Shown here: positions 1 to 64,000 of the stretch, in pieces | Layout of the letters: every line of letters starts with the position of its first letter | Position numbering within the stretch: the first letter of the stretch is position 1 | Assembly: GCA_947628905.1 (NCBI GenBank) | Contig: CANRBQ010000001.1 | Coordinates: 6,900 to 70,899, forward strand | Length of the DNA: 64,000 nt | Direction of reading: 5' to 3' | DNA from: an uncultured Bacilli bacterium | GTDB taxonomy: Bacteria > Bacillota_I > Bacilli_A > RF39 > UBA660 | Program-made: the position numbers and the translations under genes | The notes under the pieces: model-generated | What the model was told of the DNA's origin: nothing | Databases searched by the model: none | What the model saw: the letters and a program-made list of their open reading frames with translations, nothing else

Positions 1-136
1 AGATTTGTAAAATAGTACTAGGTGATTAATTAATAATTTATAAGGAAGTTATTTAAATGGATAATAGTATCTTAAAGCATATGGGAACACTATAGTTTTT
101 GCATTTTTGAGAAAATTATAGATTGGAGATGAGATA

Positions 137-1186
137 ATGAATAAATTAGAAGAGCAAAATAATTTATTAATATATAAAAATAAAGATGGCGATATAGTTG
201 TTGATGCAATCTATAAAAATGAAACTTTATGGCTTACACAAAAAGCTATGGCTAAAGTTTTTGATGTTGGGGTGTCGGCAATTTCAAAACATTTGAGAAA
301 TATATTTGATGAAGAAGAATTAAATGAGAGTATGGTTGTTTCCAAAATGGAAAATACCACTAAACATGGAGCAATTAGAGAAAAGACACAAACAAATAAA
401 GTTAAGATTTATAATTTAGATGCTATAATTGCAGTTGGTTATCGAGTTAATTCTAAAAAAGCAACTGAATTTAGAATATGGGCAACTAAAGTGCTTAAAG
501 AATATATGATAAAAGGTTTTGCTTTAAATGATGATAGATTTATAAATGGTAATAAATTTAGCACACAATATTTTGATGAATTACTAGAAAGAATTAAAAC
601 TATTAGAGTAAGTGAAAGAATGTCTTATCAAAAAATTACTGATTTGTTCATTGCAACATCATCTGATTATAATCCAAAAACTGAAGAAGCATACACATTT
701 TTTAAAGTTGTGCAAAATAAATTGCATTACGCGATAAGTGGATATACTGCTGCTGAATTAATTTATACAAGAGCTAATGCTAATGAAGAAAATATGGGAC
801 TAACTAATTGGAAAAATAGTCCTGATGGCTTAATATATAAATACGATGTTTCTATAGCTAAAAACTATTTAACTGAAGAAGAGTTGAATAAGTTAAATCG
901 TCTAACTTTAGCCTTTTTAGATTATGCAGAAGATATGGCATATGAGCACACAGTTATGACTATGAATGATTGGATAAATGCAACGGATAAATTATTAAAA
1001 TTTAGAGAAAAAAATATTTTGACTCATTCTGGTAAAATAACTCATAAAAAAGCAATTGATAAAGCTGAAAGCGAATATGAAAAATATAGGGTAATTCAAG
1101 ATCAAAAATATATATCTTCAATGGATGAATTTTACAATATATATCTTAAAGAAAGCCGCGATTCAATCAAATGGAAAATAATATGA
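137..1186 (+). CDS. RhuM-family (virulence protein RhuM-like) protein
   Basis: Strong RBS GGAGATGAG upstream. The N-terminal region (IYKNKDGDIVVDAIYKNETLWLTQKAMAKVFDV...NLDAIIAVGYRVNSKKATEFRIWATKVLKEYMIKGF) matches the conserved core of RhuM/PF13310-type proteins as I recall it. Confidence 0.6.
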   Translation: MNKLEEQNNLLIYKNKDGDIVVDAIYKNETLWLTQKAMAKVFDVGVSAISKHLRNIFDEEELNESMVVSKMENTTKHGAIREKTQTNKVKIYNLDAIIAVGYRVNSKKATEFRIWATKVLKEYMIKGFALNDDRFINGNKFSTQYFDELLERIKTIRVSERMSYQKITDLFIATSSDYNPKTEEAYTFFKVVQNKLHYAISGYTAAELIYTRANANEENMGLTNWKNSPDGLIYKYDVSIAKNYLTEEELNKLNRLTLAFLDYAEDMAYEHTVMTMNDWINATDKLLKFREKNILTHSGKITHKKAIDKAESEYEKYRVIQDQKYISSMDEFYNIYLKESRDSIKWKII

Positions 1187-1749
1187 TTATTCTAAATGGT
1201 ATCAATAATAAATTAGAAACAATTTCAAATCTTTTTGATGGTAAAGAAATAAGAAGTATTTGGGATAGTGAGAAAGAAGAGTATTACTTTAGTGTTGTTG
1301 ATGTTATAAATGCACTAACTGGTAGTAGTGATGCTAGAAAATATTGGTCCGTATTAAAGTTAAGATTGAAAAAAGAAGGATCTGAGTTGACTACATTTTG
1401 TAGTCAACTGAAATTAAAAGCAAAAGATGGAAAATTTTATAACACTGATGTATTAGATACTAAGGGAATTGTTTCTGAATATAAAAAATTAAAAGGCATT
1501 CGAAAAGAATCTTTGAGAGATAATATGACTGACATTGAAGTTGCTTTAACAAATATTGGTGAAATAGCAACAAGGGATATTGCAAGAGAAGAACATCCAA
1601 AGGGATTAAAAGAAAATTTAAATGTGGCAAAGCGTGGAGGAGGAGTTGCCAAGGGAGCAAAGGATTTATATGAAAAAGAAACTAAAAAATCAGCTATATC
1701 TCAAAGTAATAGCTTATATTATGAATATGTAGATGAAAATATAAAATAA
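1171..1749 (+). CDS. Bro-N domain protein (phage antirepressor-like)
   Basis: The motif FDGKEIRSIWDSEKEEYYFSVVDVINALTGS resembles the Bro-N signature F.g..iR.v..dge.wF.a.DVa..Lg. It overlaps the RhuM stop by 16 nt, which suggests translational coupling. Confidence 0.5.
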   Translation: MENNMIILNGINNKLETISNLFDGKEIRSIWDSEKEEYYFSVVDVINALTGSSDARKYWSVLKLRLKKEGSELTTFCSQLKLKAKDGKFYNTDVLDTKGIVSEYKKLKGIRKESLRDNMTDIEVALTNIGEIATRDIAREEHPKGLKENLNVAKRGGGVAKGAKDLYEKETKKSAISQSNSLYYEYVDENIK

Positions 1750-1755
1750 AAGGAA

Positions 1756-2628
1756 GTGATAAAAATGAATGAAAATAAAACAAACATCAATTGGTATCCT
1801 GGGCATATGGAAAAAGCGAAAAGATTAATGATGAAGGAATATCAAAATATTGATTTAGTTTATGAGTTAGTAGATGCGAGAATTCCTAGAAGTTCAAAAA
1901 TAAGTAATATTTATGATATTATTAGAGATAAGCCTAAGATATTAATTATGTCAAAAAAAGATTTAGCGGATCCAATAATGTTAGAAAAATGGCAAATATA
2001 TTATGAAAATTTAGGGACTAAAGTAATTGCCGCTAATTTAAATGATGATAGTGATATTAGAAATATTATTAATATGACTCATAGTTTAATGGAAGATATA
2101 CAATTAAAACGTGAAGAAAAAGGGATGAATAAAAAAATAGTTAGAGTTTTAGTTGTTGGTATTCCTAATGTTGGGAAATCAACATTAATTAATAAGTTAG
2201 TAGGAAGAAAAGTGGCTAATACGGGAAATAAACCAGGAATAACTAAAAATTTAGCATGGCTTAAAACTAATCATGATATAATGCTTTTAGATACACCGGG
2301 AATATTATGGCCTAGATTAGAAAATAAGGAAATTGCTCTTAATTTGGCTTCTTTCTTAGCAATAAAGTCAGAGATATTAGATGTTAATGAAGTTGGGGTG
2401 CATATTTTAAATAAACTTAATCGTTATTATCCAAATAAATTGCAAGATAGATATGGTATTACACCAACTAATATGGAACTTAATATTGAAGATGCTTATA
2501 ATATAATAGGTAGAAGTATGGGAGCTATAAGGGGAGGAGAAGTTGATTATGAGAGAGTTAGTAATAGATTAATAAATGATATTAAAGATGAGTATGTAAA
2601 GGAAATTGTGTTTGATAATGAAATCTGA
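1756..2628 (+). CDS. rbgA: ribosome biogenesis GTPase A (YlqF/RbgA)
   Basis: Circularly permuted GTPase motifs (NINWYPGHM, VVGIPNVGKSTLIN, LLDTPGIL) and conserved synteny with the downstream rnhB. Confidence 0.85.
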   Translation: MIKMNENKTNINWYPGHMEKAKRLMMKEYQNIDLVYELVDARIPRSSKISNIYDIIRDKPKILIMSKKDLADPIMLEKWQIYYENLGTKVIAANLNDDSDIRNIINMTHSLMEDIQLKREEKGMNKKIVRVLVVGIPNVGKSTLINKLVGRKVANTGNKPGITKNLAWLKTNHDIMLLDTPGILWPRLENKEIALNLASFLAIKSEILDVNEVGVHILNKLNRYYPNKLQDRYGITPTNMELNIEDAYNIIGRSMGAIRGGEVDYERVSNRLINDIKDEYVKEIVFDNEI

Positions 2629-3271
2629 TTTGCTTAAGTATGAAAAAGAATTATATAAAAATGATATTAATTTAATTGCAGGTGTTGATGAAGCTGGAAG
2701 AGGGCCTTTGGTTGGACCTGTTGTGGCGGCCGCGGTTATTTTGCCAGTTAATTATAAATTAGAAGGACTTAATGATTCAAAACAATTAAGTGAGAAAAAA
2801 AGAGATGAATATTATAAAGTATTGCAAAAAGAGGCAATAAGTATTGGAGTAGGAATAGTTAGTGCTAAAGAAATAGATGAGATAAATATTTTGGAGGCTA
2901 GTCGGAAAGCTATGTATATTGCTCTTAATAATTTAGATGTGAAGCCAGAATATATTCTTAGTGATGCAATGAGTTTAAATGATATAGATATTCCTTCTAA
3001 AGCAATTATACATGGAGATGCTTTATCTTTATCTATTGCCGCGGCATCTGTTATTGCCAAAGTTACTAGAGATAGTATTATGTATGAATTGGATAAAAAA
3101 TATCCAGAATATAACTTTAAAAAGCATAAAGGATATCCTACTAAAGAACATTTAGCTTTATTAAAAGAGTATGGAGTAAATGAAGAATATCGGATGAGTT
3201 ATAAACCGGTTAAAAAAATATTGGAGGAAGTAGATAATGAAAAAGAAATTATTAAAGTTATGGCAAAGTAA
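2618..3271 (+). CDS. rnhB: ribonuclease HII
   Basis: GVDEAGRGPLVGPVVAAAV active-site motif. The ATG at 2618 (MKSDLL) is preferred over the track start at 2606. Confidence 0.85.
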   Translation: MKSDLLKYEKELYKNDINLIAGVDEAGRGPLVGPVVAAAVILPVNYKLEGLNDSKQLSEKKRDEYYKVLQKEAISIGVGIVSAKEIDEINILEASRKAMYIALNNLDVKPEYILSDAMSLNDIDIPSKAIIHGDALSLSIAAASVIAKVTRDSIMYELDKKYPEYNFKKHKGYPTKEHLALLKEYGVNEEYRMSYKPVKKILEEVDNEKEIIKVMAK

Positions 3272-5297
3272 ATTTTTTAAGAATTATTTTATTCTTATTG
3301 TTTCTTTAAGTTATTTAGAATTAGTATTTAGACTTATATCTAAGTTAGAATTATTTGATCCTTCAGGGATAAGAATATTTTTAGGTCTCAATATTATTTC
3401 TTTAATATTTAGTTTTATTTTAAGTTTTTTACCTAATATTATAGCAAAAATATTTAATTCAATATTTATATTATTTATAAGTATTTATGGGATTGCTCAG
3501 TTAGGTTTTAAAAATTTTATTGGGACATTTATATCTATTCAAACTAGTAGTCAAGCAGGCGCGGTTATATCTTATTTTTGGGATTATATTAGAAGTTTTG
3601 AAATATGGTTTTATTTATTGTTAGTTCCTTTTATTTTAGTAATTATATATTATATATTTATTGATAAAAAAGTAACTTTTGATATGCCTAAAAAGAATAA
3701 TAAAATGCATATAGCGATATTTAAATGTTTTCAAGTATTACTTATTATTTTTTGCTTTTTTGCTTATTTTGTTAGTTTAAAAGCTAGTTTTATGCAAAAT
3801 AAAACTCAAGCATTATCAAGTTATGATTTATTTAAAAAACCTACTAATCCAAGTTTAGTAGTTAATGATTTTGGATATATTGGGTTTGGTATTTTAGATA
3901 TTAAAGAACACTTTTTTCCAGGAAATGAAATTGATTATGAAATAAGTTATAATCCTAATGAAATTCCTAATTCTAATATTGTTTTACCCAATGAAGGAGA
4001 AGAATTTGTAGCTAAAGAACAGTTATATATAGATAATAATAATTGGAAAGATATAATTGCTACAGAAAAAAATAATAATTATAATACTTTAAATAAATAT
4101 TTTATTGGGAATGATATAACTTATACTAATTCTTATACAGGAATGTTTGAAAATAAAAATTTAATAGTTATTATGGTAGAATCTGGAAGTAATATTATGC
4201 TTAACGAAGAACTCTATCCTAATATAAGTAAGTTATATAATGAGGGTTGGTCTTGGAAAAATTATTATTCACCTAGAAGTACATGTAGTACTGGTAATAA
4301 TGAAATGACAGGAATGACAAGTTTATATTCGATATTTAATAATTGTACGGCAAATGTATATCGAAATAATACTTATTTTCAAAGTATCTTTAATTTGTTT
4401 AATAATAAAGGCTATATTACTAATAGTTTTCATGATCATATTGATCAGTACTATTATAGAACTCAGATACATAAAAATATGGGTAGTAGTAAATATTATA
4501 AAGTAACAGATATGAATCTTAAGTATGGCCCTAATTATGGAGATTGGGCAAGTGATGATGAAATGATGAAGTTTTATTTAGAGAAATTAGATGAAAGAGA
4601 TACAACTAAACCATTTATGTCTTGGATAACGACCGTTACTACACATATGCCATATTCTAGTTCAAGTACTTATAATGATAAGTATTTAGATTTAATGCCT
4701 GAAGAGTACGCGAAAGATGTAAGAAGATATATGTCAAAATTAAAAGAAGTAGATAATGCGATTGGTACTTTAGTAAAGGGATTAGAAGAAAGAGGAATAC
4801 TTCAAGATACAGTAATATTACTTTATTGTGATCATTATCCTTATGGAATATCTAATAAAAATTTAACACCGGCTTTAGGTTATGAAGTAAATATTGATAA
4901 TAATGTTGATCAAGTGCCATTTATAATATATAATCCAGACTTAAAACATGAAGTTTATGATGAATATACTACATATGTAGATGTAACGCCAACTGTAGCT
5001 AATTTATTTGGACTTACTTATGATTCAAGACTTTATATGGGAAGTGATATTTTAAGTAATGAATATGAATCTATGGTTGTATTTACAGATGGTTCTTGGA
5101 AAAATGAAATAGGTTTTTATGATGCAACGGCAAATAATATTAATTACTATACAGAAAAAGTGTATAGTGATGAAGAAATACTTGCTATTAACGAGGAAAT
5201 AAGTTTAAAATTAAAGATGAGTAGTTTAGCTATTAAAACGAACTACTTTAGCTATTTAGATAAAAAGCTAAATAGTTATACCACTTCCACACAATAG
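3237..5297 (+). CDS. LtaS-like membrane sulfatase / phosphoglycerol transferase family protein
   Basis: Multiple N-terminal TM helices followed by a large extracytoplasmic alkaline-phosphatase/sulfatase-like domain (IVIMVESGSN, YSPRSTCSTGNNEMTGM). Confidence 0.5.
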   Translation: MKKKLLKLWQSKFFKNYFILIVSLSYLELVFRLISKLELFDPSGIRIFLGLNIISLIFSFILSFLPNIIAKIFNSIFILFISIYGIAQLGFKNFIGTFISIQTSSQAGAVISYFWDYIRSFEIWFYLLLVPFILVIIYYIFIDKKVTFDMPKKNNKMHIAIFKCFQVLLIIFCFFAYFVSLKASFMQNKTQALSSYDLFKKPTNPSLVVNDFGYIGFGILDIKEHFFPGNEIDYEISYNPNEIPNSNIVLPNEGEEFVAKEQLYIDNNNWKDIIATEKNNNYNTLNKYFIGNDITYTNSYTGMFENKNLIVIMVESGSNIMLNEELYPNISKLYNEGWSWKNYYSPRSTCSTGNNEMTGMTSLYSIFNNCTANVYRNNTYFQSIFNLFNNKGYITNSFHDHIDQYYYRTQIHKNMGSSKYYKVTDMNLKYGPNYGDWASDDEMMKFYLEKLDERDTTKPFMSWITTVTTHMPYSSSSTYNDKYLDLMPEEYAKDVRRYMSKLKEVDNAIGTLVKGLEERGILQDTVILLYCDHYPYGISNKNLTPALGYEVNIDNNVDQVPFIIYNPDLKHEVYDEYTTYVDVTPTVANLFGLTYDSRLYMGSDILSNEYESMVVFTDGSWKNEIGFYDATANNINYYTEKVYSDEEILAINEEISLKLKMSSLAIKTNYFSYLDKKLNSYTTSTQ

Positions 5298-5309
5298 AAA
5301 GGAAAAATT

Positions 5310-7328
5310 ATGAAAAATGTTGTGATAGTAGAGTCACCTGCTAAAAGTAAAACAATTGAGAAGTATTTAGGTAGTGATTATAAAGTAGTATCAAGTAAAG
5401 GCCATATTAGAGATTTAGCAACAACAGGTAAATATGGGTTGGGAATTGATATTGAAGATAATTTTAAGCCTAATTATGTGGCAATAAAGGGTAAAGGGAA
5501 AGAAATCGCGGCTTTAAAAAAGCTTACTAAAGAAAGTGATAAAGTTATACTAGCAACAGATCCTGACCGAGAGGGAGAAGCTATATCTTGGCATTTATAT
5601 GATGAATTAGGACTTAAAGATGATAATTATGAAAGAGTTGTTTTTAATGAAATTACAAAAGATGTAGTTATTAATTCAATTAATAATCCTAGAAAAATAG
5701 ATATGGATTTGGTTAAATCACAAGAAACAAGAAGAATGTTAGATAGAATAATTGGATTTAGATTAAGTAAACTTATGCAAAGAAAAACAGGGGGTAAAAG
5801 TGCTGGAAGAGTGCAAAGTGTAGCTCTTAAATTGATTGTTGATAGAGAAAGAGAAATACAAGCTTTTGTTCCTGAAGAATTTTGGACCATTGAAGCTGAT
5901 TTTAAGTCTTTTACTGCGGAATTAGAAAAGTATCATAATAAAAAGATTACAATTCATAATGAAGAAGAGGCTGATCAAATATTAGCTAATTTATCTAAGA
6001 CATTTAATATTGAAAAAATAGAAGAAAAAGAAAAAATAAAGAAGCCTCGTGATCCTTTTAGAACTTCAACTTTACAACAAATGGCGGCGAATAGACTTAA
6101 TTTTTCTTCTAGTAAAACAATGCAAATAGCTCAAAAATTATATGAAGGTATGAATATTGGATCAGAAACAGTTGGTTTAATTACTTATATGCGTACAGAT
6201 TCAACTCGTTTTAGTGAAGTATTTGTTAATGATACTAAAACATATATAAAAGATAATTTTGGAGAAGAGTATATTGGAGGAGTAAAAGCGTCTAAAGAAC
6301 CTAAGGGGGCTCAAGATGCTCATGAAGCTATAAGACCAACTAGTATTATGCGAACTCCAGAGTCTATTAAAAGTTATTTGTCTACTGATGAATATAAATT
6401 ATATAATTTAATTTATATTCGTTCACTGGCTTATTTAATGAGTAATGCTAAAACTTTAACTACAGCGGTTAGTTTAGAAAATAATGGTTATTTATTTAAA
6501 GCAACGGGAAGTGTTTTACAATTTGATGGTTATTTAAAAGTTTATAGTGAATTTGAAGAATCAGAAGAAAAAGCTTTACCTAATTTAAAAGATGAAAAAG
6601 AAATTGTAGCTAAAGAAATTAATAAATATCAACATTTTACTAAACCAGCCCCAAGATATACAGAATCAACATTAATTAAAGAGATGGAAGCTTTAGGTAT
6701 AGGGCGACCTAGTACATATGCAACAATTATGAAAACAATAAAAGATAGGGGCTATGTAACTATAGATGATAAAAAATTTATGCCAACAGAAATAGGATTT
6801 GAAACAACAGATAAACTTCAAGAATTTTTTAGTGATATTGTTAATGTTAAATATACAGCAGATATGGAAACAGAGTTAGATGAGATTGCGGAAGAAAAGT
6901 TAGATAATATTGAAGTTTTAAAGAAGTTTTATAAAGAATTTGCTCCTTTGGTTGAAAAAGCTTTTAAAGAAATGGAAAAGAAAGAACCAGAAAAAACAGG
7001 AGAGAAATGTCCTGAGTGTGGCAGTGATTTGGTAGTTAGAAAAGGTAAATTTGGAGAGTTTGTAGCTTGTAGTAATTATCCTACTTGTAAATATATTAAA
7101 AAGGAAATTAAAGAAGAAGCTAAAGTGGCTGTTTGCCCTAAATGTGGGAAAGATATTTTAGCTAAAAAAACTAAAAAAGGTAAGATTTTCTATGGCTGTA
7201 GTAATTATCCTAAATGTACTTATGCAACATGGTATACACCTACAGGTGAAAACTGTCCTAATTGTAATAATCTATTGGTTACAAAAAATAAGAATGTTAT
7301 ATGTGAAGAATGCGGTTATACTAAATAA
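5310..7328 (+). CDS. topA: DNA topoisomerase I with C-terminal zinc ribbons
   Basis: TOPRIM N-terminus (VVIVESPAKSKTIEKYLG), catalytic region (ITYMRTDS) and three C-terminal C4 zinc ribbons (CPECG..CSNYPTC). Confidence 0.9.
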   Translation: MKNVVIVESPAKSKTIEKYLGSDYKVVSSKGHIRDLATTGKYGLGIDIEDNFKPNYVAIKGKGKEIAALKKLTKESDKVILATDPDREGEAISWHLYDELGLKDDNYERVVFNEITKDVVINSINNPRKIDMDLVKSQETRRMLDRIIGFRLSKLMQRKTGGKSAGRVQSVALKLIVDREREIQAFVPEEFWTIEADFKSFTAELEKYHNKKITIHNEEEADQILANLSKTFNIEKIEEKEKIKKPRDPFRTSTLQQMAANRLNFSSSKTMQIAQKLYEGMNIGSETVGLITYMRTDSTRFSEVFVNDTKTYIKDNFGEEYIGGVKASKEPKGAQDAHEAIRPTSIMRTPESIKSYLSTDEYKLYNLIYIRSLAYLMSNAKTLTTAVSLENNGYLFKATGSVLQFDGYLKVYSEFEESEEKALPNLKDEKEIVAKEINKYQHFTKPAPRYTESTLIKEMEALGIGRPSTYATIMKTIKDRGYVTIDDKKFMPTEIGFETTDKLQEFFSDIVNVKYTADMETELDEIAEEKLDNIEVLKKFYKEFAPLVEKAFKEMEKKEPEKTGEKCPECGSDLVVRKGKFGEFVACSNYPTCKYIKKEIKEEAKVAVCPKCGKDILAKKTKKGKIFYGCSNYPKCTYATWYTPTGENCPNCNNLLVTKNKNVICEECGYTK

Positions 7329-7336
7329 TCGCTTTT

Positions 7337-8623
7337 TTAAAATATTTTTTTAATATTTTTAAGAGATAATAATACTATTAGTATAATATCAATTATTTCA
7401 GCGATTACTAGGGCATACATACCTATATGGCAAAAAGATAAAATAGTCATAGTTAGGAGTTTAGTAGAAATAGCAATAATAGTTATAAACATGCAAGTTT
7501 TAAATTTACCACAGGCTTGTAAAACACTTTGTAAGGGTCCTTCTAAATAAAAGAGAACAAAGAAAGGGGCAAGTATTTTAATATAATTAGAACCATTTGT
7601 AGTGTTATATAAAGTTAGTAATAATTTATCACGGAAAATAAAGATTAAAGTAGAAAAAAATATACCGACAATTAAAGACATTATTAATGCTTGATGATAT
7701 CTTCTTTTAACCATTTTTAAATTATTATGATAATAAAATCGTGATATTTCGGGTAATAAAGATGATGATATAGCTTGAATAAAAAATGATGGCATAGCAA
7801 GAAGAGAAATGGAATAAGCATTATAGGCTCCATATTCATTTAAGATATAATTCATAGAATAACCCATCATGAGTAATATGTTAGTAAGAATAATAGGTTC
7901 AAAAAAGAAACCAATGTTACCTATTAAACGAGCAGATACTGTAGGAAAAGATATTTTTATTATTTCTTTAGAAGTTGCAAGATCAGGTTTTAAATCTTCT
8001 TTATTAATGACAAAATGTTTAGGTAAAAAAAATAAGAAAGTTAAAATAGATATAGATTCTGAAGCAACACTTAAAAGAATTAAGCCCATTACAGCGTGAG
8101 TAATACTTTTTTTAATTAATGGGGGGATAATAATAAAAATTAGTATGATTCTTATTAGTTGTTCTAAAATATTAGATATAGTATGGGGTAACATTTTTTG
8201 TTTACCATAAAAATAACCTTTTAAAATACTAGAAATAGAAACAAAGGGGAAAGTAAAAGCCATAGCCATTAAAAGAATACTACATCTAGGATCATGAAGG
8301 AGAGTGATAGCAATAAAATCTTTTGTAAAATAAATTATAGTTATCATAATTAAATTAATAATAATAGTTATAAAAGTAGCATTAGTAAGAATTTTTAAGC
8401 TTTTATTTTTAGCTTCACTAATTAATTTAGATATAACTATAGGAAGAGAAAGAGTTGCAATGGTAAGCATTAAAGAATAAGTGGGCATTACTAATGAATA
8501 TAAGTTAATAGCGGCGTTTCCAACCATTCTGGTATAAATAATTCTTATTAAAAATCCTAGTATTTTAGTTATGAAGCCTCCGATTAAAAGAATAAAAGTA
8601 GCGCTTAAAAATTTATTTTTCAT
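7337..8623 (-). CDS. MOP-superfamily polysaccharide/lipid-II flippase (SpoVB/MurJ/Wzx-like)
   Basis: About 12 predicted TM helices and Wzx/SpoVB-like composition. The precise subfamily is unknown. Confidence 0.5.
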   Translation of the reverse strand: MKNKFLSATFILLIGGFITKILGFLIRIIYTRMVGNAAINLYSLVMPTYSLMLTIATLSLPIVISKLISEAKNKSLKILTNATFITIIINLIMITIIYFTKDFIAITLLHDPRCSILLMAMAFTFPFVSISSILKGYFYGKQKMLPHTISNILEQLIRIILIFIIIPPLIKKSITHAVMGLILLSVASESISILTFLFFLPKHFVINKEDLKPDLATSKEIIKISFPTVSARLIGNIGFFFEPIILTNILLMMGYSMNYILNEYGAYNAYSISLLAMPSFFIQAISSSLLPEISRFYYHNNLKMVKRRYHQALIMSLIVGIFFSTLIFIFRDKLLLTLYNTTNGSNYIKILAPFFVLFYLEGPLQSVLQACGKFKTCMFITIIAISTKLLTMTILSFCHIGMYALVIAEIIDIILIVLLSLKNIKKIF

Positions 8624-8716
8624 TTTTCACCTCTTTAAAAATAGAGATTTATAGTATATAATAAATATATATTTTAAAAAGAAGTTTTATGACTTGTTTA
8701 AGTAAGAAGGGATTAA

Positions 8717-8992
8717 ATGGAAAATAGAGATAATGAGCTTAAATTTAAAAGTTTAGAAGATTTATATACTAGAATATATCCAGCATTAAAATCAAAGGTT
8801 TTAGAGCTAAAACGTGGGGGATATAAGTATATTCAAGAAGTAGATGTTTGGGATTATTTAAAGACATATAAATGGGTAACATCTAGAGATTTAGATTTGG
8901 GATGTATGGTTAATGATATTTTTAATGTTGATATTATGGCTTTAAATGAATTTGTTATTGATAAATATAAAAAAGAACATGAGGAGATGTGA
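8717..8992 (+). CDS. hypothetical small protein upstream of relA
   Basis: Clean 91-aa ORF with normal codon usage. No motif recognised. Confidence 0.4.
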   Translation: MENRDNELKFKSLEDLYTRIYPALKSKVLELKRGGYKYIQEVDVWDYLKTYKWVTSRDLDLGCMVNDIFNVDIMALNEFVIDKYKKEHEEM

Positions 8993-8993
8993 A

Positions 8994-11153
8994 ATGCTAA
9001 AAGATAAAGTAGAAGAACCAATTAGTTTTGATATAGTTTATGAGAGAATTAAACAAAATATTTTAGATACTAATGAGTTGTTACAAATAAAAGAAGCTTA
9101 TAATTATGCTTTTATGAAACATAAAGGAATGAAAAGACTTAATGGAGAAGATTTTATTACGCATCCTTTACATGTAGCGGATATTGTTAATAGTTTAAAT
9201 GTAGATGCTACAACAATTATTGCGGCTTTACTTCATGAAGTAATGAATAATGGAGAAACGCTTTTAAGTGAAGTAGAAGAAAAATTTGGAAGTACGGTTG
9301 CGACAATAGTTGATTCTATAACAAAGATCAATAAATTAGAATTAGTAGATGATTCGGAATATAGTGCTATTTATCTTAGAAAAGTTTTAGTGGGACTGGC
9401 AACAGATGTTAGAGTGCTTTTTATTAAATTAGCTGATCGACTTCATAATATGCGAACTAATTATGCGATAAATCCCAAAAAACAAAAAGAAAAGGCTTAT
9501 GAAACTCAAGCTGTTTTAATTCCTATAGCGCATCGTTTGGGAATAAATTCTATTAAAAGTGAGCTTGAAGATTTATGTTTATATTATACGAAACCAGATG
9601 TTTATAAAGATATTTTAGAAAAGTTAGAAGAAACAAGAGAAGAACTTAATGATTCTTTAAATGAAATGCAAGAAAGTATAACTAATATTTTACAAGAGCA
9701 AGGACTTAAATTTAAAATTAAAGGAAGAGTTAAAAGTGTACATTCTATTTATAATAAATTAGCTAAAGGAAAAAAATGGAATGAAATATATGATATTTTA
9801 GCTCTTAGAGTAATATTAGATGAAGTTAGTGATTGTTATTTAGCAGTGGGGCTTGTTCATGCAAAATATCGTCCTATTCCTAAAAGATTTAAAGATTATA
9901 TTGCAATGCCTAAAGCTAATATGTATCAAAGTTTACATACAACAGTTTTTGGGGTTGATGGTCATTTATTTGAAGTACAATTTAGAACATATGAAATGGA
10001 TGAATTAGCTGAGAAAGGTATGGCATCACATTGGTCATATAAAGAGCATGGGACCAAAAAAGTTCAGAATATTATGGAACAGAAACTAGAGATGTTTCGA
10101 AATTTGATTGAGACTAATGAAACACAGGATGATGTGGAATTTGCAAGTGATGTTAATAGTGATATGCTGGCTGAGATGATTTATGTTTTTACGCCTAAAG
10201 GAGATGTAGTAGAACTTCCTAGAGGGGCAACACCAGTTGATTTTGCTTATCGTATTCACTCTGATGTAGGAGATAAAACTATTGGGGCAATTGTTAATGA
10301 TAATATTGTACCATTAAATCATGAATTAGATAATAATGATATTGTTAAAATTAAAACAAATAATACTGCTTCGCCAAATAAAGATTGGTTATCTTTTGTA
10401 AAAACTAGTCAAGCAAAAAATAAAATTAAGTCTTATTTTAGTAAACAAGAAAGAATGTTTTTAACTCTTAAAGGGAAAGATATTTTAGAAAAAGAATTAA
10501 GAAAGAAAAAGTTATCTTTTAGTGATGTTATTAATGATGATAATATTAAAATGATTGTTAAAGAGTTAAAATTAAAAGATTTAGATGATATATATTTATC
10601 AATTGGAACACTTAGATATACTGCTGGCTTTATAATTGGTCTTGCTACTGGAACTAAAGAGACAATTGGAGATGCATTGATTGAGAAAGTTAATAATCGT
10701 AGTATTACAAATAAAGCATATAAAAATGATATAATTGTTGCAGGTATTCCAGAGATACTTGTTAATATAGCTAAATGTTGTAAACCAGTTAAAGGTGATC
10801 AAATTGTGGGTTATATTACTAAAGGACAAGGAGTTACAGTACATAGAAGTGATTGCTCAAATATAACTAAAGAAAAAGATAGATTAATTGAAGTAAGTTG
10901 GAACCCTCAAAGTGATGCTTTATATTTAACTGATTTGGATATTTTGAGTGATAATAAGAAAAATTATTTAACGGATATAATAGCAATTGTTACAAAAAGG
11001 AATGCCTATATAGATTCTTTAAAAACAAAAGATTATACGACAAGTATAGAATATGAATTAACAATAAAGGTTAAAAATATTGAGGAGTTAAAAGCAATTA
11101 TAAGAGATTTAGAAAATTTAACTTTTATTATTGAAGTTAGGAGAGGTAAATAG
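8994..11153 (+). CDS. relA: bifunctional (p)ppGpp synthetase/hydrolase RelA/SpoT
   Basis: HD domain (HPLHVADIV, ALLHEV), synthetase domain (RVKSVHSIYNK, DILALRVIL), TGS and ACT regions. RBS GAGGAG precedes the ATG at 8994 (MLKDK). Confidence 0.9.
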   Translation: MLKDKVEEPISFDIVYERIKQNILDTNELLQIKEAYNYAFMKHKGMKRLNGEDFITHPLHVADIVNSLNVDATTIIAALLHEVMNNGETLLSEVEEKFGSTVATIVDSITKINKLELVDDSEYSAIYLRKVLVGLATDVRVLFIKLADRLHNMRTNYAINPKKQKEKAYETQAVLIPIAHRLGINSIKSELEDLCLYYTKPDVYKDILEKLEETREELNDSLNEMQESITNILQEQGLKFKIKGRVKSVHSIYNKLAKGKKWNEIYDILALRVILDEVSDCYLAVGLVHAKYRPIPKRFKDYIAMPKANMYQSLHTTVFGVDGHLFEVQFRTYEMDELAEKGMASHWSYKEHGTKKVQNIMEQKLEMFRNLIETNETQDDVEFASDVNSDMLAEMIYVFTPKGDVVELPRGATPVDFAYRIHSDVGDKTIGAIVNDNIVPLNHELDNNDIVKIKTNNTASPNKDWLSFVKTSQAKNKIKSYFSKQERMFLTLKGKDILEKELRKKKLSFSDVINDDNIKMIVKELKLKDLDDIYLSIGTLRYTAGFIIGLATGTKETIGDALIEKVNNRSITNKAYKNDIIVAGIPEILVNIAKCCKPVKGDQIVGYITKGQGVTVHRSDCSNITKEKDRLIEVSWNPQSDALYLTDLDILSDNKKNYLTDIIAIVTKRNAYIDSLKTKDYTTSIEYELTIKVKNIEELKAIIRDLENLTFIIEVRRGK

Positions 11154-11593
11154 TGAGAGTAATTGTCCAAAGAAGTAAGGAGAGCAGTGTTTCTGTTAAT
11201 AATAAAGTTATAGGTAGCATTAAGTCCGGTTTAGTAGTTTTAGTCGGGTTTACCGAAGGCGATAATGAAAAAATTATTGATAAGATGGTTAAAAAAATTG
11301 TTAATTTAAGGATTTTTGATGATGATGCAGGAGTCATGAATAAGTCTATTTTAGATGTTGGAGGTGCTATTTTATCAATAAGTCAGTTTACTTTGTATGC
11401 GAATACTAAAAAAGGCAATAGACCGTCTTATGTTGCCGCCTTAAATGGAAGTGAGGCGATTAAACTTTATGAATTATTTAATCAAAAATTAAGAGAATTT
11501 CTTTTAGTTGAAACAGGAGAATTTGGAGCAGAGATGATTGTTAATATAACTAATGATGGACCAATTACAATTGCAATGGAGGAACATGAATAA
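11153..11593 (+). CDS. dtd: D-aminoacyl-tRNA deacylase
   Basis: MRVIVQRS...SGLVVLVGF...SQFTLYA motifs typical of Dtd. Follows relA as in many Firmicutes. Confidence 0.85.
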   Translation: MRVIVQRSKESSVSVNNKVIGSIKSGLVVLVGFTEGDNEKIIDKMVKKIVNLRIFDDDAGVMNKSILDVGGAILSISQFTLYANTKKGNRPSYVAALNGSEAIKLYELFNQKLREFLLVETGEFGAEMIVNITNDGPITIAMEEHE

Positions 11594-12191
11594 GAAAGTA
11601 TTAGAAAAAGAATTAAGAAAGTATGGAAGAATTATTAGTGATGAAAGATATTTTTTAAAAGCAGGAGAGAGATTAGCAGGACTTTATATAAGACATTTTA
11701 AAAATATTTATAAAAATATAGATTTTAGAAATTTAGAATTAAAAGAGACAATTTTAAATTTTGAACAATATATTTTAATTCCAGAAGATGAAAAGTATTT
11801 GAAATTTGATTATATTAATAGAATAGTTTTAGCTCCAAGTTCTTATATAGAAATAGATTTAAAGTTTAATGTAATTAATTTATGTATAAGAGGTACAAAT
11901 AGAAAGATGCCTGATAAAACAACTTTAGAAGAAATTGTATATTTTATAAGAGAAAAATATAATTTTAAAGCTTTAGATATTAATTTAAAAGCTACTTTAG
12001 ATAAATTACTTTTAACATCATTAATATATAATTATACATTTAAAATATTAGAAGAAAAAGATATGTTTATTGCGGGTATGTTTAAAAATGCTTATTATGA
12101 TTTATTAATGGTAAGAGAAAGATTAAGAACTAATATTAATGAGGATAAAAAAGATAGGGATGATAATAGTTTTAAGATAAATAAGAGATAA
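11586..12191 (+). CDS. hypothetical protein
   Basis: ORF overlapping the dtd stop (ATG at 11586, MNKKVLEK). No recognisable motif. Confidence 0.4.
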   Translation: MNKKVLEKELRKYGRIISDERYFLKAGERLAGLYIRHFKNIYKNIDFRNLELKETILNFEQYILIPEDEKYLKFDYINRIVLAPSSYIEIDLKFNVINLCIRGTNRKMPDKTTLEEIVYFIREKYNFKALDINLKATLDKLLLTSLIYNYTFKILEEKDMFIAGMFKNAYYDLLMVRERLRTNINEDKKDRDDNSFKINKR

Positions 12192-12206
12192 TAATTTTTA
12201 AAATAA

Positions 12207-12241
12207 AAACTTGACTAATAAAAAGATTTATACTAAAATAC
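12207..12241 (+). promoter_or_regulatory. sigma-A-type promoter of the T-box leader (TTGACT-N17-TAAAAT)
   Basis: -35 TTGACT at 12207-12212, 17-nt spacer, -10 TAAAAT. Confidence 0.5.
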
Positions 12242-12242
12242 T

Positions 12243-12455
12243 AATATAGTATTTTTCTAAAGAAAGACCAAGTATAACTAGGTTTAACTTTAAAGAGAGG
12301 GCTAGATGCTGGGAATGCCTAAAGTTTAATAGTTAGAAAGACAGCTTTTATTATTTAGAAAACGCAGGTAATGCGATAAAATGTTAAGAGTACTTAGTAA
12401 AGTAAGGTGGCACCGCGCATATTATGCGTCCTTACAGATACTAAGTTTTTTTATG
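12243..12455 (+). promoter_or_regulatory. T-box riboswitch leader controlling the downstream aminoacyl-tRNA synthesis operon
   Basis: Stem I GA/K-turn-like AGAGAG at about 12293. T-box core AGGTGGCACCGCG at 12405-12417. Terminator helix ACTTAGTAAAGTAAGG / CCTTACAGATACTAAG encloses the T-box sequence and is followed by T7 at 12446-12452. RBS GGAGGA precedes the ATG at 12471. Confidence 0.7.
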
Positions 12456-12470
12456 TTTAGGAGGACGTTT

Positions 12471-13241
12471 ATGGAAAAAAAGATTGTTTTAGGGGAAGAT
12501 GCTAAATATTATAATTATGTAGAAAGATTATGGGATAGTGTAGCAAGTCTTTATAATTATAATTATTTAAAAACTAATGATAGTTTTGAAGATACTATTT
12601 ATTTTTTAGAAAAAGAAAATATTTCTAAGAATAAATATTATTTTGTAGCAGGAAATTATTTAGGATTATTTAATTTAAATGATTCCTTTATGGCTTTAGT
12701 AGAAGTTATTTCTTTAGCTTATCGTTTATTAGAAGAAATGGGTATGCAAGATGGATTAGTAGATATTGATATTAAAGATGATAAGATATTTAATTATTTG
12801 GAATTATTAGATGTTGATTATGAAATTGGACAAGTAAGTGAGTATAAAGAGTTTAAAACCACAATTTTTGAGATTATAAATGATAAAGAAGTATTAGTAT
12901 ATGGAGGAGAACTTAAAAATGGTTATGGTTTTATAATTGATTTAGAAAAGATTGTTAAAATATTAAAGGATATTGGAGATAAAAGATTATTAAATAATAC
13001 TTTAGATGTTAATATATTAGCTAATTCTATAGAAGAACAAATGGTAGGTATGAGGTTAGTACAAGATTTACGTTGGAGTGATATTAAAAGTGATATTGGA
13101 GAATTTGATTCAAGATTAACAGTTATATTAGATCAAGAAGCTTTAAATAAAGGTTTGATGCAAGTTAAAGATAATTTAACTGGAGATATCAAGGATGTTG
13201 ATGAAAACGAAATATTAGAATATTTAATTAGTAATTTATAA
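12471..13241 (+). CDS. hypothetical protein, first gene of the T-box-controlled asnS-aspS-gatCAB operon
   Basis: 257-aa ORF beginning MEKKIVLGEDAKYY just after the T-box terminator (the track ORF 12381 includes leader sequence). No class-II aaRS motifs seen. Function unknown. Confidence 0.55.
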   Translation: MEKKIVLGEDAKYYNYVERLWDSVASLYNYNYLKTNDSFEDTIYFLEKENISKNKYYFVAGNYLGLFNLNDSFMALVEVISLAYRLLEEMGMQDGLVDIDIKDDKIFNYLELLDVDYEIGQVSEYKEFKTTIFEIINDKEVLVYGGELKNGYGFIIDLEKIVKILKDIGDKRLLNNTLDVNILANSIEEQMVGMRLVQDLRWSDIKSDIGEFDSRLTVILDQEALNKGLMQVKDNLTGDIKDVDENEILEYLISNL

Positions 13242-13255
13242 GAAAGGAAATAATT

Positions 13256-14620
13256 ATGGATTTAAAAGAATTATTAGAGAATATAAAAGATTATGAGGGA
13301 AAGAGTGTAAAAGTTCAAGGATGGATTAGAAATCATCGCGATCAAAAGACTTTTGGTTTTATTGATTTTTCGGATGGTACTTGTTTTAAACATTTACAGA
13401 TTGTTTATGATGAAGAATTAGCTAATTTTAATCAAATTAAAAAATTATTAGTAGGATGTGCGATAGAAGTTACAGGAGAAATAGTTAAATCACAGGGAAA
13501 TCAAGATTATGAACTTAAAGCTAAAAAAATAGATTTATTAGGAGATTGTCCTGATGATTATCCTATACAGCCTAAACGCCATACAAAAGAATTTTTACGA
13601 GAAGTAGCTTATTTAAGACCAAGAACTAATTTATTTCAAGCTGTTTTTAGAGTAAGAAGTGTAGCTGCTTATGCGATTCATAAATACTTTCAAGAACGAG
13701 GTTATGTTTATTTTCATGCACCTTTAATTACGGCCAGTGATTGTGAAGGAGCAGGAGAAATGTTTCAAGTAACAACTTTACCTATTGATAAATTACAAGG
13801 AAAAATAGATTATAGCAAAGATTTTTTTGGTAAGATGACTAATCTTACGGTAAGTGGGCAATTAGAAGCAGAAACGTTTGCTCTCGCATATAAAAAAGTA
13901 TATACTTTTGGACCAACTTTTAGAGCGGAAAATTCTAATACTAAAACACATGCTTCAGAGTTTTGGATGATTGAACCTGAGATTGCTTTTTGTGATTTAG
14001 AAGAAGATATGAATATTATGGAAGATATGCTTAAATATATTGTTAAATATGTTTTAGATAACTCTTCAGATGAAATTGAATTTTTTGATAAATTTGTAGA
14101 AAAAGGATTAAAAGAGAAGTTAGAGAAATTAATTAAGAGTAATTTTACAAGAATTGATCATAAAGAAGCAATTAAAATACTTAAAGAAGCTAAAGTAGAT
14201 TTTGAATTTGCACCAGAATACGGGGAAGATATTGCTAAAGAACATGAAAAATATTTAACAGAATATTTTAATGGTCCTGTATTTATTAAGAATTGGCCTA
14301 AAGATATTAAAGCTTTTTATATGAAACAGAATTCTGATGGAGAAACTGTCGCGGCGGTTGATCTTGAAGTTCCGGGAGCAGGAGAATTAATGGGTGGTTC
14401 TCAAAGAGAAGAAAATTATGATAAATTAATTTCTCGAATGACAGAACTTAGGATGGATCCGGCGGCGATGGATTGGTATTTAAATTTAAGACGTTATGGA
14501 GGATGTGTTCATTCAGGTTTTGGAATGGGATTTGAAAGATTACTTATTTATTTAACAGGGGTAGATAATATTAGAGATGTTATCCCTTATCCTAGAACAC
14601 CTAAGGCATGCGATTATTAG
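13256..14620 (+). CDS. asnS: asparagine--tRNA ligase
   Basis: Class IIb aaRS with N-terminal OB fold (VKVQGWIRNHRDQKTFGFIDF). C-terminus ERLLIYLTGVDNIRDVIPYPRTP is typical of AsnRS. Confidence 0.85.
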   Translation: MDLKELLENIKDYEGKSVKVQGWIRNHRDQKTFGFIDFSDGTCFKHLQIVYDEELANFNQIKKLLVGCAIEVTGEIVKSQGNQDYELKAKKIDLLGDCPDDYPIQPKRHTKEFLREVAYLRPRTNLFQAVFRVRSVAAYAIHKYFQERGYVYFHAPLITASDCEGAGEMFQVTTLPIDKLQGKIDYSKDFFGKMTNLTVSGQLEAETFALAYKKVYTFGPTFRAENSNTKTHASEFWMIEPEIAFCDLEEDMNIMEDMLKYIVKYVLDNSSDEIEFFDKFVEKGLKEKLEKLIKSNFTRIDHKEAIKILKEAKVDFEFAPEYGEDIAKEHEKYLTEYFNGPVFIKNWPKDIKAFYMKQNSDGETVAAVDLEVPGAGELMGGSQREENYDKLISRMTELRMDPAAMDWYLNLRRYGGCVHSGFGMGFERLLIYLTGVDNIRDVIPYPRTPKACDY

Positions 14621-14635
14621 AAAGAAGGATTAAAA

Positions 14636-16396
14636 GTGAAAAAATATAATAATGGTGAATTTAGATTAAAAGATGTAGATAGTATTTATACTGTTTATGG
14701 TTGGGTAAATAAAAGAAGAGATATGGGGGGAGTAATATTTGTTGATTTAAGAGATCGAAGTGGTTTTTTACAAGTAGTATTTAATAGAGAGTTTTTAAAA
14801 AGTGATTTTGCGTTAGCAGAGTCTTTACGAAATGAATTTTGTATTAAAGTTACTGGTAAATTAATTAAAAGAACTCCTGATATGATTAATCCTAAGATTC
14901 CTACAGGAGAAGTAGAATTAATGGTGCAAGAATTAGAAATTCTTAGTGAGTGTGATATATTGCCTTTTAATGTATATGATGATAGACAAGAAGTTAATGA
15001 AAATGTAGCTTTAAAATATCGTTATTTAGATTTAAGAAGAGATAATTTAAAAAATAATATTATTTTAAGACATAATATTATTACAAGTATTAGAGAATAT
15101 TTAAATAATTTAGGTTTTTTAGAGATTGAGACACCAATTTTGTGTAAATCAACACCAGAGGGGGCTAGAGATTATTTAGTGCCATCAAGAGTAAATAAAG
15201 GCTCTTTTTATGCACTTCCTCAGTCACCTCAAATATTTAAACAATTATTAATGGTAAGTGGATTTGAAAAATATTATCAAATTGCGCGCAGTTTTAGAGA
15301 TGAAGATTTAAGAAGTGATAGACAACCAGAGTTTACACAGATAGATTTAGAAGTTTCTTTTGCAGAAGAAGAAGATATTTGGAATATTACGGAAGGAATG
15401 ATTAAAAAAGTAGTTAAAGATGTAAAAAATATTGATCTTCCACCTTTTCCTAGAATTACTTATCAAGAAGCTATGGATAGATTTGGTTCTGATAAACCTG
15501 ATACAAGATTTGAAATGGAATTAAATGATTTAACAGATATTTTAAAAGATACTAATATGAATGTGTTTAGATCAGCGATAGAAAATGGGGGAATTGCTAA
15601 ATGTTTAATTGTTAAAAATAATGGCAATAAATATTCTCGTAGTGATATTGAACACATGATAGATTATGTAAAGATTTATGGAGCTAAAGGCATGGCTTGG
15701 TTAAAGTTTGATGATGATAAATTTAATGGAGTTATTGCTAAAAATTTAGAAGATGAGAAACTTAAATTAATGCAAGAAAGATTTGATATTACTAATAATG
15801 ATTTAGTTTTAATTGTGGTTGATAAACCAAAGATTGTTTATGCTTCTTTAGGGGCATTAAGAAATAAGATAGCTAAAGAATTAAATTTAATAGATGATTC
15901 TGCTCTTAATTTTGTTTGGATAACTGATTTTCCTTTCTTTGAATATTCAGAGACAGAAAAGAGATGGAAAGCAGAACATAATCCTTTTACAATGGTTAAA
16001 GATATTAATACTATTAATGATCCAGAACATTGTATTTCAAGAAGTTATGATTTAGTTGTTAATGGTTATGAGCTTGCTAGTGGAGGAGTTAGAAATCATA
16101 AAAGAGAAGATTTAGCTAAAATATTTAAAGCTCTTAGTATTAGTGATGAAGAGGCTAATAAAAGATTTGGCTTTGTTTTAGAAGCATTTAAATATGGAGT
16201 TCCTCCTCATGCAGGAATAGCATCAGGAATTGAAAGACTTACAATGGTTTTAGCGGGTACTAATGATATAAAGGATGTTATAGCGTTCCCTAAAACTCAA
16301 AGTGCGGCTGATTTAATGAGTGAAGCTCCAAGTGAAGTAAGTGAAGAACAATTAAAAGAATTAGGAATAAAAATAGATATTAAAGAAGAGGAGTAA
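14636..16396 (+). CDS. aspS: aspartate--tRNA ligase
   Basis: GWVNKRRDMGGVIFVDLRDRSG OB-fold, FYALPQSPQ, GDD-insertion domain, C-terminal GGVRNH..., AFPKTQSAADLM. Confidence 0.9.
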   Translation: MKKYNNGEFRLKDVDSIYTVYGWVNKRRDMGGVIFVDLRDRSGFLQVVFNREFLKSDFALAESLRNEFCIKVTGKLIKRTPDMINPKIPTGEVELMVQELEILSECDILPFNVYDDRQEVNENVALKYRYLDLRRDNLKNNIILRHNIITSIREYLNNLGFLEIETPILCKSTPEGARDYLVPSRVNKGSFYALPQSPQIFKQLLMVSGFEKYYQIARSFRDEDLRSDRQPEFTQIDLEVSFAEEEDIWNITEGMIKKVVKDVKNIDLPPFPRITYQEAMDRFGSDKPDTRFEMELNDLTDILKDTNMNVFRSAIENGGIAKCLIVKNNGNKYSRSDIEHMIDYVKIYGAKGMAWLKFDDDKFNGVIAKNLEDEKLKLMQERFDITNNDLVLIVVDKPKIVYASLGALRNKIAKELNLIDDSALNFVWITDFPFFEYSETEKRWKAEHNPFTMVKDINTINDPEHCISRSYDLVVNGYELASGGVRNHKREDLAKIFKALSISDEEANKRFGFVLEAFKYGVPPHAGIASGIERLTMVLAGTNDIKDVIAFPKTQSAADLMSEAPSEVSEEQLKELGIKIDIKEEE

Positions 16397-16401
16397 CTAT
16401 A

Positions 16402-16698
16402 ATGGCAAAATTTACTAAAGAAATGGTGGATTCTTATGCTGATAAATTACTTATTGGTTTAACACCAGAAGAAAATAAAATGGTTTTGGATGAATTTGAG
16501 GCAATTGATAAAAGTATTGATAAGATTAATGAAATTCCCAATATAAGTGAAGTTCCAGTAATGACACATGCACTTGATGATTTTCAGTTTGATTTAAGAG
16601 AAGATATTGCAGAAGATTCTATTCCTATAGAAGATGCTTTAAGAAATGCAGGAGGAGTAGAAGGAAGAGAAATTGAAGTACCAAAGGTGGTGGATTAA
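16402..16698 (+). CDS. gatC: Asp/Glu-tRNA amidotransferase subunit C
   Basis: 98-aa protein immediately upstream of gatA. Typical size and position. Confidence 0.75.
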   Translation: MAKFTKEMVDSYADKLLIGLTPEENKMVLDEFEAIDKSIDKINEIPNISEVPVMTHALDDFQFDLREDIAEDSIPIEDALRNAGGVEGREIEVPKVVD

Positions 16699-16699
16699 A

Positions 16700-18154
16700 A
16701 TGTATATGGATAAAAGTATTGAAGAATTACATGAATTATTAAAGGAAGGTAAAGTTACAAGTAAAGAATTAATTAAAGAAAGTCTTGTTAAATCTCATGA
16801 AGTACAAGAAAAATATAATGCTTTTGTAACTATTTGTGATGATGCGAAAGAAACTTCTGTAACGGATGAATTAGTGTCTGGAATTCCTTTTGGAGTAAAA
16901 GATAATTATTCTACTAAAGATGTTCTTTCTACAGGTTCATCTAATACATTAAAAAATTATGTACCTTTTTATACGGCAACTGTAGTTCAAAAGCTTTTTG
17001 ATAAAGGGGCTATAATGGCTAATAAAACAGTTTTAGATGAATTTGGTATGGGGGGAACAGGAACAACAGGACATACAGGAATAGTTAAAAATCCTTGGGA
17101 TCCAAAGAGAATGTGTGCTGGTTCTTCAGCGGGTTCTGCTTGTGCAGTGGCCGCGGGAGTATATCCTTATGCTTTGGGAAGTGATACAGGAGATTCTATT
17201 AGAAAACCAGCGGCTTTTTGTGGGATTGTAGGATATAAACCGACTTATGGTATGTTATCAAGATATGGTTTGTTTCCTTTTGCAAGTAGTTTGGATCACT
17301 GTGGAGTTTTAACAAGAAGTGTTAAGGACGCGGCAATTGTAGTGGATGCAATGAAAGGAAAAGATAGTCATGATATGACTTCTTGGGATTCAAGTAAAAT
17401 TAATTTGACTAAAAGTTTAAATGGAGATGTTAAGGGTAAGAAATTATTTTATATTAAAGAAATAGCTAATATAGATAATTATCCTCATGCTAGTTTGCAA
17501 CTTAAAGAACATTTAGAAAATTTTCATAATACTTTAGATAAATTTAGAAGTATAGGGGTAGAAATTGATGAAGTTAGTATTGATCAGAGACTTCTTAATG
17601 CAATACCATCTGTTTATGTAGTTTTATCTTGTGCTGAAGCTACTAGTAATATGTCTAATTTAACAGGTATTATTTTTGGACCACGAGGTAAAAGTGATAA
17701 AATAACTGATATGATGATGGAACATCGTACTAAAGGTTTTTCACCACTTATTAAAAGAAGATTTGTTATAGGTTCTTATATTTTACAAAAAGAAAATCAA
17801 GAAAGATACTTTAAAAATGCTGCGAGAGTTAGAAGATTAATTGTAGATAAAATGAAAGAACTATTTAAAGATTATGATGGTTTAATTTTACCAGTTTCAA
17901 GTGGACCTGCAAAATTTTTACAAGAGGGCGATGATACAATTGATGAAAATACAAATGTTTTAGAGGAACATTTACAAATAGGTAATTTTGGTGGTTTTCC
18001 TTCAATTACTATACCAGATGGTTTTATAAATAATTTACCTGTTGGTATTAATATTACGGGTAATTGTTATGATGATAGTAATGTGCTTAATTTAGCTTTT
18101 GCTTTAGAATCTACTATGAATTATAAAGGACAAATAGCAAAGGAGGTTAAATAA
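16700..18154 (+). CDS. gatA: Asp/Glu-tRNA amidotransferase subunit A (amidase)
   Basis: Amidase signature GGSSAGSA and GSDTGDSIR. ATG at 16700 is 1 nt after the gatC stop. Confidence 0.9.
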   Translation: MYMDKSIEELHELLKEGKVTSKELIKESLVKSHEVQEKYNAFVTICDDAKETSVTDELVSGIPFGVKDNYSTKDVLSTGSSNTLKNYVPFYTATVVQKLFDKGAIMANKTVLDEFGMGGTGTTGHTGIVKNPWDPKRMCAGSSAGSACAVAAGVYPYALGSDTGDSIRKPAAFCGIVGYKPTYGMLSRYGLFPFASSLDHCGVLTRSVKDAAIVVDAMKGKDSHDMTSWDSSKINLTKSLNGDVKGKKLFYIKEIANIDNYPHASLQLKEHLENFHNTLDKFRSIGVEIDEVSIDQRLLNAIPSVYVVLSCAEATSNMSNLTGIIFGPRGKSDKITDMMMEHRTKGFSPLIKRRFVIGSYILQKENQERYFKNAARVRRLIVDKMKELFKDYDGLILPVSSGPAKFLQEGDDTIDENTNVLEEHLQIGNFGGFPSITIPDGFINNLPVGINITGNCYDDSNVLNLAFALESTMNYKGQIAKEVK

Positions 18155-19584
18155 TGAAAAAACAAAAAGCTGTGATTGGTTTAGAGATGCACTGTGAATT
18201 AAAGAGTAATTCTAAAGTGTTTTCACCAGCAAGAAATACGTATAATGAAGTACCTAATGCTAATATTGCTCCAGTTGATATGGCTTTTCCAGGGACTTTA
18301 CCAGTAGTAAATAAGAAGTGTGTAGCAGATGCGCTTAAAATGAGTATGGCTCTTAATTGTAAACAACCAGAATATATGTATTTTGATCGTAAGAATTATT
18401 ATTATCCAGATTTACCTAAAGGATATCAAATAACTCAAATGGAGAGTCCAGTGGGTATAAATGGGCATATTGAAATTGAAGTGGGAGAAAAGTTAGTGCC
18501 AGTTGATATTCATGATATTCATTTAGAGGAAGATGCGGCAAGTTTAGATCATTATTTTGATACTTCAACCATTGATTATAATAGAGCGGGTGTTCCTTTA
18601 TTAGAACTAGTTACAGAACCTTGTTTACATAGTGCAGAAGAAGCTGTTGCTTTTCTAGAACATATGAGAGATGTATATAAATATTGTGATGTATCGGAAG
18701 CTGATACTAAAAAAGGACAAATTCGTTGTGATGTTAATATTTCAATTATGGATGAAGATGCAACAGAATTTGGAACAAGAGTAGAAGTTAAAAATGTTAA
18801 TTCTTTTGGGGGAGTATACGACGCGATTAACTATGAGATTAAAAGACAATCAGAATTAAAAGAAGCAGGAAGATATGATGAAGTAGAACAAGAAACAAGA
18901 AGATGGGATGAAGAAAGTGGTACTACTATTCATATGCGTAGTAAAGTAGATGCCATAGATTATAAATATTTTGTAGAACCTAATATACCTAAATATAAGA
19001 TTACTAAAGAATGGTTAGAAGAATTAAAAAAAGAAATTCCTAGACTTCATTTAGAAAGAAAATATGATTATATTAATAATTATGGATTAAGTAATTATGA
19101 TGCCACTATTTTAGTTAAAGAAAAAAATGTAGCTGATTATTTTGAAGAATGTTTAGATTTGGGAATAGATGCTAAGGTGGCTAGTAATTGGATTACAACA
19201 CAAGTTTTAGGTTATACTAATAAATATGAAGTAGATATTAAGGATGTTTATTTAACGCCTAAGAGACTTAAAGATTTGACTGATTTAATTAGTAAGGGAA
19301 CAATTTCTTCTAAACAAGCAAAAGATATATTTTTTAAAGTAATGGAAGAGAAAAAAGAAGTTAAAGATTTTGTTAGTAAAGATAATGCGCAGATAAGTGA
19401 TAAAGAAGAATTAACTAAAATTATTGATGATATAATAGCTAATAATCCAAATCAAGTAGAAGAATATAGGGGTGGAAAAACTAATTTATTTGATTATTTT
19501 GTTGGTCAAGTAATGAAAAATACTCGAGGTAAAGCTAATCCCGTTTTAACTAAAGAAATATTAAATTATAAATTAAAAGGATAA
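18154..19584 (+). CDS. gatB: Asp/Glu-tRNA amidotransferase subunit B
   Basis: IGLEMHCEL, FDRKNYYYPDLPKGYQITQ and C-terminal YqeY-like domain. Overlaps the gatA stop. Confidence 0.9.
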   Translation: MKKQKAVIGLEMHCELKSNSKVFSPARNTYNEVPNANIAPVDMAFPGTLPVVNKKCVADALKMSMALNCKQPEYMYFDRKNYYYPDLPKGYQITQMESPVGINGHIEIEVGEKLVPVDIHDIHLEEDAASLDHYFDTSTIDYNRAGVPLLELVTEPCLHSAEEAVAFLEHMRDVYKYCDVSEADTKKGQIRCDVNISIMDEDATEFGTRVEVKNVNSFGGVYDAINYEIKRQSELKEAGRYDEVEQETRRWDEESGTTIHMRSKVDAIDYKYFVEPNIPKYKITKEWLEELKKEIPRLHLERKYDYINNYGLSNYDATILVKEKNVADYFEECLDLGIDAKVASNWITTQVLGYTNKYEVDIKDVYLTPKRLKDLTDLISKGTISSKQAKDIFFKVMEEKKEVKDFVSKDNAQISDKEELTKIIDDIIANNPNQVEEYRGGKTNLFDYFVGQVMKNTRGKANPVLTKEILNYKLKG

Positions 19585-19636
19585 TTTTTTATCTTTTTTT
19601 TATTAAATAATATCATTTATATAGATTTTAAAATAA

Positions 19637-19665
19637 TTGACAAATATATGTTCGGATGGTACAAT
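19637..19665 (+). promoter_or_regulatory. near-consensus sigma-A promoter (TTGACA-N17-TGgTACAAT)
   Basis: TTGACA at 19637-19642, 17-nt spacer, extended -10 TGGTACAAT at 19657-19665. It is 36 nt upstream of the 19701 ORF. Confidence 0.6.
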
Positions 19666-19700
19666 GAAGATATAATTTTAGATTATGGGATGAGGTATAA

Positions 19701-20699
19701 ATGAAAAAAGATAAAATAATTATAGGAGTTTTAGGAGTTATTTTGGTTATTTTACTAGGGGTTATAATTTATCTTTTACTTAATGGCTCTAAAACAATTA
19801 GAGAGATTACAGGTAATGTTATCGTGGCTGATAAAGAATATGTTATTATTGAAGCTAATGATAATGATTATTTAATATCAAATATTAAAGGAAGTTATGA
19901 AGTTGGAGATACTGTTAAGTTTACTTATGAAGATAAAAATTTAGATAGTAATGCTAGTCCTAAAACAATTAAAATAAGTGATGAAGATTTAATAAAACAT
20001 AAAATAGATAGTGCTCCAATAAAGGATAATAAAGATGAAGATGAAGAAGGAGTAGAAAATAAAGATAATACAGATGTTACTTCATCTAATAATGAAGTTT
20101 CTAAGCCTTCTAATAATGATACTAATTCATCTACTGAGAGCTCTATAAATAATACTAGCAGTAATAATGTACCAAATAAAGAGGTAACACCTAATGTTAG
20201 TAATAACGATAATACAACTGCTGATACTACGGTAATTAATTATTTTAATGATTATCAAAAAGAAATTACTAATACTAGTGTTAGTAATCCTAAAAGTACT
20301 TTAAAAAATGGGTTTGTAACAATTGTTGATTTCTTATTTTATAATGGAACTATTAAAGGTTATACTTTTAAAGATTTAACTAATACAACTAAATTAAAAG
20401 TTTTAGCTATGGCTTTATATTTTGATAACAAGATAGAAGAATATTTTCCAGGATATAAAGAAAGTATAAGTAATACAACAAGTAAAGTCTATAACACAGT
20501 GAAAGAAAAAGCTATATCAGCTTATTTAACAATTACTACTAGCATATGTGCAAGTAATACTACTCTTTGTGAAAATGCTAAAGAGGGTTTGGGAGAACTT
20601 AAGAATAATTTTGGTTTAACTTGGGAATTGTTAAAAAGTATAGCAGGAGATGGGCTTACTAATTTAAAGAATTGGTATGAAATATGGAGAGAAAGTTAA
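19701..20699 (+). CDS. membrane-anchored S/T/N-rich extracellular protein
   Basis: N-terminal TM (IIIGVLGVILVILLGVIIYLLL), a low-complexity Ser/Asn/Thr-rich linker and a C-terminal domain of about 170 aa with no recognisable motif. Confidence 0.5.
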   Translation: MKKDKIIIGVLGVILVILLGVIIYLLLNGSKTIREITGNVIVADKEYVIIEANDNDYLISNIKGSYEVGDTVKFTYEDKNLDSNASPKTIKISDEDLIKHKIDSAPIKDNKDEDEEGVENKDNTDVTSSNNEVSKPSNNDTNSSTESSINNTSSNNVPNKEVTPNVSNNDNTTADTTVINYFNDYQKEITNTSVSNPKSTLKNGFVTIVDFLFYNGTIKGYTFKDLTNTTKLKVLAMALYFDNKIEEYFPGYKESISNTTSKVYNTVKEKAISAYLTITTSICASNTTLCENAKEGLGELKNNFGLTWELLKSIAGDGLTNLKNWYEIWRES

Positions 20700-20718
20700 T
20701 ATTGAGAGGAATTGATGA

Positions 20719-21453
20719 TTGATGAAAATTGAGAAATTTAGTAATGAAATAATTGATGAATTACAATATTATGTTTATAAACTAATTGATCCAAGAAATG
20801 GCAAAGTATTTTATATAGGAAAAGGTAAAGGAAATAGAATATTTGATCATGCTAAAGGGGCTTTATTAGATTTAGAAATGGAAAAATGGCAGGATGAGCT
20901 AACGGAAAAAATGAAAACTATTCGAGAAATTAAAGAAGAAGGATTAGATGTTATATATATTATTCATAGACACCATTTAGATGAAGCGACGGCTTTAGAA
21001 GTAGAGGCGGCTTTAATAGATGAATACCCAGGTTTAACGAATGTTATGCCTCCGATTAATTCAGAATATGGAGTTACAAGTGTAGAACAGATTGTGCATA
21101 GATATGGCTTAGAGAAAATAACAAAATTTGATGAAAATGATAAGGTATTAATTATAAAAATAAAGCCAGAGAGTGTTGATGATTTTGGACGTGGCTCTAT
21201 ATATGATACAGTACGTATGTGGTGGAAATTAAGTGAAGAACGTATTAAAGAAGTTAAACAAGTGGCCGCGGTTATTAATGGGGTTGTTAAAAAGGTTTAT
21301 AAAGTTGAAAAATGGATGTATAATGATGAACTTAAAAGATATGGGTTTGAAGGTGAAGAAATAAAAGATTCTATTTATTTAAATAAAATTATTCCAGATG
21401 AATATAAGAGAAGAGGAGAAGCTTCTCCAACATTATATACATTTAAAAGATAG
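20719..21453 (+). CDS. GIY-YIG nuclease-domain protein with C-terminal extension
   Basis: YYVYKLIDPRNGKVFYIGKGKGNRIFDH (GIY..YIG..R..H) followed by LEVEAALIDEYPGLTN (the conserved Glu/Asn region). Confidence 0.55.
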   Translation: MMKIEKFSNEIIDELQYYVYKLIDPRNGKVFYIGKGKGNRIFDHAKGALLDLEMEKWQDELTEKMKTIREIKEEGLDVIYIIHRHHLDEATALEVEAALIDEYPGLTNVMPPINSEYGVTSVEQIVHRYGLEKITKFDENDKVLIIKIKPESVDDFGRGSIYDTVRMWWKLSEERIKEVKQVAAVINGVVKKVYKVEKWMYNDELKRYGFEGEEIKDSIYLNKIIPDEYKRRGEASPTLYTFKR

Positions 21454-21524
21454 TTCTTTAATTTAATTGTAAAATCTTGCAATTTATATTGAATAATAAA
21501 TAATAAATATGGTATAATAATATT

Positions 21525-21700
21525 ACCTAGAGGATATAGTTTATTTTACATAAAACCGACTATGAGATAATTTAGGGAGAATAATTATATATGGAGTTGA
21601 ATGCTGGTCTTGATTTGCCAGAATCCAGAAGTATATATGTTTCTTACCACCTGCGAGCGCGCGGGATTTTATCGACAAATAGACTTTCCTCTGGGTTTTT
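21525..21700 (+). ncRNA. candidate structured small RNA of about 175 nt, class unknown (6S-like architecture?)
   Basis: Promoter TTGAAT at 21489-21494, 18-nt spacer, extended -10 TGGTATAAT at 21510-21518. The 5' end ACCTAGAGGA (21525-21534) is perfectly complementary, with one G-U, to TCCTCTGGGT (21687-21696), which is followed by T5. An internal GC-rich segment CCACCTGCGAGCGCGCGGG is highly atypical for this genome. No ORF. The downstream gene has its own extended -10 (TGTTATAAT, 21705-21713). Confidence 0.35.
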
Positions 21701-21726
21701 AATTTGTTATAATATAATTGGTGGTA

Positions 21727-22407
21727 TGGATGTTTGATAGATTACTTAGAATTATTACAGAAGAAGATTTAGATAAAATTAAAAAGACTAAAATACTTTT
21801 AGTAGGTGTTGGAGGAGTAGGGGGTTTTTGTTTAGAAGCTTTAGTTAGATCAGGATTTCAAAATATTACCATTATTGATGGTGATGTAGTTGATATAACT
21901 AATTTAAATAGACAGATTATAAGTAATAATAATAATATAAATAAAGAAAAAGTAATGGAAGCAAAAGAAAGAGCTTTAAATATTAATCCAAATATAAATA
22001 TAGAAGCCATAAGAGTATTTTTAGATAATAATAATTTTAATAGTTATGTAAATAAAAGTTTTGATTATATTATTGATGCTTGTGATGATTTAAATATAAA
22101 ATTGGCTTTAATTAAATATGCTAAGACTAATAAAATAAAGATAATTACAGCTTTAGGAGCAGGGAAAAAATTAGATGTTACAAAGTTAGAGTTCACTACT
22201 TTAGATAAGACATATAATGATCCTTTAGCTAAAAAATTGCGATATCAATTAAGAAAAGAAGAAATGGATTTAAATATACCTGTTGTATTTAGTAAAGAAG
22301 AAGCAATAAATAATGATAAAATAATAGGAAGTGCTATATTTGTTCCAGGTGTAGCGGGATTAATGCTCGCTGATTATGTATTTTTAGATTTAATTAATAA
22401 AAAGTGA
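21727..22407 (+). CDS. ThiF/MoeB-family adenylyltransferase, TcdA-like (tRNA threonylcarbamoyladenosine dehydratase)
   Basis: Rossmann motif ILLVGVGGVGGFCLEALVRSGF and NRQ motif. Size and sequence fit the TcdA/CsdL subfamily. Confidence 0.6.
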   Translation, partial: WMFDRLLRIITEEDLDKIKKTKILLVGVGGVGGFCLEALVRSGFQNITIIDGDVVDITNLNRQIISNNNNINKEKVMEAKERALNINPNINIEAIRVFLDNNNFNSYVNKSFDYIIDACDDLNIKLALIKYAKTNKIKIITALGAGKKLDVTKLEFTTLDKTYNDPLAKKLRYQLRKEEMDLNIPVVFSKEEAINNDKIIGSAIFVPGVAGLMLADYVFLDLINKK

Positions 22408-22473
22408 GTGTTAGGTAAACATTAAAAGAAGGTTATTTGGCATTAAAAATTTTAGAAATCTTCCTAACACTCA
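22405..22473 (+). repeat. 11-bp inverted repeat with about 47-nt spacer (copy A of a two-copy element)
   Basis: TGAGTGTTAGG ... CCTAACACTCA. It begins at the tcdA-like stop codon. Confidence 0.5.
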
Positions 22474-22509
22474 AGATACTATTTTAATTATTAAAAGAAG
22501 ATTTGTCCA

Positions 22510-22537
22510 GAAAAAGCGTTCGACAAAATTTGACATA
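22510..22537 (+). promoter_or_regulatory. conserved 28-nt motif copy A (GAAAAAGCGTTCGACAAAATTTGACATA)
   Basis: Identical at 27 of 28 positions to 34256-34283. It contains direct hexamer repeats TTCGAC-N4-TTTGAC. Confidence 0.5.
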
Positions 22538-22682
22538 TTTTGCAAAAAGATAAGATGAAAAAGTATTTTTTAGACAATATTTGTATAAAAAAGCGACTTT
22601 TCAACGTAAAAAGGTTTAAGTATTGTTAAAATTATGTTATAATAAATTAGAAATTATTAATATGTAGGAAAGTGGAGTAAAA

Positions 22683-23186
22683 ATGGCAAGGAGGATTCTA
22701 GATATTCATATAGAAGAAATTAGAAATCTTATTAAAGATTCTAAATTGAAGAAAGAAATTAATTATGAATATGATTATGATTTATTAGGAATAGATAGGG
22801 AACTAGATAAGCATGAGAAATATAAAGTGATTCAAAAATTTTTGAATGACTATTTGTTAGAGATTAAAGAATTGTTTTTTAAGAAAAATGTTAAAACATT
22901 AAAAGTAAATAGTGAAGAGTATTTAAAACATTTTACTTTTAATTCAAATATTGAGATTTCTGATGAAGATAAAAATAATATTAAAAATGCAAGTGATTTA
23001 CTGGCTTATCAATTGTATTCAAAAACAGTTGGAGTAAATGGAAGGAAAATAACTTTTCCAATTAATATTGTAAATATAGAAGAATTAATGATTCCAACAT
23101 ATATTAAGAGTCAGTATGTAATGGATGTAATTATAAGAGTTATAGTTAATTTAGCTATTATTTATAATAATTTAAAAAATATGTAA
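22683..23186 (+). CDS. hypothetical protein
   Basis: 167-aa ORF with RBS GGAAAGTGGAG. No motif recognised. Confidence 0.45.
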   Translation: MARRILDIHIEEIRNLIKDSKLKKEINYEYDYDLLGIDRELDKHEKYKVIQKFLNDYLLEIKELFFKKNVKTLKVNSEEYLKHFTFNSNIEISDEDKNNIKNASDLLAYQLYSKTVGVNGRKITFPINIVNIEELMIPTYIKSQYVMDVIIRVIVNLAIIYNNLKNM

Positions 23187-23210
23187 AGTTGGTTCTTTAC
23201 ATATTTTTTT
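23181..23210. terminator. bidirectional intrinsic terminator between convergent genes
   Basis: Hairpin ATGTAAAG-TTGGTT-CTTTACAT flanked by A-run and T-run. Confidence 0.6.
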
Positions 23211-23218
23211 AAGTATTA

Positions 23219-24193
23219 TTAGCTTTTATAAATTAAAAATTCTATTATTTTTTTAGGATCTCTTCTTTTTATAGCAATATCATTTACAATATTAATTATT
23301 GGAACTTTAATTTTTTTGTTTTTAGTTAATTCTTTAAGTGATTTAACTGTATAATAGCCTTCTACAGTATTATTATTTAAAAATGCTTCTATTTCTTTTT
23401 CAGGGGCTTTTTTGCCTAATAAAACTCCAAATTGATAGTTACGACTCTTATTAGAATTGGCTGTTAAGATTAAATCTCCTATACCAGCATAAGATAATAT
23501 AGTTTTAGGATTGCATTCTAATTTTACTAATAAGTCTTTAATATCTTTGATACTTTCTGTAATAAGAAAAGCTCTACTTGATTCATTAAAACCTAAACCA
23601 TCTAATATACCTGCGGCGATAGCAACAACATTTTTAATGCTACTACATAATTGTATACCATAAACATCATTATTAATTCTTAATTTTAAGTGTTCACTAT
23701 GGAGAGCTAAATTTACTAATACTTTAGCTTTCTTACTAGCAGAAGCTAATGTTAAAGCAGCAGGTTCAAGATTCATTAAATCAGTAGCAAAAGTAGGACC
23801 GGAAATAATGGCTATATGTTTAGTTTTTAATATTTCTTTTACAATATCAGATAAATAAGCACATGTATCATTTTCTATACCTTTACTAGCAATTGCTATA
23901 GGAATTTTATTATTATAATATTCTTTCATATTAGTACATGTTTCCCGAATATATTTAGCAGATGTTGCTAAAATTATTAAATCAGGATTGTTTAGAGCTT
24001 CTTCTAAACTATTAGTAACATTAATATTTTGGGGAATATCAATATTAGCAATAGATTTTAAATGATGATTTTTTTGAAAATTATTTACTAATTTTTTATT
24101 TTCACTCCACATGATTATTTCATGATCATTATTAGCCATAGAAATAGCTAAACTTAAACCAAATATTCCAGTTCCAATTATACTTATTTTCAT
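23219..24193 (-). CDS. gpsA: NAD(P)H-dependent glycerol-3-phosphate dehydrogenase
   Basis: MKISIIGTGIFGLSLA NAD-binding N-terminus. Size and overall similarity to GpsA. Confidence 0.8.
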   Translation of the reverse strand: MKISIIGTGIFGLSLAISMANNDHEIIMWSENKKLVNNFQKNHHLKSIANIDIPQNINVTNSLEEALNNPDLIILATSAKYIRETCTNMKEYYNNKIPIAIASKGIENDTCAYLSDIVKEILKTKHIAIISGPTFATDLMNLEPAALTLASASKKAKVLVNLALHSEHLKLRINNDVYGIQLCSSIKNVVAIAAGILDGLGFNESSRAFLITESIKDIKDLLVKLECNPKTILSYAGIGDLILTANSNKSRNYQFGVLLGKKAPEKEIEAFLNNNTVEGYYTVKSLKELTKNKKIKVPIINIVNDIAIKRRDPKKIIEFLIYKS

Positions 24194-25398
24194 TTTATAC
24201 CTCTCATTTCATCATATAATTTATTTAAGTTTAATTCATATTTATTATCTTTTTTATAATAATATTTACGGTTTTTAAGTTTTTTTGGTAGATATTCTTG
24301 AGGATACCAATCATTCTTATAATTATGGGGATAAATATAATCATTAGAGGGATTTATAAGATGTCTTGGAATTTCACCTGATAGGCCTTTATTAATATCG
24401 TTTATGGCTTCATTAATAGCTAGGTAAGCACTGTTGCTTTTAGGAGATAAAGCCATTTCAGTTACTACTACTCCCAGAGGAATTATAGCTTCGGGAAGAC
24501 CCACTAGTTCAGCAGCTTCAATCGCGGCCATGACTTTTGGACCCATTGCAGGATTAGCTAAACCTATATCTTCATAAACAATAACACTCATTCTTCGGTA
24601 AATACTATCTAAATCACCAGCGACTAAAAGACGAGCTAAATAATGAAGAGCAGCATCAACATCACTACCACGAATAGATTTTTGAAAAGCACTTAAGACA
24701 TTGTAATGACCATCTTCATCTTTATCATGAAAAAAAACTGCTTTATTATTTATCTTTTTAATATCGTCAATAGTAATAGTGTGATCTTTAGAGGCATAAT
24801 AAGCTACTTCTAAAGTATTAATAGCACTGCGGAAATCACCAGATGATAGGGAAGCAATATATTTTAAAGCTTCTTCAGTTATATTTATATCTGGAAGTTC
24901 TTTAGTAGCTTTTTTTAAACCTTCGATAATATCATCTATTTCTAATTCTTTAAGTTCAAATATTTGACAACGACTACGAATAGCAGGATTTATTTTATGA
25001 TAGGGATTAGAAGTAGTAAGACCTATTAATATTATTAAACCAGATTCAATATGAGGTAATAATATGTCTTGTTTATCTTTATTCATACGATGTATTTCAT
25101 CAATAACTAAAATCATTTCTCCATACATTTTGGCTTCTTCAATAGCAATATCAAAATCGGCTTTATTGTTGGTAGTAGCGTTTAAAAATTTAGATTTGAG
25201 ATTTAATTCTTGAATTAAAGCATTAGCAATACTAGTTTTACCAATTCCGGGTTTACCATAAAGAATCATAGAGAATATTTTTTTGTTTTTAACTAGATTA
25301 GATAAAACTTTATTAGGACCTATTAAATGTTTTTGACCAATTATATCATCTAGTTTTTTAGGTCGCAATTTATTTGCTAAAAGTTCCATATTAATCAC
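24190..25398 (-). CDS. rarA: replication-associated recombination protein A (MgsA/RarA, AAA+ ATPase)
   Basis: Walker A GKPGIGKTS, Walker B VIDEIHR and C-terminal MgsA helical domain. The real start may be MELLANKLRP (25389). Confidence 0.85.
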   Translation of the reverse strand: MINMELLANKLRPKKLDDIIGQKHLIGPNKVLSNLVKNKKIFSMILYGKPGIGKTSIANALIQELNLKSKFLNATTNNKADFDIAIEEAKMYGEMILVIDEIHRMNKDKQDILLPHIESGLIILIGLTTSNPYHKINPAIRSRCQIFELKELEIDDIIEGLKKATKELPDINITEEALKYIASLSSGDFRSAINTLEVAYYASKDHTITIDDIKKINNKAVFFHDKDEDGHYNVLSAFQKSIRGSDVDAALHYLARLLVAGDLDSIYRRMSVIVYEDIGLANPAMGPKVMAAIEAAELVGLPEAIIPLGVVVTEMALSPKSNSAYLAINEAINDINKGLSGEIPRHLINPSNDYIYPHNYKNDWYPQEYLPKKLKNRKYYYKKDNKYELNLNKLYDEMRGIK

Positions 25399-25445
25399 CC
25401 ATAATTATTATACCATAAATCTTTAAAGAGTGGTATAATGTTTGT

Positions 25446-26348
25446 ATGGTGGTTAACATGGAAGAATTATTAAAGAATAATCCAGAGTTAGAAGAGTATT
25501 TAAAAGAATATTTATATACAGAATATAATTCATCTAAAAATACGAGAGATTCTTATAAATATGATTTACTTAATTTAGTTAAGTTTTTTAAAGGGAAGAA
25601 TATTAGTTATTTAAAAAAAGAAGACATTCAAGAATATTTAAGAAAGAGTAATAAAGAAGCTAAAACTAAGGCTCATTATTTAACTAGTATTAATAATTTT
25701 TATAAATATTTAGTTAATAATAATAAAATTAAAGTTAATCCTTGTGAAAATATTAAAATGCCTAAATTAGAGAAAAAACTACCTGTTTATTTAACTTATG
25801 AAGAAGTTGATAATTTACTGGATATTGCTACTAGTACAGCTTATGATAAAAGAAATAAAGCTATGTTGGAGGTAATATATGCAAGTGGGGTTAGAATATC
25901 TGAGTTATGTAATTTAACTATGAGTAATTTATATTTAGATGATAATTTGATTAAAGTATTTGGTAAAGGTAGTAAAGAAAGAATTATACCTATTAATGAT
26001 ATAGCTAAAAAATATTTAATGGATTATTTAGAATATGGGCGAGGGGAGTTATTAGGTACTAAAGATAGTGAATATGTTTTTATTAGTAGTAGGCATACTA
26101 AAATTACAAGACAAGCATTCTTTAAATTCTTAAAGAAGTTATGTGATGAAAAAGGAATAAAAAAGAATATTAGTCCGCATATTTTGAGACATTCTTTTGC
26201 TACACATTTACTTAATAATGGAGCAGATTTAAGAGTAGTTCAAGAATTATTAGGACATAGTGATATAGTTACTACTCAAATATATACTCATGTAACTAAT
26301 AAAAAATTAGAACAAGAATATGATAAGCATCCTTTAATAAAAAAATAA
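25446..26348 (+). CDS. tyrosine recombinase, XerD/XerC-like
   Basis: R..HxxR..Y catalytic architecture: ILRHSFATHLL, LGHSDIVTTQIYTHV. 300 aa. Confidence 0.75.
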   Translation: MVVNMEELLKNNPELEEYLKEYLYTEYNSSKNTRDSYKYDLLNLVKFFKGKNISYLKKEDIQEYLRKSNKEAKTKAHYLTSINNFYKYLVNNNKIKVNPCENIKMPKLEKKLPVYLTYEEVDNLLDIATSTAYDKRNKAMLEVIYASGVRISELCNLTMSNLYLDDNLIKVFGKGSKERIIPINDIAKKYLMDYLEYGRGELLGTKDSEYVFISSRHTKITRQAFFKFLKKLCDEKGIKKNISPHILRHSFATHLLNNGADLRVVQELLGHSDIVTTQIYTHVTNKKLEQEYDKHPLIKK

Positions 26349-26386
26349 GAAGCCAATATATCATGGCTTCTTTTGAGGTTAAATAA

Positions 26387-26557
26387 TTAACGACCTTCTC
26401 TATTACTTCTTGAACAACTTTCTTGTCTAGAACTTCTAGATTCATTATTTCTAGAGCTTCTAGAACTTTCGTTGTTTCTTGAACTTCTAGAGTTTTCATT
26501 TCTAGAATTTTTAGAATTTCTAGAACTTTCGTTATTTCTACTGTTTTGACTTCTCAT
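26387..26557 (-). CDS. 56-aa Ser/Arg/Asn-rich repeat peptide (not in ORF track)
   Basis: ATG at 26557 preceded by GGGAGG with a 9-nt spacer. Translation: MRSQNSRNNESSRNSKNSRNENSRSSRNNESSRSSRNNESRSSRQESCSRSNREGR. The DNA contains imperfect tandem repeats (TTCTAGAACTTTCGTTRTTTCT). Confidence 0.5.
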   Translation of the reverse strand: MRSQNSRNNESSRNSKNSRNENSRSSRNNESSRSSRNNESRSSRQESCSRSNREGR

Positions 26558-26694
26558 TTTTCTTTACCTCCCAATATTAGTATGGTAGGATTGGTTATTT
26601 TTAAACTTGAAATTAATTGGTAAATAATAGGAATTTTAAATAATTAGCATTGGGATATTTTGGAAATTATATCATATATTTTATTGGTGATTAA

Positions 26695-27447
26695 ATGCAA
26701 TTTGGATATGCATTACTTTTATCTTTTGTAGCGGGACTTGCCACGGTAATTGGAGGTTTAATTATCTTTTTTAAATTTAAGGAAGATAATATAAATAAAT
26801 TTATTGTTGGAGCTTTAGCATTTTCTTTAACAATTATGATTGGTATTAGTATAACGGATCTAATACCAGAATCTACCTATGTATTACTAAGTAACTTGGG
26901 AATATCTAAAGGAATTATTTATTCTTTTTTGGCTTTTTTATTAGGAATATTAGCTATTAAATATTTAAATGTTATTACAAAACGTATGGAACAAAAGAAT
27001 GATTTATATAAGTTAGGTATATTAAATATGATAGCTTTAATATTACATAATTTTCCTGAAGGGATAGCAACATTTATGAGTACTTATAAAGATTTTAATT
27101 TAGGACTTAAGCTTACGGTCGCTATTGCAATGCATAATATTCCTGAAGGTATTGCTATTGCGGTACCTATATATTATGCAACAAAGTCAAAAGGGGAGGC
27201 TTTATTAAAAACTTTATTGTCTGGAATTGCAGAACCAATCGGGGCTATAATTGCATTTATATTTTTAAGTAAATATATAAGTAATACGCTTATTAGTTTA
27301 ATTTTAATTTTAGTTGGAGGGATAATGATAACTTTAGCTATAGAAGTTATTTATCCTAAAGTACAAAAATATAATATCAAAAGTATGACTATATTAGGAA
27401 TATTTTTAGCTATTTGTTTATTAAGTATAAGTATTGTTTTAAGTTAA
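26695..27447 (+). CDS. zupT: ZIP-family zinc transporter ZupT
   Basis: Two HNxPEG motifs (HNFPEGIATF, HNIPEGIAIA) and 8 TM helices. Confidence 0.8.
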   Translation: MQFGYALLLSFVAGLATVIGGLIIFFKFKEDNINKFIVGALAFSLTIMIGISITDLIPESTYVLLSNLGISKGIIYSFLAFLLGILAIKYLNVITKRMEQKNDLYKLGILNMIALILHNFPEGIATFMSTYKDFNLGLKLTVAIAMHNIPEGIAIAVPIYYATKSKGEALLKTLLSGIAEPIGAIIAFIFLSKYISNTLISLILILVGGIMITLAIEVIYPKVQKYNIKSMTILGIFLAICLLSISIVLS

Positions 27448-27851
27448 TTAGGAGATGGTTATATATAATTATGTATAGAAGAATTTTATTTTCAAAGATT
27501 GAAGTTAACATAATATACATTTTGCGAAGTATTATTTTTGGGAATAAAAAATTTAGTTTTTATTAAGAATAATTATTTTTAAATGTAATTATAAGTTATA
27601 TCTAGTTATGTTATAGTTGTTTATTTTAATTTAGTTAATTAATAAATTTAAATTCAAAAATTTTTTTAATTAAATTTTAATTTGATAATTATTTATAACC
27701 TTATTATATAATTAAATAAGGTTAATATATGCGCGTATATCTTTATTTATATATATAATAAGGTTATATATTATATATTTTATTATAAATTATAAAAGAG
27801 GGGTTTTATTTTAAGAAAATGGAGATAAGAGGGGAAAAGAAAAATGAACAA

Positions 27852-28673
27852 TTATTTTTGTTCACTTTTAGTCCAATAGTAGCTATCTTTATTTTTCATA
27901 TAAGTATGGCGATATAACATACCATATTTTTTCATAAATTTAGCTTTTTCTTCTTGGGATAAAGTACTAAAGCCCCCTTCTAATTTTTTTAGAGCTTTAG
28001 AACAGTCTTCATTTTCATTATCATTACTATTTGTCATATAACATTTATCTTCTGAAACTTTTAAGAAATAATCATATATATTTATTTCACCACTTCTTTT
28101 TTCTATTGCTTTATCAATTAAACGATAGATTGTGGCTGTAGGAGCTAAAGATACAGTAAATGTCTCAGCAGCGCCACAGTAATATGTCTCCCCTTCTAAA
28201 TAACAAGCATCATCATTGGTAATATAGAACTCTTCATGATCTTTTATATCAGTTCCATATAGGCTTTTATATGCATTATTTAAATCTTCTTTTTTTATGG
28301 TTTCATATGCACATTCATCTGTTTCTTCACCAGTTATAAATGTTATTTTCTCCCCTATTTTACATATTTTATTATCGTTTTTGTTTTTACCAGTACTTTT
28401 ACTAGTGTTAGCCTCTTTTTGTTCTTTTTCTAAATTGTAATATGCCATACATAATAAATTAGAATTATTTATACTATCTTTAGTTACAGATGAACTATTA
28501 TAAGCATTTAAACCTCCACAGTGGTAAACATCCACTTCGCCTAAATAACTATATAATTCATTAATAAGTTTATCTTCAATATTAAGTTTTTTATCTCCAA
28601 CAAAGCATAGAGCAATAATTATTGCTATTATGCATAGAATAGTGATTGTAATAAATATATTTTTCTTTTTCAT
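27852..28673 (-). CDS. secreted Cys-rich protein (signal peptide)
   Basis: N-terminal hydrophobic signal MKKKNIFITITILCIIAIIIALCF, then a mature region with many cysteines. Confidence 0.45.
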   Translation of the reverse strand: MKKKNIFITITILCIIAIIIALCFVGDKKLNIEDKLINELYSYLGEVDVYHCGGLNAYNSSSVTKDSINNSNLLCMAYYNLEKEQKEANTSKSTGKNKNDNKICKIGEKITFITGEETDECAYETIKKEDLNNAYKSLYGTDIKDHEEFYITNDDACYLEGETYYCGAAETFTVSLAPTATIYRLIDKAIEKRSGEINIYDYFLKVSEDKCYMTNSNDNENEDCSKALKKLEGGFSTLSQEEKAKFMKKYGMLYRHTYMKNKDSYYWTKSEQK

Positions 28674-28688
28674 ACTGCCTCTTTTTTG

Positions 28689-29465
28689 TTATACCTTTCG
28701 TGATTGTATTTCTGCTATTTTTTCAAATACCTCTGCGGCATTTGATTCATTTATTTGATTATATCCAAGTTCTCTTAAAGCTTGAATTTTAATGGTATTT
28801 AATTGTTGGGTTCGACTTAATTTTTCTTCATTTTTTTGTTCTATTTCTTGAACAAAACGTTTGTGACTTTCTTGTAATTTACTCTTACTAGCTCCCCCAT
28901 TGTTGTATAAAGTTAGCGCAGAATATAAGATTCCTTCAAAAATAAATTGATGTTCTTCGTCAAAGACATATTCTTCTGGACTAATAAATCCCGTTGTTTT
29001 AGACATGTAACCGAGAATATATTTAATTTCGGGAACATTATCCATAGATTGTAGCATATGATATAAATAATTCATAGCGTGGAAATTTTCTTCTTTTTTA
29101 TTTTCGTCTAAGAGTTTTTCTTTTATAAGATAGGTAATGTCAGCGATTAAGGTTTGTTCTTCTTTTTCTAAGCCACGCATATCAAAGTAGTTGTCCATAT
29201 CACTTGAGCTTTTAACTCCTTGATTAAGTCTATTTTCTACTGCCATTAAATAATCGGTAGTAATTTTAATTTTTTTGATCGTTGATTCTTCTCCATCTTC
29301 AATATCTAATAATTTAAGTAATAATATCTTTTTTTCTTTGGGCCATTTATTTATGTCTTCTAATTCTAAATAATTATAAACCATTTGACGTGATACATTT
29401 AAATATTTGGCTAAACGAACTTTAGATATCCCTAATTCTTGTAATAATTCATTTAAACTATTCAT
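28689..29465 (-). CDS. XRE-type HTH transcriptional regulator with helical C-terminal domain
   Basis: N-terminal HTH LQELGISKVRLAKYLNVSRQMVYNYL. It has its own TTGACA-N18-TATAAT promoter. Confidence 0.55.
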   Translation of the reverse strand: MNSLNELLQELGISKVRLAKYLNVSRQMVYNYLELEDINKWPKEKKILLLKLLDIEDGEESTIKKIKITTDYLMAVENRLNQGVKSSSDMDNYFDMRGLEKEEQTLIADITYLIKEKLLDENKKEENFHAMNYLYHMLQSMDNVPEIKYILGYMSKTTGFISPEEYVFDEEHQFIFEGILYSALTLYNNGGASKSKLQESHKRFVQEIEQKNEEKLSRTQQLNTIKIQALRELGYNQINESNAAEVFEKIAEIQSRKV

Positions 29466-29543
29466 TTTCCATCTTTCTCCCTTTTACATTAACATTATAA
29501 TGTACTTAACACTTAGTTGTCAAGTGAATAGTTAAATAAATGT

Positions 29544-30470
29544 TTAATTTAAATTAAAATATTGGTCATTTATTACTATACATTTAATAGTATCTATGTC
29601 AACAAATTTTTCATTTTTATAATAATACGAATAAGTATCTTCTATATTTCCAGAATTAGCATCGAGTCTTAAAATCATTTTTTTACCATCATCAAATTCT
29701 ATATATGAATTTCTATCATTGTTAGAATTTAATAAATTAGTTTCTATATCCATGATTTCTTCGTCACTTAAAGTATTTACATCTTTATTATATTCAAATA
29801 GTATCATAACTCTAAAAGGCGTAATTTTTATTTCTTTTATTTTAGCTATTAGATCATTATTGGTATAGACAATATCATCAAATAAAATTCTTTTTTCTTT
29901 AATATTATTTTTTATAAGTTCAAAAGTAATATCATAAGTATTATTGTCACTATCTATTAAGTTAATAGTTATTTCTTTTTTATATCCGATATCTATGGAA
30001 AAATTAAGTAAATAACTATTAATATTGCCTTCGGTAGAATTAAGAGCAAAGCCTCCATCATCAAAACTATTTTTAACATAATAACTATCAAGATATATTA
30101 AATCATTTTTTCCTTCAATATCAATTAAAATATAAACTTCTTTTTCATCCATGATAGTTTGTTTAACAGTTATTTTAGCATTATCAAATTCAAATGTTTT
30201 ATTAATATCGTTACCATCTAGACCAATATTTTCTATATCTTCTTCTTTTATATCAAAGAAATTTTTAAATTTATTATCTAATTTAAAAGTTTTTACTATG
30301 CCATAAGAAGTTCCTATAAGAAATGTAAAAACAATTAATATAAGAGCAAATCTTAATATATATACTGGTAATTTCTTTTTTGGTGTTTTAGATATAATAT
30401 TGTGATATATTCTATTTTTATCGGCATCATTTAATTTAATTTTATCGATATCTTTTTTTATTTTATTCAT
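29544..30470 (-). CDS. putative anti-sigma factor (single-pass membrane protein)
   Basis: Short cytoplasmic N-terminus, one TM (LRFALILIVFTFLIGTSYGIV) and an extracytoplasmic domain. Its start overlaps the stop of the ECF sigma gene (TAATG). Confidence 0.5.
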   Translation of the reverse strand: MNKIKKDIDKIKLNDADKNRIYHNIISKTPKKKLPVYILRFALILIVFTFLIGTSYGIVKTFKLDNKFKNFFDIKEEDIENIGLDGNDINKTFEFDNAKITVKQTIMDEKEVYILIDIEGKNDLIYLDSYYVKNSFDDGGFALNSTEGNINSYLLNFSIDIGYKKEITINLIDSDNNTYDITFELIKNNIKEKRILFDDIVYTNNDLIAKIKEIKITPFRVMILFEYNKDVNTLSDEEIMDIETNLLNSNNDRNSYIEFDDGKKMILRLDANSGNIEDTYSYYYKNEKFVDIDTIKCIVINDQYFNLN

Positions 30471-30934
30471 TAGAAATCACTCCCTAATTTTTCTTTTAAT
30501 ATTTGTCTACCACGATTTAAAAGAGAATAGACAGTATTTTCTTTAATATGTAATATACTCGCAATTTCAGGACAAGTATAACCTTCATAATAATATAAAT
30601 ATATAGGAGTTTTATATTTAGCTGGTAAATTTAAAATATATGGTAAAGTATCATCGGTTTTTGGAGTTTCTTCGATATCAAAATCTAATTCTTTATTTTT
30701 ATTCCACCAATGTTTAACTTTATTTTTACAATAATTATGAGTAGTAATAATAAACCAAGCTTTAGTATGTTCTTCATTTTTAAAGACAATATTTTTTTCG
30801 ATTACTTTTAAGAAAATAGACTGAATAGCATCTTCTATATCGGCTTTATTACCTTTAAAATATAGGTAACAAATTTTATAAATCATATCTACATAAGTAT
30901 TATATAAGTTTTGTAATTTATCTTCATTTTGCAC
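30470..30934 (-). CDS. ECF-type sigma-70 family sigma factor
   Basis: Region 2 (DIEDAIQSIFLKVIEK) and region 4 HTH (YEGYTCPEIASILHIKENTVYSLLNRGRQILKEKL). Confidence 0.7.
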   Translation of the reverse strand: MQNEDKLQNLYNTYVDMIYKICYLYFKGNKADIEDAIQSIFLKVIEKNIVFKNEEHTKAWFIITTHNYCKNKVKHWWNKNKELDFDIEETPKTDDTLPYILNLPAKYKTPIYLYYYEGYTCPEIASILHIKENTVYSLLNRGRQILKEKLGSDF

Positions 30935-30946
30935 AATATATACTCC

Positions 30947-32197
30947 TTAATCAATATTTTGGCTATAATATTCTTCATCAGATATAGTTACTTTATCATC
31001 AGCTTGATTATAAATTTTATTTAATGGAATTATGGTTAGTTCATAATATTTATTATCACTAATTAAATCTTTTTTATCTAAAGTATAGGTAGCATTTTTA
31101 ATTAAATCATCAATATTAATTCGATAAGAATAAGCTTCGCCTAAAATTAGAGTATTATCAGATAATATTTTTAAACTTGGATAATAAAGTTTTCCTGTAT
31201 CAATGTCGGCTTGAGAGGTATTTTTGAGATTTATTTGATGGATTAGACCATCTTTTTTCAAATATAAAGTATAAGGGGCTTTATCAAGATCAAAATTGGA
31301 ATTCTTTTTAATTACGGCGATAGTATCATTTAAAACAAAAACAGGTGAAGTTGGCTGGATATCTGATATTTCTTCATTAATTTTTTTAGTTTTTAAATCA
31401 TATGAATACAATTTATAATAAGTATCACGATAATCTTCAGTCTCAATATCTTTATCATACGCGGCATAATATAATTTATTATTATCTAAATACATATAAG
31501 CTTGGAGAGATCCTTTATTATAATGGGTAGTTAGTAATTCTGTTTTTAAGTCTTCTGTTACTTTATATATACTAAAATTCTTTTTGTTATTTAAAATAGA
31601 ATCTATAGAAACATAATATGTATCATTATCTTTAATTACCGTAGGATTTACCGGGAAAGCATTGGGCTTGTCTTCAATTGTAATAACCGTATCTACTTCA
31701 AGAATGATATCCTCTTCTTTGGTTTTAAGATTTACTCTTTTAAGGATTTGATGAAATTTAGTTCCTTCATCATATGTTGAACCATCATCATATGTAAAGG
31801 TAAAAACATATTCATCATCTATATATGGGACGTATATAACATCATCTATGGTCATTACTTCTGTTACTTTTTCTTCTTTAATATCAAAATAAGAGATTGT
31901 AACTGAACTTTTTTCTTCATAGTTATAATTATAAAAATAAATTTTATCTTCACCATAATAAATATGTTCATTAGGATCAGTTTCAATGGTAAAAGATGTT
32001 TTTTTGCCATTTTTATAATAAGTTAAAGTTCCTTCTTTAAGATATAATCCTTCGTTTATAGTATCACTGTTATTTTCGTTAATATTATCATTTGGTTTAT
32101 TTTTAGATAAAAATCCTTTTATACCAAGAGCCCCGATGATTAATATTAACGCAATAATTATTCCTAATATTATTCTTTTTTTCATAAAATATAACAC
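30947..32197 (-). CDS. membrane-anchored extracellular protein (Tyr/Asp-rich, possibly beta-propeller-like)
   Basis: N-terminal TM (RIILGIIIALILIIGALGI). 13 nt upstream of the ECF sigma gene on the same strand. Confidence 0.45.
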   Translation of the reverse strand: MLYFMKKRIILGIIIALILIIGALGIKGFLSKNKPNDNINENNSDTINEGLYLKEGTLTYYKNGKKTSFTIETDPNEHIYYGEDKIYFYNYNYEEKSSVTISYFDIKEEKVTEVMTIDDVIYVPYIDDEYVFTFTYDDGSTYDEGTKFHQILKRVNLKTKEEDIILEVDTVITIEDKPNAFPVNPTVIKDNDTYYVSIDSILNNKKNFSIYKVTEDLKTELLTTHYNKGSLQAYMYLDNNKLYYAAYDKDIETEDYRDTYYKLYSYDLKTKKINEEISDIQPTSPVFVLNDTIAVIKKNSNFDLDKAPYTLYLKKDGLIHQINLKNTSQADIDTGKLYYPSLKILSDNTLILGEAYSYRINIDDLIKNATYTLDKKDLISDNKYYELTIIPLNKIYNQADDKVTISDEEYYSQNID

Positions 32198-32242
32198 CTT
32201 CTATTTATAATACAATTAAACTATCTAAAACCTTGCATAAAA

Positions 32243-33346
32243 TTAACATAAATACCAAAGTTTTTCACCATTTTTATAGACATCTTTAATAAAACCACAG
32301 CCTAAACATTTTTCACCATCATAGAAAACACATGCTTGTCCTGGAGTTACGGCTTTAGCTAAACTTGGATATTTAATTTTAATATAATCATCTTTTATTT
32401 CTTCTACTATTATAGGAATTTCTTCTCCTCGATAGCGGAATTTAGCAGTTAATTTAGAGGGAAGATTATCCATTAAGTTAATATTATCTAATGTACAGGA
32501 ATCACTATAAAGATATTTACTATCTCCAAAAGCAACATATAAGATATTATCTTTAACATTTTTACCACAGACATAATGTCTTTCTTTATTACCACTTATA
32601 CCTACATTACGACGTTGACCAATAGTATAATTCATGAGACCTGTATGTTTACCAATTATTTCATTTGTTTCTACATCAATTATATTTCCTGGATTAGGCT
32701 TTAAGTAATTGCGAATAAAATCTTGGTAATGTCTTTCACCAATGAAACAAATGCCAGTAGAATCTTTTTTTTGAGCAACATTTAAACCAGCTTCGAGTGC
32801 TATTTTTCTTACTTCAGGTTTGGTATAATCTCCAAGAGGAAATAAAACATTAGTTAATTGTTCTTTAGTAATATCGGCGAGAAAATAAGTTTGATCTTTA
32901 TTATTATCTTTAGCTTTATATAAAGTATTATTTTTTACTTTAGCATAATGGCCTGTAGCAATATAATCGGCCCCTAGTTTAAGAGCTTCTTTTTTAAATA
33001 AATCAAATTTAATAAATTTATTGCATAATAAATCTGGATTAGGTGTTCTCCCCTTTTTTAATTCTTCTAAAAAATAGGTAAAAACATAATCCCAATATTC
33101 TTTAATAAAATCTACACGATGAAGTTTAATACCAAGAATTTCACAAGCTTTTAAAGCATCATTATAGTCTTGTTCTTGAGGGCAAATATTTTCATTTAAA
33201 TTAGGATTACCTAAAGTGTCATTATTTAACATAGCATCCCAATTACGCATAAATAAACCCTCTACTTCATAGCCTTCTTTTTTTAATAATAAGGCAGCGA
33301 CTGCAGAGTCTACTCCCCCACTTATTCCCACGATAACTTTTTTCAT
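32243..33346 (-). CDS. mnmA: tRNA-specific 2-thiouridylase
   Basis: PP-loop VIVGISGGVDSAVAA and catalytic Cys region. 367 aa. Confidence 0.9.
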   Translation of the reverse strand: MKKVIVGISGGVDSAVAALLLKKEGYEVEGLFMRNWDAMLNNDTLGNPNLNENICPQEQDYNDALKACEILGIKLHRVDFIKEYWDYVFTYFLEELKKGRTPNPDLLCNKFIKFDLFKKEALKLGADYIATGHYAKVKNNTLYKAKDNNKDQTYFLADITKEQLTNVLFPLGDYTKPEVRKIALEAGLNVAQKKDSTGICFIGERHYQDFIRNYLKPNPGNIIDVETNEIIGKHTGLMNYTIGQRRNVGISGNKERHYVCGKNVKDNILYVAFGDSKYLYSDSCTLDNINLMDNLPSKLTAKFRYRGEEIPIIVEEIKDDYIKIKYPSLAKAVTPGQACVFYDGEKCLGCGFIKDVYKNGEKLWYLC

Positions 33347-33392
33347 AACACATCACGTAGTTATTATATCACACGAATATATGTTTCGCAAT

Positions 33393-34058
33393 TTATTTTA
33401 AAATGAACACTAATTTTAGAAGAATTTTATGAGCAAAGAAATATATTATAATATCATTTATAATAATAATTATCATACATAAAGAAATAATTTTAATTCT
33501 TTTATTAAAGTTATAGGTTTTTTCACTTTTATATTTTAGATTATTTAGAATATCTTTAGTTAATTTTTTAATTTGTTTAAATATTATTAATATTAATATT
33601 AAATATAGGCCTTTAGTTAAAATATTATAAATAAGAGAAAATATAAGACCTTTGAATTTAAAAATATGATAAAAAATAAATAAATTATAATTTAAACATA
33701 TACTTTCAAATAAAATATATATAGGAAATATAAATATACTTAAACCAATTAGAGATAAACTTAATAATATTCCTAAAAAAATAAAATGGAGAGGTAATAA
33801 ATTTAGGGAATTACTTAAATATGTATTGATATTAGTTATCTCATTTATAATTAATTCGTTATTTAAATGATGATATAAAATGAAACTGATAAAAAGACTA
33901 ATAAGATATATAATAAGACTTAATTGGAAGATTTTAGGAAGTTTAGTGCGACTTTTCATGATATCACCATTAAATTGTATTGAAAAAAAATAGAAAATAT
34001 GATAAATTATAGATAGAAGAAAAGAAATGGTGATGTATATGAATAAAAAAGCTCGCAA
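33393..34058 (-). CDS. hypothetical polytopic membrane protein (possibly spurious AT-rich ORF)
   Basis: Extremely F/I/L-rich with a TTG start in the track. A possible real start is at MKSRTKLPKIF. Confidence 0.3.
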   Translation of the reverse strand: MRAFLFIYITISFLLSIIYHIFYFFSIQFNGDIMKSRTKLPKIFQLSLIIYLISLFISFILYHHLNNELIINEITNINTYLSNSLNLLPLHFIFLGILLSLSLIGLSIFIFPIYILFESICLNYNLFIFYHIFKFKGLIFSLIYNILTKGLYLILILIIFKQIKKLTKDILNNLKYKSEKTYNFNKRIKIISLCMIIIIINDIIIYFFAHKILLKLVFILK

Positions 34059-34144
34059 GATATTTGCTTGGTGTATGTTATTAGCAATGGTAGCAAGTGT
34101 TGTAGCAACAATTGTTTCTTATATGCTTTAATAATATAAAAAAA

Positions 34145-34219
34145 GTAGTTCTGAATAATTTGGATAAGTAACTGTATTTAATATTTGTTTTCAGGAGTGT
34201 AGGTGTAATTCAGAACTAC
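34145..34219. repeat. 12-bp inverted repeat with about 51-nt spacer flanked by A/T runs (copy B; bidirectional terminator-like)
   Basis: AAAAGTAGTTCTGAAT ... ATTCAGAACTACGCTTTTT. It lies between the murF stop (minus strand) and a 30-codon ORF on the plus strand. Confidence 0.5.
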
Positions 34220-34255
34220 GCTTTTTATTTTACTCAAAAATTTAGAAAATAGCAA

Positions 34256-34283
34256 GAAAAAGCGTTCGACAAAATTCGACATA
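34256..34283 (+). promoter_or_regulatory. conserved 28-nt motif copy B (GAAAAAGCGTTCGACAAAATTCGACATA)
   Basis: 27 of 28 positions identical to 22510-22537. Directly abuts the murF stop codon. Confidence 0.5.
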
Positions 34284-34287
34284 ATAT

Positions 34288-35649
34288 TTATATCTTGTCT
34301 ACTATTTCTTTAAAATTCATATCATGAGATGCTTTTATAAGAATAATAGCATTTTCTTTTTTAATACTATTTAAATATTTAATAGCTTCTTCATTGTTTT
34401 TAAAATTATGGGATAGATTATTATTAAAACCTTCTTCTTTGGCTTCAATATTAATATAATTAGCAAGATCTCCGACGGTTATTAATTCATCTATATGGTT
34501 TTTTACAATAAGTTTACCAATGTTACGATGAATTTCTTCACCCCAATTGCCTAATTCTAGGATATCCCCTAAAACGGCTATTTTAGGATTATTAAAACTA
34601 CTTAATACTTCTAGAGCATAATAAACAGAATCATAACTAGCATTATAAGTGTCATCAATAATAGTATAATTATTTTTATTAATTATTTCCATACGACTTT
34701 TTTCTAAATTTAAATTCTTTAAACTATTTATTATTTGGGAGTGAGAAATATTATATAAATCTCCAATAGCAAAAGCTACTAAAGAATTATAAATAAAATG
34801 TTTACCTAATACGTTTATACTTACTTTTTCATCTAATATATTAAAATGACTACCTAACTTGTCATAGCTTAGATTTTGAGCTTTATAATCACTAGAAGTA
34901 TCTATACCATAAGTAATAACTTTATTAGGTATTCTAGTTGTTTTATACCAGTTTGATAATAAATCATTATCATTATTAATTATTAATGGACCAGTTAAAC
35001 CTTCTAATATTTCTAGTTTCGCTTTTAAGATATTTTCTCTACTACCAAGATTACCTATATGAGCAGTACCAATGTTAGTAATAACTGCAACATCAGGTTT
35101 AGCTATTTTAGTTAGTTCCGATATTTCTCCAAATTTATTCATACCCATTTCTAAGACGATTATTTCTTCATCAGTTAAAGATAAAATAGTTAACGCTAAT
35201 CCTATATTAGTATTTAAGTTACCACTTGTTTTTAAAACTTTATATTTTGTTGATAGAACATCGGCGATAATATTTTTAGTACTAGTTTTACCAACACTTC
35301 CTGTTACGGCGATTATTGGAATATTTAATTCTTTTCTTTTATTCGTGGCAAGTTCAATTAAAAAATTAATACTATCTTGAACAATTATAATATTACAATT
35401 AGGATATTTATTAAGAATATTATTATTTAAAGAAATATTACTTAAAATACAGGTTTTAGCGCCCTTTTTTAAAGCTTCTTCATAAAAAGTATTACCATCA
35501 TAAACTTCGCCTTTAATACCTATATAAGTATCCCCTTTTTGAATAGTTCTAGTGTCTTTGGAAATATTAGTTAAATAATCTTCAGGATTACCTTTAATTA
35601 ATTTAGCTTCATTTATATTTAATATATCTTTTATTTTAATTTGTAACAT
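34288..35649 (-). CDS. murF: UDP-N-acetylmuramoyl-tripeptide--D-alanyl-D-alanine ligase
   Basis: Mur ligase P-loop IAVTGSVGKTSTKN and overall domain order. Confidence 0.85.
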   Translation of the reverse strand: MLQIKIKDILNINEAKLIKGNPEDYLTNISKDTRTIQKGDTYIGIKGEVYDGNTFYEEALKKGAKTCILSNISLNNNILNKYPNCNIIIVQDSINFLIELATNKRKELNIPIIAVTGSVGKTSTKNIIADVLSTKYKVLKTSGNLNTNIGLALTILSLTDEEIIVLEMGMNKFGEISELTKIAKPDVAVITNIGTAHIGNLGSRENILKAKLEILEGLTGPLIINNDNDLLSNWYKTTRIPNKVITYGIDTSSDYKAQNLSYDKLGSHFNILDEKVSINVLGKHFIYNSLVAFAIGDLYNISHSQIINSLKNLNLEKSRMEIINKNNYTIIDDTYNASYDSVYYALEVLSSFNNPKIAVLGDILELGNWGEEIHRNIGKLIVKNHIDELITVGDLANYINIEAKEEGFNNNLSHNFKNNEEAIKYLNSIKKENAIILIKASHDMNFKEIVDKI

Positions 35650-35826
35650 ATAATCACTTCCTATTTAATTATATCATTATTTATGAAAGTTTAATATTAA
35701 TTTTAAGAACAAAAAAATAAAATTACATTTATTTTCAATTTCACCTTAGGTTATTTTATTTTTTCAATATCAGTTCGTTATATTTGAACTATAAAAATTA
35801 GATATAACTTTCCTATTATATAAAAA

Positions 35827-35842
35827 AGAGGTTTAATCCTCT
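35827..35842 (-). terminator. intrinsic terminator downstream of lon
   Basis: AGAGG-TTTAAT-CCTCT hairpin with a U-run on the minus strand. Confidence 0.55.
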
Positions 35843-35848
35843 AATTTA

Positions 35849-38146
35849 TTAAAATAATTCTTCAAATATTTCTTGATAATTTTTTACTAAAATAATATTT
35901 AAAGAATCTTTTACTTTAACTGGGACCTCTTCTAATTCTTGTTCATTATAATATGGAATATAAATTTTTTTAATCCCAGCATTATAGGCTCCAATTAATT
36001 TTTCTTTAATGCCTCCAACTTTTAGAATATCTCCGGTTAAAGACATTTCGCCTGTAAAAGCAATATCATTACTAATTTTTTTATTTAATAATAAACTTAA
36101 AATACTGGTGGTAATAGCAATACCCGCGCTTGGACCATCTTTTTTTAGAGCTCCTTCTAAGCAATGAACATGAATATCTTTTAAGTTAAAGAAGAAATCT
36201 AATAGACGATAATCTTTTTGATGAGTTTTAATATAACTTAGAGAAACTTGCATAGATTCTTCCATAGTTTTACCTAACATACCACTTATAATAAAGTTCC
36301 CTTTTCCTTCATAAACACAGGTATCAATAGGTATTACTAAACCTCCAGAGGAAGTTACTCCTAAAGCATTAACTCGACCAGGATATTCATTTTTTTTGTT
36401 ATCTAGTTTACTATATTTAGGAATACCAAGATATTCTTTTAATCTTATTTTACTTATTTTAGTACGTTCATTAATTTTACCTAAAACTATTAATTTACGA
36501 ATTAATTTTTCTAACATACGATATAAGTCTCTTACGCCAGCTTCATTAGTATAAGCCTCTACAAGATACTCTAACATATCATCATTAATAGATATTATTT
36601 TATTATCTATTTTATTTTCTTCTAAGATTTTAGGAATTAAATATTTTTTGGCGATATCAACTTTTTCATAAGCAGTATAACTAGGTAAATTAATTATTTC
36701 TAAACGATCTAGTAAGGGGGTTGGAATATTTTCAATATTATTAGCAGTTAAAATAAAGAAAACTTTAGATAAATCAAAGGGTTCTTCAAGATAATTATCA
36801 GTAAATTCGGTGTTTTGTTCACGATCTAAGATATCTAAAAGAGCACTGCTGGGATCATCTTTATAATTAATAGTCATTTTATCGATTTCGTCAATTAAAA
36901 AGACAGGATTCTTACTGGCACATTTTTTTAAGCCTTGAATTATTTTACCAGGATTAGCACCAATATAAGTACGTCTATGTCCCATTAGTTCAGAGGTATC
37001 ATTTAAACCTCCAACACTTATTTTATAAAACTTGCGATTTAGTGATAAGGCAATATTTCTAGCAATACTAGTTTTTCCTACACCAGGAGGACCTACTAAA
37101 CATATTATAGGACTCTTAATATTATCATTATTATTTTTTAAAGCTACATATTCTATTATTCTATTTTTAATTTCTTCTAAGCCATAATGGCTATTATCTA
37201 ATTTAGTTTTAATATCATTAATATTATTATTTTCAAAGCTTTCATGATTCCAAGGAAGACTTAATATCCAATCTAAATAATTTCTTATCATCGCGTTTTC
37301 TGGGGATATTTCAGGAGTATATTCTAATTTACTTATTTCTTTTAATATTTTATTATGAGTACTTTTATTTAAATTTAATTGTGCTAATTTTTCATTATAA
37401 CTAGAACTACTATTATTTTCATATTTTCCTAATTCTTGTTCAATAATACGAACTTTTTCTTTTAAAATAAATTCTTTTTGACTTTGTTCTAAACTATTTT
37501 CTAGTTCTTGATCAAGTTTTTCATCTAATTTTAAAATTTCTAATTCGATTTTAATATCTCTAAGTAAACTTTTAGCACGATATAGAGCATTTATTTCTTC
37601 AGCATACTCTAATTTTTTTACAAAAGTAAGAGGTAAAAAAGAACATATCATATCAGTTAATTTTGATAAATCATCTACAGTTTTAATAGTATTTAAAATA
37701 CTATTAGAAATATGTTTTGATTTTGATACATATTCTTTTATTAAATCATTTAATTTTTTAATAATAGCCTTTTTTTCAACTTCATCAAATTCAGGAAAAT
37801 CTAATCTTGTAACGGTTGCTTCAAGAATATCATTATTAATTTCATTATTATCAAAATGAACTATTTTAACTCTTTCTAAACCTTTGATAGTTACTCTTAC
37901 ATTACCACTGGGAAGTTCAATACGACTTTTGATACGCCCTACTACTCCAATTTCTGGTAAATCATTTATTTCTGGGGTTTCTTCTAATTTATTTTTAGGA
38001 GTAATAACCAAAACATGACGATTGTAATTTTTGGTAGCTTCAATAGTTATTTCTTTACTTAACTTGTTACTTATTTCTAGTTTTACTTCTTGATTTGGGA
38101 GGAGAACTAATCCTTTAAGTAGCATAACTAATAAATTTTGTTCCAT
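35849..38146 (-). CDS. lon: ATP-dependent Lon protease
   Basis: LON N-domain, AAA+ Walker A GPPGVGKTS and C-terminal protease domain with DGPSAGIAITTS. Confidence 0.95.
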   Translation of the reverse strand: MEQNLLVMLLKGLVLLPNQEVKLEISNKLSKEITIEATKNYNRHVLVITPKNKLEETPEINDLPEIGVVGRIKSRIELPSGNVRVTIKGLERVKIVHFDNNEINNDILEATVTRLDFPEFDEVEKKAIIKKLNDLIKEYVSKSKHISNSILNTIKTVDDLSKLTDMICSFLPLTFVKKLEYAEEINALYRAKSLLRDIKIELEILKLDEKLDQELENSLEQSQKEFILKEKVRIIEQELGKYENNSSSSYNEKLAQLNLNKSTHNKILKEISKLEYTPEISPENAMIRNYLDWILSLPWNHESFENNNINDIKTKLDNSHYGLEEIKNRIIEYVALKNNNDNIKSPIICLVGPPGVGKTSIARNIALSLNRKFYKISVGGLNDTSELMGHRRTYIGANPGKIIQGLKKCASKNPVFLIDEIDKMTINYKDDPSSALLDILDREQNTEFTDNYLEEPFDLSKVFFILTANNIENIPTPLLDRLEIINLPSYTAYEKVDIAKKYLIPKILEENKIDNKIISINDDMLEYLVEAYTNEAGVRDLYRMLEKLIRKLIVLGKINERTKISKIRLKEYLGIPKYSKLDNKKNEYPGRVNALGVTSSGGLVIPIDTCVYEGKGNFIISGMLGKTMEESMQVSLSYIKTHQKDYRLLDFFFNLKDIHVHCLEGALKKDGPSAGIAITTSILSLLLNKKISNDIAFTGEMSLTGDILKVGGIKEKLIGAYNAGIKKIYIPYYNEQELEEVPVKVKDSLNIILVKNYQEIFEELF

Positions 38147-38225
38147 AAAATCACTCCCATCACTTAATTTTTATCTATTATAATTAATTAATATTCTTTT
38201 GTCTATAGTAATTGTTTAAAATAAT

Positions 38226-39275
38226 TTATTTTTTGGTTGTAAAAGCTTTCGTAAATTTAGGCCAAATACCCATTTTGTTATGAGTGTGTTCAGGTAGCTG
38301 GTAAATATCATGACCAGGATATTCATTTCCTTCTACTAAAAGAGGACCAGATTTAGAAAAACAGACATCCCAACCTACATATCGAAGTTCTTTTACTTCT
38401 TTGGTGGCTTCTTTTACTAGTTTTAAAGCTTCTTCCCAATCAGGGAATTTAAAACCTTTGATAAGGCTATTGGTGGCAGGATGATGCTCATATAAATTTT
38501 TATTTTTATCAATAGCTTTATCTATTACTTCGCCAGTTTCTTCATTTACAGGAGCAACCATGCCTCCTGAGTTAAAATTATCAACGTATTTACCATTGCC
38601 AATTCTAAAATAAGCACAAATAATATGAGGAATATCATTATCATCTAAGATAGTAACTATTCGCACTGTATTAATACTATCAGCATATATTTTATTTACT
38701 TCTTCACTTTGAATAATTAATTCCTCTAATTCAAAATTCATTCCTTCACCAGTTAAATATTCATATATTTCATCTAGAGATTTATAATCTTTAATATTAA
38801 TTTTTTCTATCCCTTTGCCACATGTTCCCGTGATGGGTTTAGCCATGAATATTTGATGTTTTTGCATAAATTTAATTACTTCTTCTTTAGGTTTTCCTTC
38901 TACTTTAATAAAGTCTCTTTTGATGTATTTTTGGAATCTTTTATTAAATTCATATTTATTTCTAAAAATATAATTATATTCAGGATTATTATATTTAGCT
39001 ATTAGGGCATTATTACGGCCGCGGGTGATATAAGTATCCCTTTCTTTATCAGTTAAATTGTACATTTCAAATAAATCATAATCCATATAACCAGCGCCAT
39101 ATTTAAGGGCACATTTACGCATATCATTAAAAATAAAGATTCTACTTTTACCAGTTTTTTTATGAATACTATTAATTTTAGTAAACATCATTTTATAATC
39201 CATATTTAAGGCTCTTTTAATTACATATTTTATATTTGGCATATTAATCACTCTCAAATATATTATAGCAAACAA
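38226..39275 (-). CDS. ATP-grasp domain protein
   Basis: ATP-grasp motifs MAKPITGTCGKGIEKI and DNFNSGGMVAPV. Lies between tig and lon. Confidence 0.5.
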   Translation of the reverse strand: MFAIIYLRVINMPNIKYVIKRALNMDYKMMFTKINSIHKKTGKSRIFIFNDMRKCALKYGAGYMDYDLFEMYNLTDKERDTYITRGRNNALIAKYNNPEYNYIFRNKYEFNKRFQKYIKRDFIKVEGKPKEEVIKFMQKHQIFMAKPITGTCGKGIEKINIKDYKSLDEIYEYLTGEGMNFELEELIIQSEEVNKIYADSINTVRIVTILDDNDIPHIICAYFRIGNGKYVDNFNSGGMVAPVNEETGEVIDKAIDKNKNLYEHHPATNSLIKGFKFPDWEEALKLVKEATKEVKELRYVGWDVCFSKSGPLLVEGNEYPGHDIYQLPEHTHNKMGIWPKFTKAFTTKK

Positions 39276-39320
39276 ATTATTTTAAATAAAGAAAAAAGAA
39301 AGTTTTTGTGATACTTTCTC

Positions 39321-40568
39321 TTAATTATTTTCTTTTAATATTTCTAAAGCTCTATGCATTTTCATATCATATTTAACTATTTCATCAGAACCATAAGCTT
39401 TTAATAATTCTTCTACAGATATACCATAGTTGTCGGCCATTTCTTTTGTTTTATCTTCAACTTCTTTTTTAGTAAAATCAATATTTTCTTGTTCAGCAAT
39501 ATATTCTAGCATATAACGATATTTAATACGTTTAATAGCTTCTGGTTCCATTTGTTCATGAAGTTTTTCATGAGTTAGGCCCGCGATATGCATATAATCG
39601 TCTAATTTAATACCTTGCATACGAATTTGTTCTTCAAATTGATGGATCATTCTGTGAACTTCATCATCAATAATTTCTTTATTTAAATCTACTTTTAAAT
39701 TTTTAGAAGCAGCTTCTAGGCAATCTTCAATAAATTTATCATCTATATCAGCATTTTTTCTTTCTAATATAACATTTTTTACTTCTTTTTCAAATTCTTC
39801 TTCAGTTTTGATATCTTCAAAACCTAAGTCTTTATAGAAATCTTCATTTACTTCGGGGATAATTCTTTCTTTAATTTCTCTTAATGTAACTTTAAATTTT
39901 ACTTCTTTACCTTTTAAATCGGCGACATAATCATCAGGGAATTTAAGATTTAATTCTTTAGTTTCCCCAATTTCCATACCAATTATTCCATCTTCAAATC
40001 CTGGAATAAAAGTATTAGAACCAATTTCTAAAGGATAATTTTCCCCTTTTCCTCCATCTAATGGTTTACCATCTACATAACCTTCAAAATCAATAACAGC
40101 CGTATTTCCTTTAGCAACTTGACCATTTTCTTTAGGAACTATCTCGGCAAGTTGATTCTTTAGCTTAGTTATTTCTTCGGCAATTTCTTCTTTAGAAACT
40201 TCGGCTTTTTCTTTTTTGACTTTTAAATTTTTATAATCTCCCATAGTAACTTCAGGTTTAGTAATTATTTTAAATTTAAAAGTAACTTCATCTTTATTAA
40301 TTTTAGTAATATCTACAGTTGGTTCAATAATAGGAGTAACTTTTTCTTTAGCTAAAGCTTCTTTATAAGCACTATCCATCACAGCATCTACTGCATCCAT
40401 ATATAGAGTTTCTATACCCATTTTTTTAATAAATATATCTTTAGGAGCTGTTCCTTTTCTAAAACCTTCAATTTTAACTTCTTTATTTTTTTTACGATAG
40501 GCTTTATCAAGAGCTTTTTCCCAAGAATCACCTTTAACTGTTATTTCAACTTCAAACACATTTTTCAT
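39321..40568 (-). CDS. tig: trigger factor
   Basis: Ribosome-binding GFRKGTAP motif, FKBP domain and C-terminal arm. 415 aa. Confidence 0.9.
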   Translation of the reverse strand: MKNVFEVEITVKGDSWEKALDKAYRKKNKEVKIEGFRKGTAPKDIFIKKMGIETLYMDAVDAVMDSAYKEALAKEKVTPIIEPTVDITKINKDEVTFKFKIITKPEVTMGDYKNLKVKKEKAEVSKEEIAEEITKLKNQLAEIVPKENGQVAKGNTAVIDFEGYVDGKPLDGGKGENYPLEIGSNTFIPGFEDGIIGMEIGETKELNLKFPDDYVADLKGKEVKFKVTLREIKERIIPEVNEDFYKDLGFEDIKTEEEFEKEVKNVILERKNADIDDKFIEDCLEAASKNLKVDLNKEIIDDEVHRMIHQFEEQIRMQGIKLDDYMHIAGLTHEKLHEQMEPEAIKRIKYRYMLEYIAEQENIDFTKKEVEDKTKEMADNYGISVEELLKAYGSDEIVKYDMKMHRALEILKENN

Positions 40569-40643
40569 AACACATTTCCTTTCAAATCTATTTAAATATT
40601 ATAACTTAAAAATTATTATTTTACAAGGGTAAATAATAAGGCA

Positions 40644-41300
40644 TTAAAATAAAAAATTAATTAAGTTTAAAAATTTATCACTAAATAAATAAACTAAACC
40701 CATACTGCCCGCGAGAAAGGGTCCAAATGGAACTTCTCTATTTTTAGATAGCATTAAAGACGCGAGAGCATATGGCATAGCAATAAGACTTGATGTAATA
40801 ATAGCCGCGAGACCAAGTTTTAAGCCTAAAATTTCCCCTATTACTAAAGAGAATTTAATATCGCCACCACCAAGAGCTTCTCTTTTAAATATCTTGCGAC
40901 CAATAAAACTTACAATAAGCATAAATACAAATAATATTAAACCACTTAATAAAGCTAAAAGAGCTTCTTTAAAACCATAATAATAAGCTTTTAAGATAAG
41001 AATTAAAAGGCCTCCAATAATTAAAGGGCTATCTAGAATTATCATGTATTTAAAATCAGTAATAAATATTATTATTATTAAACCTATAACAATTAAACTA
41101 GAAAAAAATTCATAGCTTAAACCATAAGTATAAAAACTTATTAATAAGATTATAGCATTTAAACAACCGATAAATAAATTTAAAATCCAGGAATTAGATT
41201 CACTCATTTTTACTTCTGGAATTAATAAAGGTAAATTTTCACCAATAATAGAATAAGCAATACCTAGACTAAAACCAATTAAAAATAAAATGATAATCAT
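40644..41300 (-). CDS. A24-family prepilin peptidase (short form, no N-terminal Zn domain)
   Basis: Catalytic Asp in a TM segment (ITDFKYMIILD) and GGGDIKF motif. 218 aa. Confidence 0.65.
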   Translation of the reverse strand: MIIILFLIGFSLGIAYSIIGENLPLLIPEVKMSESNSWILNLFIGCLNAIILLISFYTYGLSYEFFSSLIVIGLIIIIFITDFKYMIILDSPLIIGGLLILILKAYYYGFKEALLALLSGLILFVFMLIVSFIGRKIFKREALGGGDIKFSLVIGEILGLKLGLAAIITSSLIAMPYALASLMLSKNREVPFGPFLAGSMGLVYLFSDKFLNLINFLF

Positions 41301-41312
41301 TTAAATCCCCTC

Positions 41313-42851
41313 CTATTTAATTTCTCCATATAAACTAAACATTGGAATAACAACTGCTAGAATAATAATACCCACTATAATGGCTAATAAAACAATCATA
41401 ATAGGTTCTAAAAAAGCTTTTAGATTAGTTACTCTGTTTTTATGTAAATCTCCATAATAAGTAGCTACTTTATCCATCATAAGAGATAACTCACCCGTTG
41501 ATTCTCCGGTTACAATCATATAATAAGCAACATCGGGAATACACCATTTATTATAAAAAGATGCAGATATTTTTTCACCTCTTGCTATATTACTAATTGT
41601 TTCTAACATAATATCTTTATATACTTCATTATTAGTTATATTTGTTAGTATTTCCATACTATTAGTAATATACACACTGTTTTTTAAAAGACTAGAGAAA
41701 GTTTTAGTAAATAAAGTTAATTCATTATATATAATTATTTTACCAAAGAAAGGAATATGCATACCAATACTTTGAATAACTTTTCTAAAACTTTTGCTCT
41801 TTTTATATAATATTAATAGTAAAATAATAATTAGAAGAGATATAATAATAATTATACTAATATTACTTGTAATAAAATTACTTATATTAATAATTCCTAG
41901 AGTAAAACCACTTACTGTAATACCGGCTTGATCATATATTTTAATAAATTCAGGAATAACATAAACCATTATAAAAGTTAAAACGGCAATAGCAAAAACA
42001 ATTAGAATAGTAGGATAAATAATAGCACTTAACATTTCTTTATGAGTTTTATCTATTTCAGTATAGTAATTAGCCATATCGTCTAAAGTTTTTATTAACT
42101 CCCCAGTTGCTTCTGCGGACTTTATCATGTTTATTAATAAAGGAGGAAAAACTTTACCTTGATTTTCTAGAGCAGTACTAAAATTTTCTCCTAAAGTAAG
42201 TTCATAAGATATGGCACGATATAATCTACATTTTGTGGGATCTTTTAAAGCTTGTTTAGTCATTAATTTAATTGTATCGTTTAATGTTATCCCGGCTTTT
42301 AAATAAGTAGATACTTGAGTTAACCAAAATATTAAATCTTTAATACTTAATTCTTTTTCACTATCTAAACCTATTTTTTTAAGAAAATTAGGAAGTTTGG
42401 CTTTTTTAATTGCATAGACATCTATACCTTCACTAGCTAAAAAATTGTGTAATGTTATTTTATTAGTAGCACTCATAGTGCCTTTTACTTTTTCCCCATT
42501 AGAATTAGTACCATAATATTCATAATATTCTTTATTTACTTTATGAATATTGATTTCTCTTTGCATTTGAGCTAATAATTCTTTTTTTTCATAGGCTATT
42601 TTTTGTCTTTCACTTAATGATAAAATTTCAGGTTCTTTTTCTTTGGTTACTTTTTTTTCAGGAAGAGATGTTTTTCCTTTAAGCTCTTTTTCTTTAAATT
42701 CTTTTTCCTTTATTTTATAATCAAGACGATTAAACCAACTATCAAAAAAAATAAATTTAACACCAATAAAGAAATGTTTGATAAAACTGATAATAAATAT
42801 AAAGGGTGCTAAAATAATATTAAATGGGAATCTAATTTTTCGATTATTCAT
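41313..42851 (-). CDS. type II secretion / type IV pilus platform protein (GspF/PilC/ComGB-like)
   Basis: Two T2SSF domains. It carries an unusual N-terminal TM hairpin and a Lys-rich extension. Confidence 0.65.
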   Translation of the reverse strand: MNNRKIRFPFNIILAPFIFIISFIKHFFIGVKFIFFDSWFNRLDYKIKEKEFKEKELKGKTSLPEKKVTKEKEPEILSLSERQKIAYEKKELLAQMQREINIHKVNKEYYEYYGTNSNGEKVKGTMSATNKITLHNFLASEGIDVYAIKKAKLPNFLKKIGLDSEKELSIKDLIFWLTQVSTYLKAGITLNDTIKLMTKQALKDPTKCRLYRAISYELTLGENFSTALENQGKVFPPLLINMIKSAEATGELIKTLDDMANYYTEIDKTHKEMLSAIIYPTILIVFAIAVLTFIMVYVIPEFIKIYDQAGITVSGFTLGIINISNFITSNISIIIIISLLIIILLLILYKKSKSFRKVIQSIGMHIPFFGKIIIYNELTLFTKTFSSLLKNSVYITNSMEILTNITNNEVYKDIMLETISNIARGEKISASFYNKWCIPDVAYYMIVTGESTGELSLMMDKVATYYGDLHKNRVTNLKAFLEPIMIVLLAIIVGIIILAVVIPMFSLYGEIK

Positions 42852-42958
42852 AACACTTCTATCCTATTCTAGGTTTATTATATCATTTTAAAAAAAAGAA
42901 AACAATACACTTTGCTCTTTTAATTACCTTATATTTAGATTATTTAGGACTTTTTATA

Positions 42959-43774
42959 TTATTTTAGAAGCTTATTTTTCTTTTCTTTCTCTAACTCTTT
43001 AAGACTTTTTTGGGGAGTTGGTAAATCCTCAGGCATTGTCCCACCATTTTTTGCAATAACTTCCCTAATATTTTTGCCGATGGTATAATGGGCTTCATTG
43101 GCAGCATTTTCAGTTTTAATATTCTCTCTTTTTAATTTAGATTCAGTTTGGGTAATTCTAAATAAATTGGCGGCGAGTTCTTCACTACCCATGTTATCTA
43201 GTATATTTTCTCTATATCTTAATCCTTTTCTTTTGGCTATATCAGCGGCTGTTTCACCATTATATAAGCCTTTATATCCATAATTATGAAATTTATCAAA
43301 GTTTTTAACGCCAGCATTCTTGGCAGCTTGATTTAAGGAATAGTTTCCTTGATAAAATCTTTTTTCATCTTCAGATAATTCACTGTATTCATTTTCAGAT
43401 AACTCCTGCTTTCTAGTTTGAACTGCAAAATATGTTTGACCTAAAGCTATATTTTTCTTTCTTGGGTCGGCATTTTGAACTATTAAATAACAAGCATATC
43501 TTGATAATTTAAAATCTTGAATTGTAACAATAGCTTTATTAGCTCTTTTGGACAACTTGCCGACGTCGGCAAAATGTTCTTCTATTGCATAATTGCTTAG
43601 CTTACAAGCATTTTTAGCTTTATCAATAACGCTTATAAAATTACTCCATTTTGAATATTCAAGGGCTATCATTAATTCTCTAGCATACCAATATTCATTT
43701 CCAAATTCATCAATGTGTTTGATAGATTCAAATGATTTGGTGGTATCTTCAATTTTTATAATTTTTTCTTTCAT
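42959..43774 (-). CDS. DinD-like Bro-N domain protein (DNA-damage-inducible protein D homologue)
   Basis: FESIKHIDEFGNEYWYARELMIALEY Bro-N core. Similar in size and layout to DinD. Confidence 0.55.
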   Translation of the reverse strand: MKEKIIKIEDTTKSFESIKHIDEFGNEYWYARELMIALEYSKWSNFISVIDKAKNACKLSNYAIEEHFADVGKLSKRANKAIVTIQDFKLSRYACYLIVQNADPRKKNIALGQTYFAVQTRKQELSENEYSELSEDEKRFYQGNYSLNQAAKNAGVKNFDKFHNYGYKGLYNGETAADIAKRKGLRYRENILDNMGSEELAANLFRITQTESKLKRENIKTENAANEAHYTIGKNIREVIAKNGGTMPEDLPTPQKSLKELEKEKKNKLLK

Positions 43775-43875
43775 CTTTACTTCCCCCCTATATTTAATAA
43801 ACTAATTAAATTTTATCACCAAAACAAATGTTTGTAAAGAACTTTTTTAATATATTTATAATATTATTAATACTA

Positions 43876-44673
43876 TTAATCAACATTAACGCCTTTTTTG
43901 AATATTTTTATATCTATATAATAATAGATACTAATTAAAATGATATATAAGCATATTCCTAAAAATAACGCTGTTTTTACTATATCAACTGTAAGGGTAT
44001 TATTTATATTTGAGTTAAATAATGCCATAATATTTGGGTTAAATAAACCAATGATATAGATTATTAAAACTGATATTGCAACAACAAATAAATAGTTTAA
44101 AAATCCATAAAGAACTGATTTAGCCATTTTTAAATTGTTTGATCTATGGCCAAGGAGAATTCCGGTAAAACCAGCTTGTAAGATAGTAGTAAATTCTAAA
44201 AATAAACATAAGAAAGCTGTAATGATTACCTTTATGGTCGTACTATTCATAACTGTTGCAAAAAATTGTAAAGTGTTTTTTAATAATTCTAAATTATATT
44301 CAGAATAATACGCAATAAATATACATAATATAATAACTAATATACTGGTAAACATGGTAATAATAGAAGATAAAAATTTAGAAGTATAAATGGTATTTTT
44401 ACTTATTGGTAAAGTATGAGTTAAATAAGATTCATCGCCATAGATATTTTTAATGAATCTTGCCCATACCCGCATTAAATTATTTATCACTATACTAAAC
44501 ATAAAAGAAATTGTTGTTCCACTTGATATAAGGGCAATAATATGTAATATAAAAGAATTATCAAAATAGAATAAAACTCTTGTAAAACATGCAAATACTA
44601 TATCAATTAAATAAAATACTATTAAAACTTTATAAATATACTTTAAATCATATTTTAAACATTTACTTAACAT
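43876..44673 (-). CDS. ABC-2 type transporter permease (YtrCD-like)
   Basis: About 6 TM helices. Overlaps the upstream ATPase gene. Confidence 0.5.
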   Translation of the reverse strand: MLSKCLKYDLKYIYKVLIVFYLIDIVFACFTRVLFYFDNSFILHIIALISSGTTISFMFSIVINNLMRVWARFIKNIYGDESYLTHTLPISKNTIYTSKFLSSIITMFTSILVIILCIFIAYYSEYNLELLKNTLQFFATVMNSTTIKVIITAFLCLFLEFTTILQAGFTGILLGHRSNNLKMAKSVLYGFLNYLFVVAISVLIIYIIGLFNPNIMALFNSNINNTLTVDIVKTALFLGICLYIILISIYYYIDIKIFKKGVNVD

Positions 44674-45362
44674 TTAAACATCCTCCTAAATATTTCATCA
44701 ATAGAGCTATTTTCTTTTTCTCTTAACTTATCAGCATCAGAAGAAAGAATTATTTTTCCTTTATCAATAAAGATAACTTCATCAAGTATTCTTTCAATAT
44801 CGCTAATAAGATGAGTAGATATTATGATACTAGCATCTTCATTAAAATTATTTAAAATGGTATCTAGTATGTAATCTCTAGTGGCAGGATCAACACCACC
44901 TAAAGGTTCATCTAGTATATAAAGTTCGACATTTCTTGACATAACAAGGATAAGTTGTAATTTTTCTTGCATGCCTTTACTCATTTTAGATATTTTAGTG
45001 TCTATCTCTAAATCTAAATCTTTTATTAATTTCTTGGCTTTTTCTATATCAAAATTATCGTAAAAGTCTGTAAAATAATCAAGTGTTTGTTTGATTGTCA
45101 TACTTTTATCTAAATATGTTCTTTCAGGTAAATAAGATATAATTTTTTTACTTTCTATACCTACTTCTTTACCATTAACTAAAATTTCGCCACTTGTGGG
45201 AATAAGTAAGTCATTGATAAGTTTAATTAAAGTGGTTTTACCCATACCATTTTTTCCTAATAATCCTATAATTTTTCCTCTAGGTATTTTTAAGTTAATA
45301 TCTTTTAAGACTGGTTTTTTATCATAGCCTTTATAAATATGTTTACATTCTAATAATTCCAT
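44667..45362 (-). CDS. ABC transporter ATP-binding protein (YtrB-like)
   Basis: Walker A GKNGMGKTT, signature MSKGMQEK and Walker B ILDEP. Confidence 0.8.
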   Translation of the reverse strand: MELLECKHIYKGYDKKPVLKDINLKIPRGKIIGLLGKNGMGKTTLIKLINDLLIPTSGEILVNGKEVGIESKKIISYLPERTYLDKSMTIKQTLDYFTDFYDNFDIEKAKKLIKDLDLEIDTKISKMSKGMQEKLQLILVMSRNVELYILDEPLGGVDPATRDYILDTILNNFNEDASIIISTHLISDIERILDEVIFIDKGKIILSSDADKLREKENSSIDEIFRRMFKC

Positions 45363-45721
45363 TAAATACTCTCCTCCTTTAAAATTTCAATTATTTCTGG
45401 ATCTATAAATCCTAATTCTTGCATTTCATTTATATATTTTTTAGTTTTTTCTCTAGCATATTTATCTTTAAATTTATCTAATAACTTCTGGTCTTTAGTA
45501 ACATATTTTCCGTTTGTTCTTTCGGTATAAATAAGTTTTAAATCTTCAAGTTCGACAAGGGCTTTTTGCATGGTATTGGGATTTACTTTTGTCTTTAGGG
45601 CAAGCTCTCTTACTGATGGTAATTTTTCACCAGATTTTATTTGTCCTGAGATAATATATATTTCTAATTGTTCTACTAATTGAATATATATAGGTCTATC
45701 ATTATCAAATATAAAATTCAT
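45362..45721 (-). CDS. GntR-family (YtrA subfamily) transcriptional regulator
   Basis: 119-aa winged HTH (PSVRELALKTKVNPNTMQKAL) with only a short C-terminal helix. First gene of an operon with the ABC ATPase and permease. Confidence 0.7.
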   Translation of the reverse strand: MNFIFDNDRPIYIQLVEQLEIYIISGQIKSGEKLPSVRELALKTKVNPNTMQKALVELEDLKLIYTERTNGKYVTKDQKLLDKFKDKYAREKTKKYINEMQELGFIDPEIIEILKEESI

Positions 45722-45738
45722 AATAGCTCCTTTCTATA

Positions 45739-45760
45739 TTGTATTACTTGCTTAATACAA
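45739..45760. promoter_or_regulatory. perfect 8-bp inverted repeat operator candidate (TTGTATTA-N6-TAATACAA)
   Basis: 18-40 nt upstream of the ytrA-like start codon. Confidence 0.45.
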
Positions 45761-45820
45761 TAATATATTAAAAATTATAAAAAGTCAATAAAAAAGACTA
45801 TCAATTTTTATTTGATAATC

Positions 45821-46567
45821 TTAATTATTGCTTTCTTCTTTGACTTTCTTTAAGTCATAGATTACATCAACATTATTGCATACATTAGCGGAATGAGTAA
45901 CAATAATTACACATTTATTTTCTTCATGAGCTAATTTTTTAAATATATCTAAAATTTCAGTTTCGGTTTGTTTATCAAGATTACCTGTTGGTTCATCCGC
46001 GATTATCATTTTGGGATTATAAGATAAGCTTCTAGCAATTGCAACTCTTTGTTGTTCTCCACCCGATAATCTTAATACTTTACGATTGGCATAAGTTTCT
46101 TTTAAGCCAACTTTTGCCATGAGTTCGATGGCTCTTGCTTTTTTGTTTTTAATTTTTAGGCCATTTGCATCCATGGAAAGAATGATATTTTCACTGGCTG
46201 TCATAAAGGGTAACAAATTATAACTTTGAAAGACAATACCTATATCACTATTACGATACTTATCTAAATTCATATCTTTTAGACTTTTACCATCAAATAT
46301 GATTTCACCTTCAGTACATCTTTCAAGGCCACTTATTAAAGATAATAAGGTAGTTTTTCCTGTCCCACTTCGACCTCTTATGGCATACATTTTTCCACTT
46401 TCAAAATCAAAGCTAACATCTCTTAATGCATAATCGTTTTCTTCAGCATCACTATACCTGTAACTAGCATTTTTAATACTTAAAATTATATTTTTAGTAG
46501 AAGGATTTTTTTCTTTAATCGCTTTATTATCTTTTATTTCTTTTTCTTCATTATTTTTATTTGCCAT
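45821..46567 (-). CDS. ABC transporter ATP-binding protein (MacB/FtsE-like)
   Basis: Walker A GRSGTGKTT, signature LSGGEQQRVAIAR and Walker B IIADEPTGNLD. Confidence 0.85.
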   Translation of the reverse strand: MANKNNEEKEIKDNKAIKEKNPSTKNIILSIKNASYRYSDAEENDYALRDVSFDFESGKMYAIRGRSGTGKTTLLSLISGLERCTEGEIIFDGKSLKDMNLDKYRNSDIGIVFQSYNLLPFMTASENIILSMDANGLKIKNKKARAIELMAKVGLKETYANRKVLRLSGGEQQRVAIARSLSYNPKMIIADEPTGNLDKQTETEILDIFKKLAHEENKCVIIVTHSANVCNNVDVIYDLKKVKEESNN

Positions 46568-46569
46568 TT

Positions 46570-48033
46570 TTAAGACCTCTCTTTCAATATGGTAAGTGGT
46601 GAAAATCTTTCTATACTAACCATTGATGCAATAGAACTTACTAAGACAAGTGAAAGTCCAATTCCAAGTAATTCTAGTAAAACTTTAATATCTACTACTG
46701 CATCAATAGAGTCATAAGCTTCGACAACAGGCATACCTTTACCGCGCATTTCGCCCCTATTTCCACGATCAGGCATTCCACCATTCATAGCTCCGCCAAA
46801 GTTTTTATCTATTTCTTGAGCTTTTTCATTACTACTATTTATTTCATTTTCTAGTAAAGAATTACTTACTCCTTTAGAACTTACTGCTCCAATTCCGGCC
46901 CCAAGTATAAGAGCCACGACTGAAACAATAATAAGTTCTGATACAAACTGCATGGTTAATTTAAATTTACTAATACCAATTGTTCTTAAAACCCCTATTT
47001 CGTATTTTCTTTCACGAATATTTATCATATTAATTACAAATAAGACAATTCCACCAATAATAAGGGTTAAACTCAAAAATGTGGTTGCAAATGAATTAAT
47101 ATTTTCAATGCTTGATACGCCACTTAAGGCTAATTCTTCATTAGTTTGTAAGATAAAGTTTTCATCTAAACCTTTTTCATAAAATTCATCTTGAAGTTTT
47201 TCGACATTATCATAAGAATCGATAATAAAAGTTGGATTAATTGTCGCTTTTAAATCTTCATTACTGGTAGTAATTGCGGTAACAGCATTAGCATTTGTTA
47301 TAATCGTATTAGCAGAAGCAGAAAACATGGACATTGTATTGGTACTTTCTTCTTCATTTTCTTTAAATATACCAATTATTTCAAATTCATAGGTATTGCC
47401 ATCTTCATCTTCTAACATTATTTTATCATTTAAACCTAAATCATTATAACTGGCAAGTTCCTCATTAATAAATACATAGTTGCCAAGAAAGGCTATATCC
47501 CAAGCATTATCCGTGATTTCACTCATAGTATAAGTACCATTTATAAACTCACTCATAGCATCTAGGGAACTATAACCGGTTAAAGTAAAATCAGTAGATG
47601 ATAAATTATTTCCTTTACCATGACCAAAGCCAGTTGGCATATCATTATCTGATTCAATCTCGGCTTTTTCAATATTGTTGCCATTTAAGCCAACACCATA
47701 AGTATAATAATAGCTTTCTATATACTTACTATCGGCGAAAGATTCAACATCACTAATGGTGTAACTTGCAATATTATCAAATTTTTCTCGAGCATTTTCT
47801 CTTCCTTCACTTTGGGATGGATCAAAATCTTTCATCATATTTGCTCTATCAAAACTAATGGTTACTTCTTTATCATAAGCACTTTTATAGGAATCTATTA
47901 AATCAACCGCGGTATTTTTAATTGCCAGTGTTATAGTACAAGCACAAGCGATAATCAAAATAATTATTCCTATTAAAATATTCCTTCCTTTATTTCTTTT
48001 AATTGAAATCCAAGCATTTTTTAATATAAACAT
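46570..48033 (-). CDS. FtsX/MacB-type ABC permease with large extracytoplasmic domain
   Basis: N-terminal TM, an extracellular domain of about 250 aa and a C-terminal FtsX TM bundle. A Gly/Arg/Met-rich insertion of about 70 aa lies between the last two TM helices. Confidence 0.7.
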   Translation of the reverse strand: MFILKNAWISIKRNKGRNILIGIIILIIACACTITLAIKNTAVDLIDSYKSAYDKEVTISFDRANMMKDFDPSQSEGRENAREKFDNIASYTISDVESFADSKYIESYYYTYGVGLNGNNIEKAEIESDNDMPTGFGHGKGNNLSSTDFTLTGYSSLDAMSEFINGTYTMSEITDNAWDIAFLGNYVFINEELASYNDLGLNDKIMLEDEDGNTYEFEIIGIFKENEEESTNTMSMFSASANTIITNANAVTAITTSNEDLKATINPTFIIDSYDNVEKLQDEFYEKGLDENFILQTNEELALSGVSSIENINSFATTFLSLTLIIGGIVLFVINMINIRERKYEIGVLRTIGISKFKLTMQFVSELIIVSVVALILGAGIGAVSSKGVSNSLLENEINSSNEKAQEIDKNFGGAMNGGMPDRGNRGEMRGKGMPVVEAYDSIDAVVDIKVLLELLGIGLSLVLVSSIASMVSIERFSPLTILKERS

Positions 48034-48073
48034 AATTTTCCTCCTTAAAACAATATAATTTTATTATGTAAAT

Positions 48074-48095
48074 ATTAAAGAAACATTAAAAAACT
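48074..48095 (-). promoter_or_regulatory. direct-repeat motif site 1 (upstream of ftsX-ABC)
   Basis: TATTAAAGAAACATTAAAAAAC on the plus strand, about 40 nt upstream of the RBS AAGGAGG. Confidence 0.55.
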
Positions 48096-48139
48096 ATAAT
48101 TTTTTAAGAAAAAAAGAAAATGGTGAAGTTCCATTTCCT

Positions 48140-49396
48140 TTAAGATAGAGTAATTATAATATCTTTTTCTTTATATTCACGACCACTTACATAACTAATT
48201 GTTAAGGTTACTTTATCACCTTTATTTAATTCGTTTAAAACATTTTGTAAATCACTTAGACTAGTAACTTCATTACCATCTATTTTAGTAATAATATTAC
48301 CTATTTCTAGTTCTGATTTGTCTGCGCTACTTCCAGAAGTAATTTTAGAAATGTAAAATCCTATTGGCATATTATAATAGTTACTATCATTAACTATATA
48401 GCCTTCTATACCTAATGTTACACCTTCATCATTTTCACCATTCATAAGAGTAGTAATAAGTTCATTAACATCGGAAATTGGAATAGCAAACCCCATTCCT
48501 TCTACACTGGCATTAGAAGACGTGGCACTAGAAGAATATTTAGCAGAATTTATACCAACAATTTCACCACTGCTATTTAGTAAAGCTCCTCCACTATTAC
48601 CACCATTTATGGCAGCATCTAATTGAATCATTTTATTGGTATAATTATCGATGGAAACTTCTCTATTTAAAGCACTTACTACTCCGGTAGTAACAGATTG
48701 TCCATATCCTAAAGCATTACCAATAGCAATAATACCATTACCTACTTTTAATTTATTAGAATCTCCTAAAGTTGCTATTTTGATTTCATTTAAAGTATCA
48801 CTATCAAGATCATTTAAAGATACAGATATAATAGCGATGTCTTTTCTTTCGGAAGTACCTACAATTTTAGCATCATAACTTTTTTCATTTATAAATTGAA
48901 CAGATAATTCATTAGCACCTTCAACAACATGATTATTTGTTAAAATCATAAGATTTTCATCTGATTTACTAATAATTATTCCAGAGCCGGCACCTTCAGA
49001 ATACTTTTCTTCTCCAAAAAAATTAGGGCCAAATCTTCCAGATGAAATTAAAGTCTTACTGGTAATGGCAACGATAGATGGCATTACATTTTCTACAACT
49101 TCTGATACATCTGTAATATATATACCATTGTTATCACTATTATTAGTGCTAGTTGTTTCAGTATATTTTAGTTCTATTTTCTCTTTTTCAGTATTTTCTA
49201 AATTAACTTTTAATGTTGGATAAATTATCTTAAAAAAGGAAACAGATAAAATAACAATAATTAAAACCAATAAGATTATAATAATAGACAAAATAATATT
49301 TTTATTACTTTTCGGTTTAATAGTTCTTTTATTAGTCTTTTCTTCTATGGTTATGTTTTTATTAGAAAAAGTTTCTTCTTTTATATCTTTAGACAT
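48140..49396 (-). CDS. HtrA/DegP-family serine protease (trypsin domain plus PDZ), membrane anchored
   Basis: GNSGGAL catalytic Ser motif, His/Asp upstream and a C-terminal PDZ. Start set at MSKDIK (49396) after the motif, with RBS AAAGGTGAT. Confidence 0.8.
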   Translation of the reverse strand: MSKDIKEETFSNKNITIEEKTNKRTIKPKSNKNIILSIIIILLVLIIVILSVSFFKIIYPTLKVNLENTEKEKIELKYTETTSTNNSDNNGIYITDVSEVVENVMPSIVAITSKTLISSGRFGPNFFGEEKYSEGAGSGIIISKSDENLMILTNNHVVEGANELSVQFINEKSYDAKIVGTSERKDIAIISVSLNDLDSDTLNEIKIATLGDSNKLKVGNGIIAIGNALGYGQSVTTGVVSALNREVSIDNYTNKMIQLDAAINGGNSGGALLNSSGEIVGINSAKYSSSATSSNASVEGMGFAIPISDVNELITTLMNGENDEGVTLGIEGYIVNDSNYYNMPIGFYISKITSGSSADKSELEIGNIITKIDGNEVTSLSDLQNVLNELNKGDKVTLTISYVSGREYKEKDIIITLS

Positions 49397-49436
49397 ATTT
49401 ATCACCTTTCTTATGAAATAATCATAATATATAAAT

Positions 49437-49458
49437 ATTAAAGAAACATTAAAAAACA
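49437..49458 (-). promoter_or_regulatory. direct-repeat motif site 2 (upstream of htrA)
   Basis: TATTAAAGAAACATTAAAAAAC, identical to site 1. Confidence 0.55.
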
Positions 49459-49472
49459 TTAACTTTTTTCCG

Positions 49473-50702
49473 TTAATGTTCATTTATTTTAAATTTAACT
49501 TCAAAAGTAGTATATTCATCTTTGGAGTAAGCTTTAATATTACCATGATGGGATGTGACAATATTTTTAGCAATAGCAAGACCTAACCCATAACGGCCAC
49601 TTTTACGATTATGACTTTTATCATTCCGGTAGAATCTTTCAAATATTTTTTCACATTCATCGGGTGGTATTGGATCACCTTTATTAATTACTTCTAATTT
49701 TATTTCTGATTTGTTACTTATTAGATTAACTTTAATTGTACTATTTTCTTGGCCATGACTTATCGCATTATCAATTAAAATAGATACTAATTCATCTATA
49801 CTTTCTTTATGGCAAAGAAAGCTTATTTTTTCGGCTATATTGGTTTCGATAGTTATGTTTTTTTCGTAAGCTAAACTTTCAAATGTTAAGGCTCTTTTTT
49901 CAATAATTAGCGAAATATCATTTTTACTAAAGTTCTCTTTTTTTAAATATTCAGTTTTAGATAAATCAAGTAATCTTGTTATTAAATTACTCATTCTATC
50001 AGATTCACTTTTTAAATTATTAATCCATTTTTCATTTTTTTTATTCACATCTAAAGAATCTATATTGGCCATCATAACTGCCAGTGGGGTTTTAAGTTCA
50101 TGAGAGGCATTGGCAACAAATTCTTTTTCTCTATTAAAGCTCATCTCAACAGGTTTAGTAATCCATTCTGTTATTTTTTTAGATATAATATAAATAATAA
50201 ACTCACCAATAATAACTAATAATAAAGATATTAATAGATTAGTAAGTAACATATTTCTTGTGTTAGTTATATTTACAATAGTTAAAGAATTACTTTCTTC
50301 ATAATTGTAAGCATATTTATTCCAATATAAACAACCTATTTTTATTTTATTGGTATTATTAGCAATAATATTTTTAGCTTTAGTTATAATATCATCACTA
50401 ATTGGATTATCACTATGGCTTATTTTATCAATAATATCATTATTATCATTTAAAATAAAAGTATAAACTTCATAATCCATAACTTTTCTATTTCGAAGTT
50501 CATCATCATTTATTGGTTTCATTTCTTTATTAAAAGATTCAGGTCTTTTTATAGTTAAATTTCGCATTCTTGTTAAATTATTTAATATTCCTGTATATTC
50601 TCTATGGTAGGTTTGAATATTAAAAAAGCTAGCAAAAAACATAGCAAATAAAGAGATTATAATAAAAATTGTAAAAAATGTTTTCTTCTTTAAATTTTCC
50701 AT
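49473..50702 (-). CDS. sensor histidine kinase (CssS-like)
   Basis: Two TM helices flank an extracellular loop. HisKA motif ANASHELKTPLAVM and an HATPase_c domain. Confidence 0.85.
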   Translation of the reverse strand: MENLKKKTFFTIFIIISLFAMFFASFFNIQTYHREYTGILNNLTRMRNLTIKRPESFNKEMKPINDDELRNRKVMDYEVYTFILNDNNDIIDKISHSDNPISDDIITKAKNIIANNTNKIKIGCLYWNKYAYNYEESNSLTIVNITNTRNMLLTNLLISLLLVIIGEFIIYIISKKITEWITKPVEMSFNREKEFVANASHELKTPLAVMMANIDSLDVNKKNEKWINNLKSESDRMSNLITRLLDLSKTEYLKKENFSKNDISLIIEKRALTFESLAYEKNITIETNIAEKISFLCHKESIDELVSILIDNAISHGQENSTIKVNLISNKSEIKLEVINKGDPIPPDECEKIFERFYRNDKSHNRKSGRYGLGLAIAKNIVTSHHGNIKAYSKDEYTTFEVKFKINEH

Positions 50703-50708
50703 ATCTCT

Positions 50709-51386
50709 TTATTCCTCCATTTTATAACCTAAATTACGAACTGCTTTAATATTTACTTTTGAGCCAATAATTTTGATTTTCTTTCTTAAAAAAGAAAGGT
50801 AAGCTTCTAAATTATTAGATTCATAATCATTATCAATTCCCCAAACTTTATCATAAATTTGTTCCTTTGATACAATTTGTTCTTTATTATTCATAAAATA
50901 TTCAAGTAATAGAAATTCGCGATAAGGAATATTTATTGACTCATTTGTAATTGTACAAGTTAAAATAGAAGTTCTAATATTTAATGATAGATCACTATAT
51001 TCTAAAATATCTTTAATTTTATGATTACCCTTATTTCTTAATTGGACATTTACGCGAGCAATTAATTCTTCAATATGAAAAGGTTTGGTTACATAATCGT
51101 CTGCACCATTATTAAAGCCTTTTAATTTATCTTCTAATTCTGATTTGGCAGTAAGCATAATAACTTTAGCACTTATATCATTTTCTTTTATTTCTTTTAG
51201 TATTTCTATCCCATTCATTTTAGGTAACATGATATCAAGAATTATTAAATCATATATGTTAGATAAAGCATTATATAATCCATCTTCACCATCAAAACAA
51301 GTATCAACTTCATATTTTTCATATCGCAGTTTTGTTGCAATAACATCAGCGATTGCCTCTTCATCTTCAACAACTAAAATTCGCAT
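50709..51386 (-). CDS. OmpR-family response regulator (CssR-like)
   Basis: Receiver domain MRILVVEDEE...DLIILDIMLP plus a winged-helix C-terminal domain. Confidence 0.9.
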   Translation of the reverse strand: MRILVVEDEEAIADVIATKLRYEKYEVDTCFDGEDGLYNALSNIYDLIILDIMLPKMNGIEILKEIKENDISAKVIMLTAKSELEDKLKGFNNGADDYVTKPFHIEELIARVNVQLRNKGNHKIKDILEYSDLSLNIRTSILTCTITNESINIPYREFLLLEYFMNNKEQIVSKEQIYDKVWGIDNDYESNNLEAYLSFLRKKIKIIGSKVNIKAVRNLGYKMEE

Positions 51387-51512
51387 TTTACCACCTCTTA
51401 TCTTTTATTGCCAAATAAATTAATTGTTTAATTTATTTTAAAAGTTTCTGCATTATTTATCAATACTTTTTCTCCTTTGCTTTTTTAATAATTAAAGTAT
51501 ATATTATGAAAA

Positions 51513-51532
51513 TTAAAGAAACATTAAAAACA
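51513..51532 (-). promoter_or_regulatory. direct-repeat motif site 3 (upstream of the response-regulator gene)
   Basis: ATTAAAGAAACATTAAAAAC, one A shorter than sites 1 and 2. About 127 nt upstream of the response-regulator start. Confidence 0.5.
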
Positions 51533-51635
51533 TAAGTTATAACAATATTATTTTATAATAATTATATCAAATAATAAGTAAATTTTATATATAGTTTCTA
51601 TATAAAAAAAGCTCTCTTATTAAGAGAGACATTTT

Positions 51636-53147
51636 CTAATTAAATCTTTTTCTAAATTTATAAGCTCCACCGACACCTGCAATAGCACTAATTGCTAAAA
51701 CTATATATACTCCTATATTATCAGATGTACCTGGATTTTTTATATCTTGTTCATCTACTTTTACAAATTTAGCATATACTGTCATACTTTTTGAAATTGG
51801 ATTAGTAGTATAGAATAAATTTTCATATGTATCTTCTAAATACCAACCACTAAAAGCATAACCTTCTTTAGTAACTGTTGGAATATCTTTAGGATCTAAT
51901 ACTGCTCCTGCATCAACTCCTACTGATGTACTTTTACCATCATAAACAAATGTTACATAATATCTTGATGAAGAAGTGGAATTTTTAATAAATTTAGCAT
52001 AAACAGTTTTATCGGCAGTGATACTTGAAGTAGTACCAAATAAATTTTCATAAGTTTGGTCTTCATACCAACCAACAAATGTGTAACCACTTTTAGTAGG
52101 TTTTGGAATATCAGCTTCTGCTACTGCTGTATTATTTTTAACTAAAACAACATTATGCTTTCCATATACAACAAAGTCAACATAAAATTGGTCTTCTTCT
52201 CCCGAAATTAATTTTCCTGTTATAGTAGTATTTTCTGTTTCAAATGAATTATCATTTGTGTTATTAGCATTATATACAGCTCCGTAAGAGTCATTTGTAT
52301 TGCTAAGTGTAGAATCAGATACAGTTATTTGTGCTCCACTAGCTTTATCATTAGCATCGCTTATCAATATTAAATCACTTCTAGCAGTACCATAAGTAAA
52401 ATCATTTGTTATTGTGGAATTATTAGTTATATCAATTGTAACGCCTGTTTTATTACCAATAACTATAGTTCCAAAATTGTTATTATCGCCATTTCCAATA
52501 GCGTATCCTGTAAGAGTACTATGATTAATAGTAACTTTATTGCCTGATGTTGGGTTTGAACTTGAAGTTAAATCGAGGGCAGCATATCCAGAAAGTTCAC
52601 TATCTGTAACATTTAAATTACTATTGGAACTTGGAAGCCAAACAGCATATTTAGCGTGAATTTTAGAACTAGTAATGTTTATAGTTGAGCCATTTCCTGA
52701 TGAATTATTTACAACAATACCTGTACCATTATAAATATATTCTGATGGAGTATTATTATCTCCACTATAGATAGTTGCATTAGATATAGTTACATTAGCT
52801 GGGGTATCAACTGAAATTAATTTTGGAGCTTCTCCTCTACCAGGGTCAGTTGATGTTATTGTTAAATTATTAAAAGTAACATCAGTTGCTTCAGCAGTAA
52901 TAGTAAAAGTTCCATGCACTGTTGCTCCATTACCATTAATTGTAACGTTGCTACTAATTGTATATGTAGCGGTGTTATAAGTATTTCCTGAATCTAGTTC
53001 GATGACAGAACAACTACTTAAAGCAGTAGCTAAATCACTTTCATTAGTCGGATTACAATTTGGCGCTGCATATACATTGGACATTGCTACAATACCACTT
53101 AAACCAAAAGCAGCAAGAGCACCAAGTAATAAATTTTTCTTTTTCAT
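51636..53147 (-). CDS. cell-surface protein with signal peptide, beta-helix-like region, two Listeria-Bacteroides (Flg_new) repeats and a C-terminal sorting-signal-like anchor
   Basis: Signal peptide MKKKNLLLGALAAFGLSGIVAMSNVYA. A T/N/S-rich region with NxTI periodicity. Two Flg_new repeats (GYTFVGWYEDQTYENLF...TVYAKF and GYAFSGWYLEDTYENLF...TVYAKF). C-terminus NPGTS, then a hydrophobic stretch, then KFRKRFN. Confidence 0.7.
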   Translation of the reverse strand: MKKKNLLLGALAAFGLSGIVAMSNVYAAPNCNPTNESDLATALSSCSVIELDSGNTYNTATYTISSNVTINGNGATVHGTFTITAEATDVTFNNLTITSTDPGRGEAPKLISVDTPANVTISNATIYSGDNNTPSEYIYNGTGIVVNNSSGNGSTINITSSKIHAKYAVWLPSSNSNLNVTDSELSGYAALDLTSSSNPTSGNKVTINHSTLTGYAIGNGDNNNFGTIVIGNKTGVTIDITNNSTITNDFTYGTARSDLILISDANDKASGAQITVSDSTLSNTNDSYGAVYNANNTNDNSFETENTTITGKLISGEEDQFYVDFVVYGKHNVVLVKNNTAVAEADIPKPTKSGYTFVGWYEDQTYENLFGTTSSITADKTVYAKFIKNSTSSSRYYVTFVYDGKSTSVGVDAGAVLDPKDIPTVTKEGYAFSGWYLEDTYENLFYTTNPISKSMTVYAKFVKVDEQDIKNPGTSDNIGVYIVLAISAIAGVGGAYKFRKRFN

Positions 53148-53173
53148 TTCATTATTTCTCCTTTTTCATTTAT

Positions 53174-53201
53174 ATTATATAATATACCCCCCCCGCGTCA
53201 A
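53174..53201 (-). promoter_or_regulatory. promoter TTGACG-N16-TATAAT with a G8 homopolymeric tract in the spacer (phase-variation candidate)
   Basis: Minus-strand sequence: TTGACG at 53201-53196, C, G8 at 53194-53187, TATATTA, TATAAT at 53179-53174. RBS AAAGGAG and ATG at 53147. Confidence 0.6.
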
Positions 53202-53257
53202 TTTTTATTTTTAGTATCTTGACACATTTTGTGTATATTTTAAATTAAATGTTATAT

Positions 53258-54205
53258 TTATTTTTTTAATAGTCTTAACTTATCTTTCATTAAAAAAGCA
53301 TTATTAGTATTTATTTCTAAATTTTTTAAAAAAGCAAAAACTTCTTCTTCACTTATTACATTTTTATCATGAAAGCTTTCACTAATAGCGTCTTCTAAAG
53401 AAAAACCATAACCATAGTTACATCTACCTACTATTTCTGCTTGAAATTTATCTAAATAATCTTCTGTTATAGTACTATGATCTAACTTGGGTTGAGTTTC
53501 CATTATTTCCCATTTTAAAGTGGCAAGTTTTTCTCTTAATTCATCTCTTAGTTCATCAAGGCTTTTAGGAGAATTTTTAGCAATAGAATAGTTTTTACCA
53601 ATATTAAAATAAAATTTATTACCATATTGTTCTACACCTATTGGAACTATATCTACTCCTGTTTCTTTGGCCATTCTAACTGTGCCATTAAATATTTTCA
53701 TAACTACTAAATTAGGAGTTACATTCCAAGCTCCTTCAGGATAAATTAAAAGATTACCACCTTTATTTAATAATTCTATAGCCCGATTATAAGCAATTTT
53801 TCGATCTTCTCTATCTTTAGTTTCAAGTGGTATTACTCCATTCATTTTTAAGCCTTGATAAATAGGCATTTTATATAATATTCCAGGATCTCCTAACATT
53901 AAATAGGCTGGTTCATTAATAACTTGAAAGGTTCTTTGAATATCATTTCCTCCAATATGAGTACAAGCATATATTTTAGGTTTATTAGTTTTTATATGTT
54001 CATCTTTTATTACAACTATTTTTTCTTTAGATAACAACTCATCTATTTTAAGAATTAAAGAAACTAAAAAATAGATTCTTTTTCTTAAATTAATTCCTTT
54101 TAATTCTTGTCCATTACGATAATTTTCTTTTCTTAATTCTGAGTAATATTTTACTAATTCTTCAATTGCCATATTTCTTTTTTCTATTATATTTAATTTA
54201 TTCAT
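53258..54205 (-). CDS. lysophospholipid acyltransferase (PlsC/LPLAT) family protein
   Basis: HX4D motif (CTHIGGNDIQ) and PEGAW-like motif (YPEGAWN). Confidence 0.6.
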   Translation of the reverse strand: MNKLNIIEKRNMAIEELVKYYSELRKENYRNGQELKGINLRKRIYFLVSLILKIDELLSKEKIVVIKDEHIKTNKPKIYACTHIGGNDIQRTFQVINEPAYLMLGDPGILYKMPIYQGLKMNGVIPLETKDREDRKIAYNRAIELLNKGGNLLIYPEGAWNVTPNLVVMKIFNGTVRMAKETGVDIVPIGVEQYGNKFYFNIGKNYSIAKNSPKSLDELRDELREKLATLKWEIMETQPKLDHSTITEDYLDKFQAEIVGRCNYGYGFSLEDAISESFHDKNVISEEEVFAFLKNLEINTNNAFLMKDKLRLLKK

Positions 54206-54448
54206 GTTGTTTTCTCCTAGTAATTTATTATAACAATAATTATATATATTTTAAATATTAAATTAAATATACTCATAATATTTAATTTATAAAATAATTC
54301 TAAATTCAGTATATCAAAAAAATAAAAAATTGCAATTAAAAAATGCAAGGAGAGAGCCCTGCATATATTTCCCTGCCCATACATAAAAATTTAGAGCAAT
54401 ATGAGCAAGTGTTTTGTATTTTAATTTATTTTCTAATTCCATACTTCG

Positions 54449-55999
54449 TCAAGAGACTTCGTATGGAGTATCTTTTGTTCCATCTCCCGTAAACGTTGTA
54501 TCAGCCTTCAGATTTATTACTGGGCGCACACCATACGCGCTGTTCACGCTGCTCATGTTTGTGCTGCCGAGGCCGCCACCCGTATCCACACGGAACATGC
54601 GAGCATTAGTGCCGTAGATATACGGAGACATGTTCCAATAGTACTGACCGGTATATAACCAATAGCCATAGTTTTGTTGACCACCTAAGCCTCCTGCCAT
54701 AATTACTTCATCCATGGTTATTAAGCCTACTGGTGTTGTTAACTTATTGTTTCCTTTTATTTCATTTCCTTCACTATCTGTTGTTCCTTGAGCACTAGGT
54801 CCTGTGAACAAGTCTCTCTCTTGAGCATCCTTATCTGTAGTACCTTTTGTTACATCATATCCACACTTTAATGTTGGTTCTTGGGTTGAATCATAATTTG
54901 TTCCTGCATCATGTGTCCTATGATATCCTGCATATGCTGTTTGAGTCTTATCATATCCTGCTTTTGATTCTTTTGCACCAAGATAACTTCCATGATTTTC
55001 TGGTGATAATTGTCTATCGCTACAAAATCCTGTTTCTACATCTATTTTATCCCTGAATTGTGTTTGTATTCCAGAATTTCCTTCATACCATTTATCTATT
55101 TCTTCTTTTATTGTACTATCATAATTATTCTCATGAGCTTGAGCATAACTAGTTGTTGGATTAGATTCACTACTAACACTACCTGACTCAGCAGTTCCAA
55201 ACATGTAACCTACATATTTATTATCATTATAGTAATCATTAAATGCGCTTTTTGTTGCTCCTGTACTAGTCTTTATCGCGGCATTATCTCCTGTATTACC
55301 CCATTTTCCCTCACTTGGTTTTGTTGTTCCAGCATATATTAACCTTATTGTTCCATTGCCATTTATTCTGATGATTCTCCAATACATGTTGGCAAAATGT
55401 ACCCAGTTATTATCTACTGTTCCACGGAATACATAACTCTTTCCATAGTCATCTGTTGTTTCATATACTCCTTTATCTGTAGATGTACAATTTCCACTAG
55501 TATGCCCTGAATTATTTGTATTATCATCACATGCATATTTATCTATAGTGGTTGACAAATTTCCAGCTTTTTTTAATCTTAAATTATCTAAAGTTTTTTC
55601 TGATAGTGTTTTCTTTTTACTAAAATACAAAGTACATTTATCCATTTTCTTTAAATTAGCAAATGTATGATTTCCATTTATTGTCTTTAATATTGCTCCT
55701 GTATCTTTAGTATTATCATCTATCATACATTTACTATCTTCTTCATTTATTTCATATCCTGTTGTTGGTACTTCATCTACTTCATCATAATTTCCTGTAT
55801 CATTTTCTTGATATATTTTTACTATCTTAAAATCATATGGTTGATATGATACTTTACCTTTTACTATTTGAACACTACTGGTTACTTGATATTTTGCTCT
55901 TGAACTTAAAGAAACTATAGTTGTTGTTATTGCTACTAACACAACTAAAACTAATAATACTTTTTTAGTATTATTATGCCCTAACCTATTAAATTCCAT
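54449..55999 (-). CDS. membrane-anchored secreted protein with C-terminal DUF1566/Lcl-like (C-type-lectin-fold) domain
   Basis: N-terminal signal anchor KKVLLVLVVLVAITTTIVSL. G/T/D/Y-rich ectodomain. C-terminus YWLYTGQYYWNMSPYIYGTNARMFRVDTGG...AYGVRPVINL resembles the terminal sVRCV/VRPV motif of DUF1566/Fib_succ_major lectin-like domains. ATG at 55999 (MEFNRLG) is preferred over the TTG at 56029. Confidence 0.5.
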   Translation of the reverse strand: MEFNRLGHNNTKKVLLVLVVLVAITTTIVSLSSRAKYQVTSSVQIVKGKVSYQPYDFKIVKIYQENDTGNYDEVDEVPTTGYEINEEDSKCMIDDNTKDTGAILKTINGNHTFANLKKMDKCTLYFSKKKTLSEKTLDNLRLKKAGNLSTTIDKYACDDNTNNSGHTSGNCTSTDKGVYETTDDYGKSYVFRGTVDNNWVHFANMYWRIIRINGNGTIRLIYAGTTKPSEGKWGNTGDNAAIKTSTGATKSAFNDYYNDNKYVGYMFGTAESGSVSSESNPTTSYAQAHENNYDSTIKEEIDKWYEGNSGIQTQFRDKIDVETGFCSDRQLSPENHGSYLGAKESKAGYDKTQTAYAGYHRTHDAGTNYDSTQEPTLKCGYDVTKGTTDKDAQERDLFTGPSAQGTTDSEGNEIKGNNKLTTPVGLITMDEVIMAGGLGGQQNYGYWLYTGQYYWNMSPYIYGTNARMFRVDTGGGLGSTNMSSVNSAYGVRPVINLKADTTFTGDGTKDTPYEVS

Positions 56000-56034
56000 T
56001 TTCTTTTCCTTTATTATCCTTTCTATCAATTATA

Positions 56035-56048
56035 TTAGAAATTTCTAA
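56035..56048. promoter_or_regulatory. perfect 14-bp palindrome TTAGAAATTTCTAA in the divergent promoter region
   Basis: Located 36 nt upstream of the lectin-like gene start and 115 nt upstream of the XRE regulator start. Confidence 0.45.
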
Positions 56049-56162
56049 CTTATATTAAAATTATAAGCTCTTATATACTAAAAGTCAAGAAAAATTACAT
56101 TATTTAGCCCACTATTTAAAAAATTATTATGAGTTGTGAGAGAATTATAATGGTGAATTGAT

Positions 56163-56612
56163 ATGTTTCCAGAAAGATTAAAAGAATTAAGGGAAAGAAT
56201 TGGATTGACTAAAACTGAAGTGGGCTCTATTTTAGGTATAGATAGAAGTCAATATGGGCATTATGAACATAATTATGTTACTATACCTATTAAACATTTA
56301 ATAACATTATGTAATTATTATGATGTTTCTTTAGATTATATATTTGAATTTGCTAATATTAGACAATATAATGATATAAATAAAGAAATAGATAAGAAAC
56401 TTGCAGGTATTAGATTAAAAGAATTTAGAAAGCAAAATAAGATTACACAAAGTAAATTGGCAGAATTTTTAAATACTACTTTTTCTACTATTTCATCTTA
56501 TGAGAGAGGTGTTAATTTACTTTCTACTAATTATTTATATACTATTTGTGATAAATATAAGATTAGTGCTGATTATTTAATGGGTAGAATAAATAAAAAT
56601 ACAAGGAAATAA
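56163..56612 (+). CDS. tandem-HTH XRE-family transcriptional regulator
   Basis: Two HTH_XRE units (LKELRERIGLTKTEVGSILGIDRSQYGHYE and IRLKEFRKQNKITQSKLAEFLNTTFSTISSYERG). Confidence 0.75.
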   Translation: MFPERLKELRERIGLTKTEVGSILGIDRSQYGHYEHNYVTIPIKHLITLCNYYDVSLDYIFEFANIRQYNDINKEIDKKLAGIRLKEFRKQNKITQSKLAEFLNTTFSTISSYERGVNLLSTNYLYTICDKYKISADYLMGRINKNTRK

Positions 56613-56625
56613 ATTCTTGTATTTT

Positions 56626-56826
56626 TTAATCATCTAATTCTTGATCATGATAATTTTCAGGTTCATTTTCTTTTAACCATTCTGTTGGAGATAAACCACT
56701 TTTTAAGCAATCCTCTATTTCTTCTTTTTCTAAGCCTAGAGATTTAGCTTCTTCTAAAAATAATTTATCTTGATAATCTTTTTTATTGTCTTTAATTAAA
56801 AAATCGAATAAACCCATTTTATTCAT
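56626..56826 (-). CDS. small acidic hypothetical protein
   Basis: ORF of 63-66 aa with RBS AGGAG. Start probably at the second ATG (MGLFDF). Confidence 0.35.
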   Translation of the reverse strand: MNKMGLFDFLIKDNKKDYQDKLFLEEAKSLGLEKEEIEDCLKSGLSPTEWLKENEPENYHDQELDD

Positions 56827-56906
56827 CTCCTACTTATTTAATAATATATTATTTTATTTAGAAATTCAACTTTTTTATTATAAAACATATAATATTTATA
56901 GGTGAA

Positions 56907-57182
56907 GTGTCTATGTTTGGAGCACCAGTTAGAACAGGTCTTACTTTAACAAAAGTTTTGGGAGGATTATCTAAAACTTTAGGAATTGCTAATCAGGTTA
57001 TCCCTTTATATAGAGAAGCTAAACCAATGATTAAGAATGCTAGAACTATTTTAGCAGTATTAAAAGATATGAATAAACCAGTTAATAAAACAATAGTTAA
57101 TAAACAAAATAAAGAAATTAAAAAAGAAACTATTTCTACTATTTCCGTTAATAGAGCTAATAGTCCTAGTTTTTTTCTTTAA
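56907..57182 (+). CDS. small basic hypothetical protein
   Basis: 91-aa ORF with a TTCAAC-N17-TATAAT promoter and RBS AGGTGA. Its 3' end overlaps trmK on the opposite strand. Confidence 0.4.
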   Translation: MSMFGAPVRTGLTLTKVLGGLSKTLGIANQVIPLYREAKPMIKNARTILAVLKDMNKPVNKTIVNKQNKEIKKETISTISVNRANSPSFFL

Positions 57183-57807
57183 TTATTTTTTCTAAATTAT
57201 TTATTTCTATTTGATGTTTTTTTAAATCTTCTTTATTATCTACTGGTATTTGGCTCATAATATTTTTTTCTTTAGTTAATAAATATTTATAATATTCTTT
57301 ATTTGTACTTTTGCCATATTTAAGAATAAATTCATTATCTTTTTTAGAATCTTTTTGAAAGATAATAATAGGATAATATTTTTTATTTTCTTTTATTACT
57401 ATTTCTTTTTCATTATAAAATCCTAGATTTTGCATATTTTTTCTTAATTCTTCATGATTATTATTACTACTAATGATATATTTAGGAATATCTTTAGATG
57501 TTTTTACAATATTTAGAGCAGTATTTGTTCCTACTCCAGCGATTATAACTGTATTTATTTTATTTTCTTTAATAGGAATATCTAGTAAACCATCTGATAA
57601 ATAAGTTTTAATATTTAAATTAGAATTCTTAATATTTTTATTAGCATTATTTAATGCTTCTTTACTAATATCAGAGGCATAAACTTCTTTACATAAGTTA
57701 TGTTCTTTTAAATAAATAGCTAAATAAGCATGATCACAGGCAACATCAATTACTATATCATCTTTATTTATTAGTAAAGCAATAGTTTTAAGTTTTAAGT
57801 TTAGCAT
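57166..57807 (-). CDS. trmK: tRNA (adenine22-N1)-methyltransferase
   Basis: IVIDVACDHAYLAIYL is similar to the TrmK/YqfN SAM-binding region. Sits downstream of sigA as in Bacillus. Confidence 0.7.
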   Translation of the reverse strand: MLNLKLKTIALLINKDDIVIDVACDHAYLAIYLKEHNLCKEVYASDISKEALNNANKNIKNSNLNIKTYLSDGLLDIPIKENKINTVIIAGVGTNTALNIVKTSKDIPKYIISSNNNHEELRKNMQNLGFYNEKEIVIKENKKYYPIIIFQKDSKKDNEFILKYGKSTNKEYYKYLLTKEKNIMSQIPVDNKEDLKKHQIEINNLEKIIKEKN

Positions 57808-58949
57808 TAGTCAGATAAGAAATCCCTTAATTTTTTGGCACGAGATGGATGACGTAGTTTTCTTAAAGCTTTAGCTTCTATTTGACGTATTCTTTCACGG
57901 GTAACATTAAATTTTTTACCTACTTCTTCTAGAGTATGGCAAGTACCATCTACCAGACCAAATCTTAATTCTAAGACTTCTTGTTCTCTTACTTGTAAAG
58001 TCATTAGAACACTTCTTATTTCTTCTTTTAATATTTCATTAGTTGCATATTCTTCAGGAGACATACTTGATTCATCTTTAATGAAATCCCCCAAATGGGA
58101 GTCATCTTCTTCTCCAATTGGTGTTTCTAATGAAACTGGTTCTTGACTAATTTTAATTACTTCTCTTACTTTATCTAAGCTAATACCCATTTTTTTAGCT
58201 AATTCTTCTTCAGATGGTTCACGATTAAGTTCAAGAGTTAATTGTCTTTGAATACGACTCATTTTATTGATTGTTTCAACCATATGAACGGGAACACGAA
58301 TAGTTCTTGCTTGATCGGCTAGAGCACGAGTAATAGCTTGTCTTATCCACCAGGTTGCATAAGTAGAAAATTTATAGCCTTTATCACTATCAAATTTATC
58401 AACGGCTTTCATTAAGCCCATGTTACCTTCTTGAATTAAATCTAAAAATAAGAGACCTCTTCCCACATATCTTTTGGCTATACTTACAACTAAACGAAGA
58501 TTAGATTCGGCAAGTTTATTTTTAGCAACTTCATCACCATGGGCTACAAGTTCACTTAATTCTAATTCTTCTTCAGGAGATAATAAACTAATACGACCTA
58601 TTTCTTTTAAATACATACGAACAGGATCATTAATATTAATATCTTTAGTTAATTCAGCATCATCTAATAATATAGGTTCTTCTTCTAAAACTTTAGGAAT
58701 ACCACCTTCAGTTGTAGCCGCTTCTTCTTCATCAGCGATAACTTGAATTTCATTTTCCATTAAAGTATTATAAATTTCATCTAAAGAATCATTATCAATA
58801 TCTAGGCCTTTTAAAGCATCCGCAAGTTCTTCAAAAGTAATATATTTCTTTTCTTTACCTTTCTTTAATAATTCACTTATTCTTTCTTCTAATGATTTAA
58901 TCTCGGCGATTTTAGTAGCCTTTTCAACAGTATTTTCTTTTTTATCCAT
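57807..58949 (-). CDS. sigA: RNA polymerase primary sigma factor
   Basis: Regions 1.2-4 present, including the RpoD box ([12 protein letters not shown]) and region 4 ([27 protein letters not shown]). Confidence 0.95.
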
Positions 58950-60696
58950 TTTCTACACATCCTTTTTTTAATTCAGTAAATTTATTCATTAATTTAATTT
59001 TTTCATTTTCATCTAGTTCATTTTTTATTTTTTCTTTTATTTCTTCTATTTCTAATTTTTGTTCTTCTTTAATAGTTGTTTTTAATAATTCCGTAAAATT
59101 AGACATTGTTATTTCTTCTATTTGAGCTTCTTTTATTACTTCCATAGCATCATCATATATATAATCTTTATCAGCAATATAAGTTATAAAATCAGCGATA
59201 CTAATATTATTATAAAGCTCATAGTAATAAATTATTTCATTAGCTATATTGCGATATTTCTTTATTTTAAAATAACCTAAATCTTTTTTAAAACATTCAA
59301 TATATTGGGCATCATTAAGCATGAAATAAATAATATTAATACAGGCTCTATCATACTTAGATATTTTCTTTTTGTCTAGTACTTTTGGTTTATTTTGAGA
59401 AACTTCTTGTTTAGATACATTAGGAATACTTTTATTTAATTCAGCTTCTAACATATCTAGAGGAACATTATAAGTATCACTTATTTTTTTAATAGTAATA
59501 TTTCTTGTTAATTCATCATCAATAGTTTTTAAACTAGCAATAGTTTCTTTAATATAACTTACTAAGTCTTCAGTTTTATTTAAATCTTTATCTTTTTTAA
59601 AATATGATAGTTTAAAATCTAAAAAAGAAAGAGGTTTTTTTAAGTTATTAATTAAAGCTTCAATACCATTTTTAATAATATATTCATCGGGATCTTTTTC
59701 ATTTGTAAGTCTTACTACAAAGGGATTAATTCCCGAGGAAACTAGAATATTGCCATTTTGGTAAGTAGCTATTTCTCCAGCATTATCATTATCTAACATT
59801 AATATAACTTTAGCACGCATATTTTTAATAATATTTACTTGATCTTTGGTAAGACTAGTTCCCATTAGGGCTACAACATTTTTAACCCCTTCAGAATATA
59901 ATCTTATGGCATCCATGTTACCTTCGACAATAATAACTTCTTTTTCTTTTTTAATAGCATTTTTAGCACGATGGTAATTAAATAAGATTTGCCCTTTTTT
60001 AAAAATAACACTTTCTTTAGAATTTATATATTTAGCTTGATCATTATTTTCATAGATACGACCAGTAAAACCAATGGGATTTCCTTCTAAATCATGAATA
60101 GGAAAAATAATACGATAATTAAAAACATCATTTAAATATTCCCCATTACGATTAACTAAACCTAAATTTACTAAAGTTTCTATTTTATAATTTTTCTTTA
60201 ATAATAAATTATTTAAGGAATAGTTTTTGCCTAAGGCTAGGCCTAAATCAAAATCTTTAATAACACTTTCTTTTAATTTTCTATTTTTTAGATATTCTTT
60301 AGCTTTAAGACCTTCATTAGTATTTAAATTATTTTGATAAAATTTTAAGGCTAAATCCATAATGTTATATTCTTCTTGATGATTTTTAATTACAGGTGTT
60401 TCTTTTATATGACCATGAAATACTAAACCACTTTTTTCAGCGACTATTTTAACAGCTTCAAGAAAACTAACATTTTCATATTCTTTAACAAAAGTAAAGA
60501 CATTACCCGCGGCACCACAGGAAAAGCATTTATATATTTGCTTATCCGCGCTTACAGACATACTAGGAGAATGATCTTCATGAAAGGGACAAACACCAAA
60601 GTAGTTTTTGCCTTTTTGAGTTAAGGGTAAATAGCTAGAAATTATATCAACAATATTGGCCTGTTTACGAATGTTTTCTAGTTCTTGGTCTTGCAA
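58942..60696 (-). CDS. dnaG: DNA primase
   Basis: Zinc-binding domain [13 protein letters not shown]...CFSCG, TOPRIM (EGNMDAI, DNDNAG) and a C-terminal helicase-binding domain. Confidence 0.95.
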
Positions 60697-60787
60697 TTTG
60701 GCATCACCTCAAAATTGTCCTTCTAATTATATATATTACCGGTACCCTGCTTATTTCCTTTTTTTATTTTGCTAAATTTGTAAAATT

Positions 60788-61294
60788 TTACGCATTATTT
60801 ACACTTTTTAGGGTTCCATAGTAGATAGTTTGGCTAGAATTGTCATTTTTAGTACATGTTATAAGGGTAATTAAATTTTGATAAGAATCTTTAAGATAAA
60901 GAGTACCTGTTTTAGGTTCAGTAGTAATTTCAAAGATTTCATAATTATATATTTTATTATGATAATATAAATTAACTTGATCTTTAATATTTAATTTATA
61001 TAAGTTTTTAAAGTAAGCATTAGAGCCATTTCCCGAATGAGCTGCGATAATAACTGAACTGGGAAAAGTATCAGGAAAAACACTTTCTTTAGCTACCCAT
61101 AAGCCTATATCAACATTAGTATTATTTTTATTAAATTCTTTTTTAAAAGATATTTTGGGTATTTCTAGAATAGTAGATTCTTTAGTAATAGTATTAGAAG
61201 TTTTAATAAGAGGTAAATTATATTTTAGGGTAGGAATATAATTAATAATTAAATATAAAATAAAGATAAATAAAATAATTGAAATTTTTTTCAT
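60788..61294 (-). CDS. small sortase-family transpeptidase (divergent)
   Basis: N-terminal TM, conserved His region (IIAAHSG) and catalytic TLITC motif (ITLITCT). The usual downstream Arg is not obvious. Confidence 0.5.
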   Translation of the reverse strand: MKKISIILFIFILYLIINYIPTLKYNLPLIKTSNTITKESTILEIPKISFKKEFNKNNTNVDIGLWVAKESVFPDTFPSSVIIAAHSGNGSNAYFKNLYKLNIKDQVNLYYHNKIYNYEIFEITTEPKTGTLYLKDSYQNLITLITCTKNDNSSQTIYYGTLKSVNNA

Positions 61295-61359
61295 ATTCTT
61301 CCTTTCTAATAAAAAAACTCGCTTTAAACGAGTTATTAGAGATAATATAACATATAAAG

Positions 61360-62268
61360 TTAAACTTGTAAATATTTTCTATCAGTAAATTTATTAATTA
61401 AAGGAATAAAGAAACTGCTTAAAAGAATGGCAATATATACACCTTCATATTTAAATATTAAAGTAAAAATATAAGTTAATATACCTAAAATTAGACCATA
61501 TATAGTCATTCCCTTTTCATGATGAGGACCAGTTGTAAGATTGGCACCCATAAAAATTAAAGCAAAATAAACATAACCATTACAGATAATATTAATTAAT
61601 TCTGTATTTTTAAATAAGAAAATACTTATTAAGTTTAGAATAATAAAACTAATTATAGAAGTATAAGCAATATTTCTTTTATAAAATTTATTTAAACTTA
61701 AAATAATTAAACTGATAATAAGAATTAAAAGACTAGTATTAGCTAGACCCCCTACTCCATGACCAATAAAGATATCTGCGAGATTATAATTAAATTTATT
61801 TAATTTTTCTGCGATATTTAAATAAGAATAAGTGTTTAATAATAAACTTAATAAGATAATTATTCTTATTGTTGATTCTGAATTTATATTTAAATTATAT
61901 TTAGATATTAAATATTTAATTATAAATAAAGCAATAAATAAAATAAGAGGATACATATAAATATTACTATTAATAGAAATAGTACTAGTAACTGATAAAG
62001 AAATTAAAATATTTATTTTATAGTCTTCTTTAAAAAATTTAGATATTATAAAACCTATTAGAATACTAATAATATAGTAATATATAGGAATTAAAGCATT
62101 TTTAAAATTAATTAAGTTATTAAAATATAATAATAAACCATTTTTATAAAAGCCAAATATTAATAAAGGAATTAGGGCTATATAATAACTATTTATTAGA
62201 CTTTTGATATTTTTAGGATAATGTAAAACTGGTAATTTATTCATTTTTTCCTCCTTGTAGGTAATCAT
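61360..62268 (-). CDS. RnfD/NqrB-like polytopic membrane protein
   Basis: About 8-9 TM helices. It overlaps the upstream RnfC-like gene. The assignment rests mainly on context. Confidence 0.35.
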   Translation of the reverse strand: MITYKEEKMNKLPVLHYPKNIKSLINSYYIALIPLLIFGFYKNGLLLYFNNLINFKNALIPIYYYIISILIGFIISKFFKEDYKINILISLSVTSTISINSNIYMYPLILFIALFIIKYLISKYNLNINSESTIRIIILLSLLLNTYSYLNIAEKLNKFNYNLADIFIGHGVGGLANTSLLILIISLIILSLNKFYKRNIAYTSIISFIILNLISIFLFKNTELINIICNGYVYFALIFMGANLTTGPHHEKGMTIYGLILGILTYIFTLIFKYEGVYIAILLSSFFIPLINKFTDRKYLQV

Positions 62269-63391
62269 TAAAATTTATGTAAACAGGACAAATATAAGAA
62301 CATAATCCACATTTTAAACATTTATCTTTTACTTTATTATAATATTTAGAATTACTTAATAAAATAGGACTAATACCAACAGGACAAATAGAAGTACAAG
62401 CTCCACAGTTTAGACATTTAAGGGGTTTAGGATTAGCTTTTTTAGGCATACAAATAATACTATCAATATCTTCGGTAATAATAAAATCTTTAACTGTTAT
62501 TTCATGACCAGTCATAAGACCATTAGCATAAAAAACAATATCTTGGGAAGTAATATCTAAATAATTATTTAATAATTCTTCTAGTTTTAGACCTATTCTA
62601 ACTTTAAATATGGAAGGATTTTTTAGAGCTTCTCCAGTTACTATAATTAATTTATCAGTTTTTTGACGATTTCTTTTAATAAGATTATACATATCATATA
62701 AAAGACTAGCTTTAATTATTAAAGCATTAGATGAAGTATTTAAATACTTTTTTAAAAAAGATTCTTTTCCTAATAAATATAAATTAGGAATTATTTTAAG
62801 TTTAATATTAGGATACATACCTAAACATTCCATTAGTTTATGGATATTTTCACCACTTGTTGATTTAACACAGATAGTTATATTTTCAATATTATATATT
62901 TTAGCTAATTTATCTAAGAGTTCTAAAAATTCTTCATAATAATTTAATAAATAGAAGTTTTCTATTAAAACATATGGTTCATCATCAATAGCATTTAAGA
63001 TTATTTCATTAGTTTTAGTTATATCTATTTTAAATTGTAACGCGATAAGTTTAGTTAATTTATCTTGGGGTAGATTATTAAGATTTATTTTAACTTGAGA
63101 TTTAATAAGTTTTTTTTCTTGAAAATCATTATGGATCTCTATAGCATTTGCTAAACCATTTAAAGTATTTACTTTTTTTAAGCCAGAGATAACTCCTGAG
63201 ATAGGAGAAGTTTCTATATATTCTTTAGTTTTAAATAAAGGGGTACCTATTTTTATTTGTTCATTTTGTTTAATTAGAATTGTAGATACTGGTTTTAAAG
63301 GAATATATATAGTATCAGGATTATCATAAGTTATAATTTTACTGGACACTATAACATTTTCATTTTTTACAAGTTCTATTAACTTCTCCAT
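62237..63391 (-). CDS. RnfC-like protein with two 4Fe-4S ferredoxin motifs
   Basis: N-terminal RnfC_N-like barrel (IYIPLKPVSTILIKQNEQIKIGTPLF) and two CxxCxxCxxxCP clusters (CLNCGACTSICPV, CLKCGLCSYICPV). Confidence 0.45.
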   Translation of the reverse strand: MEKLIELVKNENVIVSSKIITYDNPDTIYIPLKPVSTILIKQNEQIKIGTPLFKTKEYIETSPISGVISGLKKVNTLNGLANAIEIHNDFQEKKLIKSQVKINLNNLPQDKLTKLIALQFKIDITKTNEIILNAIDDEPYVLIENFYLLNYYEEFLELLDKLAKIYNIENITICVKSTSGENIHKLMECLGMYPNIKLKIIPNLYLLGKESFLKKYLNTSSNALIIKASLLYDMYNLIKRNRQKTDKLIIVTGEALKNPSIFKVRIGLKLEELLNNYLDITSQDIVFYANGLMTGHEITVKDFIITEDIDSIICMPKKANPKPLKCLNCGACTSICPVGISPILLSNSKYYNKVKDKCLKCGLCSYICPVYINFNDYLQGGKNE

Positions 63392-63455
63392 GTTACCACC
63401 TTGTATTAATTATACTAAAATTAAATATTAAATTCAATCTTTATCAATTATTTAG

Positions 63456-64000
63456 TTACTTATTATGTTTCTGTTCTTCTTTTAAATTATTTAAGTATTC
63501 TTGTAAATTAATAGCAACATTTTCAGGTAAGATTTTAGTTAATTCAGATAAACTTGCACTACGCATTTTATTTACACTGCCAAAAGTTCTAATTAATTCT
63601 TTTTTACGTTTAACTCCAATACCTTCAATATTATCTAAAACACTAGATATAGCCCCTTTACTACGGATAGTACGATGATAACTTATAGTATATCTATGAA
63701 CTTCATCTTGCATTCTAGTTAAATAATGGAATACAGCTTTAGTTTTATCTAATTCTATAGTACGATAACCTAAACTATCAATTAAATCATTAGTACGGTG
63801 TTTATCATTTTTTCTTAAACCACATACTCTAATATTTAGATTTAAATCATTTAAAATATTTAAACAAGCATTTATTTGATTAATTCCTCCATCAACAATA
63901 ATTAAATCAGGAAGTTCAGTTTTTTCCATTAAAGCTCGATAATAACGACGATAAATAACTTCTTCCATCGTATGATAATCATCATTTTTATCTAAACTTA
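63456..64000 (-). CDS. uvrC: excinuclease ABC subunit C, C-terminal part (5' end outside window)
   Basis: RNase H-like endonuclease region (PDLIIVDGGINQ, HRYTISYHR) and a C-terminal (HhH)2 (NIEGIGVKRKKELIRTFGS...ASLSELTKI). Confidence 0.8.
   Translation of the reverse strand, partial: SLDKNDDYHTMEEVIYRRYYRALMEKTELPDLIIVDGGINQINACLNILNDLNLNIRVCGLRKNDKHRTNDLIDSLGYRTIELDKTKAVFHYLTRMQDEVHRYTISYHRTIRSKGAISSVLDNIEGIGVKRKKELIRTFGSVNKMRSASLSELTKILPENVAINLQEYLNNLKEEQKHNK

Follow-up and report, generated by a model that had tools for sequence, protein, structure and literature searches.

The 28-nt sequence GAAAAAGCGTTCGACAAAATTYGACATA (plus strand) occurs twice in the 64-kb stretch of DNA analysed here (the window), and we consider it probable that it is a double Spo0A site, each copy of which would act as operator and core promoter for a short minus-strand transcription unit. 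The two copies lie at 22510-22537 (copy A) and 34256-34283 (copy B) and are 27/28 identical, the sole difference being a T or a C at one position. An earlier reading, made from the sequence only, held such an identity to be beyond chance, and this was borne out by the positions and by a shuffle control, in which 0 of 100 dinucleotide-preserving shuffles contained a match to the 28-mer, with up to 3 mismatches permitted. When the two regions are aligned, the likeness is confined to about 30 nt and the flanks are unrelated. The sequence-only reading had also described an inverted repeat arranged in the same way beside both copies. This arrangement is shared (A: arms 22405-22415 and 22463-22473, 11 bp, 47-nt interior; B: arms 34145-34156 and 34208-34219, 12 bp, 51-nt interior), with a gap between repeat and 28-mer that is exactly 36 nt in both copies and not 34-38 nt as first given. 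The gene context was correctly described: copy A has a ThiF/TcdA-like gene (21718-22407) and a 167-aa ORF (22683-23186) as neighbours, and at copy B 4 nt separate the end of the 28-mer from the murF stop (34288). The data here and below show the motif match, the promoter geometry, the conservation and covariation, and the proximity of the motif to spo0A and sensor kinase genes in other genomes; from them we infer that Spo0A binds, in which direction it regulates, where the transcripts end and what they target.

Read on the minus strand, the 28-mer is TA-TGTC(A/G)AA-TTT-TGTCGAA-CGCTTTTTC. The features in and beside it are the following, with boxes and linkers read directly from the letters:

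22519-22535, minus strand: copy A tandem 0A boxes, TGTCAAA (22535-22529), TTT, TGTCGAA (22525-22519)
22510-22518, minus strand: copy A T-rich linker CGCTTTTTC, from box 2 to the -35
22481-22509, minus strand: copy A sigma-A-type promoter, -35 TGGACA (22509-22504), 17-nt spacer, -10 TAAAAT (22486-22481)
34265-34281, minus strand: copy B tandem 0A boxes, TGTCGAA (34281-34275), TTT, TGTCGAA (34271-34265)
34256-34264, minus strand: copy B linker CGCTTTTTC
34227-34255, minus strand: copy B sigma-A-type promoter, -35 TTGCTA (34255-34250), 17-nt spacer, -10 TAAAAT (34232-34227)

The Spo0A core is TGTCGAA, which is contacted by the protein at G2, C4 and G5 and is recognised by the Spo0A of Bacillus and of C. 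difficile alike (PMC3485338). Three of the four heptads match this core at 7/7 positions and the fourth (22535-22529) at 6/7, with an A in place of G5. In both copies a 3-nt spacer puts the boxes 10 bp (about one helical turn) apart, centre to centre, which fits a dimer site, and Spo0A~P binds as a dimer (literature cited in PMC12090719). The tandem TGTCRAA-N3-TGTCRAA is found in the 64-kb window only at copies A and B; a weaker tandem site with 2 mismatches is located within a coding region (44925-44941). The head-to-tail geometry of such boxes is known from the Spo0A-DNA crystal structure.

An independent promoter scan placed a minus-strand -35/17/-10 promoter beginning at the base that adjoins the 28-mer in both copies, with scores of 10/12 for copy A (the top match of its region) and 9/12 for copy B. 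The distance from the end of box 2 to the -35 is 9 nt in both, and in both the inverted repeat starts 7 nt past the -10. Across the orthologs of copy B the -10 is invariant and the spacer constant in length, its sequence being 45% identical. This geometry upholds the earlier proposal that the heptad direct repeat is a regulatory element at a transcript boundary, here a predicted one. The predicted start, about 7 nt past the -10, coincides with the base of the inverted repeat, and the repeat is therefore best read as the 5'/3' closing helix of a minus-strand RNA. Two points of the sequence-only reading have to be revised accordingly: the repeat is not a separate upstream element, being the predicted transcribed product downstream of the 28-mer, and, with the minus strand as the functional one, the element points away from the 167-aa gene instead of preceding it. 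The box pair is centred near -53, where a Spo0A~P dimer would bind. A rise in Spo0A~P on entry into stationary phase or sporulation would most likely activate both promoters, judging the sign by position alone. Both the -35 and the -10 are already near consensus, so that the need for an activator is not obvious.

We then considered the 19-mer core of the element, TGTCRAATTTTGTCGAACG, in other genomes. It was found at more than 115 loci, about 110 of them in Firmicutes among the matches listed. A sigma-A promoter is located exactly 7 nt past the 19-mer in 41 of these 115 listed loci, and at any other tested offset (0 to 15) in 0-2 loci each. The resulting consensus is TGTCGAATTTTGTCGAACG-atTTTtc-TTgaca-17-TAtAaT, and over the 48 promoter-phased loci the linker consensus is CG-atTTTtc. 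Among the matches listed, the 19-mer adjoins spo0A itself in at least four loci, 140-212 nt upstream of the gene in three (L065, L077 and L028) and 63 nt after it in L081, and it precedes orphan HisKA kinases in four more (L014, L050, L104 and L105). Identity of at least 26/28 to the whole 28-mer was seen in 26 of 114 listed loci, all from unrelated genomes. The identity thus points to constraint and not to recent duplication, in line with the earlier view that the pair did not arise by chance duplication.

The transcription units predicted to follow the two promoters, and the genes that they face, are:

22396-22475, minus strand: predicted RNA A, about 80 nt, with 5' arm 22473-22463, 3' arm 22415-22405 and then a U5 run (22403-22399)
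21718-22407, plus strand: ThiF/TcdA-like gene (Pfam ThiF, E = 8.6e-40), convergent with RNA A
34138-34221, minus strand: predicted RNA B, about 84 nt, with 5' arm 34219-34208, 3' arm 34156-34145 and then a U7 run (34144-34138)
34036-34131, plus strand: convergent small ORF MNKKARKIFAWCMLLAMVASVVATIVSYML, DUF4044 (Pfam, 24.7 bits, cut-off 21.8)
33393-33959, minus strand: lineage-specific 188-aa membrane protein gene downstream of RNA B on the same strand, a candidate read-through target

The two products would be RNAs of about 80-85 nt in which a helix closes the 5' and 3' ends around a large, mostly open loop and a U-run forms the end. The hairpins are not canonical intrinsic terminators (short, G+C-rich, with a 3-8 nt loop and a T-run); the U5 and U7 runs are present on the minus strand, so termination is still plausible. 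Neither element matched any Rfam 15 family, whether the gathering threshold or an E-value limit of 10 was applied, and 11 homologous loci gave no match either. With RNAduplex, neither RNA loop gave an outlier among all translation-initiation regions of the window.

RNA B has orthologs in five related genomes (L031, L096, L110, L010 and L124), of which L124 was reached independently, by protein search, and the others via the 19-mer. The copy B boxes are invariant across the six orthologous loci (window included), an invariance that is circular for the five picked via the 19-mer itself. The loop of RNA B contains an anti-Shine-Dalgarno-like core, CCUACACUCCU (34203-34193), followed by a variable part; in the six orthologs the core is 100% invariant, versus 39% identity in the remaining loop, and the closing helix is 100% paired. 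The stem contains one compensatory change (T-A to C-G) and three U.G cells that pair only on the minus strand; with so few sequences, 91 of 500 shuffles reached the observed covariation. The minus-strand fold has z = -4.1 relative to shuffled sequences. RNA B has no start codon and so encodes no small peptide. A metagenome scan with its core returned 0 matches, and the complement of the core was not found elsewhere in the 64-kb window beyond chance.

The DUF4044 small membrane protein gene is convergent with RNA B in all six orthologs, and RNA B is exactly complementary to the 3' UTR and terminator of this gene. RNA B would be a Spo0A-timed cis-antisense RNA against the DUF4044 mRNA, which might act by duplex formation followed by degradation, or by transcriptional interference. 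On the plus strand, the same hairpin is followed by a conserved T-run and would serve as the DUF4044 terminator, a role from which part of its conservation could stem.

A good U-run after the RNA B hairpin is found only in the window and in L031. Tails are weak in the other four of the six orthologs, so that a discrete small RNA is not assured and transcription may read through into the downstream membrane protein gene. This 188-aa protein has no family match and only 7 homologues were found; the synteny of its gene is kept in 6/6 orthologs, 290-312 nt after the boxes. With the Spo0A operator and promoter kept, the copy B transcript could then form a structured 5' leader to a longer mRNA on the minus strand, antisense through DUF4044 and extending into the 188-aa gene (33393-33959) and mnmA, in an excludon-like arrangement that turns one gene off and the other on. 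We regard this as unlikely. In its favour, all six orthologs keep the membrane gene next on the same strand, no clear promoter belonging to that gene was found, the conserved intergenic blocks being explained by the DUF4044 promoter on the opposite strand, and the U-run after the hairpin is poor in four of the six. On the other hand, a strong tail (U7/U4) comes right after the 12-bp stem in the window and in L031, and copy A, which has the same design, points at the 3' end of a gene on the opposite strand and has nothing to read into. The distant locus L127 keeps a DUF4044-like gene, the membrane gene and mnmA without boxes or hairpin, and the membrane gene can thus be expressed without a 0A-box promoter.

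Under the reading that we prefer, in which a double Spo0A site drives a short RNA at each copy, RNA A would be the counterpart of RNA B at the other site. Its minus-strand fold has -16.3 kcal/mol (z = -4.4 versus shuffled), and its 47-nt interior contains an anti-Shine-Dalgarno-like stretch, CCUUCUUUU. No peptide ORF was found in RNA A, where the sole reading frame is 10 codons long and lacks a proper ribosome-binding site. The RNA would be antisense to the end of the ThiF/TcdA-like gene, stop codon included, and the TGA of that gene (22405-22407) is inside the left hairpin arm. The copy A element is shared only by two contigs of the same species (L116 and L123), where it is identical. An orthologous site in other species was sought through homologues of the 167-aa protein, and this was rejected, as those homologues are in a different, phage-like context.

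The 5' arm, the anti-Shine-Dalgarno-like stretch and the 3' arm of RNA A are homologous to those of full-length modules, which we call A-type. Full-length A-type relatives have a peptide ORF (for example, MKLKAILDSIISLFRANNKTSTIIIVNNNLAVHVYQNKSLK), paired 5' and 3' ends, a sequestered Shine-Dalgarno sequence and a conserved antisense promoter at the 3' end. A metagenome scan with the 5' motif of the RNA alone recovered 13 true modules and 9 chance matches; 0A-like boxes accompany 13/13 of the former versus 0/9 of the latter, and in 11 of the 13 modules TGTCGAA precedes the TTGAGC motif by exactly 51 nt. In the 5'-3' helix of the A-type modules two pairs are compensatory, one of which occurs in copy A of the window alone, and 9 of 500 shuffles reached the observed covariation, again with few sequences. 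A protein search with an A-type peptide returned no homologue in the database, and four of these peptides were without a Pfam family. Within the 64-kb window, no further A-type or tandem-box copies were found. By analogy of layout, the A-type modules are an unannotated multi-copy family resembling type I toxin-antitoxin systems, with a putative function, and RNA A is, as judged by its predicted parts, an ORF-less relative of this family of 0A-box-driven small-peptide mRNAs.

Could the direct repeats instead be bound by another response regulator or by a CtsR-like repressor? The sequence-only reading had noted a resemblance to the CtsR operator, the consensus of which is (A/G)GTCAAA-NAN-(A/G)GTCAAA and which overlaps the -35/-10 or the start site of clp or other heat-shock genes (PMC12634643). 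What the two share is the direct repetition of a heptad across a 3-nt spacer, and the presence of GTCAAA. Unlike the CtsR consensus, the window heptads have T and not A/G at position 1 of both heptads and G and not A at position 5 in 3/4 heptads, and the spacer is TTT and not NAN. This amounts to 4 mismatches in copy A and 5 in copy B, versus 0-1 to a pair of 0A boxes. The present sites are upstream of the -35, where CtsR sites would overlap the core promoter, and no clp gene is adjacent, the neighbours being the ThiF-like gene, the 167-aa ORF, murF and DUF4044. We therefore rejected a CtsR operator on both consensus and position. The absence of ctsR from the window and from the fetched loci is recorded here and carries no weight. 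In favour of some other regulator, spo0A was not found within the 64 kb of this genome examined, nor was any sporulation-specific gene, a SpoVB-like match in the window being below its cut-off. Homologues of spoIIID and spoVAC were found only in other low-GC "Bacilli/Tenericutes" genome bins, with approximate query sequences, and point indirectly to a Spo0A in this genome. In other Firmicutes the identical 19-mer is nonetheless found next to spo0A and to orphan kinases of the sporulation type, and we consider a regulator other than Spo0A very unlikely.

That the repeats are mere bidirectional intrinsic terminators and the 28-mer a duplicated scrap (a mobile-element remnant or attL/attR) is scarcely credible: copy B does lie between the convergent murF and DUF4044 with T-runs flanking its hairpin on both strands, and the copies are direct repeats 11.7 kb apart, but a terminator scan called neither hairpin (because the loops are 47-51 nt, where 3-8 nt is usual), the region between the copies is housekeeping and not an island, the 26 of 114 listed loci with at least 26/28 identity are in unrelated genomes, and a plain terminator needs no invariant 11-nt core, constant promoter spacing or compensatory stem changes. 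As attL/attR or island ends the copies were rejected, with a likeness of only about 30 nt and with gpsA, rarA, an xerD-like gene, a ZIP transporter, an ECF sigma factor and mnmA between them. Neither a cre/CcpA site nor a tRNA fragment fitted by eye.

A double Spo0A site at each copy permits a broader proposal, which we put forward tentatively and hold to be possible, if doubtful: that Spo0A directly licenses an unannotated class of small transcripts with closed 5' and 3' ends at the onset of sporulation in uncultured, low-GC, spore-forming Bacilli of the gut. As part of that proposal, one branch would encode peptides of 37-47 aa in a type I toxin-antitoxin-like layout, and the window copies, as two other branches, would have lost the ORF or never had it and would regulate as antisense RNAs, with DUF4044 silenced by one of the two. 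If true, toxin-like modules would be wired into the sporulation decision and there would be a first clue to the function of DUF4044. The kinds of element involved (Spo0A operators, sigma-A promoters and convergent antisense RNAs) are already known. What the analysis brings is a testable Spo0A label in place of the CtsR one, two predicted small RNAs, absent from Rfam, that would enlarge the likely regulon of Spo0A in an uncultured lineage, and a first, predicted regulatory context for the uncharacterised and widespread DUF4044 peptide. It also brings out an unannotated, multi-copy family of small-peptide modules that appears to be driven by 0A boxes. The stereotyped grammar of tandem boxes, 9 nt and a -35 could serve to predict Spo0A targets in metagenome-assembled Firmicutes.

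Among known systems, SurA, SurC and CsfG of B. subtilis are reportedly sporulation-controlled small RNAs, as described by Silvaggi et al. in 2006. Like RNAs A and B as predicted here, they are small, non-coding and tied to the sporulation regulatory cascade. They depend on sporulation sigma factors, or only indirectly on Spo0A, and are not known to have a tandem 0A-box sigma-A promoter; RNAs A and B have no sequence or structural similarity to them and no Rfam match.

Antisense pairs that overlap at their 3' ends as type I toxin-antitoxin systems are known in Firmicutes, for example txpA/RatA, bsrG/SR4 and C. difficile CD2517.1/RCd8 (PMC6563280, PMC6562991). As is predicted for the window, a gene for a small membrane peptide and a short RNA converge and share a terminator hairpin. 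Unlike these pairs, RNA A is without an ORF, and the partner of RNA B, DUF4044, occurs widely in Firmicutes and nothing points to its being toxic. In the literature we found no report of a Spo0A-box promoter driving type I toxin-antitoxin-like modules.

Close parallels are the Spo0A-dependent sigma-A promoters with 0A boxes, namely B. subtilis spoIIG, spoIIE and spoIIA, the autoregulated spo0A promoter, and C. difficile spo0A and sigH. They have the same TGTCGAA core, in direct repeats about 10 bp apart that are upstream of the -35 or overlap it. Classic Bacillus targets of Spo0A have degenerate boxes and, in spoIIG, an abnormal spacer. In contrast, the window boxes are perfect or nearly so, a constant 9 nt separates them from a near-consensus -35, the promoter spacer has the normal 17 nt, and their product is a predicted small non-coding RNA instead of a sporulation protein.

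The two copies of the 28-mer (copy A, 22510-22537; copy B, 34256-34283) differ by a single T/C substitution (27/28), and no comparable match arose in 100 shuffles. Each is accompanied by an inverted repeat, with arms at 22405-22415 and 22463-22473 in copy A and at 34145-34156 and 34208-34219 in copy B; alignment of both regions revealed no relatedness beyond ~30 nt. The short conserved spacing between repeat and 28-mer described in the sequence-only reading was recovered, although it is exactly 36 nt in both copies rather than 34-38 nt. The gene contexts are also as described there: copy A is flanked by a ThiF/TcdA-like gene and a 167-aa ORF, and copy B lies 4 nt from the murF stop. The feature is genuine and non-random; the regulator and the strand first proposed for it are both wrong. 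An operator for CtsR, the class III heat-shock repressor, was rejected, as the 28-mer departs from the consensus (A/G)GTCAAA-NAN-(A/G)GTCAAA at 4-5 positions. CtsR sites overlap clp core promoters (PMC12634643), and the location and neighboring genes found here do not suit one.

The 28-mer makes sense on the minus strand, where it reads TA-TGTC(A/G)AA-TTT-TGTCGAA-CGCTTTTTC. The “0A box” bound by Spo0A has TGTCGAA as its 7-bp core; the protein contacts G2, C4, and G5, and B. subtilis and C. difficile Spo0A alike recognize it (PMC3485338). Of the four heptads, three match this core fully and one is off by a single base; within each copy the boxes lie 10 bp apart. On DNA, Spo0A adopts a head-to-tail geometry. 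Active Spo0A is dimeric (literature cited in PMC12090719), and the 10-bp box spacing suits this form. An independent consensus scan found promoters that start, in both copies, at the base adjoining the 28-mer:

22509 to 22481, minus strand: copy A sigma-A-type promoter, TGGACA-17-TAAAAT (10/12, top match of its region)
34255 to 34227, minus strand: copy B sigma-A-type promoter, TTGCTA-17-TAAAAT

The inverted repeat starts 7 nt past the -10 in both copies, so that the identical gap is explained as 6 + 17 + 6 + 7 nt (-35, spacer, -10, and these 7 nt). Because it starts right after a promoter, the repeat is best read as a transcribed product, with the following predicted RNAs:

~22475 to 22396, minus strand: RNA A, ~80 nt, U5 run after the helix
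~34221 to 34138, minus strand: RNA B, ~84 nt, U7 run after the helix

In the predicted folds, the 5′ end pairs with the 3′ end over 11-12 bp and the interior is mostly unstructured. Both fold far better than shuffled controls (z = -4.4 for RNA A and -4.1 for RNA B), and neither matched a family in an Rfam search. Copies A and B are most likely two Spo0A-box promoters, each predicted to drive a small structured antisense RNA. A weaker tandem-box-like site, TGTCAAGAAATGTCGAA (two mismatches; 44925-44941, minus strand), lies within an ABC-transporter ATPase coding region and is probably due to chance.

We then scanned GTDB, with one genome per species, for the 19-mer core of the 28-mer (tandem 0A boxes plus flank; TGTCRAATTTTGTCGAACG). 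At least 115 loci matched, ~110 of those listed being from Firmicutes. With matches oriented on the motif, a -35 of at least 4/6, and a -10 placed 16-18 nt later, the -35 falls exactly 7 nt past the 19-mer in 41 of the 115 listed loci (17-nt spacer in 36 of the 41), and each other offset from 0 to 15 yields only 0-2 loci. From 48 phased loci the consensus reads TGTCGAATTTTGTCGAACG-atTTTtc-TTgaca-17-TAtAaT. A highly stereotyped Firmicute promoter grammar, consisting of TGTCGAATTTTGTCGAACG, a 7-nt T-rich linker, -35, 17 nt, and -10, is seen at this exact phase in 41-48 of the 115 listed matches (L001-L115). Identity to the window 28-mer is at least 26/28 in 26 of 114 listed loci from unrelated genomes, and the 27/28 match within the window thus reflects functional constraint, not recent duplication.

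The 19-mer also occurs at places where Spo0A sites would be expected: in three loci it is found 140-212 nt upstream of spo0A, in a fourth it closely follows that gene (L065, L077, L028, and L081; 64-66% identity to the Spo0A query over ~115 residues), and in four more it precedes orphan HisKA sensor kinases (L014, L050, L104, and L105). It further precedes cold-shock protein genes in bins labeled Tenericutes/Bacilli (L003, L008, L041, L069, and L089), with a spoIIID homologue near three of the latter (L003, L069, and L089). Among low-GC “Bacilli/Tenericutes” bins with the motif, other than the window genome, spoIIID and spoVAC homologues occur. The window organism may sporulate; within the 64-kb window, no spo0A or sporulation-specific gene was found.

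Four loci from the 19-mer scan (L031, L096, L110, and L010) are syntenic with 32-40 kb of the window at 72-86% nucleotide identity, and a fifth ortholog (L124) was reached independently via the neighboring membrane protein. The arrangement is the same in all six loci: murF, then the boxes and promoter, the hairpin RNA, a convergent 30-aa ORF, a lineage-specific membrane protein, and mnmA. Conservation across the six loci is as follows:

0A boxes, -10, and loop core CCTACACTCCT: 100% invariant
RNA B hairpin arms: 88-94% identical
Copy B promoter spacer: 45% identical, length constant at 17
Rest of RNA B loop: 39% identical

The 12-bp helix of RNA B is 100% paired; its single compensatory change, T-A to C-G, is in L124, and three U.G cells in it would become C.A mismatches if read on the opposite strand. 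A distant relative (L127) keeps the DUF4044-like ORF, membrane gene, and mnmA and has no boxes or hairpin, so RNA B is a lineage-specific addition. The convergent ORF (34036-34131, plus strand) is a member of Pfam DUF4044, for which we found no functional literature. Its own promoter, TTGAAA-17-TGnTAAATT (33960-34035), is strongly conserved and overlaps the ribosome-binding region of the membrane-protein gene, which is divergent from it.

RNA B exactly complements the 3′ UTR and terminator of DUF4044, which makes cis-antisense action the simplest mechanism: Spo0A would time RNA B, and RNA B would control DUF4044 in cis. This model is weakened on four counts: a good U-run past the hairpin is present in only two of the six loci (the window and L031); L127 keeps the neighboring genes without boxes or hairpin; a search of the window for trans targets of the RNA found none; and no separate promoter is evident for the downstream membrane gene, so that read-through of the copy B transcript into it as a leader/excludon stays a live alternative.

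RNA A contains no ORF and runs antisense to the ThiF/TcdA-like gene, overlapping its stop codon and 3′ end. Directly upstream of that gene is a 6S RNA gene (21521-21701, plus strand; Rfam RF00013, 52.3 bits; gathering score, 46.4), and just before the 6S RNA lies a gene whose product has a LEM-3-like GIY-YIG domain (20719-21453, plus strand). A same-species contig (L123) has a 20-nt deletion in the ThiF/TcdA-like gene that would shift the frame (365-385, against 22192-22211 in the window), and element A, downstream of it, is identical to the window copy. Outside the species, the 167-aa ORF has its closest homologue (72% identity) in another neighborhood, one rich in HTH genes (L117-L122), suggesting that this gene may be mobile or accessory.

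RNA A shares homology with longer transcripts in related bins in its promoter, its 5′ arm CTTGAGTGTTAGG, its anti-SD-like stretch CCTTCTTTT, and its 3′ arm. These A-type transcripts (208-262 nt), whose predicted starts lie at 0A-box promoters like that of RNA A, encode predicted peptides of 29-47 aa (e.g., MKLKAILDSIISLFRANNKTSTIIIVNNNLAVHVYQNKSLK; pattern ..KTSTIIIVxNNLxVxVY..). They fold with the 5′ end paired to the 3′ end and the SD sequestered (-64 to -88 kcal/mol), and downstream of them lies a conserved promoter in convergent orientation, TTGTAT-17-TGtTAAAAT-7-GTAGAGC. The peptides matched no Pfam family and nothing in the protein database. The family is unannotated and multi-copy, with five copies in one genome bin (Lapin-001__bin38):

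L016:3745-4060: A-type module
L024:2322-2630: A-type module
L060:1120-1380, minus strand: A-type module
L093:443-770: A-type module
L115:6288-6620: A-type module
L136, L139-L141, L144-L146, L148, L150, L152, L153, and L156: further A-type modules

As an independent test, metagenomes were scanned with the RNA 5′ motif alone, yielding 22 matches, 13 of them true modules and 9 due to chance. Boxes resembling 0A occur in 13/13 true modules versus 0/9 chance matches, and in 11 of the 13 TGTCGAA precedes the TTGAGC motif by exactly 51 nt. A hand-assembled alignment of eight distinct arm sets contains two compensatory pairs in the 5′-3′ helix; the C-G to U-A pair is unique to window copy A, which argues that this ORF-less copy is maintained rather than decaying.

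The exact tandem 0A-box 19-mer also occurs on several low-GC viral contigs in IMG/VR (L129, L130, L132, L133, and L134), recalling the Spo0A sites of phi29-family phages (PMC2731898). The A-type modules are predicted to be laid out like the type I toxin-antitoxin modules of Firmicutes (reviewed in PMC6563280 and PMC6562991). The kind of system is already known, and both RNAs, the DUF4044 link, and the peptide-module family are new members of it.

What the first reader, a model, noticed from the sequence alone, without database searches (positions are those of the whole stretch)
48074..51532. Conserved 20-22 nt direct-repeat motif upstream of three genes of a CssRS-like two-component system, HtrA and FtsX-ABC cluster
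TATTAAAGAAACATTAAAAAAC occurs at 48074-48095 and 49437-49458. The variant ATTAAAGAAACATTAAAAAC occurs at 51513-51532. Each copy lies upstream, on the coding (minus) strand, of a start codon with a good RBS: the FtsX permease, the HtrA protease and the OmpR-family response regulator. The motif is two roughly 10-bp direct repeats (ATTAAAGAAAC / ATTAAAAAAC), which is the architecture of OmpR/PhoB-family binding sites. This suggests the response regulator autoregulates and co-regulates the protease and the ABC transporter. That is a self-contained envelope or secretion-stress regulon analogous to B. subtilis CssRS-htrA/htrB.
Basis: partly seen in the sequence, partly recalled or inferred. Interest (0 to 1): 0.6.

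Follow-up and report, generated by a model that had tools for sequence, protein, structure and literature searches.

The report
CiaR-type regulator box before three operons
A 17-base direct repeat (TTTAAT-N5-TTTAAT) sits exactly 10 bases upstream of the -10 promoter element of three neighbouring operons (a two-component system, an HtrA protease and a MacB-type ABC exporter) in an uncultured gut Bacilli genome. It is most likely the activator site of the adjacent response regulator, so this is a real but ordinary regulon of the kind known from streptococcal CiaRH.

Summary
On the coding (minus) strand the motif is TTTAAT-GTTTC-TTTAAT, at 51528-51512, 49453-49437 and 48090-48074. In each case a -10-like hexamer follows after exactly 10 bp (TATACT, TATGAT, TAAAAT), then an RBS and the start of the response regulator (RR), htrA or ftsX. 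No -35 is present, and a terminator-like hairpin precedes each box, so these are three transcription units.

The box and -10 are conserved while the 10 bp between them drift in 10 related MAG loci. The box precedes ftsX, or htrA-ftsX where they are fused, in 10/10 TCS-linked loci, htrA in 5/5, and the RR operon in 8 of 9 loci whose upstream DNA is held. It also precedes htrA in 2 of 3 genomes where htrA is not next to the TCS. It is absent from an ftsX pair with no TCS beside it.

In more distant loci, 12/29 RRs with a CiaR-like recognition helix carry the same box upstream, against 0/35 with other helices.

This architecture matches the published CiaR box (TTTAAG-N5-TTTAAG, 10 bp from -10), not the CssR box. 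The RR is 39% identical to CiaR and 30% to CssR; the kinase sensor domain does not align with CiaH.

Verdict: a predicted class-II activator site and a new member of a known kind. Binding and the inducing signal are untested.

The parts
51512..51528 (-). Box 1: TTTAAT-GTTTC-TTTAAT upstream of the RR-HK operon
   Evidence: Exact match. It ends 125 nt before the RR ATG at 51386. It is conserved upstream of the RR operon in L001, L003, L202 and L205, and upstream of the gene that precedes the RR in L002, L005 and L007.
51496..51501 (-). -10-like hexamer TATACT, exactly 10 bp downstream of box 1
   Evidence: Read from the sequence. The same spacing was found at 27 of 33 compiled sites. No -35 match was found here by the sigma-70 scan.
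49437..49453 (-). Box 2: TTTAAT-GTTTC-TTTAAT upstream of htrA
   Evidence: Exact match. It ends 40 nt before the htrA ATG at 49396. It is conserved before htrA in L005, L007, L202 and L206, and before unlinked htrA in L207 and L209.
49421..49426 (-). -10-like hexamer TATGAT, 10 bp downstream of box 2
48074..48090 (-). Box 3: TTTAAT-GTTTC-TTTAAT upstream of ftsX-ATPase
   Evidence: Exact match. It ends 40 nt before the ftsX ATG at 48033. A box precedes ftsX (or the fused htrA-ftsX operon in L202) in all 10 TCS-linked loci: window, L001-L005, L007, L202, L205 and L206.
48058..48063 (-). -10 hexamer TAAAAT, 10 bp downstream of box 3
   Evidence: TAAAAT (TACAAT in L007, TAGAAT in L205) is kept at this position, while the 10 bp between box and hexamer differ among loci: ATTTACATAA, ATTTACGTAA, AATTTAATAA, GTTTACAGAA, ATTTACATCA, AAATTATTAA. 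This is a phylogenetic footprint.
50709..51386 (-). OmpR/PhoB-family response regulator (225 aa), recognition helix NNLEAYLSFLRKKI
   Evidence: Pfam Response_reg plus Trans_reg_C. 39% identical to CiaR and 30% to CssR.
49473..50702 (-). Sensor histidine kinase (409 aa): TM1, an extracytoplasmic domain of about 95 aa, TM2 running straight into DHp, then the catalytic domain
   Evidence: Pfam HisKA plus HATPase_c. AlphaFold model, mean pLDDT 77. Only the kinase core aligns with CiaH.
48140..49396 (-). Membrane-anchored HtrA/DegP-type serine protease (418 aa, one PDZ domain)
   Evidence: Pfam Trypsin_2 plus PDZ; NCBIfam Do-family.
46570..48033 (-). MacB-type (FtsX-fold, 4 TM) ABC permease with a large extracytoplasmic domain and a disordered Gly/Met/Arg-rich TM3-TM4 loop
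   Evidence: Pfam FtsX. AlphaFold model. Best Foldseek hits are 5xu1 (S. pneumoniae Spr0694-0695), MacB, LolCDE and YtrEF.
45821..46567 (-). ABC ATPase of the MacB/LolD/FtsE type, partner of the permease
   Evidence: Pfam ABC_tran; NCBIfam best hits are the lactococcin-972-type exporter, LolD and FtsE.
51612..51628 (-). Terminator-like hairpin plus T-run that ends the upstream surface-protein gene, before box 1
49454..49481 (-). Hairpin GAACAUUAAC-N8-GUUAAUGUUC over the HK stop codon, followed by a U-run that runs into box 2. Probably a weak terminator of the RR-HK operon.
   Evidence: -9.7 kcal/mol, z = -3.3. Conserved in L001-L005, with a C-to-T change in L004 that keeps a G-U pair.
48113..48141 (-). 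Terminator-like hairpin plus T-run after htrA, before box 3
51435..51463 (-). Possible second, box-independent promoter (TTGATA-17-TAAAAT) inside the 125-nt RR leader
   Evidence: Consensus scan, 10 of 12 matches. It is not conserved in L001 or L003, which have short leaders, so it is speculative.

Best explanation
The motif is the DNA-binding box of the adjacent OmpR-family response regulator.

Inferred mechanism:
1. The phosphorylated RR binds as a head-to-tail dimer to the two TTTAAT hexamers, whose centres are 11 bp apart (one helical turn).
2. With the -10 taken as -12 to -7, the box spans about -39 to -23. It therefore occupies the place of the missing -35 element.
3. From that position the RR recruits RNA polymerase, i.e. 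class-II activation as described for CiaR and PhoB.
4. Three separate transcription units, each preceded by a terminator-like hairpin, are switched on together: RR-HK (positive autoregulation), htrA (extracytoplasmic protein quality control) and ftsX-ATPase (a MacB-type exporter).
5. The kinase, with an extracytoplasmic domain of about 95 aa of unknown ligand, supplies the signal, presumably some form of envelope or secretion stress.

Shown here: the existence, position, orientation and conservation of the box; its co-occurrence with this RR family; and its match to the CiaR promoter architecture.

Inferred, not shown: binding, the direction of regulation (activation), and the signal.
For: 1. 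Three exact copies, far above chance.
2. Fixed geometry. Box, then 10 bp, then TAnnnT, then an RBS and start codon, always in the orientation of the downstream gene. The best -10 lies at offset 10 in 27 of 33 compiled sites. By contrast only 2 of 119 chance occurrences of the same 17-mer in unrelated metagenome contigs have TAnnnT there.
3. No sigma-70 -35 at any of the three promoters, as expected for activator-dependent promoters.
4. Phylogenetic footprint. The box and -10 are kept while the 10-bp linker and the flanks diverge across loci whose HK is 63-87% identical, and across loci L202 and L205, whose FtsX is 67-68% identical.
5. The box follows the genes. It precedes htrA only where htrA is present. 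A single box precedes the fused htrA-ftsX operon in L202. It sits in front of whichever gene heads the RR operon.
6. Trans evidence. htrA genes not adjacent to any TCS keep the box at the same spacing in L207 and L209, i.e. 2 of 3. An ftsX-ATPase pair with no TCS next to it (L204) has none.
7. Family-level association. Among 64 non-orthologous TCS loci, 12 of 29 RRs with the helix N[NS]xE[VA][YF]xSFxRKK carry .TTAA[GTC]-N5-TTTAA[GTC] within 250 bp upstream. None of 35 with other helices do (Fisher p = 1.6e-5). Shuffles expect 0.2, with a maximum of 3 in 2000.
8. Published CiaR box: TTTAAG-N5-TTTAAG with -10 ten bp downstream, shown by transcript mapping, in vitro binding and in vivo expression (PMC3091779). 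I read the same layout in the pneumococcal ciaR promoter, GTTGAG-TTTTT-TTTAAG-N10-TATAAT. A CiaR-like RR of B. anthracis binds this box in EMSA (PMC4938410).
9. The RR is 39% identical to CiaR; its DNA-binding domain scores 162 against CiaR, 128 against DrrD and 83 against CssR.
Against: - There is no experimental binding, footprint, transcription start site or expression data for this organism.
- RR-CiaR similarity is modest (33% in the DNA-binding domain).
- A similar recognition helix (NVVESYVSYLRRKI) occurs in M. tuberculosis PhoP, which by my own knowledge binds a different repeat. Helix similarity alone therefore does not fix specificity.
- The final G of each CiaR hexamer is reported to be extremely important for activation. 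Here it is T.
- The spacer GTTTC is also invariant among the close relatives. That could mean recent common ancestry rather than selection on the hexamers alone, although the spacer does vary in L202, L205, L207, L209 and the distant loci.
- 17 of 29 loci with the CiaR-like helix show no box upstream of the RR, one RR operon (L004) lacks it, and one unlinked htrA (L208) lacks it.
- The box positions in the distant set were selected by the search pattern. Only the -10 spacing and the association with helix class are independent of that selection.
Confidence: 0.8

Rival explanations
1. The box is bound by the adjacent RR but acts as an operator for repression. By overlapping the -35 region it would block RNA polymerase, and the genes would be de-repressed when the RR is inactive.
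For: The box overlaps the core promoter, about -39 to -23, a position from which some regulators repress. Nothing in the sequence alone fixes the sign of regulation.
Against: None of the promoters has a recognisable -35, so they should be weak without an activator. The identical layout in streptococci is reported for strongly CiaR-activated promoters (PMC3091779). Positive autoregulation from such sites is common in the PhoB/OmpR family (own knowledge).
Confidence: 0.08
2. The box is recognised by some other factor encoded elsewhere, such as a different regulator or an alternative sigma factor using part of it as a -35. Its proximity to the TCS would then be incidental.
For: No binding data exist. 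The spacer GTTTC and the flanking T-run are conserved among close relatives, so the recognised element could be something other than the two hexamers.
Against: The box co-occurs with this TCS in more than 10 genomes, and with RRs of one recognition-helix class across Clostridia, Bacilli and Izemoplasma, but with none of 35 other TCSs. In those distant loci the spacer varies freely while the hexamers and the 10-bp distance to -10 stay fixed. That fits a dimeric winged-helix protein and not a sigma -35 element. An ftsX pair without a neighbouring TCS has no box.
Confidence: 0.07
3. The repeats are non-functional remnants of duplicated promoter or terminator cassettes, or AT-rich sequence acting only as a terminator U-tract or as bent DNA.
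For: At the htrA site the 5' flank of the box is the 3' arm and U-run of the HK terminator hairpin. htrA looks like an insert that brought or copied a promoter cassette. The genome is 26% GC.
Against: The exact 17-mer is expected about 7e-4 times in the window. The loose pattern is not enriched, but the exact box is. The box survives where the flanks have diverged, and it is found without any hairpin at box 1, box 3, L007, L207 and L209. Chance copies of the same 17-mer elsewhere lack the -10 partner, 2 of 119. No Rfam family matches the region.
Confidence: 0.05

Closest known systems
CiaRH two-component system and CiaR box of Streptococcus (S. pneumoniae R6 CiaR, CIAR_STRR6)
   Same: - OmpR-family RR.
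- Direct repeat of two TTTAAx hexamers separated by 5 bp.
- -10 element exactly 10 bp downstream and no -35.
- The TCS operon itself and htrA are among the targets (PMC3091779; PMC4938410; ciaR promoter read).
- The RR is 39% identical overall, and the recognition helix shares the xEVYxSxxRKKx pattern.
   Different: - The hexamer ends in T (TTTAAT), not the G reported as critical for CiaR.
- RR identity is far below the 88% or more seen among the streptococcal CiaR proteins quoted from Table 1 of PMC3091779.
- The HK sensor domain does not align with CiaH.
- The conserved core target is a MacB-type ABC exporter, which by my own knowledge is not part of the described pneumococcal CiaR regulon.
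- No csRNA gene is present in the window.
BAS0540-BAS0541 of Bacillus anthracis (CiaRH-like TCS)
   Same: It is a non-streptococcal Firmicute RR that binds NTTAAG-N5-TTTAAG in EMSA, including upstream of its own gene and of an efflux-transporter adaptor gene (PMC4938410). This shows that the box type extends beyond Streptococcus.
   Different: Its predicted regulon does not include htrA.
CssRS-htrA/htrB secretion-stress system of Bacillus subtilis
   Same: The logic is the same: an OmpR-family TCS whose kinase has an extracytoplasmic domain, which autoregulates and induces membrane-anchored HtrA-type proteases.
   Different: The RR is only 30% identical (86 bits, against 169 bits for CiaR). 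The CssR boxes TTTTCATTTTATCCCA / TTTTCACAATTTCCCA are unrelated to TTTAAT-N5-TTTAAT (PMC6057675 S3 Fig). No ABC exporter is described in the CssR regulon (own knowledge).
MacB-type (type VII) ABC exporters of Gram-positives, e.g. S. pneumoniae Spr0694-0695 (PDB 5xu1), B. subtilis YtrEF and YknYZ
   Same: The permease has the 4-TM FtsX fold with a large extracytoplasmic domain between TM1 and TM2. Best Foldseek hit is 5xu1 at E = 1e-13, followed by MacB, LolCDE and YtrEF. The ATPase is of the LolD/MacB/FtsE type.
   Different: Sequence identity is only 10-15%. The Pfam MacB_PCD domain is not detected. There is an unusual disordered Gly/Met/Arg-rich TM3-TM4 loop, residues 412-448. No adaptor (MFP) gene is in the locus. 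The substrate is unknown.
Bce-type peptide-antibiotic sensing/detoxification modules (BceRS-BceAB)
   Same: An OmpR-family TCS is genetically linked to, and predicted to induce, an FtsX-domain ABC transporter.
   Different: BceB permeases have 10 TM helices and about 650 aa, and their kinases are intramembrane-sensing with no extracytoplasmic domain (own knowledge). Here the permease has 4 TM and 487 aa, and the kinase has an extracytoplasmic domain of about 95 aa. BceAB structures rank only at positions 28-42 in the fold search, with TM-scores of 0.20-0.33.

Membership tests
OmpR/PhoB-family response regulator with a direct-repeat site | Receiver domain plus winged-helix Trans_reg_C output domain | tested here: met
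   Pfam PF00072 (1e-29) and PF00486 (5e-19). Full-length matches to DrrD, PhoP and RegX3 structures.
OmpR/PhoB-family response regulator with a direct-repeat site | Binding site made of tandem direct repeats about one helical turn apart, overlapping or replacing the -35 | tested here: met
   TTTAAT hexamers have an 11-bp period. The box ends 10 bp before the -10, and no -35 is found. Binding itself was not tested.
CiaRH-type regulon (Streptococcus) | Box of two TTTAAG hexamers separated by 5 bp | tested here: inconclusive
   The hexamer spacing and five of six positions match. The sixth base is T (sometimes C) instead of the G reported as extremely important.
CiaRH-type regulon (Streptococcus) | -10 element exactly 10 bp downstream of the second hexamer | tested here: met
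   3 of 3 sites in the window and 27 of 33 compiled sites. The published search rule uses a distance of ten. The pneumococcal ciaR promoter was read directly.
CiaRH-type regulon (Streptococcus) | RR orthologous to CiaR (streptococcal CiaR proteins quoted from Table 1 of PMC3091779 are 88% or more identical; recognition helix VVEVYVSKVRKKL nearly invariant) | tested here: not met
   39% identity overall and 33% in the DNA-binding domain. The helix NLEAYLSFLRKKI shares 6 of 13 residues. It is a distant relative, not an orthologue by this measure.
CiaRH-type regulon (Streptococcus) | Kinase orthologous to CiaH, including the sensor domain | tested here: not met
   Only the DHp/catalytic core aligns (31% over 235 aa). 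The N-terminal sensor regions do not align.
CiaRH-type regulon (Streptococcus) | htrA and the TCS operon itself among the direct targets | tested here: met
   A box lies upstream of both in the window and in relatives. This is a site prediction, not expression data.
CiaRH-type regulon (Streptococcus) | csRNA genes: box, -10, a short non-coding transcript and a terminator | tested here: not met
   None among the three boxes of the window, and the rest of the genome is not available. A csRNA-like candidate exists in the distantly related locus L013.
CssRS secretion-stress system (B. subtilis) | CssR box (TTTTCAT/C ... TCCCA tandem) | tested here: not met
   The published boxes bear no resemblance to TTTAAT-N5-TTTAAT.
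CssRS secretion-stress system (B. subtilis) | RR orthologous to CssR | tested here: not met
   30% identity and 86 bits, weaker than to CiaR (169 bits) or DrrD.
CssRS secretion-stress system (B. subtilis) | Kinase orthologous to CssS | not tested
Bce-type TCS/ABC detoxification module | 10-TM BceB-type permease and an intramembrane-sensing kinase without an extracytoplasmic domain | tested here: not met
   The permease model has 4 TM helices and the kinase model has an extracytoplasmic alpha/beta domain at residues about 52-145. BceAB structures rank low in the fold search.
MacB-type (type VII) ABC exporter | FtsX-fold permease with 4 TM helices and a large extracytoplasmic domain between TM1 and TM2, paired with a MacB/LolD-type ATPase | tested here: met
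   Pfam FtsX. Foldseek probability 1.00 to 5xu1, MacB, LolCDE and YtrEF. ATPase family hits.

The most novel reading that the evidence does not exclude
The CiaR-type promoter module (two TTTAAx hexamers, 5-bp spacer, -10 ten bp downstream) would not be a streptococcal peculiarity. It would be the shared cis-code of a large, mostly undescribed subfamily of OmpR-type regulators (recognition helix NNxE[VA]YxSFxRKK) spread over uncultured gut Bacilli, Clostridia, Christensenellales and Izemoplasma.

In this reading the outputs are rewired lineage by lineage: a MacB-type exporter, HtrA, Cthe_2159 beta-helix proteins, VTC/DUF4956 and possibly csRNA-like small RNAs. The sixth hexamer base, G in CiaR, would be free to vary.

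The window would then be one well-resolved example, in which an htrA cassette carrying its own copy of the box has been gained or lost between the kinase gene and the exporter genes.
Probability: 0.5. Interest if true: 0.45.

Novelty: new member of a known kind. Interest (0 to 1): 0.3.

Why it matters
It gives a concrete, testable regulon for an uncultured, low-GC gut Bacilli lineage known only from MAGs: a defined box, three promoters and a cognate regulator. It also links an envelope protease to a MacB-type exporter under one sensor.

It shows that the CiaR promoter architecture can be recognised by sequence alone far outside Streptococcus. That would allow regulon prediction (box, 10 bp, -10) in many Firmicute MAGs.

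It does not change any concept. Autoregulated OmpR-family systems that drive htrA from direct repeats are textbook.

Tried and rejected
- **Exact look-up of the window's HK on public contigs:** nothing on record, so the source contig could not be extended.
- **Scan of metagenome contigs for the exact 17-mer:** It could not define a regulon and was used as a negative control for the -10 spacing.
- **Loose pattern TTTAAK-N5-TTTAAK with 1 mismatch in the window:** not enriched, so weak sites cannot be called from sequence alone.
- **Small leader peptide in the RR leader (TTG ATA AAT ... TAA, 11 codons):** rejected. The leader insert is absent from L001 and L003. The TTG is better read as the TTGATA -35 of a possible second promoter.
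- **Third upstream half-site (GTTAATG):** rejected. It is present only where the HK terminator hairpin supplies it.
- **CATAAT as the ftsX -10:** rejected. It is not conserved, whereas TAAAAT 10 bp from the box is.
- **CssR box and Bce-type module:** tested and not met.
- **Rfam:** no known RNA family in 45000-54000.
- **NCBIfam:** no equivalog reached its cut-off for the RR, HK, HtrA or ATPase, and nothing matched the permease.
- **Fold search of the kinase model:** not run, because the kinase core would dominate the matches and the sensor domain cannot be submitted alone.

Full report
**1. The observation**

The window is 26% GC. In 45.8-51.6 kb all genes lie on the minus strand:
- OmpR-family response regulator (RR), 50709-51386
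- histidine kinase (HK), 49473-50702
- membrane-anchored HtrA protease, 48140-49396
- FtsX-domain permease, 46570-48033
- ABC ATPase, 45821-46567

Read on the coding strand, the shared core is the 17-mer TTTAAT-GTTTC-TTTAAT, at 48090-48074, 49453-49437 and 51528-51512.

Chance does not explain it:
- Shuffles of the window give 0.23 matches to the 20-mer at up to 3 mismatches, and never 5.
- By my arithmetic the exact 17-mer is expected about 7e-4 times in the window.
- The degenerate pattern with one mismatch is not enriched (42 against 40.8), so the signal is the exact box and not AT-richness.

**2. Anatomy**

An alignment of the three upstream regions shows an invariant block of about 19 nt, with divergence on both sides.

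After each box come exactly 10 bp and then a -10-like hexamer:

| Box | -10 hexamer | Coordinates |
|---|---|---|
| RR | TATACT | 51501-51496 |
| htrA | TATGAT | 49426-49421 |
| ftsX | TAAAAT | 48063-48058 |

A Shine-Dalgarno sequence and the start codon follow, 40, 40 and 125 nt after the box.

The sigma-70 consensus scan finds no -35/-10 pair at any of these positions. These promoters therefore have a -10 but no -35, with the box in its place (about -39 to -23).

Each box is preceded by a terminator-like hairpin:
- 51628-51612, after the upstream surface-protein gene
- 49481-49454, over the HK stop codon (-9.7 kcal/mol, z = -3.3)
- 48141-48113, after htrA

The locus is thus three transcription units, each starting with the same box. 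In the window no other site combines an exact box, a -10 at 10 bp and a downstream start codon. The nearest candidate, at 62106, lies inside an ORF.

**3. Relatives**

The HK has many homologues of 58-100% identity in unnamed gut-metagenome proteins. A scan of species-representative genomes returned seven orthologous loci, L001-L007 (HK 63-87% identical). They are mostly 'uncultured Bacilli bacterium' MAGs from rabbit gut. After them identity drops to 38% or less.

Gene order is RR-HK-[htrA]-ftsX-ATPase. Among the window and L001-L007, htrA is present only in the window, L005 and L007. Look-ups with more distant FtsX and HtrA homologues added L202/L203, L205 and L206 (TCS-linked), L204 (ftsX-ATPase without a TCS) and L207-L209 (htrA without a TCS).

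Where the box is found:
- **ftsX:** upstream of ftsX, or of the fused htrA-ftsX operon in L202, in all 10 TCS-linked loci.
- **htrA:** upstream in all 5 TCS-linked loci that have htrA.
- **RR operon:** upstream in 8 of the 9 loci whose upstream DNA is held. In L002 and L007 it sits before a Cthe_2159-like beta-helix protein gene that precedes the RR. In L005 it sits before an arylsulfotransferase gene. L004 lacks it.

The box and the -10 are constant while the 10-bp linker changes: ATTTACATAA, ATTTACGTAA, AATTTAATAA, GTTTACAGAA, ATTTACATCA, AAATTATTAA. This footprint also rules out the alternative -10 CATAAT.

In the more distant L202, L205, L207 and L209 the spacer inside the box changes (GTTAT, GTTTT, ATTAT, GTTCT, ATTTA), but the hexamers and the 10-bp distance do not.

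Three observations separate the box from mere local context:
- Two of three htrA genes with no TCS nearby (L207, L209) still carry the box at the right distance.
- The ftsX pair with no TCS nearby (L204) has none.
- Of 119 chance copies of the same 17-mer in unrelated metagenome contigs, only 2 have TAnnnT 10 bp downstream.

**4. Link to the regulator family**

In the 64 non-orthologous TCS loci from the same scan, I extracted the RR recognition helix. I then searched the 250 bp upstream of each RR for .TTAA[GTC]-N5-TTTAA[GTC].
- 12 of 29 RRs with a helix of the type NNxE[VA]YxSFxRKK have the box. The window RR reads NNLEAYLSFLRKKI.
- In 10 of these 12 a TAnnnT hexamer follows after exactly 10 bp; L027 and L041 are the exceptions.
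- None of 35 RRs with other helices has the box (Fisher p = 1.6e-5).
- Shuffled upstream regions give 0.2 hits on average, with a maximum of 3 in 2000 trials.

The positive loci come from Clostridium, Christensenellales, other Clostridia and Candidatus Izemoplasma. Their upstream regions are 14-50% GC.

Two further cases fit. L061, with an RR 57% identical, has TTTAATGTTCGTTTAAT after its HK, in front of VTC, DUF4956 and Cthe_2159 genes. L009 has a box on the opposite strand next to its RR.

Caveat: the hexamers in this distant set are fixed by the search pattern. The independent evidence is the -10 spacing and the helix-class association.

**5. Comparison with known systems**

*CiaR.* The literature gives the CiaR box as TTTAAG-N5-TTTAAG, later refined to NTTAAG-N5-TTTAAG. 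It was established by transcript mapping, in vitro binding and in vivo expression. In the published search rule the -10 lies ten bp after the second hexamer, the final G is described as extremely important, and the recognition helix is VVEVYVSKVRKKL (PMC3091779).

A CiaR-like RR of B. anthracis binds the same box in EMSA, including at its own promoter (PMC4938410).

I confirmed that my recalled CiaR and CssR sequences are exact database entries. I also fetched a pneumococcal ciaRH locus. Its promoter reads GTTGAG-TTTTT-TTTAAG-GCAAATTTGG-TATAAT.

How the window RR compares with CiaR and CssR:

| Comparison | CiaR | CssR |
|---|---|---|
| Overall identity | 39% | 30% |
| Bit score | 169 | 86 |
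| DNA-binding domain score | 162 | 83 |

*CssR.* The B. subtilis CssR boxes, TTTTCATTTTATCCCA / TTTTCACAATTTCCCA (PMC6057675 S3 Fig), are unrelated to the motif here.

*Limits of the CiaR match.* The RR is not a clear CiaR orthologue:
- T. maritima DrrD scores as high overall, through the receiver domain.
- M. tuberculosis PhoP has a similar helix.
- The HK aligns with CiaH only in the kinase core.

The system therefore works like CiaRH. It fails two of the orthology tests and differs at the sixth hexamer base.

**6. The outputs**

*HtrA* is a typical single-PDZ, N-terminally anchored Gram-positive HtrA.

*The permease.* The model (mean pLDDT 73.5) has four TM helices. A domain of about 240 residues lies between TM1 and TM2, and a disordered Gly/Met/Arg-rich loop lies between TM3 and TM4. 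Foldseek places it with MacB-type exporters: S. pneumoniae Spr0694-0695 (5xu1, E = 1e-13), MacB, LolCDE and YtrEF. BceAB ranks far lower. Sequence-level matches are weak.

*The ATPase* is of the MacB/LolD/FtsE type.

*The kinase.* The model (mean pLDDT 77) shows TM1, a small alpha/beta extracytoplasmic domain (about residues 52-145, with residues 53-74 at low confidence) and TM2 continuing directly into the DHp helix, without a HAMP domain. The ligand is unknown.

All accessory targets seen in relatives are exported or membrane proteins. This fits an envelope or secretion-stress role but does not prove it.

**7. Mechanism and rivals**

*Best explanation* (confidence about 0.8): the phosphorylated RR binds the two hexamers as a tandem dimer. 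It activates the three -35-less promoters in class-II fashion. The result is positive autoregulation plus induction of htrA and of the exporter.

*Rivals:*
- The same protein acts as a repressor (0.08). The missing -35 elements and the CiaR precedent argue against this.
- A different factor or sigma recognises the element (0.07). The family-level co-occurrence and the variable spacer argue against this.
- The repeats are non-functional duplicated cassettes or terminator and AT-tract sequence (0.05). The footprint, the unlinked htrA sites and the 2/119 control argue against this.

No known RNA family overlaps the region.

**8. Verdict**

The label should be CiaR-type rather than CssRS-like, and the regulon is not shown to be self-contained.

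It is a new member of a known kind, in an uncultured lineage. It is useful for regulon prediction in MAGs but conceptually ordinary. Interest 0.3.

The most novel reading still open is that this box and spacing form the common cis-code of a broad, undescribed CiaR-like regulator subfamily across Firmicutes, with rewired outputs (probability about 0.5).

Noticed in passing
L013:6796-6907 (minus strand): Convergent with the HK of a distantly related TCS (RR 42% identical) lies TTTAATGTTCATTTAAT-N10-TAATAT. It is followed by about 75 nt with no ORF, three hairpins, a UCCCCU loop (anti-Shine-Dalgarno-like) and a GC-rich terminator with U7 (-21.2 kcal/mol, z = -3.0). No Rfam family matches. It looks like a CiaR-dependent csRNA-type small RNA outside Streptococcus.
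   Followed up: partly
L204:7815-8005: An ftsX-ATPase pair (FtsX 68% identical) sits directly after rplM-rpsI, with no two-component system nearby and no box upstream. The exporter is therefore not always under this control.
   Followed up: partly
L207:5924-5940 and L209:5945-5961; L208:5855-6005: htrA homologues (67-73% identical) that are not next to any TCS. Two keep the box 10 bp upstream of a -10. One (L208) has a plain promoter instead.
   Followed up: yes
L005:4506-4745 and L206:638-877: A 79-aa Thioredoxin_3 protein gene is inserted between the box and htrA, so it would be co-induced with the protease. This hints at a link to extracytoplasmic disulfide or protein folding.
   Followed up: no
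L002:3429-5298, L007:2784-5306, L005:647-2421, L061:2668-5633, L205:10244-11284: Variable accessory genes lie behind the same box, or next to the locus: membrane-anchored Cthe_2159-type beta-helix proteins with Met/Pro/Gly/Asn-rich low-complexity segments, an arylsulfotransferase, and a VTC plus DUF4956 pair.
   Followed up: partly
window 46570-48033 (protein residues 412-448): The permease has a disordered Gly/Met/Arg-rich loop (GGAMNGGMPDRGNRGEMRGKGMP) between TM3 and TM4. Similar Gly/Met-rich tails occur in the box-controlled Cthe_2159 lipoprotein of L061 (GGPGGRGGMGPQGGMGPQG). Its meaning is unknown; metal binding is one idea.
   Followed up: no
window 51387-51511: The RR leader in this genome is 125 nt, against 30-60 nt in L001 and L003. 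The extra sequence contains a sigma-70-like TTGATA-17-TAAAAT (51463-51435) and a perfect 11-bp A/T hairpin, AAATAAATTAA-N4-TTAATTTATTT. This may be a second, constitutive promoter or an attenuator.
   Followed up: partly
window 43876-45800: Immediately downstream lies a separate GntR(YtrA-like)-ABC ATPase-membrane protein operon. It has its own promoter (TTGACT-17-TATTAT, 45788-45760) and a palindrome, TGTATTA-N6-TAATACA, just before the RBS. That is a likely autorepressor operator and a second small transporter module.
   Followed up: no
L006, L007 record titles: Two of the orthologous low-GC (26-28%) loci are deposited as 'uncultured Muribaculaceae' MAGs, although their genes match the Bacilli MAGs at 63-87%. 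This is probably a binning or labelling error.
   Followed up: no
window 51636-53147: The gene upstream of box 1 encodes a 503-aa secreted protein with Listeria-Bacteroides repeats and a C-terminal anchor. It has its own strong promoter (TTGACG-16-TATAAT, 53201-53174) and terminator, and it is not box-controlled.
   Followed up: no

Follow-up and report, generated by a model that had tools for sequence, protein, structure and literature searches.

A poly-G tract in a promoter spacer as a candidate phase-variation switch for a surface protein of uncultured gut Bacilli

Comparison of a promoter in an uncultured Bacilli bacterium with its counterparts in related genomes indicates that a G8 homopolymer between its two hexamers is likely to be a slipped-strand hotspot, and that changes in spacer length would vary the expression of the downstream gene, which encodes an exported, probably sortase-anchored surface protein with a predicted β-helix and InlB B-repeats. 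In the mechanism that we propose, replication slippage would add or remove one G at a time and set the spacer to 15 nt with G7, 16 nt with G8, 17 nt with G9, and 18 nt with G10. Each step would alter both the distance and the rotational phasing of the hexamers, and with them the binding of RNA polymerase, such that cells descended from a single ancestor would differ in the amount of the protein that they make. These differences would be heritable and reversible, and could amount to on/off switching or to a graded “volume control”. Sigma-70/sigma-A promoters work best with a spacer of 17 nt, and G/C homopolymers of at least eight nucleotides slip in replication. The length of a spacer repeat sets the transcription of porA and hifA/B (PMC3899988) and of tp0126 (PMC7864442). 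The G8 promoter is accordingly predicted to be active and sub-maximal, the G9 promoter to be maximal, and promoters with G7 or fewer and with G10 or more to be weak or off. A population with a heterogeneous surface protein might benefit under attack by the host immune system or by phage, or when the glycan niches around it change. How fast the tract slips, that it does so reversibly, how expression responds, and which agent selects for it are parts of this model that we infer.

The promoter and its G tract

The promoter lies on the minus strand of the window, by which we mean the whole 64,000-nucleotide stretch of DNA that was analyzed (Table 1). It reads TTGACG-C-G8-TATATTA-TATAAT from 53201 to 53174, as a sequence-only reading of this DNA had claimed, and a direct count bore out the spacer lengths that this reading had given for G8 and for the optimal G9. 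The tract had also been placed inside the spacer of a near-consensus promoter; a consensus scan agrees, scoring the site 11/12 as a promoter of the sigma-A type and ranking it among the two best in 6 kb. Transcription would start ~7 nt downstream of the TATAAT, at ~53167.

The GC content of the window is 26.0%, and the G8 tract is its sole G/C run of at least seven nucleotides, the next longest being six. The earlier description of the tract as highly non-random was too strong, because G8/C8 is expected 0.11 times per window and occurred at least once in 6 of 100 dinucleotide-preserving shuffles (p ~ 0.06). Taken alone, the G8 tract is only modestly non-random within the window; its significance comes from its position and its recurrence in homologues, and not from the single-window statistic. 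Tandem Repeats Finder returned no other notable simple repeat in the window, which has just one candidate switch, the G8 tract.

Table 1. Features of the promoter, the transcription unit, and the encoded protein (positions in the window)
Feature	Position	Strand	Residues	Remarks
−35 hexamer TTGACG	53196–53201	minus		5/6 vs TTGACA
Whole spacer C-G8-TATATTA	53180–53195	minus		16 nt between the hexamers; 17 nt with G9
C of spacer	53195	minus		Adjoins G8 on the −35 side
G8 homopolymer GGGGGGGG	53187–53194	minus		C8 on plus strand; proposed slipped-strand hypermutable tract
TATATTA of spacer	53180–53186	minus		Adjoins G8 on the −10 side
−10 hexamer TATAAT	53174–53179	minus		6/6
Ribosome-binding site AAGGAG	53158–53163	minus		10 nt before ATG; read directly from the sequence
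Controlled gene	51636–53147	minus	503 aa	ORF; ATG at 53147
Signal peptide	53067–53147	minus	1–27	N-terminus MKKKNLLLGALAAFGLSGIVAMSNVYA then AP; Sec-like
Right-handed β-helix, predicted			~47–315	AlphaFold and Foldseek
Flg_new/InlB B-repeat 1	51981–52187	minus	~321–389	Pfam, Foldseek
Flg_new/InlB B-repeat 2	51756–51962	minus	~396–464	Pfam, Foldseek
Sorting-like motif NPGTSD	51720–51737	minus		Read from the sequence
Hydrophobic segment	51660–51716	minus	19 residues	After NPGTSD
Basic tail KFRKRFN	51639–51659	minus		C-terminal end
Terminator-like hairpin	51603–51628	minus		CTCTCTTAATAAGAGAG then CTTTTTTTAT (T-run); 8 nt past the stop codon

The transcription unit and the encoded protein

The terminator-like hairpin and T-run located 3′ of the gene make it a one-gene transcription unit with a private promoter. 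The gene upstream (53258–54205) encodes an acyltransferase; the downstream neighbors are a response regulator and a histidine kinase, which form a two-component system (49473–51386), and on the same side lies an ORF that we take, from its translation, to be HtrA-like. The two-component system was rejected as a partner regulator of the promoter because none of the homologue loci has it in synteny with the gene. The DNA around the unit is ordinary chromosome: its ORFs look like housekeeping genes (N-termini judged by eye), and it contains a 6S RNA at 21521–21701, which is the sole Rfam match across the whole window; a known RNA element at the promoter was rejected, because the same search matches nothing there. 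A megablast search of 51000–55000 against a plasmid collection gave no plasmid match.

The sequence-only reading had described the product as an exported protein with β-helix-like and Flg_new repeats and a wall or membrane anchor, and the signal peptide, the Pfam matches, the AlphaFold and Foldseek results, and the C-terminal segment are all in agreement with this description. The signal peptide is probably cleaved after VYA. Pfam assigns two stretches of the protein to Flg_new (PF09479) with an E-value of 1.6e-18 and a score of 67 bits, where the gathering threshold is 27, and no Pfam β-helix family matches the 503-aa product. The AlphaFold model, which was built on 12 homologues and has a mean pLDDT of 82.9, contains short strands in series at residues ~48–310, two β-rich domains, and a C-terminal helix. 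In Foldseek, the InlB B-repeat structure 2y5p superposes on the model with a TM score of 0.87 and an rmsd of 1.5. The PDB matches to the β-helix comprise CBA120 TSP2, polygalacturonases, pectate lyase, L. reuteri SRRP, and S. pneumoniae PfbA, at E-values of 3e-4 to 1e-2 and TM scores of just 0.2–0.46. On the strength of the model, the N-terminal ~270 residues, the putative β-helix region, may be likened to adhesins and glycan-binding proteins with a pectate-lyase-like parallel β-helix, such as the SRRP binding region, the PfbA adhesin, and phage tailspikes.

At the C-terminus, the pattern N-P-x-T-x-D is semi-conserved among the homologues, two of which have VPKTG, and the motif is non-canonical in comparison with LPXTG. 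We identified no sortase gene in the window; at one homologue locus (L016/L017), sortase and SpaA/TED adhesin genes are located immediately upstream of the homologue. From these sequence features, sortase-type anchoring to the wall is plausible. An exact-protein look-up of the 503-aa product gave no match, and the homology search returned an identical protein, P0001.

Promoters of the homologues

Twelve proteins, 40–57% identical to the query and 38–67% identical to each other, make up the clade that the homology search found. We compared the promoters of 11 lineages, with loci taken from MAGs of “uncultured Bacilli” of the rabbit gut and from assemblies in ENA and Logan (Table 2); a metagenome scan with the protein-family alignment returned pattern matches and no confirmed relative. 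The genomic neighborhoods vary between the homologue loci. At the promoters, the homologues that we examined keep a −35 hexamer TTGAC(A/G/T) in the same position, except for L029, which has TTGATA, and a simple repeat is present in the same spacer in 9 of the 11 lineages, as G7–G11 in seven and as (TA)n in two.

Table 2. Promoters of the window, its homologues, and an outgroup
Locus	−35	Spacer repeat	−10	Spacer (nt)
Window	TTGACG	G8	TATAAT	16
L001	TTGACG	G9	TATAAT	17
L006	TTGACG	G9	TATAAT	18
L034	TTGACG	G10	TATAAT	19
L007	TTGACA	G10	TGtTATTAT	20
L008	TTGACA	G7	TATAAT	14
L009 (=L016, L017)	TTGACA	G9	TGtTATTAT	19
L010 (=L012, L013)	TTGACA	G11	TGaTAATAT	20
L033 (52% GC contig)	TTGACA	G9	TATACT	16
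L028	TTGACT	(TA)11	TATAAT	17
L032 (closest homologue)	TTGACA	(AT)9	TATAAT	15
L030/L031	TTGACA	repeat-free	TGTATAAT	17
L029	TTGATA	no spacer repeat	TATAAT	16
P0014 (outgroup, 32% identity)	TTGACT	repeat-free	TGaTAATAT	17

The spacers of the repeat-bearing promoters vary between 14 and 20 nt, in contrast to the fixed 16–17 nt of the repeat-free ones. The repeat-free outgroup promoter is identical in the nine contigs containing it whole, and a tenth contig begins inside it. In a neighbor-joining tree, poly-G occupies the deepest branches, with the (TA)n and repeat-free states nested among the poly-G lineages. Over the ~212 kb of the window and the homologue loci, every G/C run of at least seven nucleotides directly follows TTGAC, and every dinucleotide repeat of at least 6–7 units likewise abuts TTGAC; among the latter is the (AG)11 of L029, before which the TTGAC is probably coincidental. 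The stretch GGGAGGGGG in L011 (3981-) was rejected as a tract, being a ribosome-binding site. That some lineages use another type of repeat at this point of the spacer speaks for selection on mutability and not on a G-specific site. Genomes of 22–32% GC that keep a G run here, the repeat swap, and the freed spacer length all point in the same direction.

The spacers themselves fit a pure spacing model less simply. In the consensus sequences of the homologues they are rarely 17 nt, and those of 18–20 or 14 nt would all be weak or off under such a model. As many consensus alleles are one to three steps away from 17 nt, the low state would often be the dominant one, which is common for contingency loci, or else spacing could be an incomplete story wherever an extended −10 is present. 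It could be argued that the tract is hypermutable and acts mainly in another way, through open-complex formation, use of an extended −10, or binding of a regulator beside the −35, as has been proposed for T. pallidum tprL and N. meningitidis opc. Extended −10 promoters depend less on the −35 box, and in L007, L009, and L010 a TGn extended −10 is found 19–20 nt from TTGACA, with the −10 assignment uncertain in these three. Both tprL and opc are precedents for a poly-G/C tract with a mode of action other than spacing (PMC7864442). We nevertheless consider an action of this kind improbable, because the tract in the window, L001, L006, L008, L028, L032, and L033 sits cleanly between good hexamers 14–18 nt apart, the repeat-free homologues hold the same hexamers at exactly 16–17 nt, and the (TA)n replacements are intelligible solely as length elements.

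Length differences among relatives and the wider occurrence of poly-G promoters

The sequence-only reading had pointed to the comparison of tract length across strains, with invariance as the outcome contrary to a switch, and the lengths vary: G8/G9 and G9/G10 between relatives, and G7–G11 across the seven lineages. Among the sequences closest to the window, L002 is 100% identical and carries G8, and L001, at 99.6% identity, carries G9; the G9 of L001 is possibly a sequencing error, given its coverage of ~1.9× and a T>A mismatch 3 nt past the tract. The pair L034 (G10, coverage 6×) and L006 (G9) encode proteins that are 91% identical, and their promoter cores are otherwise identical. Between assemblies of the same lineage, no length difference was seen in L012/L013 (both G11) or in L016/L017 (both G9), where the underlying data possibly overlap. 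Two contigs (L014 and L015) start within a G11 tract and L011 ends within another TTGACA-N9-G8, which is compatible with mixed lengths in one population. Altogether, the single-G differences between close relatives, seen in very few pairs and at low coverage, are suggestive of slippage.

We also searched metagenomes with the pattern TTGACR-N0-7-G(≥8)-N0-10-TATAAT, an exploratory scan that detects only tracts of at least G8 and relies on heuristic calls of start codons and signal peptides (a simple RBS/ORF rule). The pattern was found on at least 120 contigs with a GC content from 23% to 68%. Among the matches listed, 43 of the 66 downstream ORFs (65%) have a signal-peptide/TM-like N-terminus, compared with 109 of 591 other ORFs of the same contigs (18%), a 3–4 times enrichment of exported-type products (odds ratio 8.3, p = 1e-14); after clustering, such an N-terminus is found in 27 of 48 families among these listed matches. 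The products include lipoproteins, Flg_new proteins (L068 and L101, and L099 with 2649 aa, the last by eye), and a type IV pilin-like protein. One promoter, in L104, reads TTGAC(A/G)-N-G8-TATATTATATAAT, is identical to the promoter of the window at 26 of 28 positions, and lies upstream of an unrelated exported protein. Among the listed matches, a one-G difference occurs in 5 of 10 contig groups with identical flanks, and the motif lies close to the end of the contig (60 nt or less) more often than expected, in 8 of 56 whole contigs where chance would give 2.2 (p ~ 0.0015). One low-GC human-gut promoter group, unrelated to that of the window, has G8 in all seven contigs. Within its limits, the scan agrees with the reading of the tract as a contingency locus.

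That uniform group, together with the constant length in the replicate assemblies of two lineages, would also suit a poly-G that is a fixed cis-element, such as an operator for a regulator that binds G/C tracts or GC-rich spacer DNA that tunes the strength of the promoter, with the length differences arising by ordinary divergence. Such an element is unlikely in view of the range from G7 to G11 with conserved hexamers, and of the single-G changes that are the sole difference in otherwise identical promoter cores. A G-specific binding site leaves the (TA)n of two lineages unexplained, nor is a regulator conserved beside the gene: the two-component system that adjoins it in the window is absent from the homologue loci. 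That the tract arose by chance, as a neutral homopolymer without function, is very unlikely: the shuffles of the window show that a G8/C8 can arise by chance, but the tract recurs at this point of the promoter in seven lineages that have diverged and span 23–52% GC, the ~212 kb hold no G/C run of at least seven elsewhere, and an unselected G8 in an AT-rich genome would be expected to decay. Two-colour Illumina chemistry produces poly-G artefacts and loses quality downstream of G runs, the variant contigs have a low coverage of 1.9–6×, and contigs break at the tract, yet a sequencing or assembly artefact behind the tract or its length variation is hardly credible, since the tract is internal and has unique flanks in many independent NCBI, ENA, and Logan assemblies, so its existence is no artefact, with the limit that individual length calls may be wrong by one. 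Slippage with an effect on spacer length is our preferred reading.

Comparison with known switches

The mechanism proposed here is already known; the promoter would be of the porA/tp0126/hifAB type, here in uncultured gut Bacilli. Its closest precedents are porA of N. meningitidis, tp0126 of T. pallidum, and hifA/B of H. influenzae. In porA, a poly-G is located between the −35 and the −10, a change of one nucleotide alters the amount of transcript, and the optimum is 17 nt (PMC3899988; PMC7864442). Like the window, porA thus combines a G tract with a sigma-70-type spacer and a surface protein gene, but its host is a Gram-negative pathogen, its product is a porin of the outer membrane, and its switching was demonstrated experimentally. 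The window comes from an uncultured low-GC gut Bacilli bacterium, is represented by its sequence only, and encodes an unrelated, probably wall-anchored β-helix/Flg_new protein. In the case of tp0126, an OmpW homologue, the poly-G between the −35 and the −10 is likewise optimal at 17 nt, tracts of 7–11 G coexist within T. pallidum isolates, and most of the 17 poly-G tracts in the genome are variable (PMC7864442). T. pallidum differs in being a pathogenic spirochaete whose genome is GC-rich and commonly contains G tracts, and its tprL differs from the window in that the poly-G overlaps the −10 and works by means other than spacing.

In H. influenzae, a TA repeat sets the spacing of the −35 and −10 of hifA/hifB (PMC3899988). 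This arrangement is exactly matched by L028, with (TA)11 and 17 nt, and by L032, with (AT)9 and 15 nt; however, the hif promoters are bidirectional and belong to a Gram-negative pathogen, while the promoters here are unidirectional and that of the window itself contains poly-G. The sequence-only reading had cited hif as a precedent along with Neisseria opa and opc, and of these hif holds as one of the closest, whereas the other two do not apply to promoter spacing. Neisseria opa varies via CTCTT repeats in its coding region and not via the promoter spacing. The poly-C of opc overlaps the −35 box (PMC7864442).

Among Gram-positive gut commensals, the nearest precedent is Bifidobacterium breve, in which a slipping G tract controls a sortase-dependent pilus; its tract-length populations, as measured with Maximum Depth Sequencing, change in vivo (PMC9187656). 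The likeness extends to the G tract and the surface structure, but the tract of B. breve is intragenic, acts by frameshift, and belongs to a high-GC genome, in contrast to the promoter spacer described here. The mycoplasmas are low-GC relatives of the Bacilli. Promoter-region tracts of variable surface proteins are found in Mycoplasma hyorhinis vlp (poly-A) and in Bordetella pertussis fim (poly-C) (PMC3899988), which differ from the window in the nucleotide and in the gene families.

In a literature search of incomplete coverage we came across no account of this gene family, nor of poly-G switches in promoter spacers of these Bacilli. Within that coverage, such a switch appears to be undescribed for this group of organisms and for this gene family, as does the conservation of a spacer repeat throughout a family that exchanges one repeat type for another. 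To our knowledge, slipped-strand phase variation has been studied almost wholly in pathogens, such as Neisseria, Haemophilus, Campylobacter, Helicobacter, Treponema, and the mycoplasmas, and the gut-commensal switches known to us are mostly invertible promoters. A 2025 review asks whether the apparent confinement of such variation to pathogens is genuine or reflects a bias of the databases (PMC11868660), and the present locus, from uncultured rabbit-gut Bacilli, is a concrete and testable case that bears on this question. The comparative pattern, in which a repeat is kept, its type swapped, and the spacer freed, could be harvested at scale from metagenomes. If the proposed switch operates, the surface-protein repertoire of a commensal would be stochastically heterogeneous, with a bearing on colonization, immune recognition, and phage susceptibility, and the assembled consensus of a MAG would under-report such states.

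We tentatively suggest, at somewhat short of even chances, that repeat-controlled promoters, far from being peculiar to pathogens with small genomes, are an old and widespread means by which commensal gut Firmicutes/Bacilli vary their surface proteins, and that this family kept stochastic control over a deep divergence while swapping the device, using poly-G in seven lineages, (TA)n in two, and a pil1-like leader in L029. The (AG)11 of L029 was rejected as a promoter-spacer repeat because it sits inside a small leader ORF. This ORF has 20 codons and lies upstream of a terminator hairpin at 730–761 of L029, which translation reaches solely with 10 or 13 repeat units, and the leader mirrors the pil1 switch of S. 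gallolyticus (PMC3894217).

Possible reuse of the poly-G promoter in low-GC gut contigs

A promoter on a human-gut contig (L104) is identical to the poly-G promoter of the window at 26 of 28 positions, and the gene under its control encodes an exported protein of 619 aa that is unrelated to the window's surface protein and has no Pfam match. In the related low-GC contigs L047, L054, L059, L080, L140, L145, and L150, TTGACAACCT-G8-T..TTTATATAAT lies 5' of homologues of this 619-aa protein. The sequences suggest a lineage-typical promoter module that has been put to use again for differing surface proteins. The two tandem paralogues of contig L072 encode small exported proteins, and their promoters differ in the tract, with G8 in one and G9 in the other; this looks like a multi-copy family in which each copy could be switched independently.

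One member of the window gene's family, at L033 (Logan SRR20337161; 42% identity), is preceded by the promoter TTGACA-N7-G9-TATACT and lies on a contig of 52% GC; therefore, the gene and poly-G promoter occur together even where the base composition of the genome differs greatly, which reflects either horizontal transfer of the gene-promoter unit or very old conservation.

Coordinates of promoters, repeats, and other features in the window and the compared loci
Feature	Location	Strand	Remarks
Promoter TTGACA-T-G8-TATATTATATAAT	L104:2216-2243		Human-gut contig, 28.5% GC; also L058, L067, L121
Two promoters TTGACA-Gn-AATGTGATATAAT	L072:669-695 and 1406-1433		One per tandem paralogous gene
Leader ORF MQKLETIDAV(RE)n, 20 codons	within L029:625-761		Upstream of homologue P0012; Logan ERR14656744
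(AG)11 repeat	L029:655-676		Inside leader ORF
Strong hairpin and T-run	L029:730-761		Downstream of leader ORF
A tract in TTTATTGAC-A(n)-GACAATAAA	e.g. L019:4358-4367		Outgroup P0014 loci L018-L027
Family member without N-terminus	L011:3981-5111		Start near residue 80; frameshifted
ORF, 526 aa	window 54449-56029	-	N-terminal TM segment
Fixed promoter TTGACT-17-TATAAT	window 56088-56060	-	Drives 526-aa ORF
6S RNA	window 21521-21701	+	Rfam RF00013, 52.3 bits

Repeats and sequence variation at family loci

At L029, the P0012 gene has its own promoter, TTGATA-16-TATAAT, placed after the hairpin and T-run. We simulated 8 to 14 AG units: the leader ORF stopped 8 nt inside the hairpin with 10 or 13 units, and 42-50 nt 5' of it with 8, 9, 11, 12, or 14. 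This geometry is the same as that of the S. gallolyticus pil1 phase switch, which is built from a leader peptide and a terminator (PMC3894217).

At the loci of the outgroup homologue P0014, the family gene and dnaJ converge on an intergenic A tract whose length is A8 in four of the contigs and A10 in another five, so homopolymer length polymorphism between samples is detectable in these data; the repeat-free promoter of the P0014 gene shows no variation across the same loci.

The L011 family member is probably a pseudogene, since its N-terminus is missing and its frame is disrupted; a second TTGACA-N9-G8 lies directly downstream of it, at the extreme contig end. In the window's own gene, contigs L001 and L002 both terminate at ~53114, within the signal-peptide codons, and L003 opens with 149 nt that have no alignment to window sequence upstream of 52113. 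The alignments over 52113-53114 suggest strain-level divergence or mosaicism within the beta-helix part.

Other features of the window

The 526-aa ORF, which has no Pfam match, resembles L148, a locus with a poly-G promoter in human-gut contigs, at its C-terminal end (...GDGTKDTPYEVS, and ...GGSGTSTDPYTLGL in L148) and in a WRII motif; BLAST at 1e-5 found no similarity. The 6S RNA is the sole Rfam match at the gathering threshold within the window.
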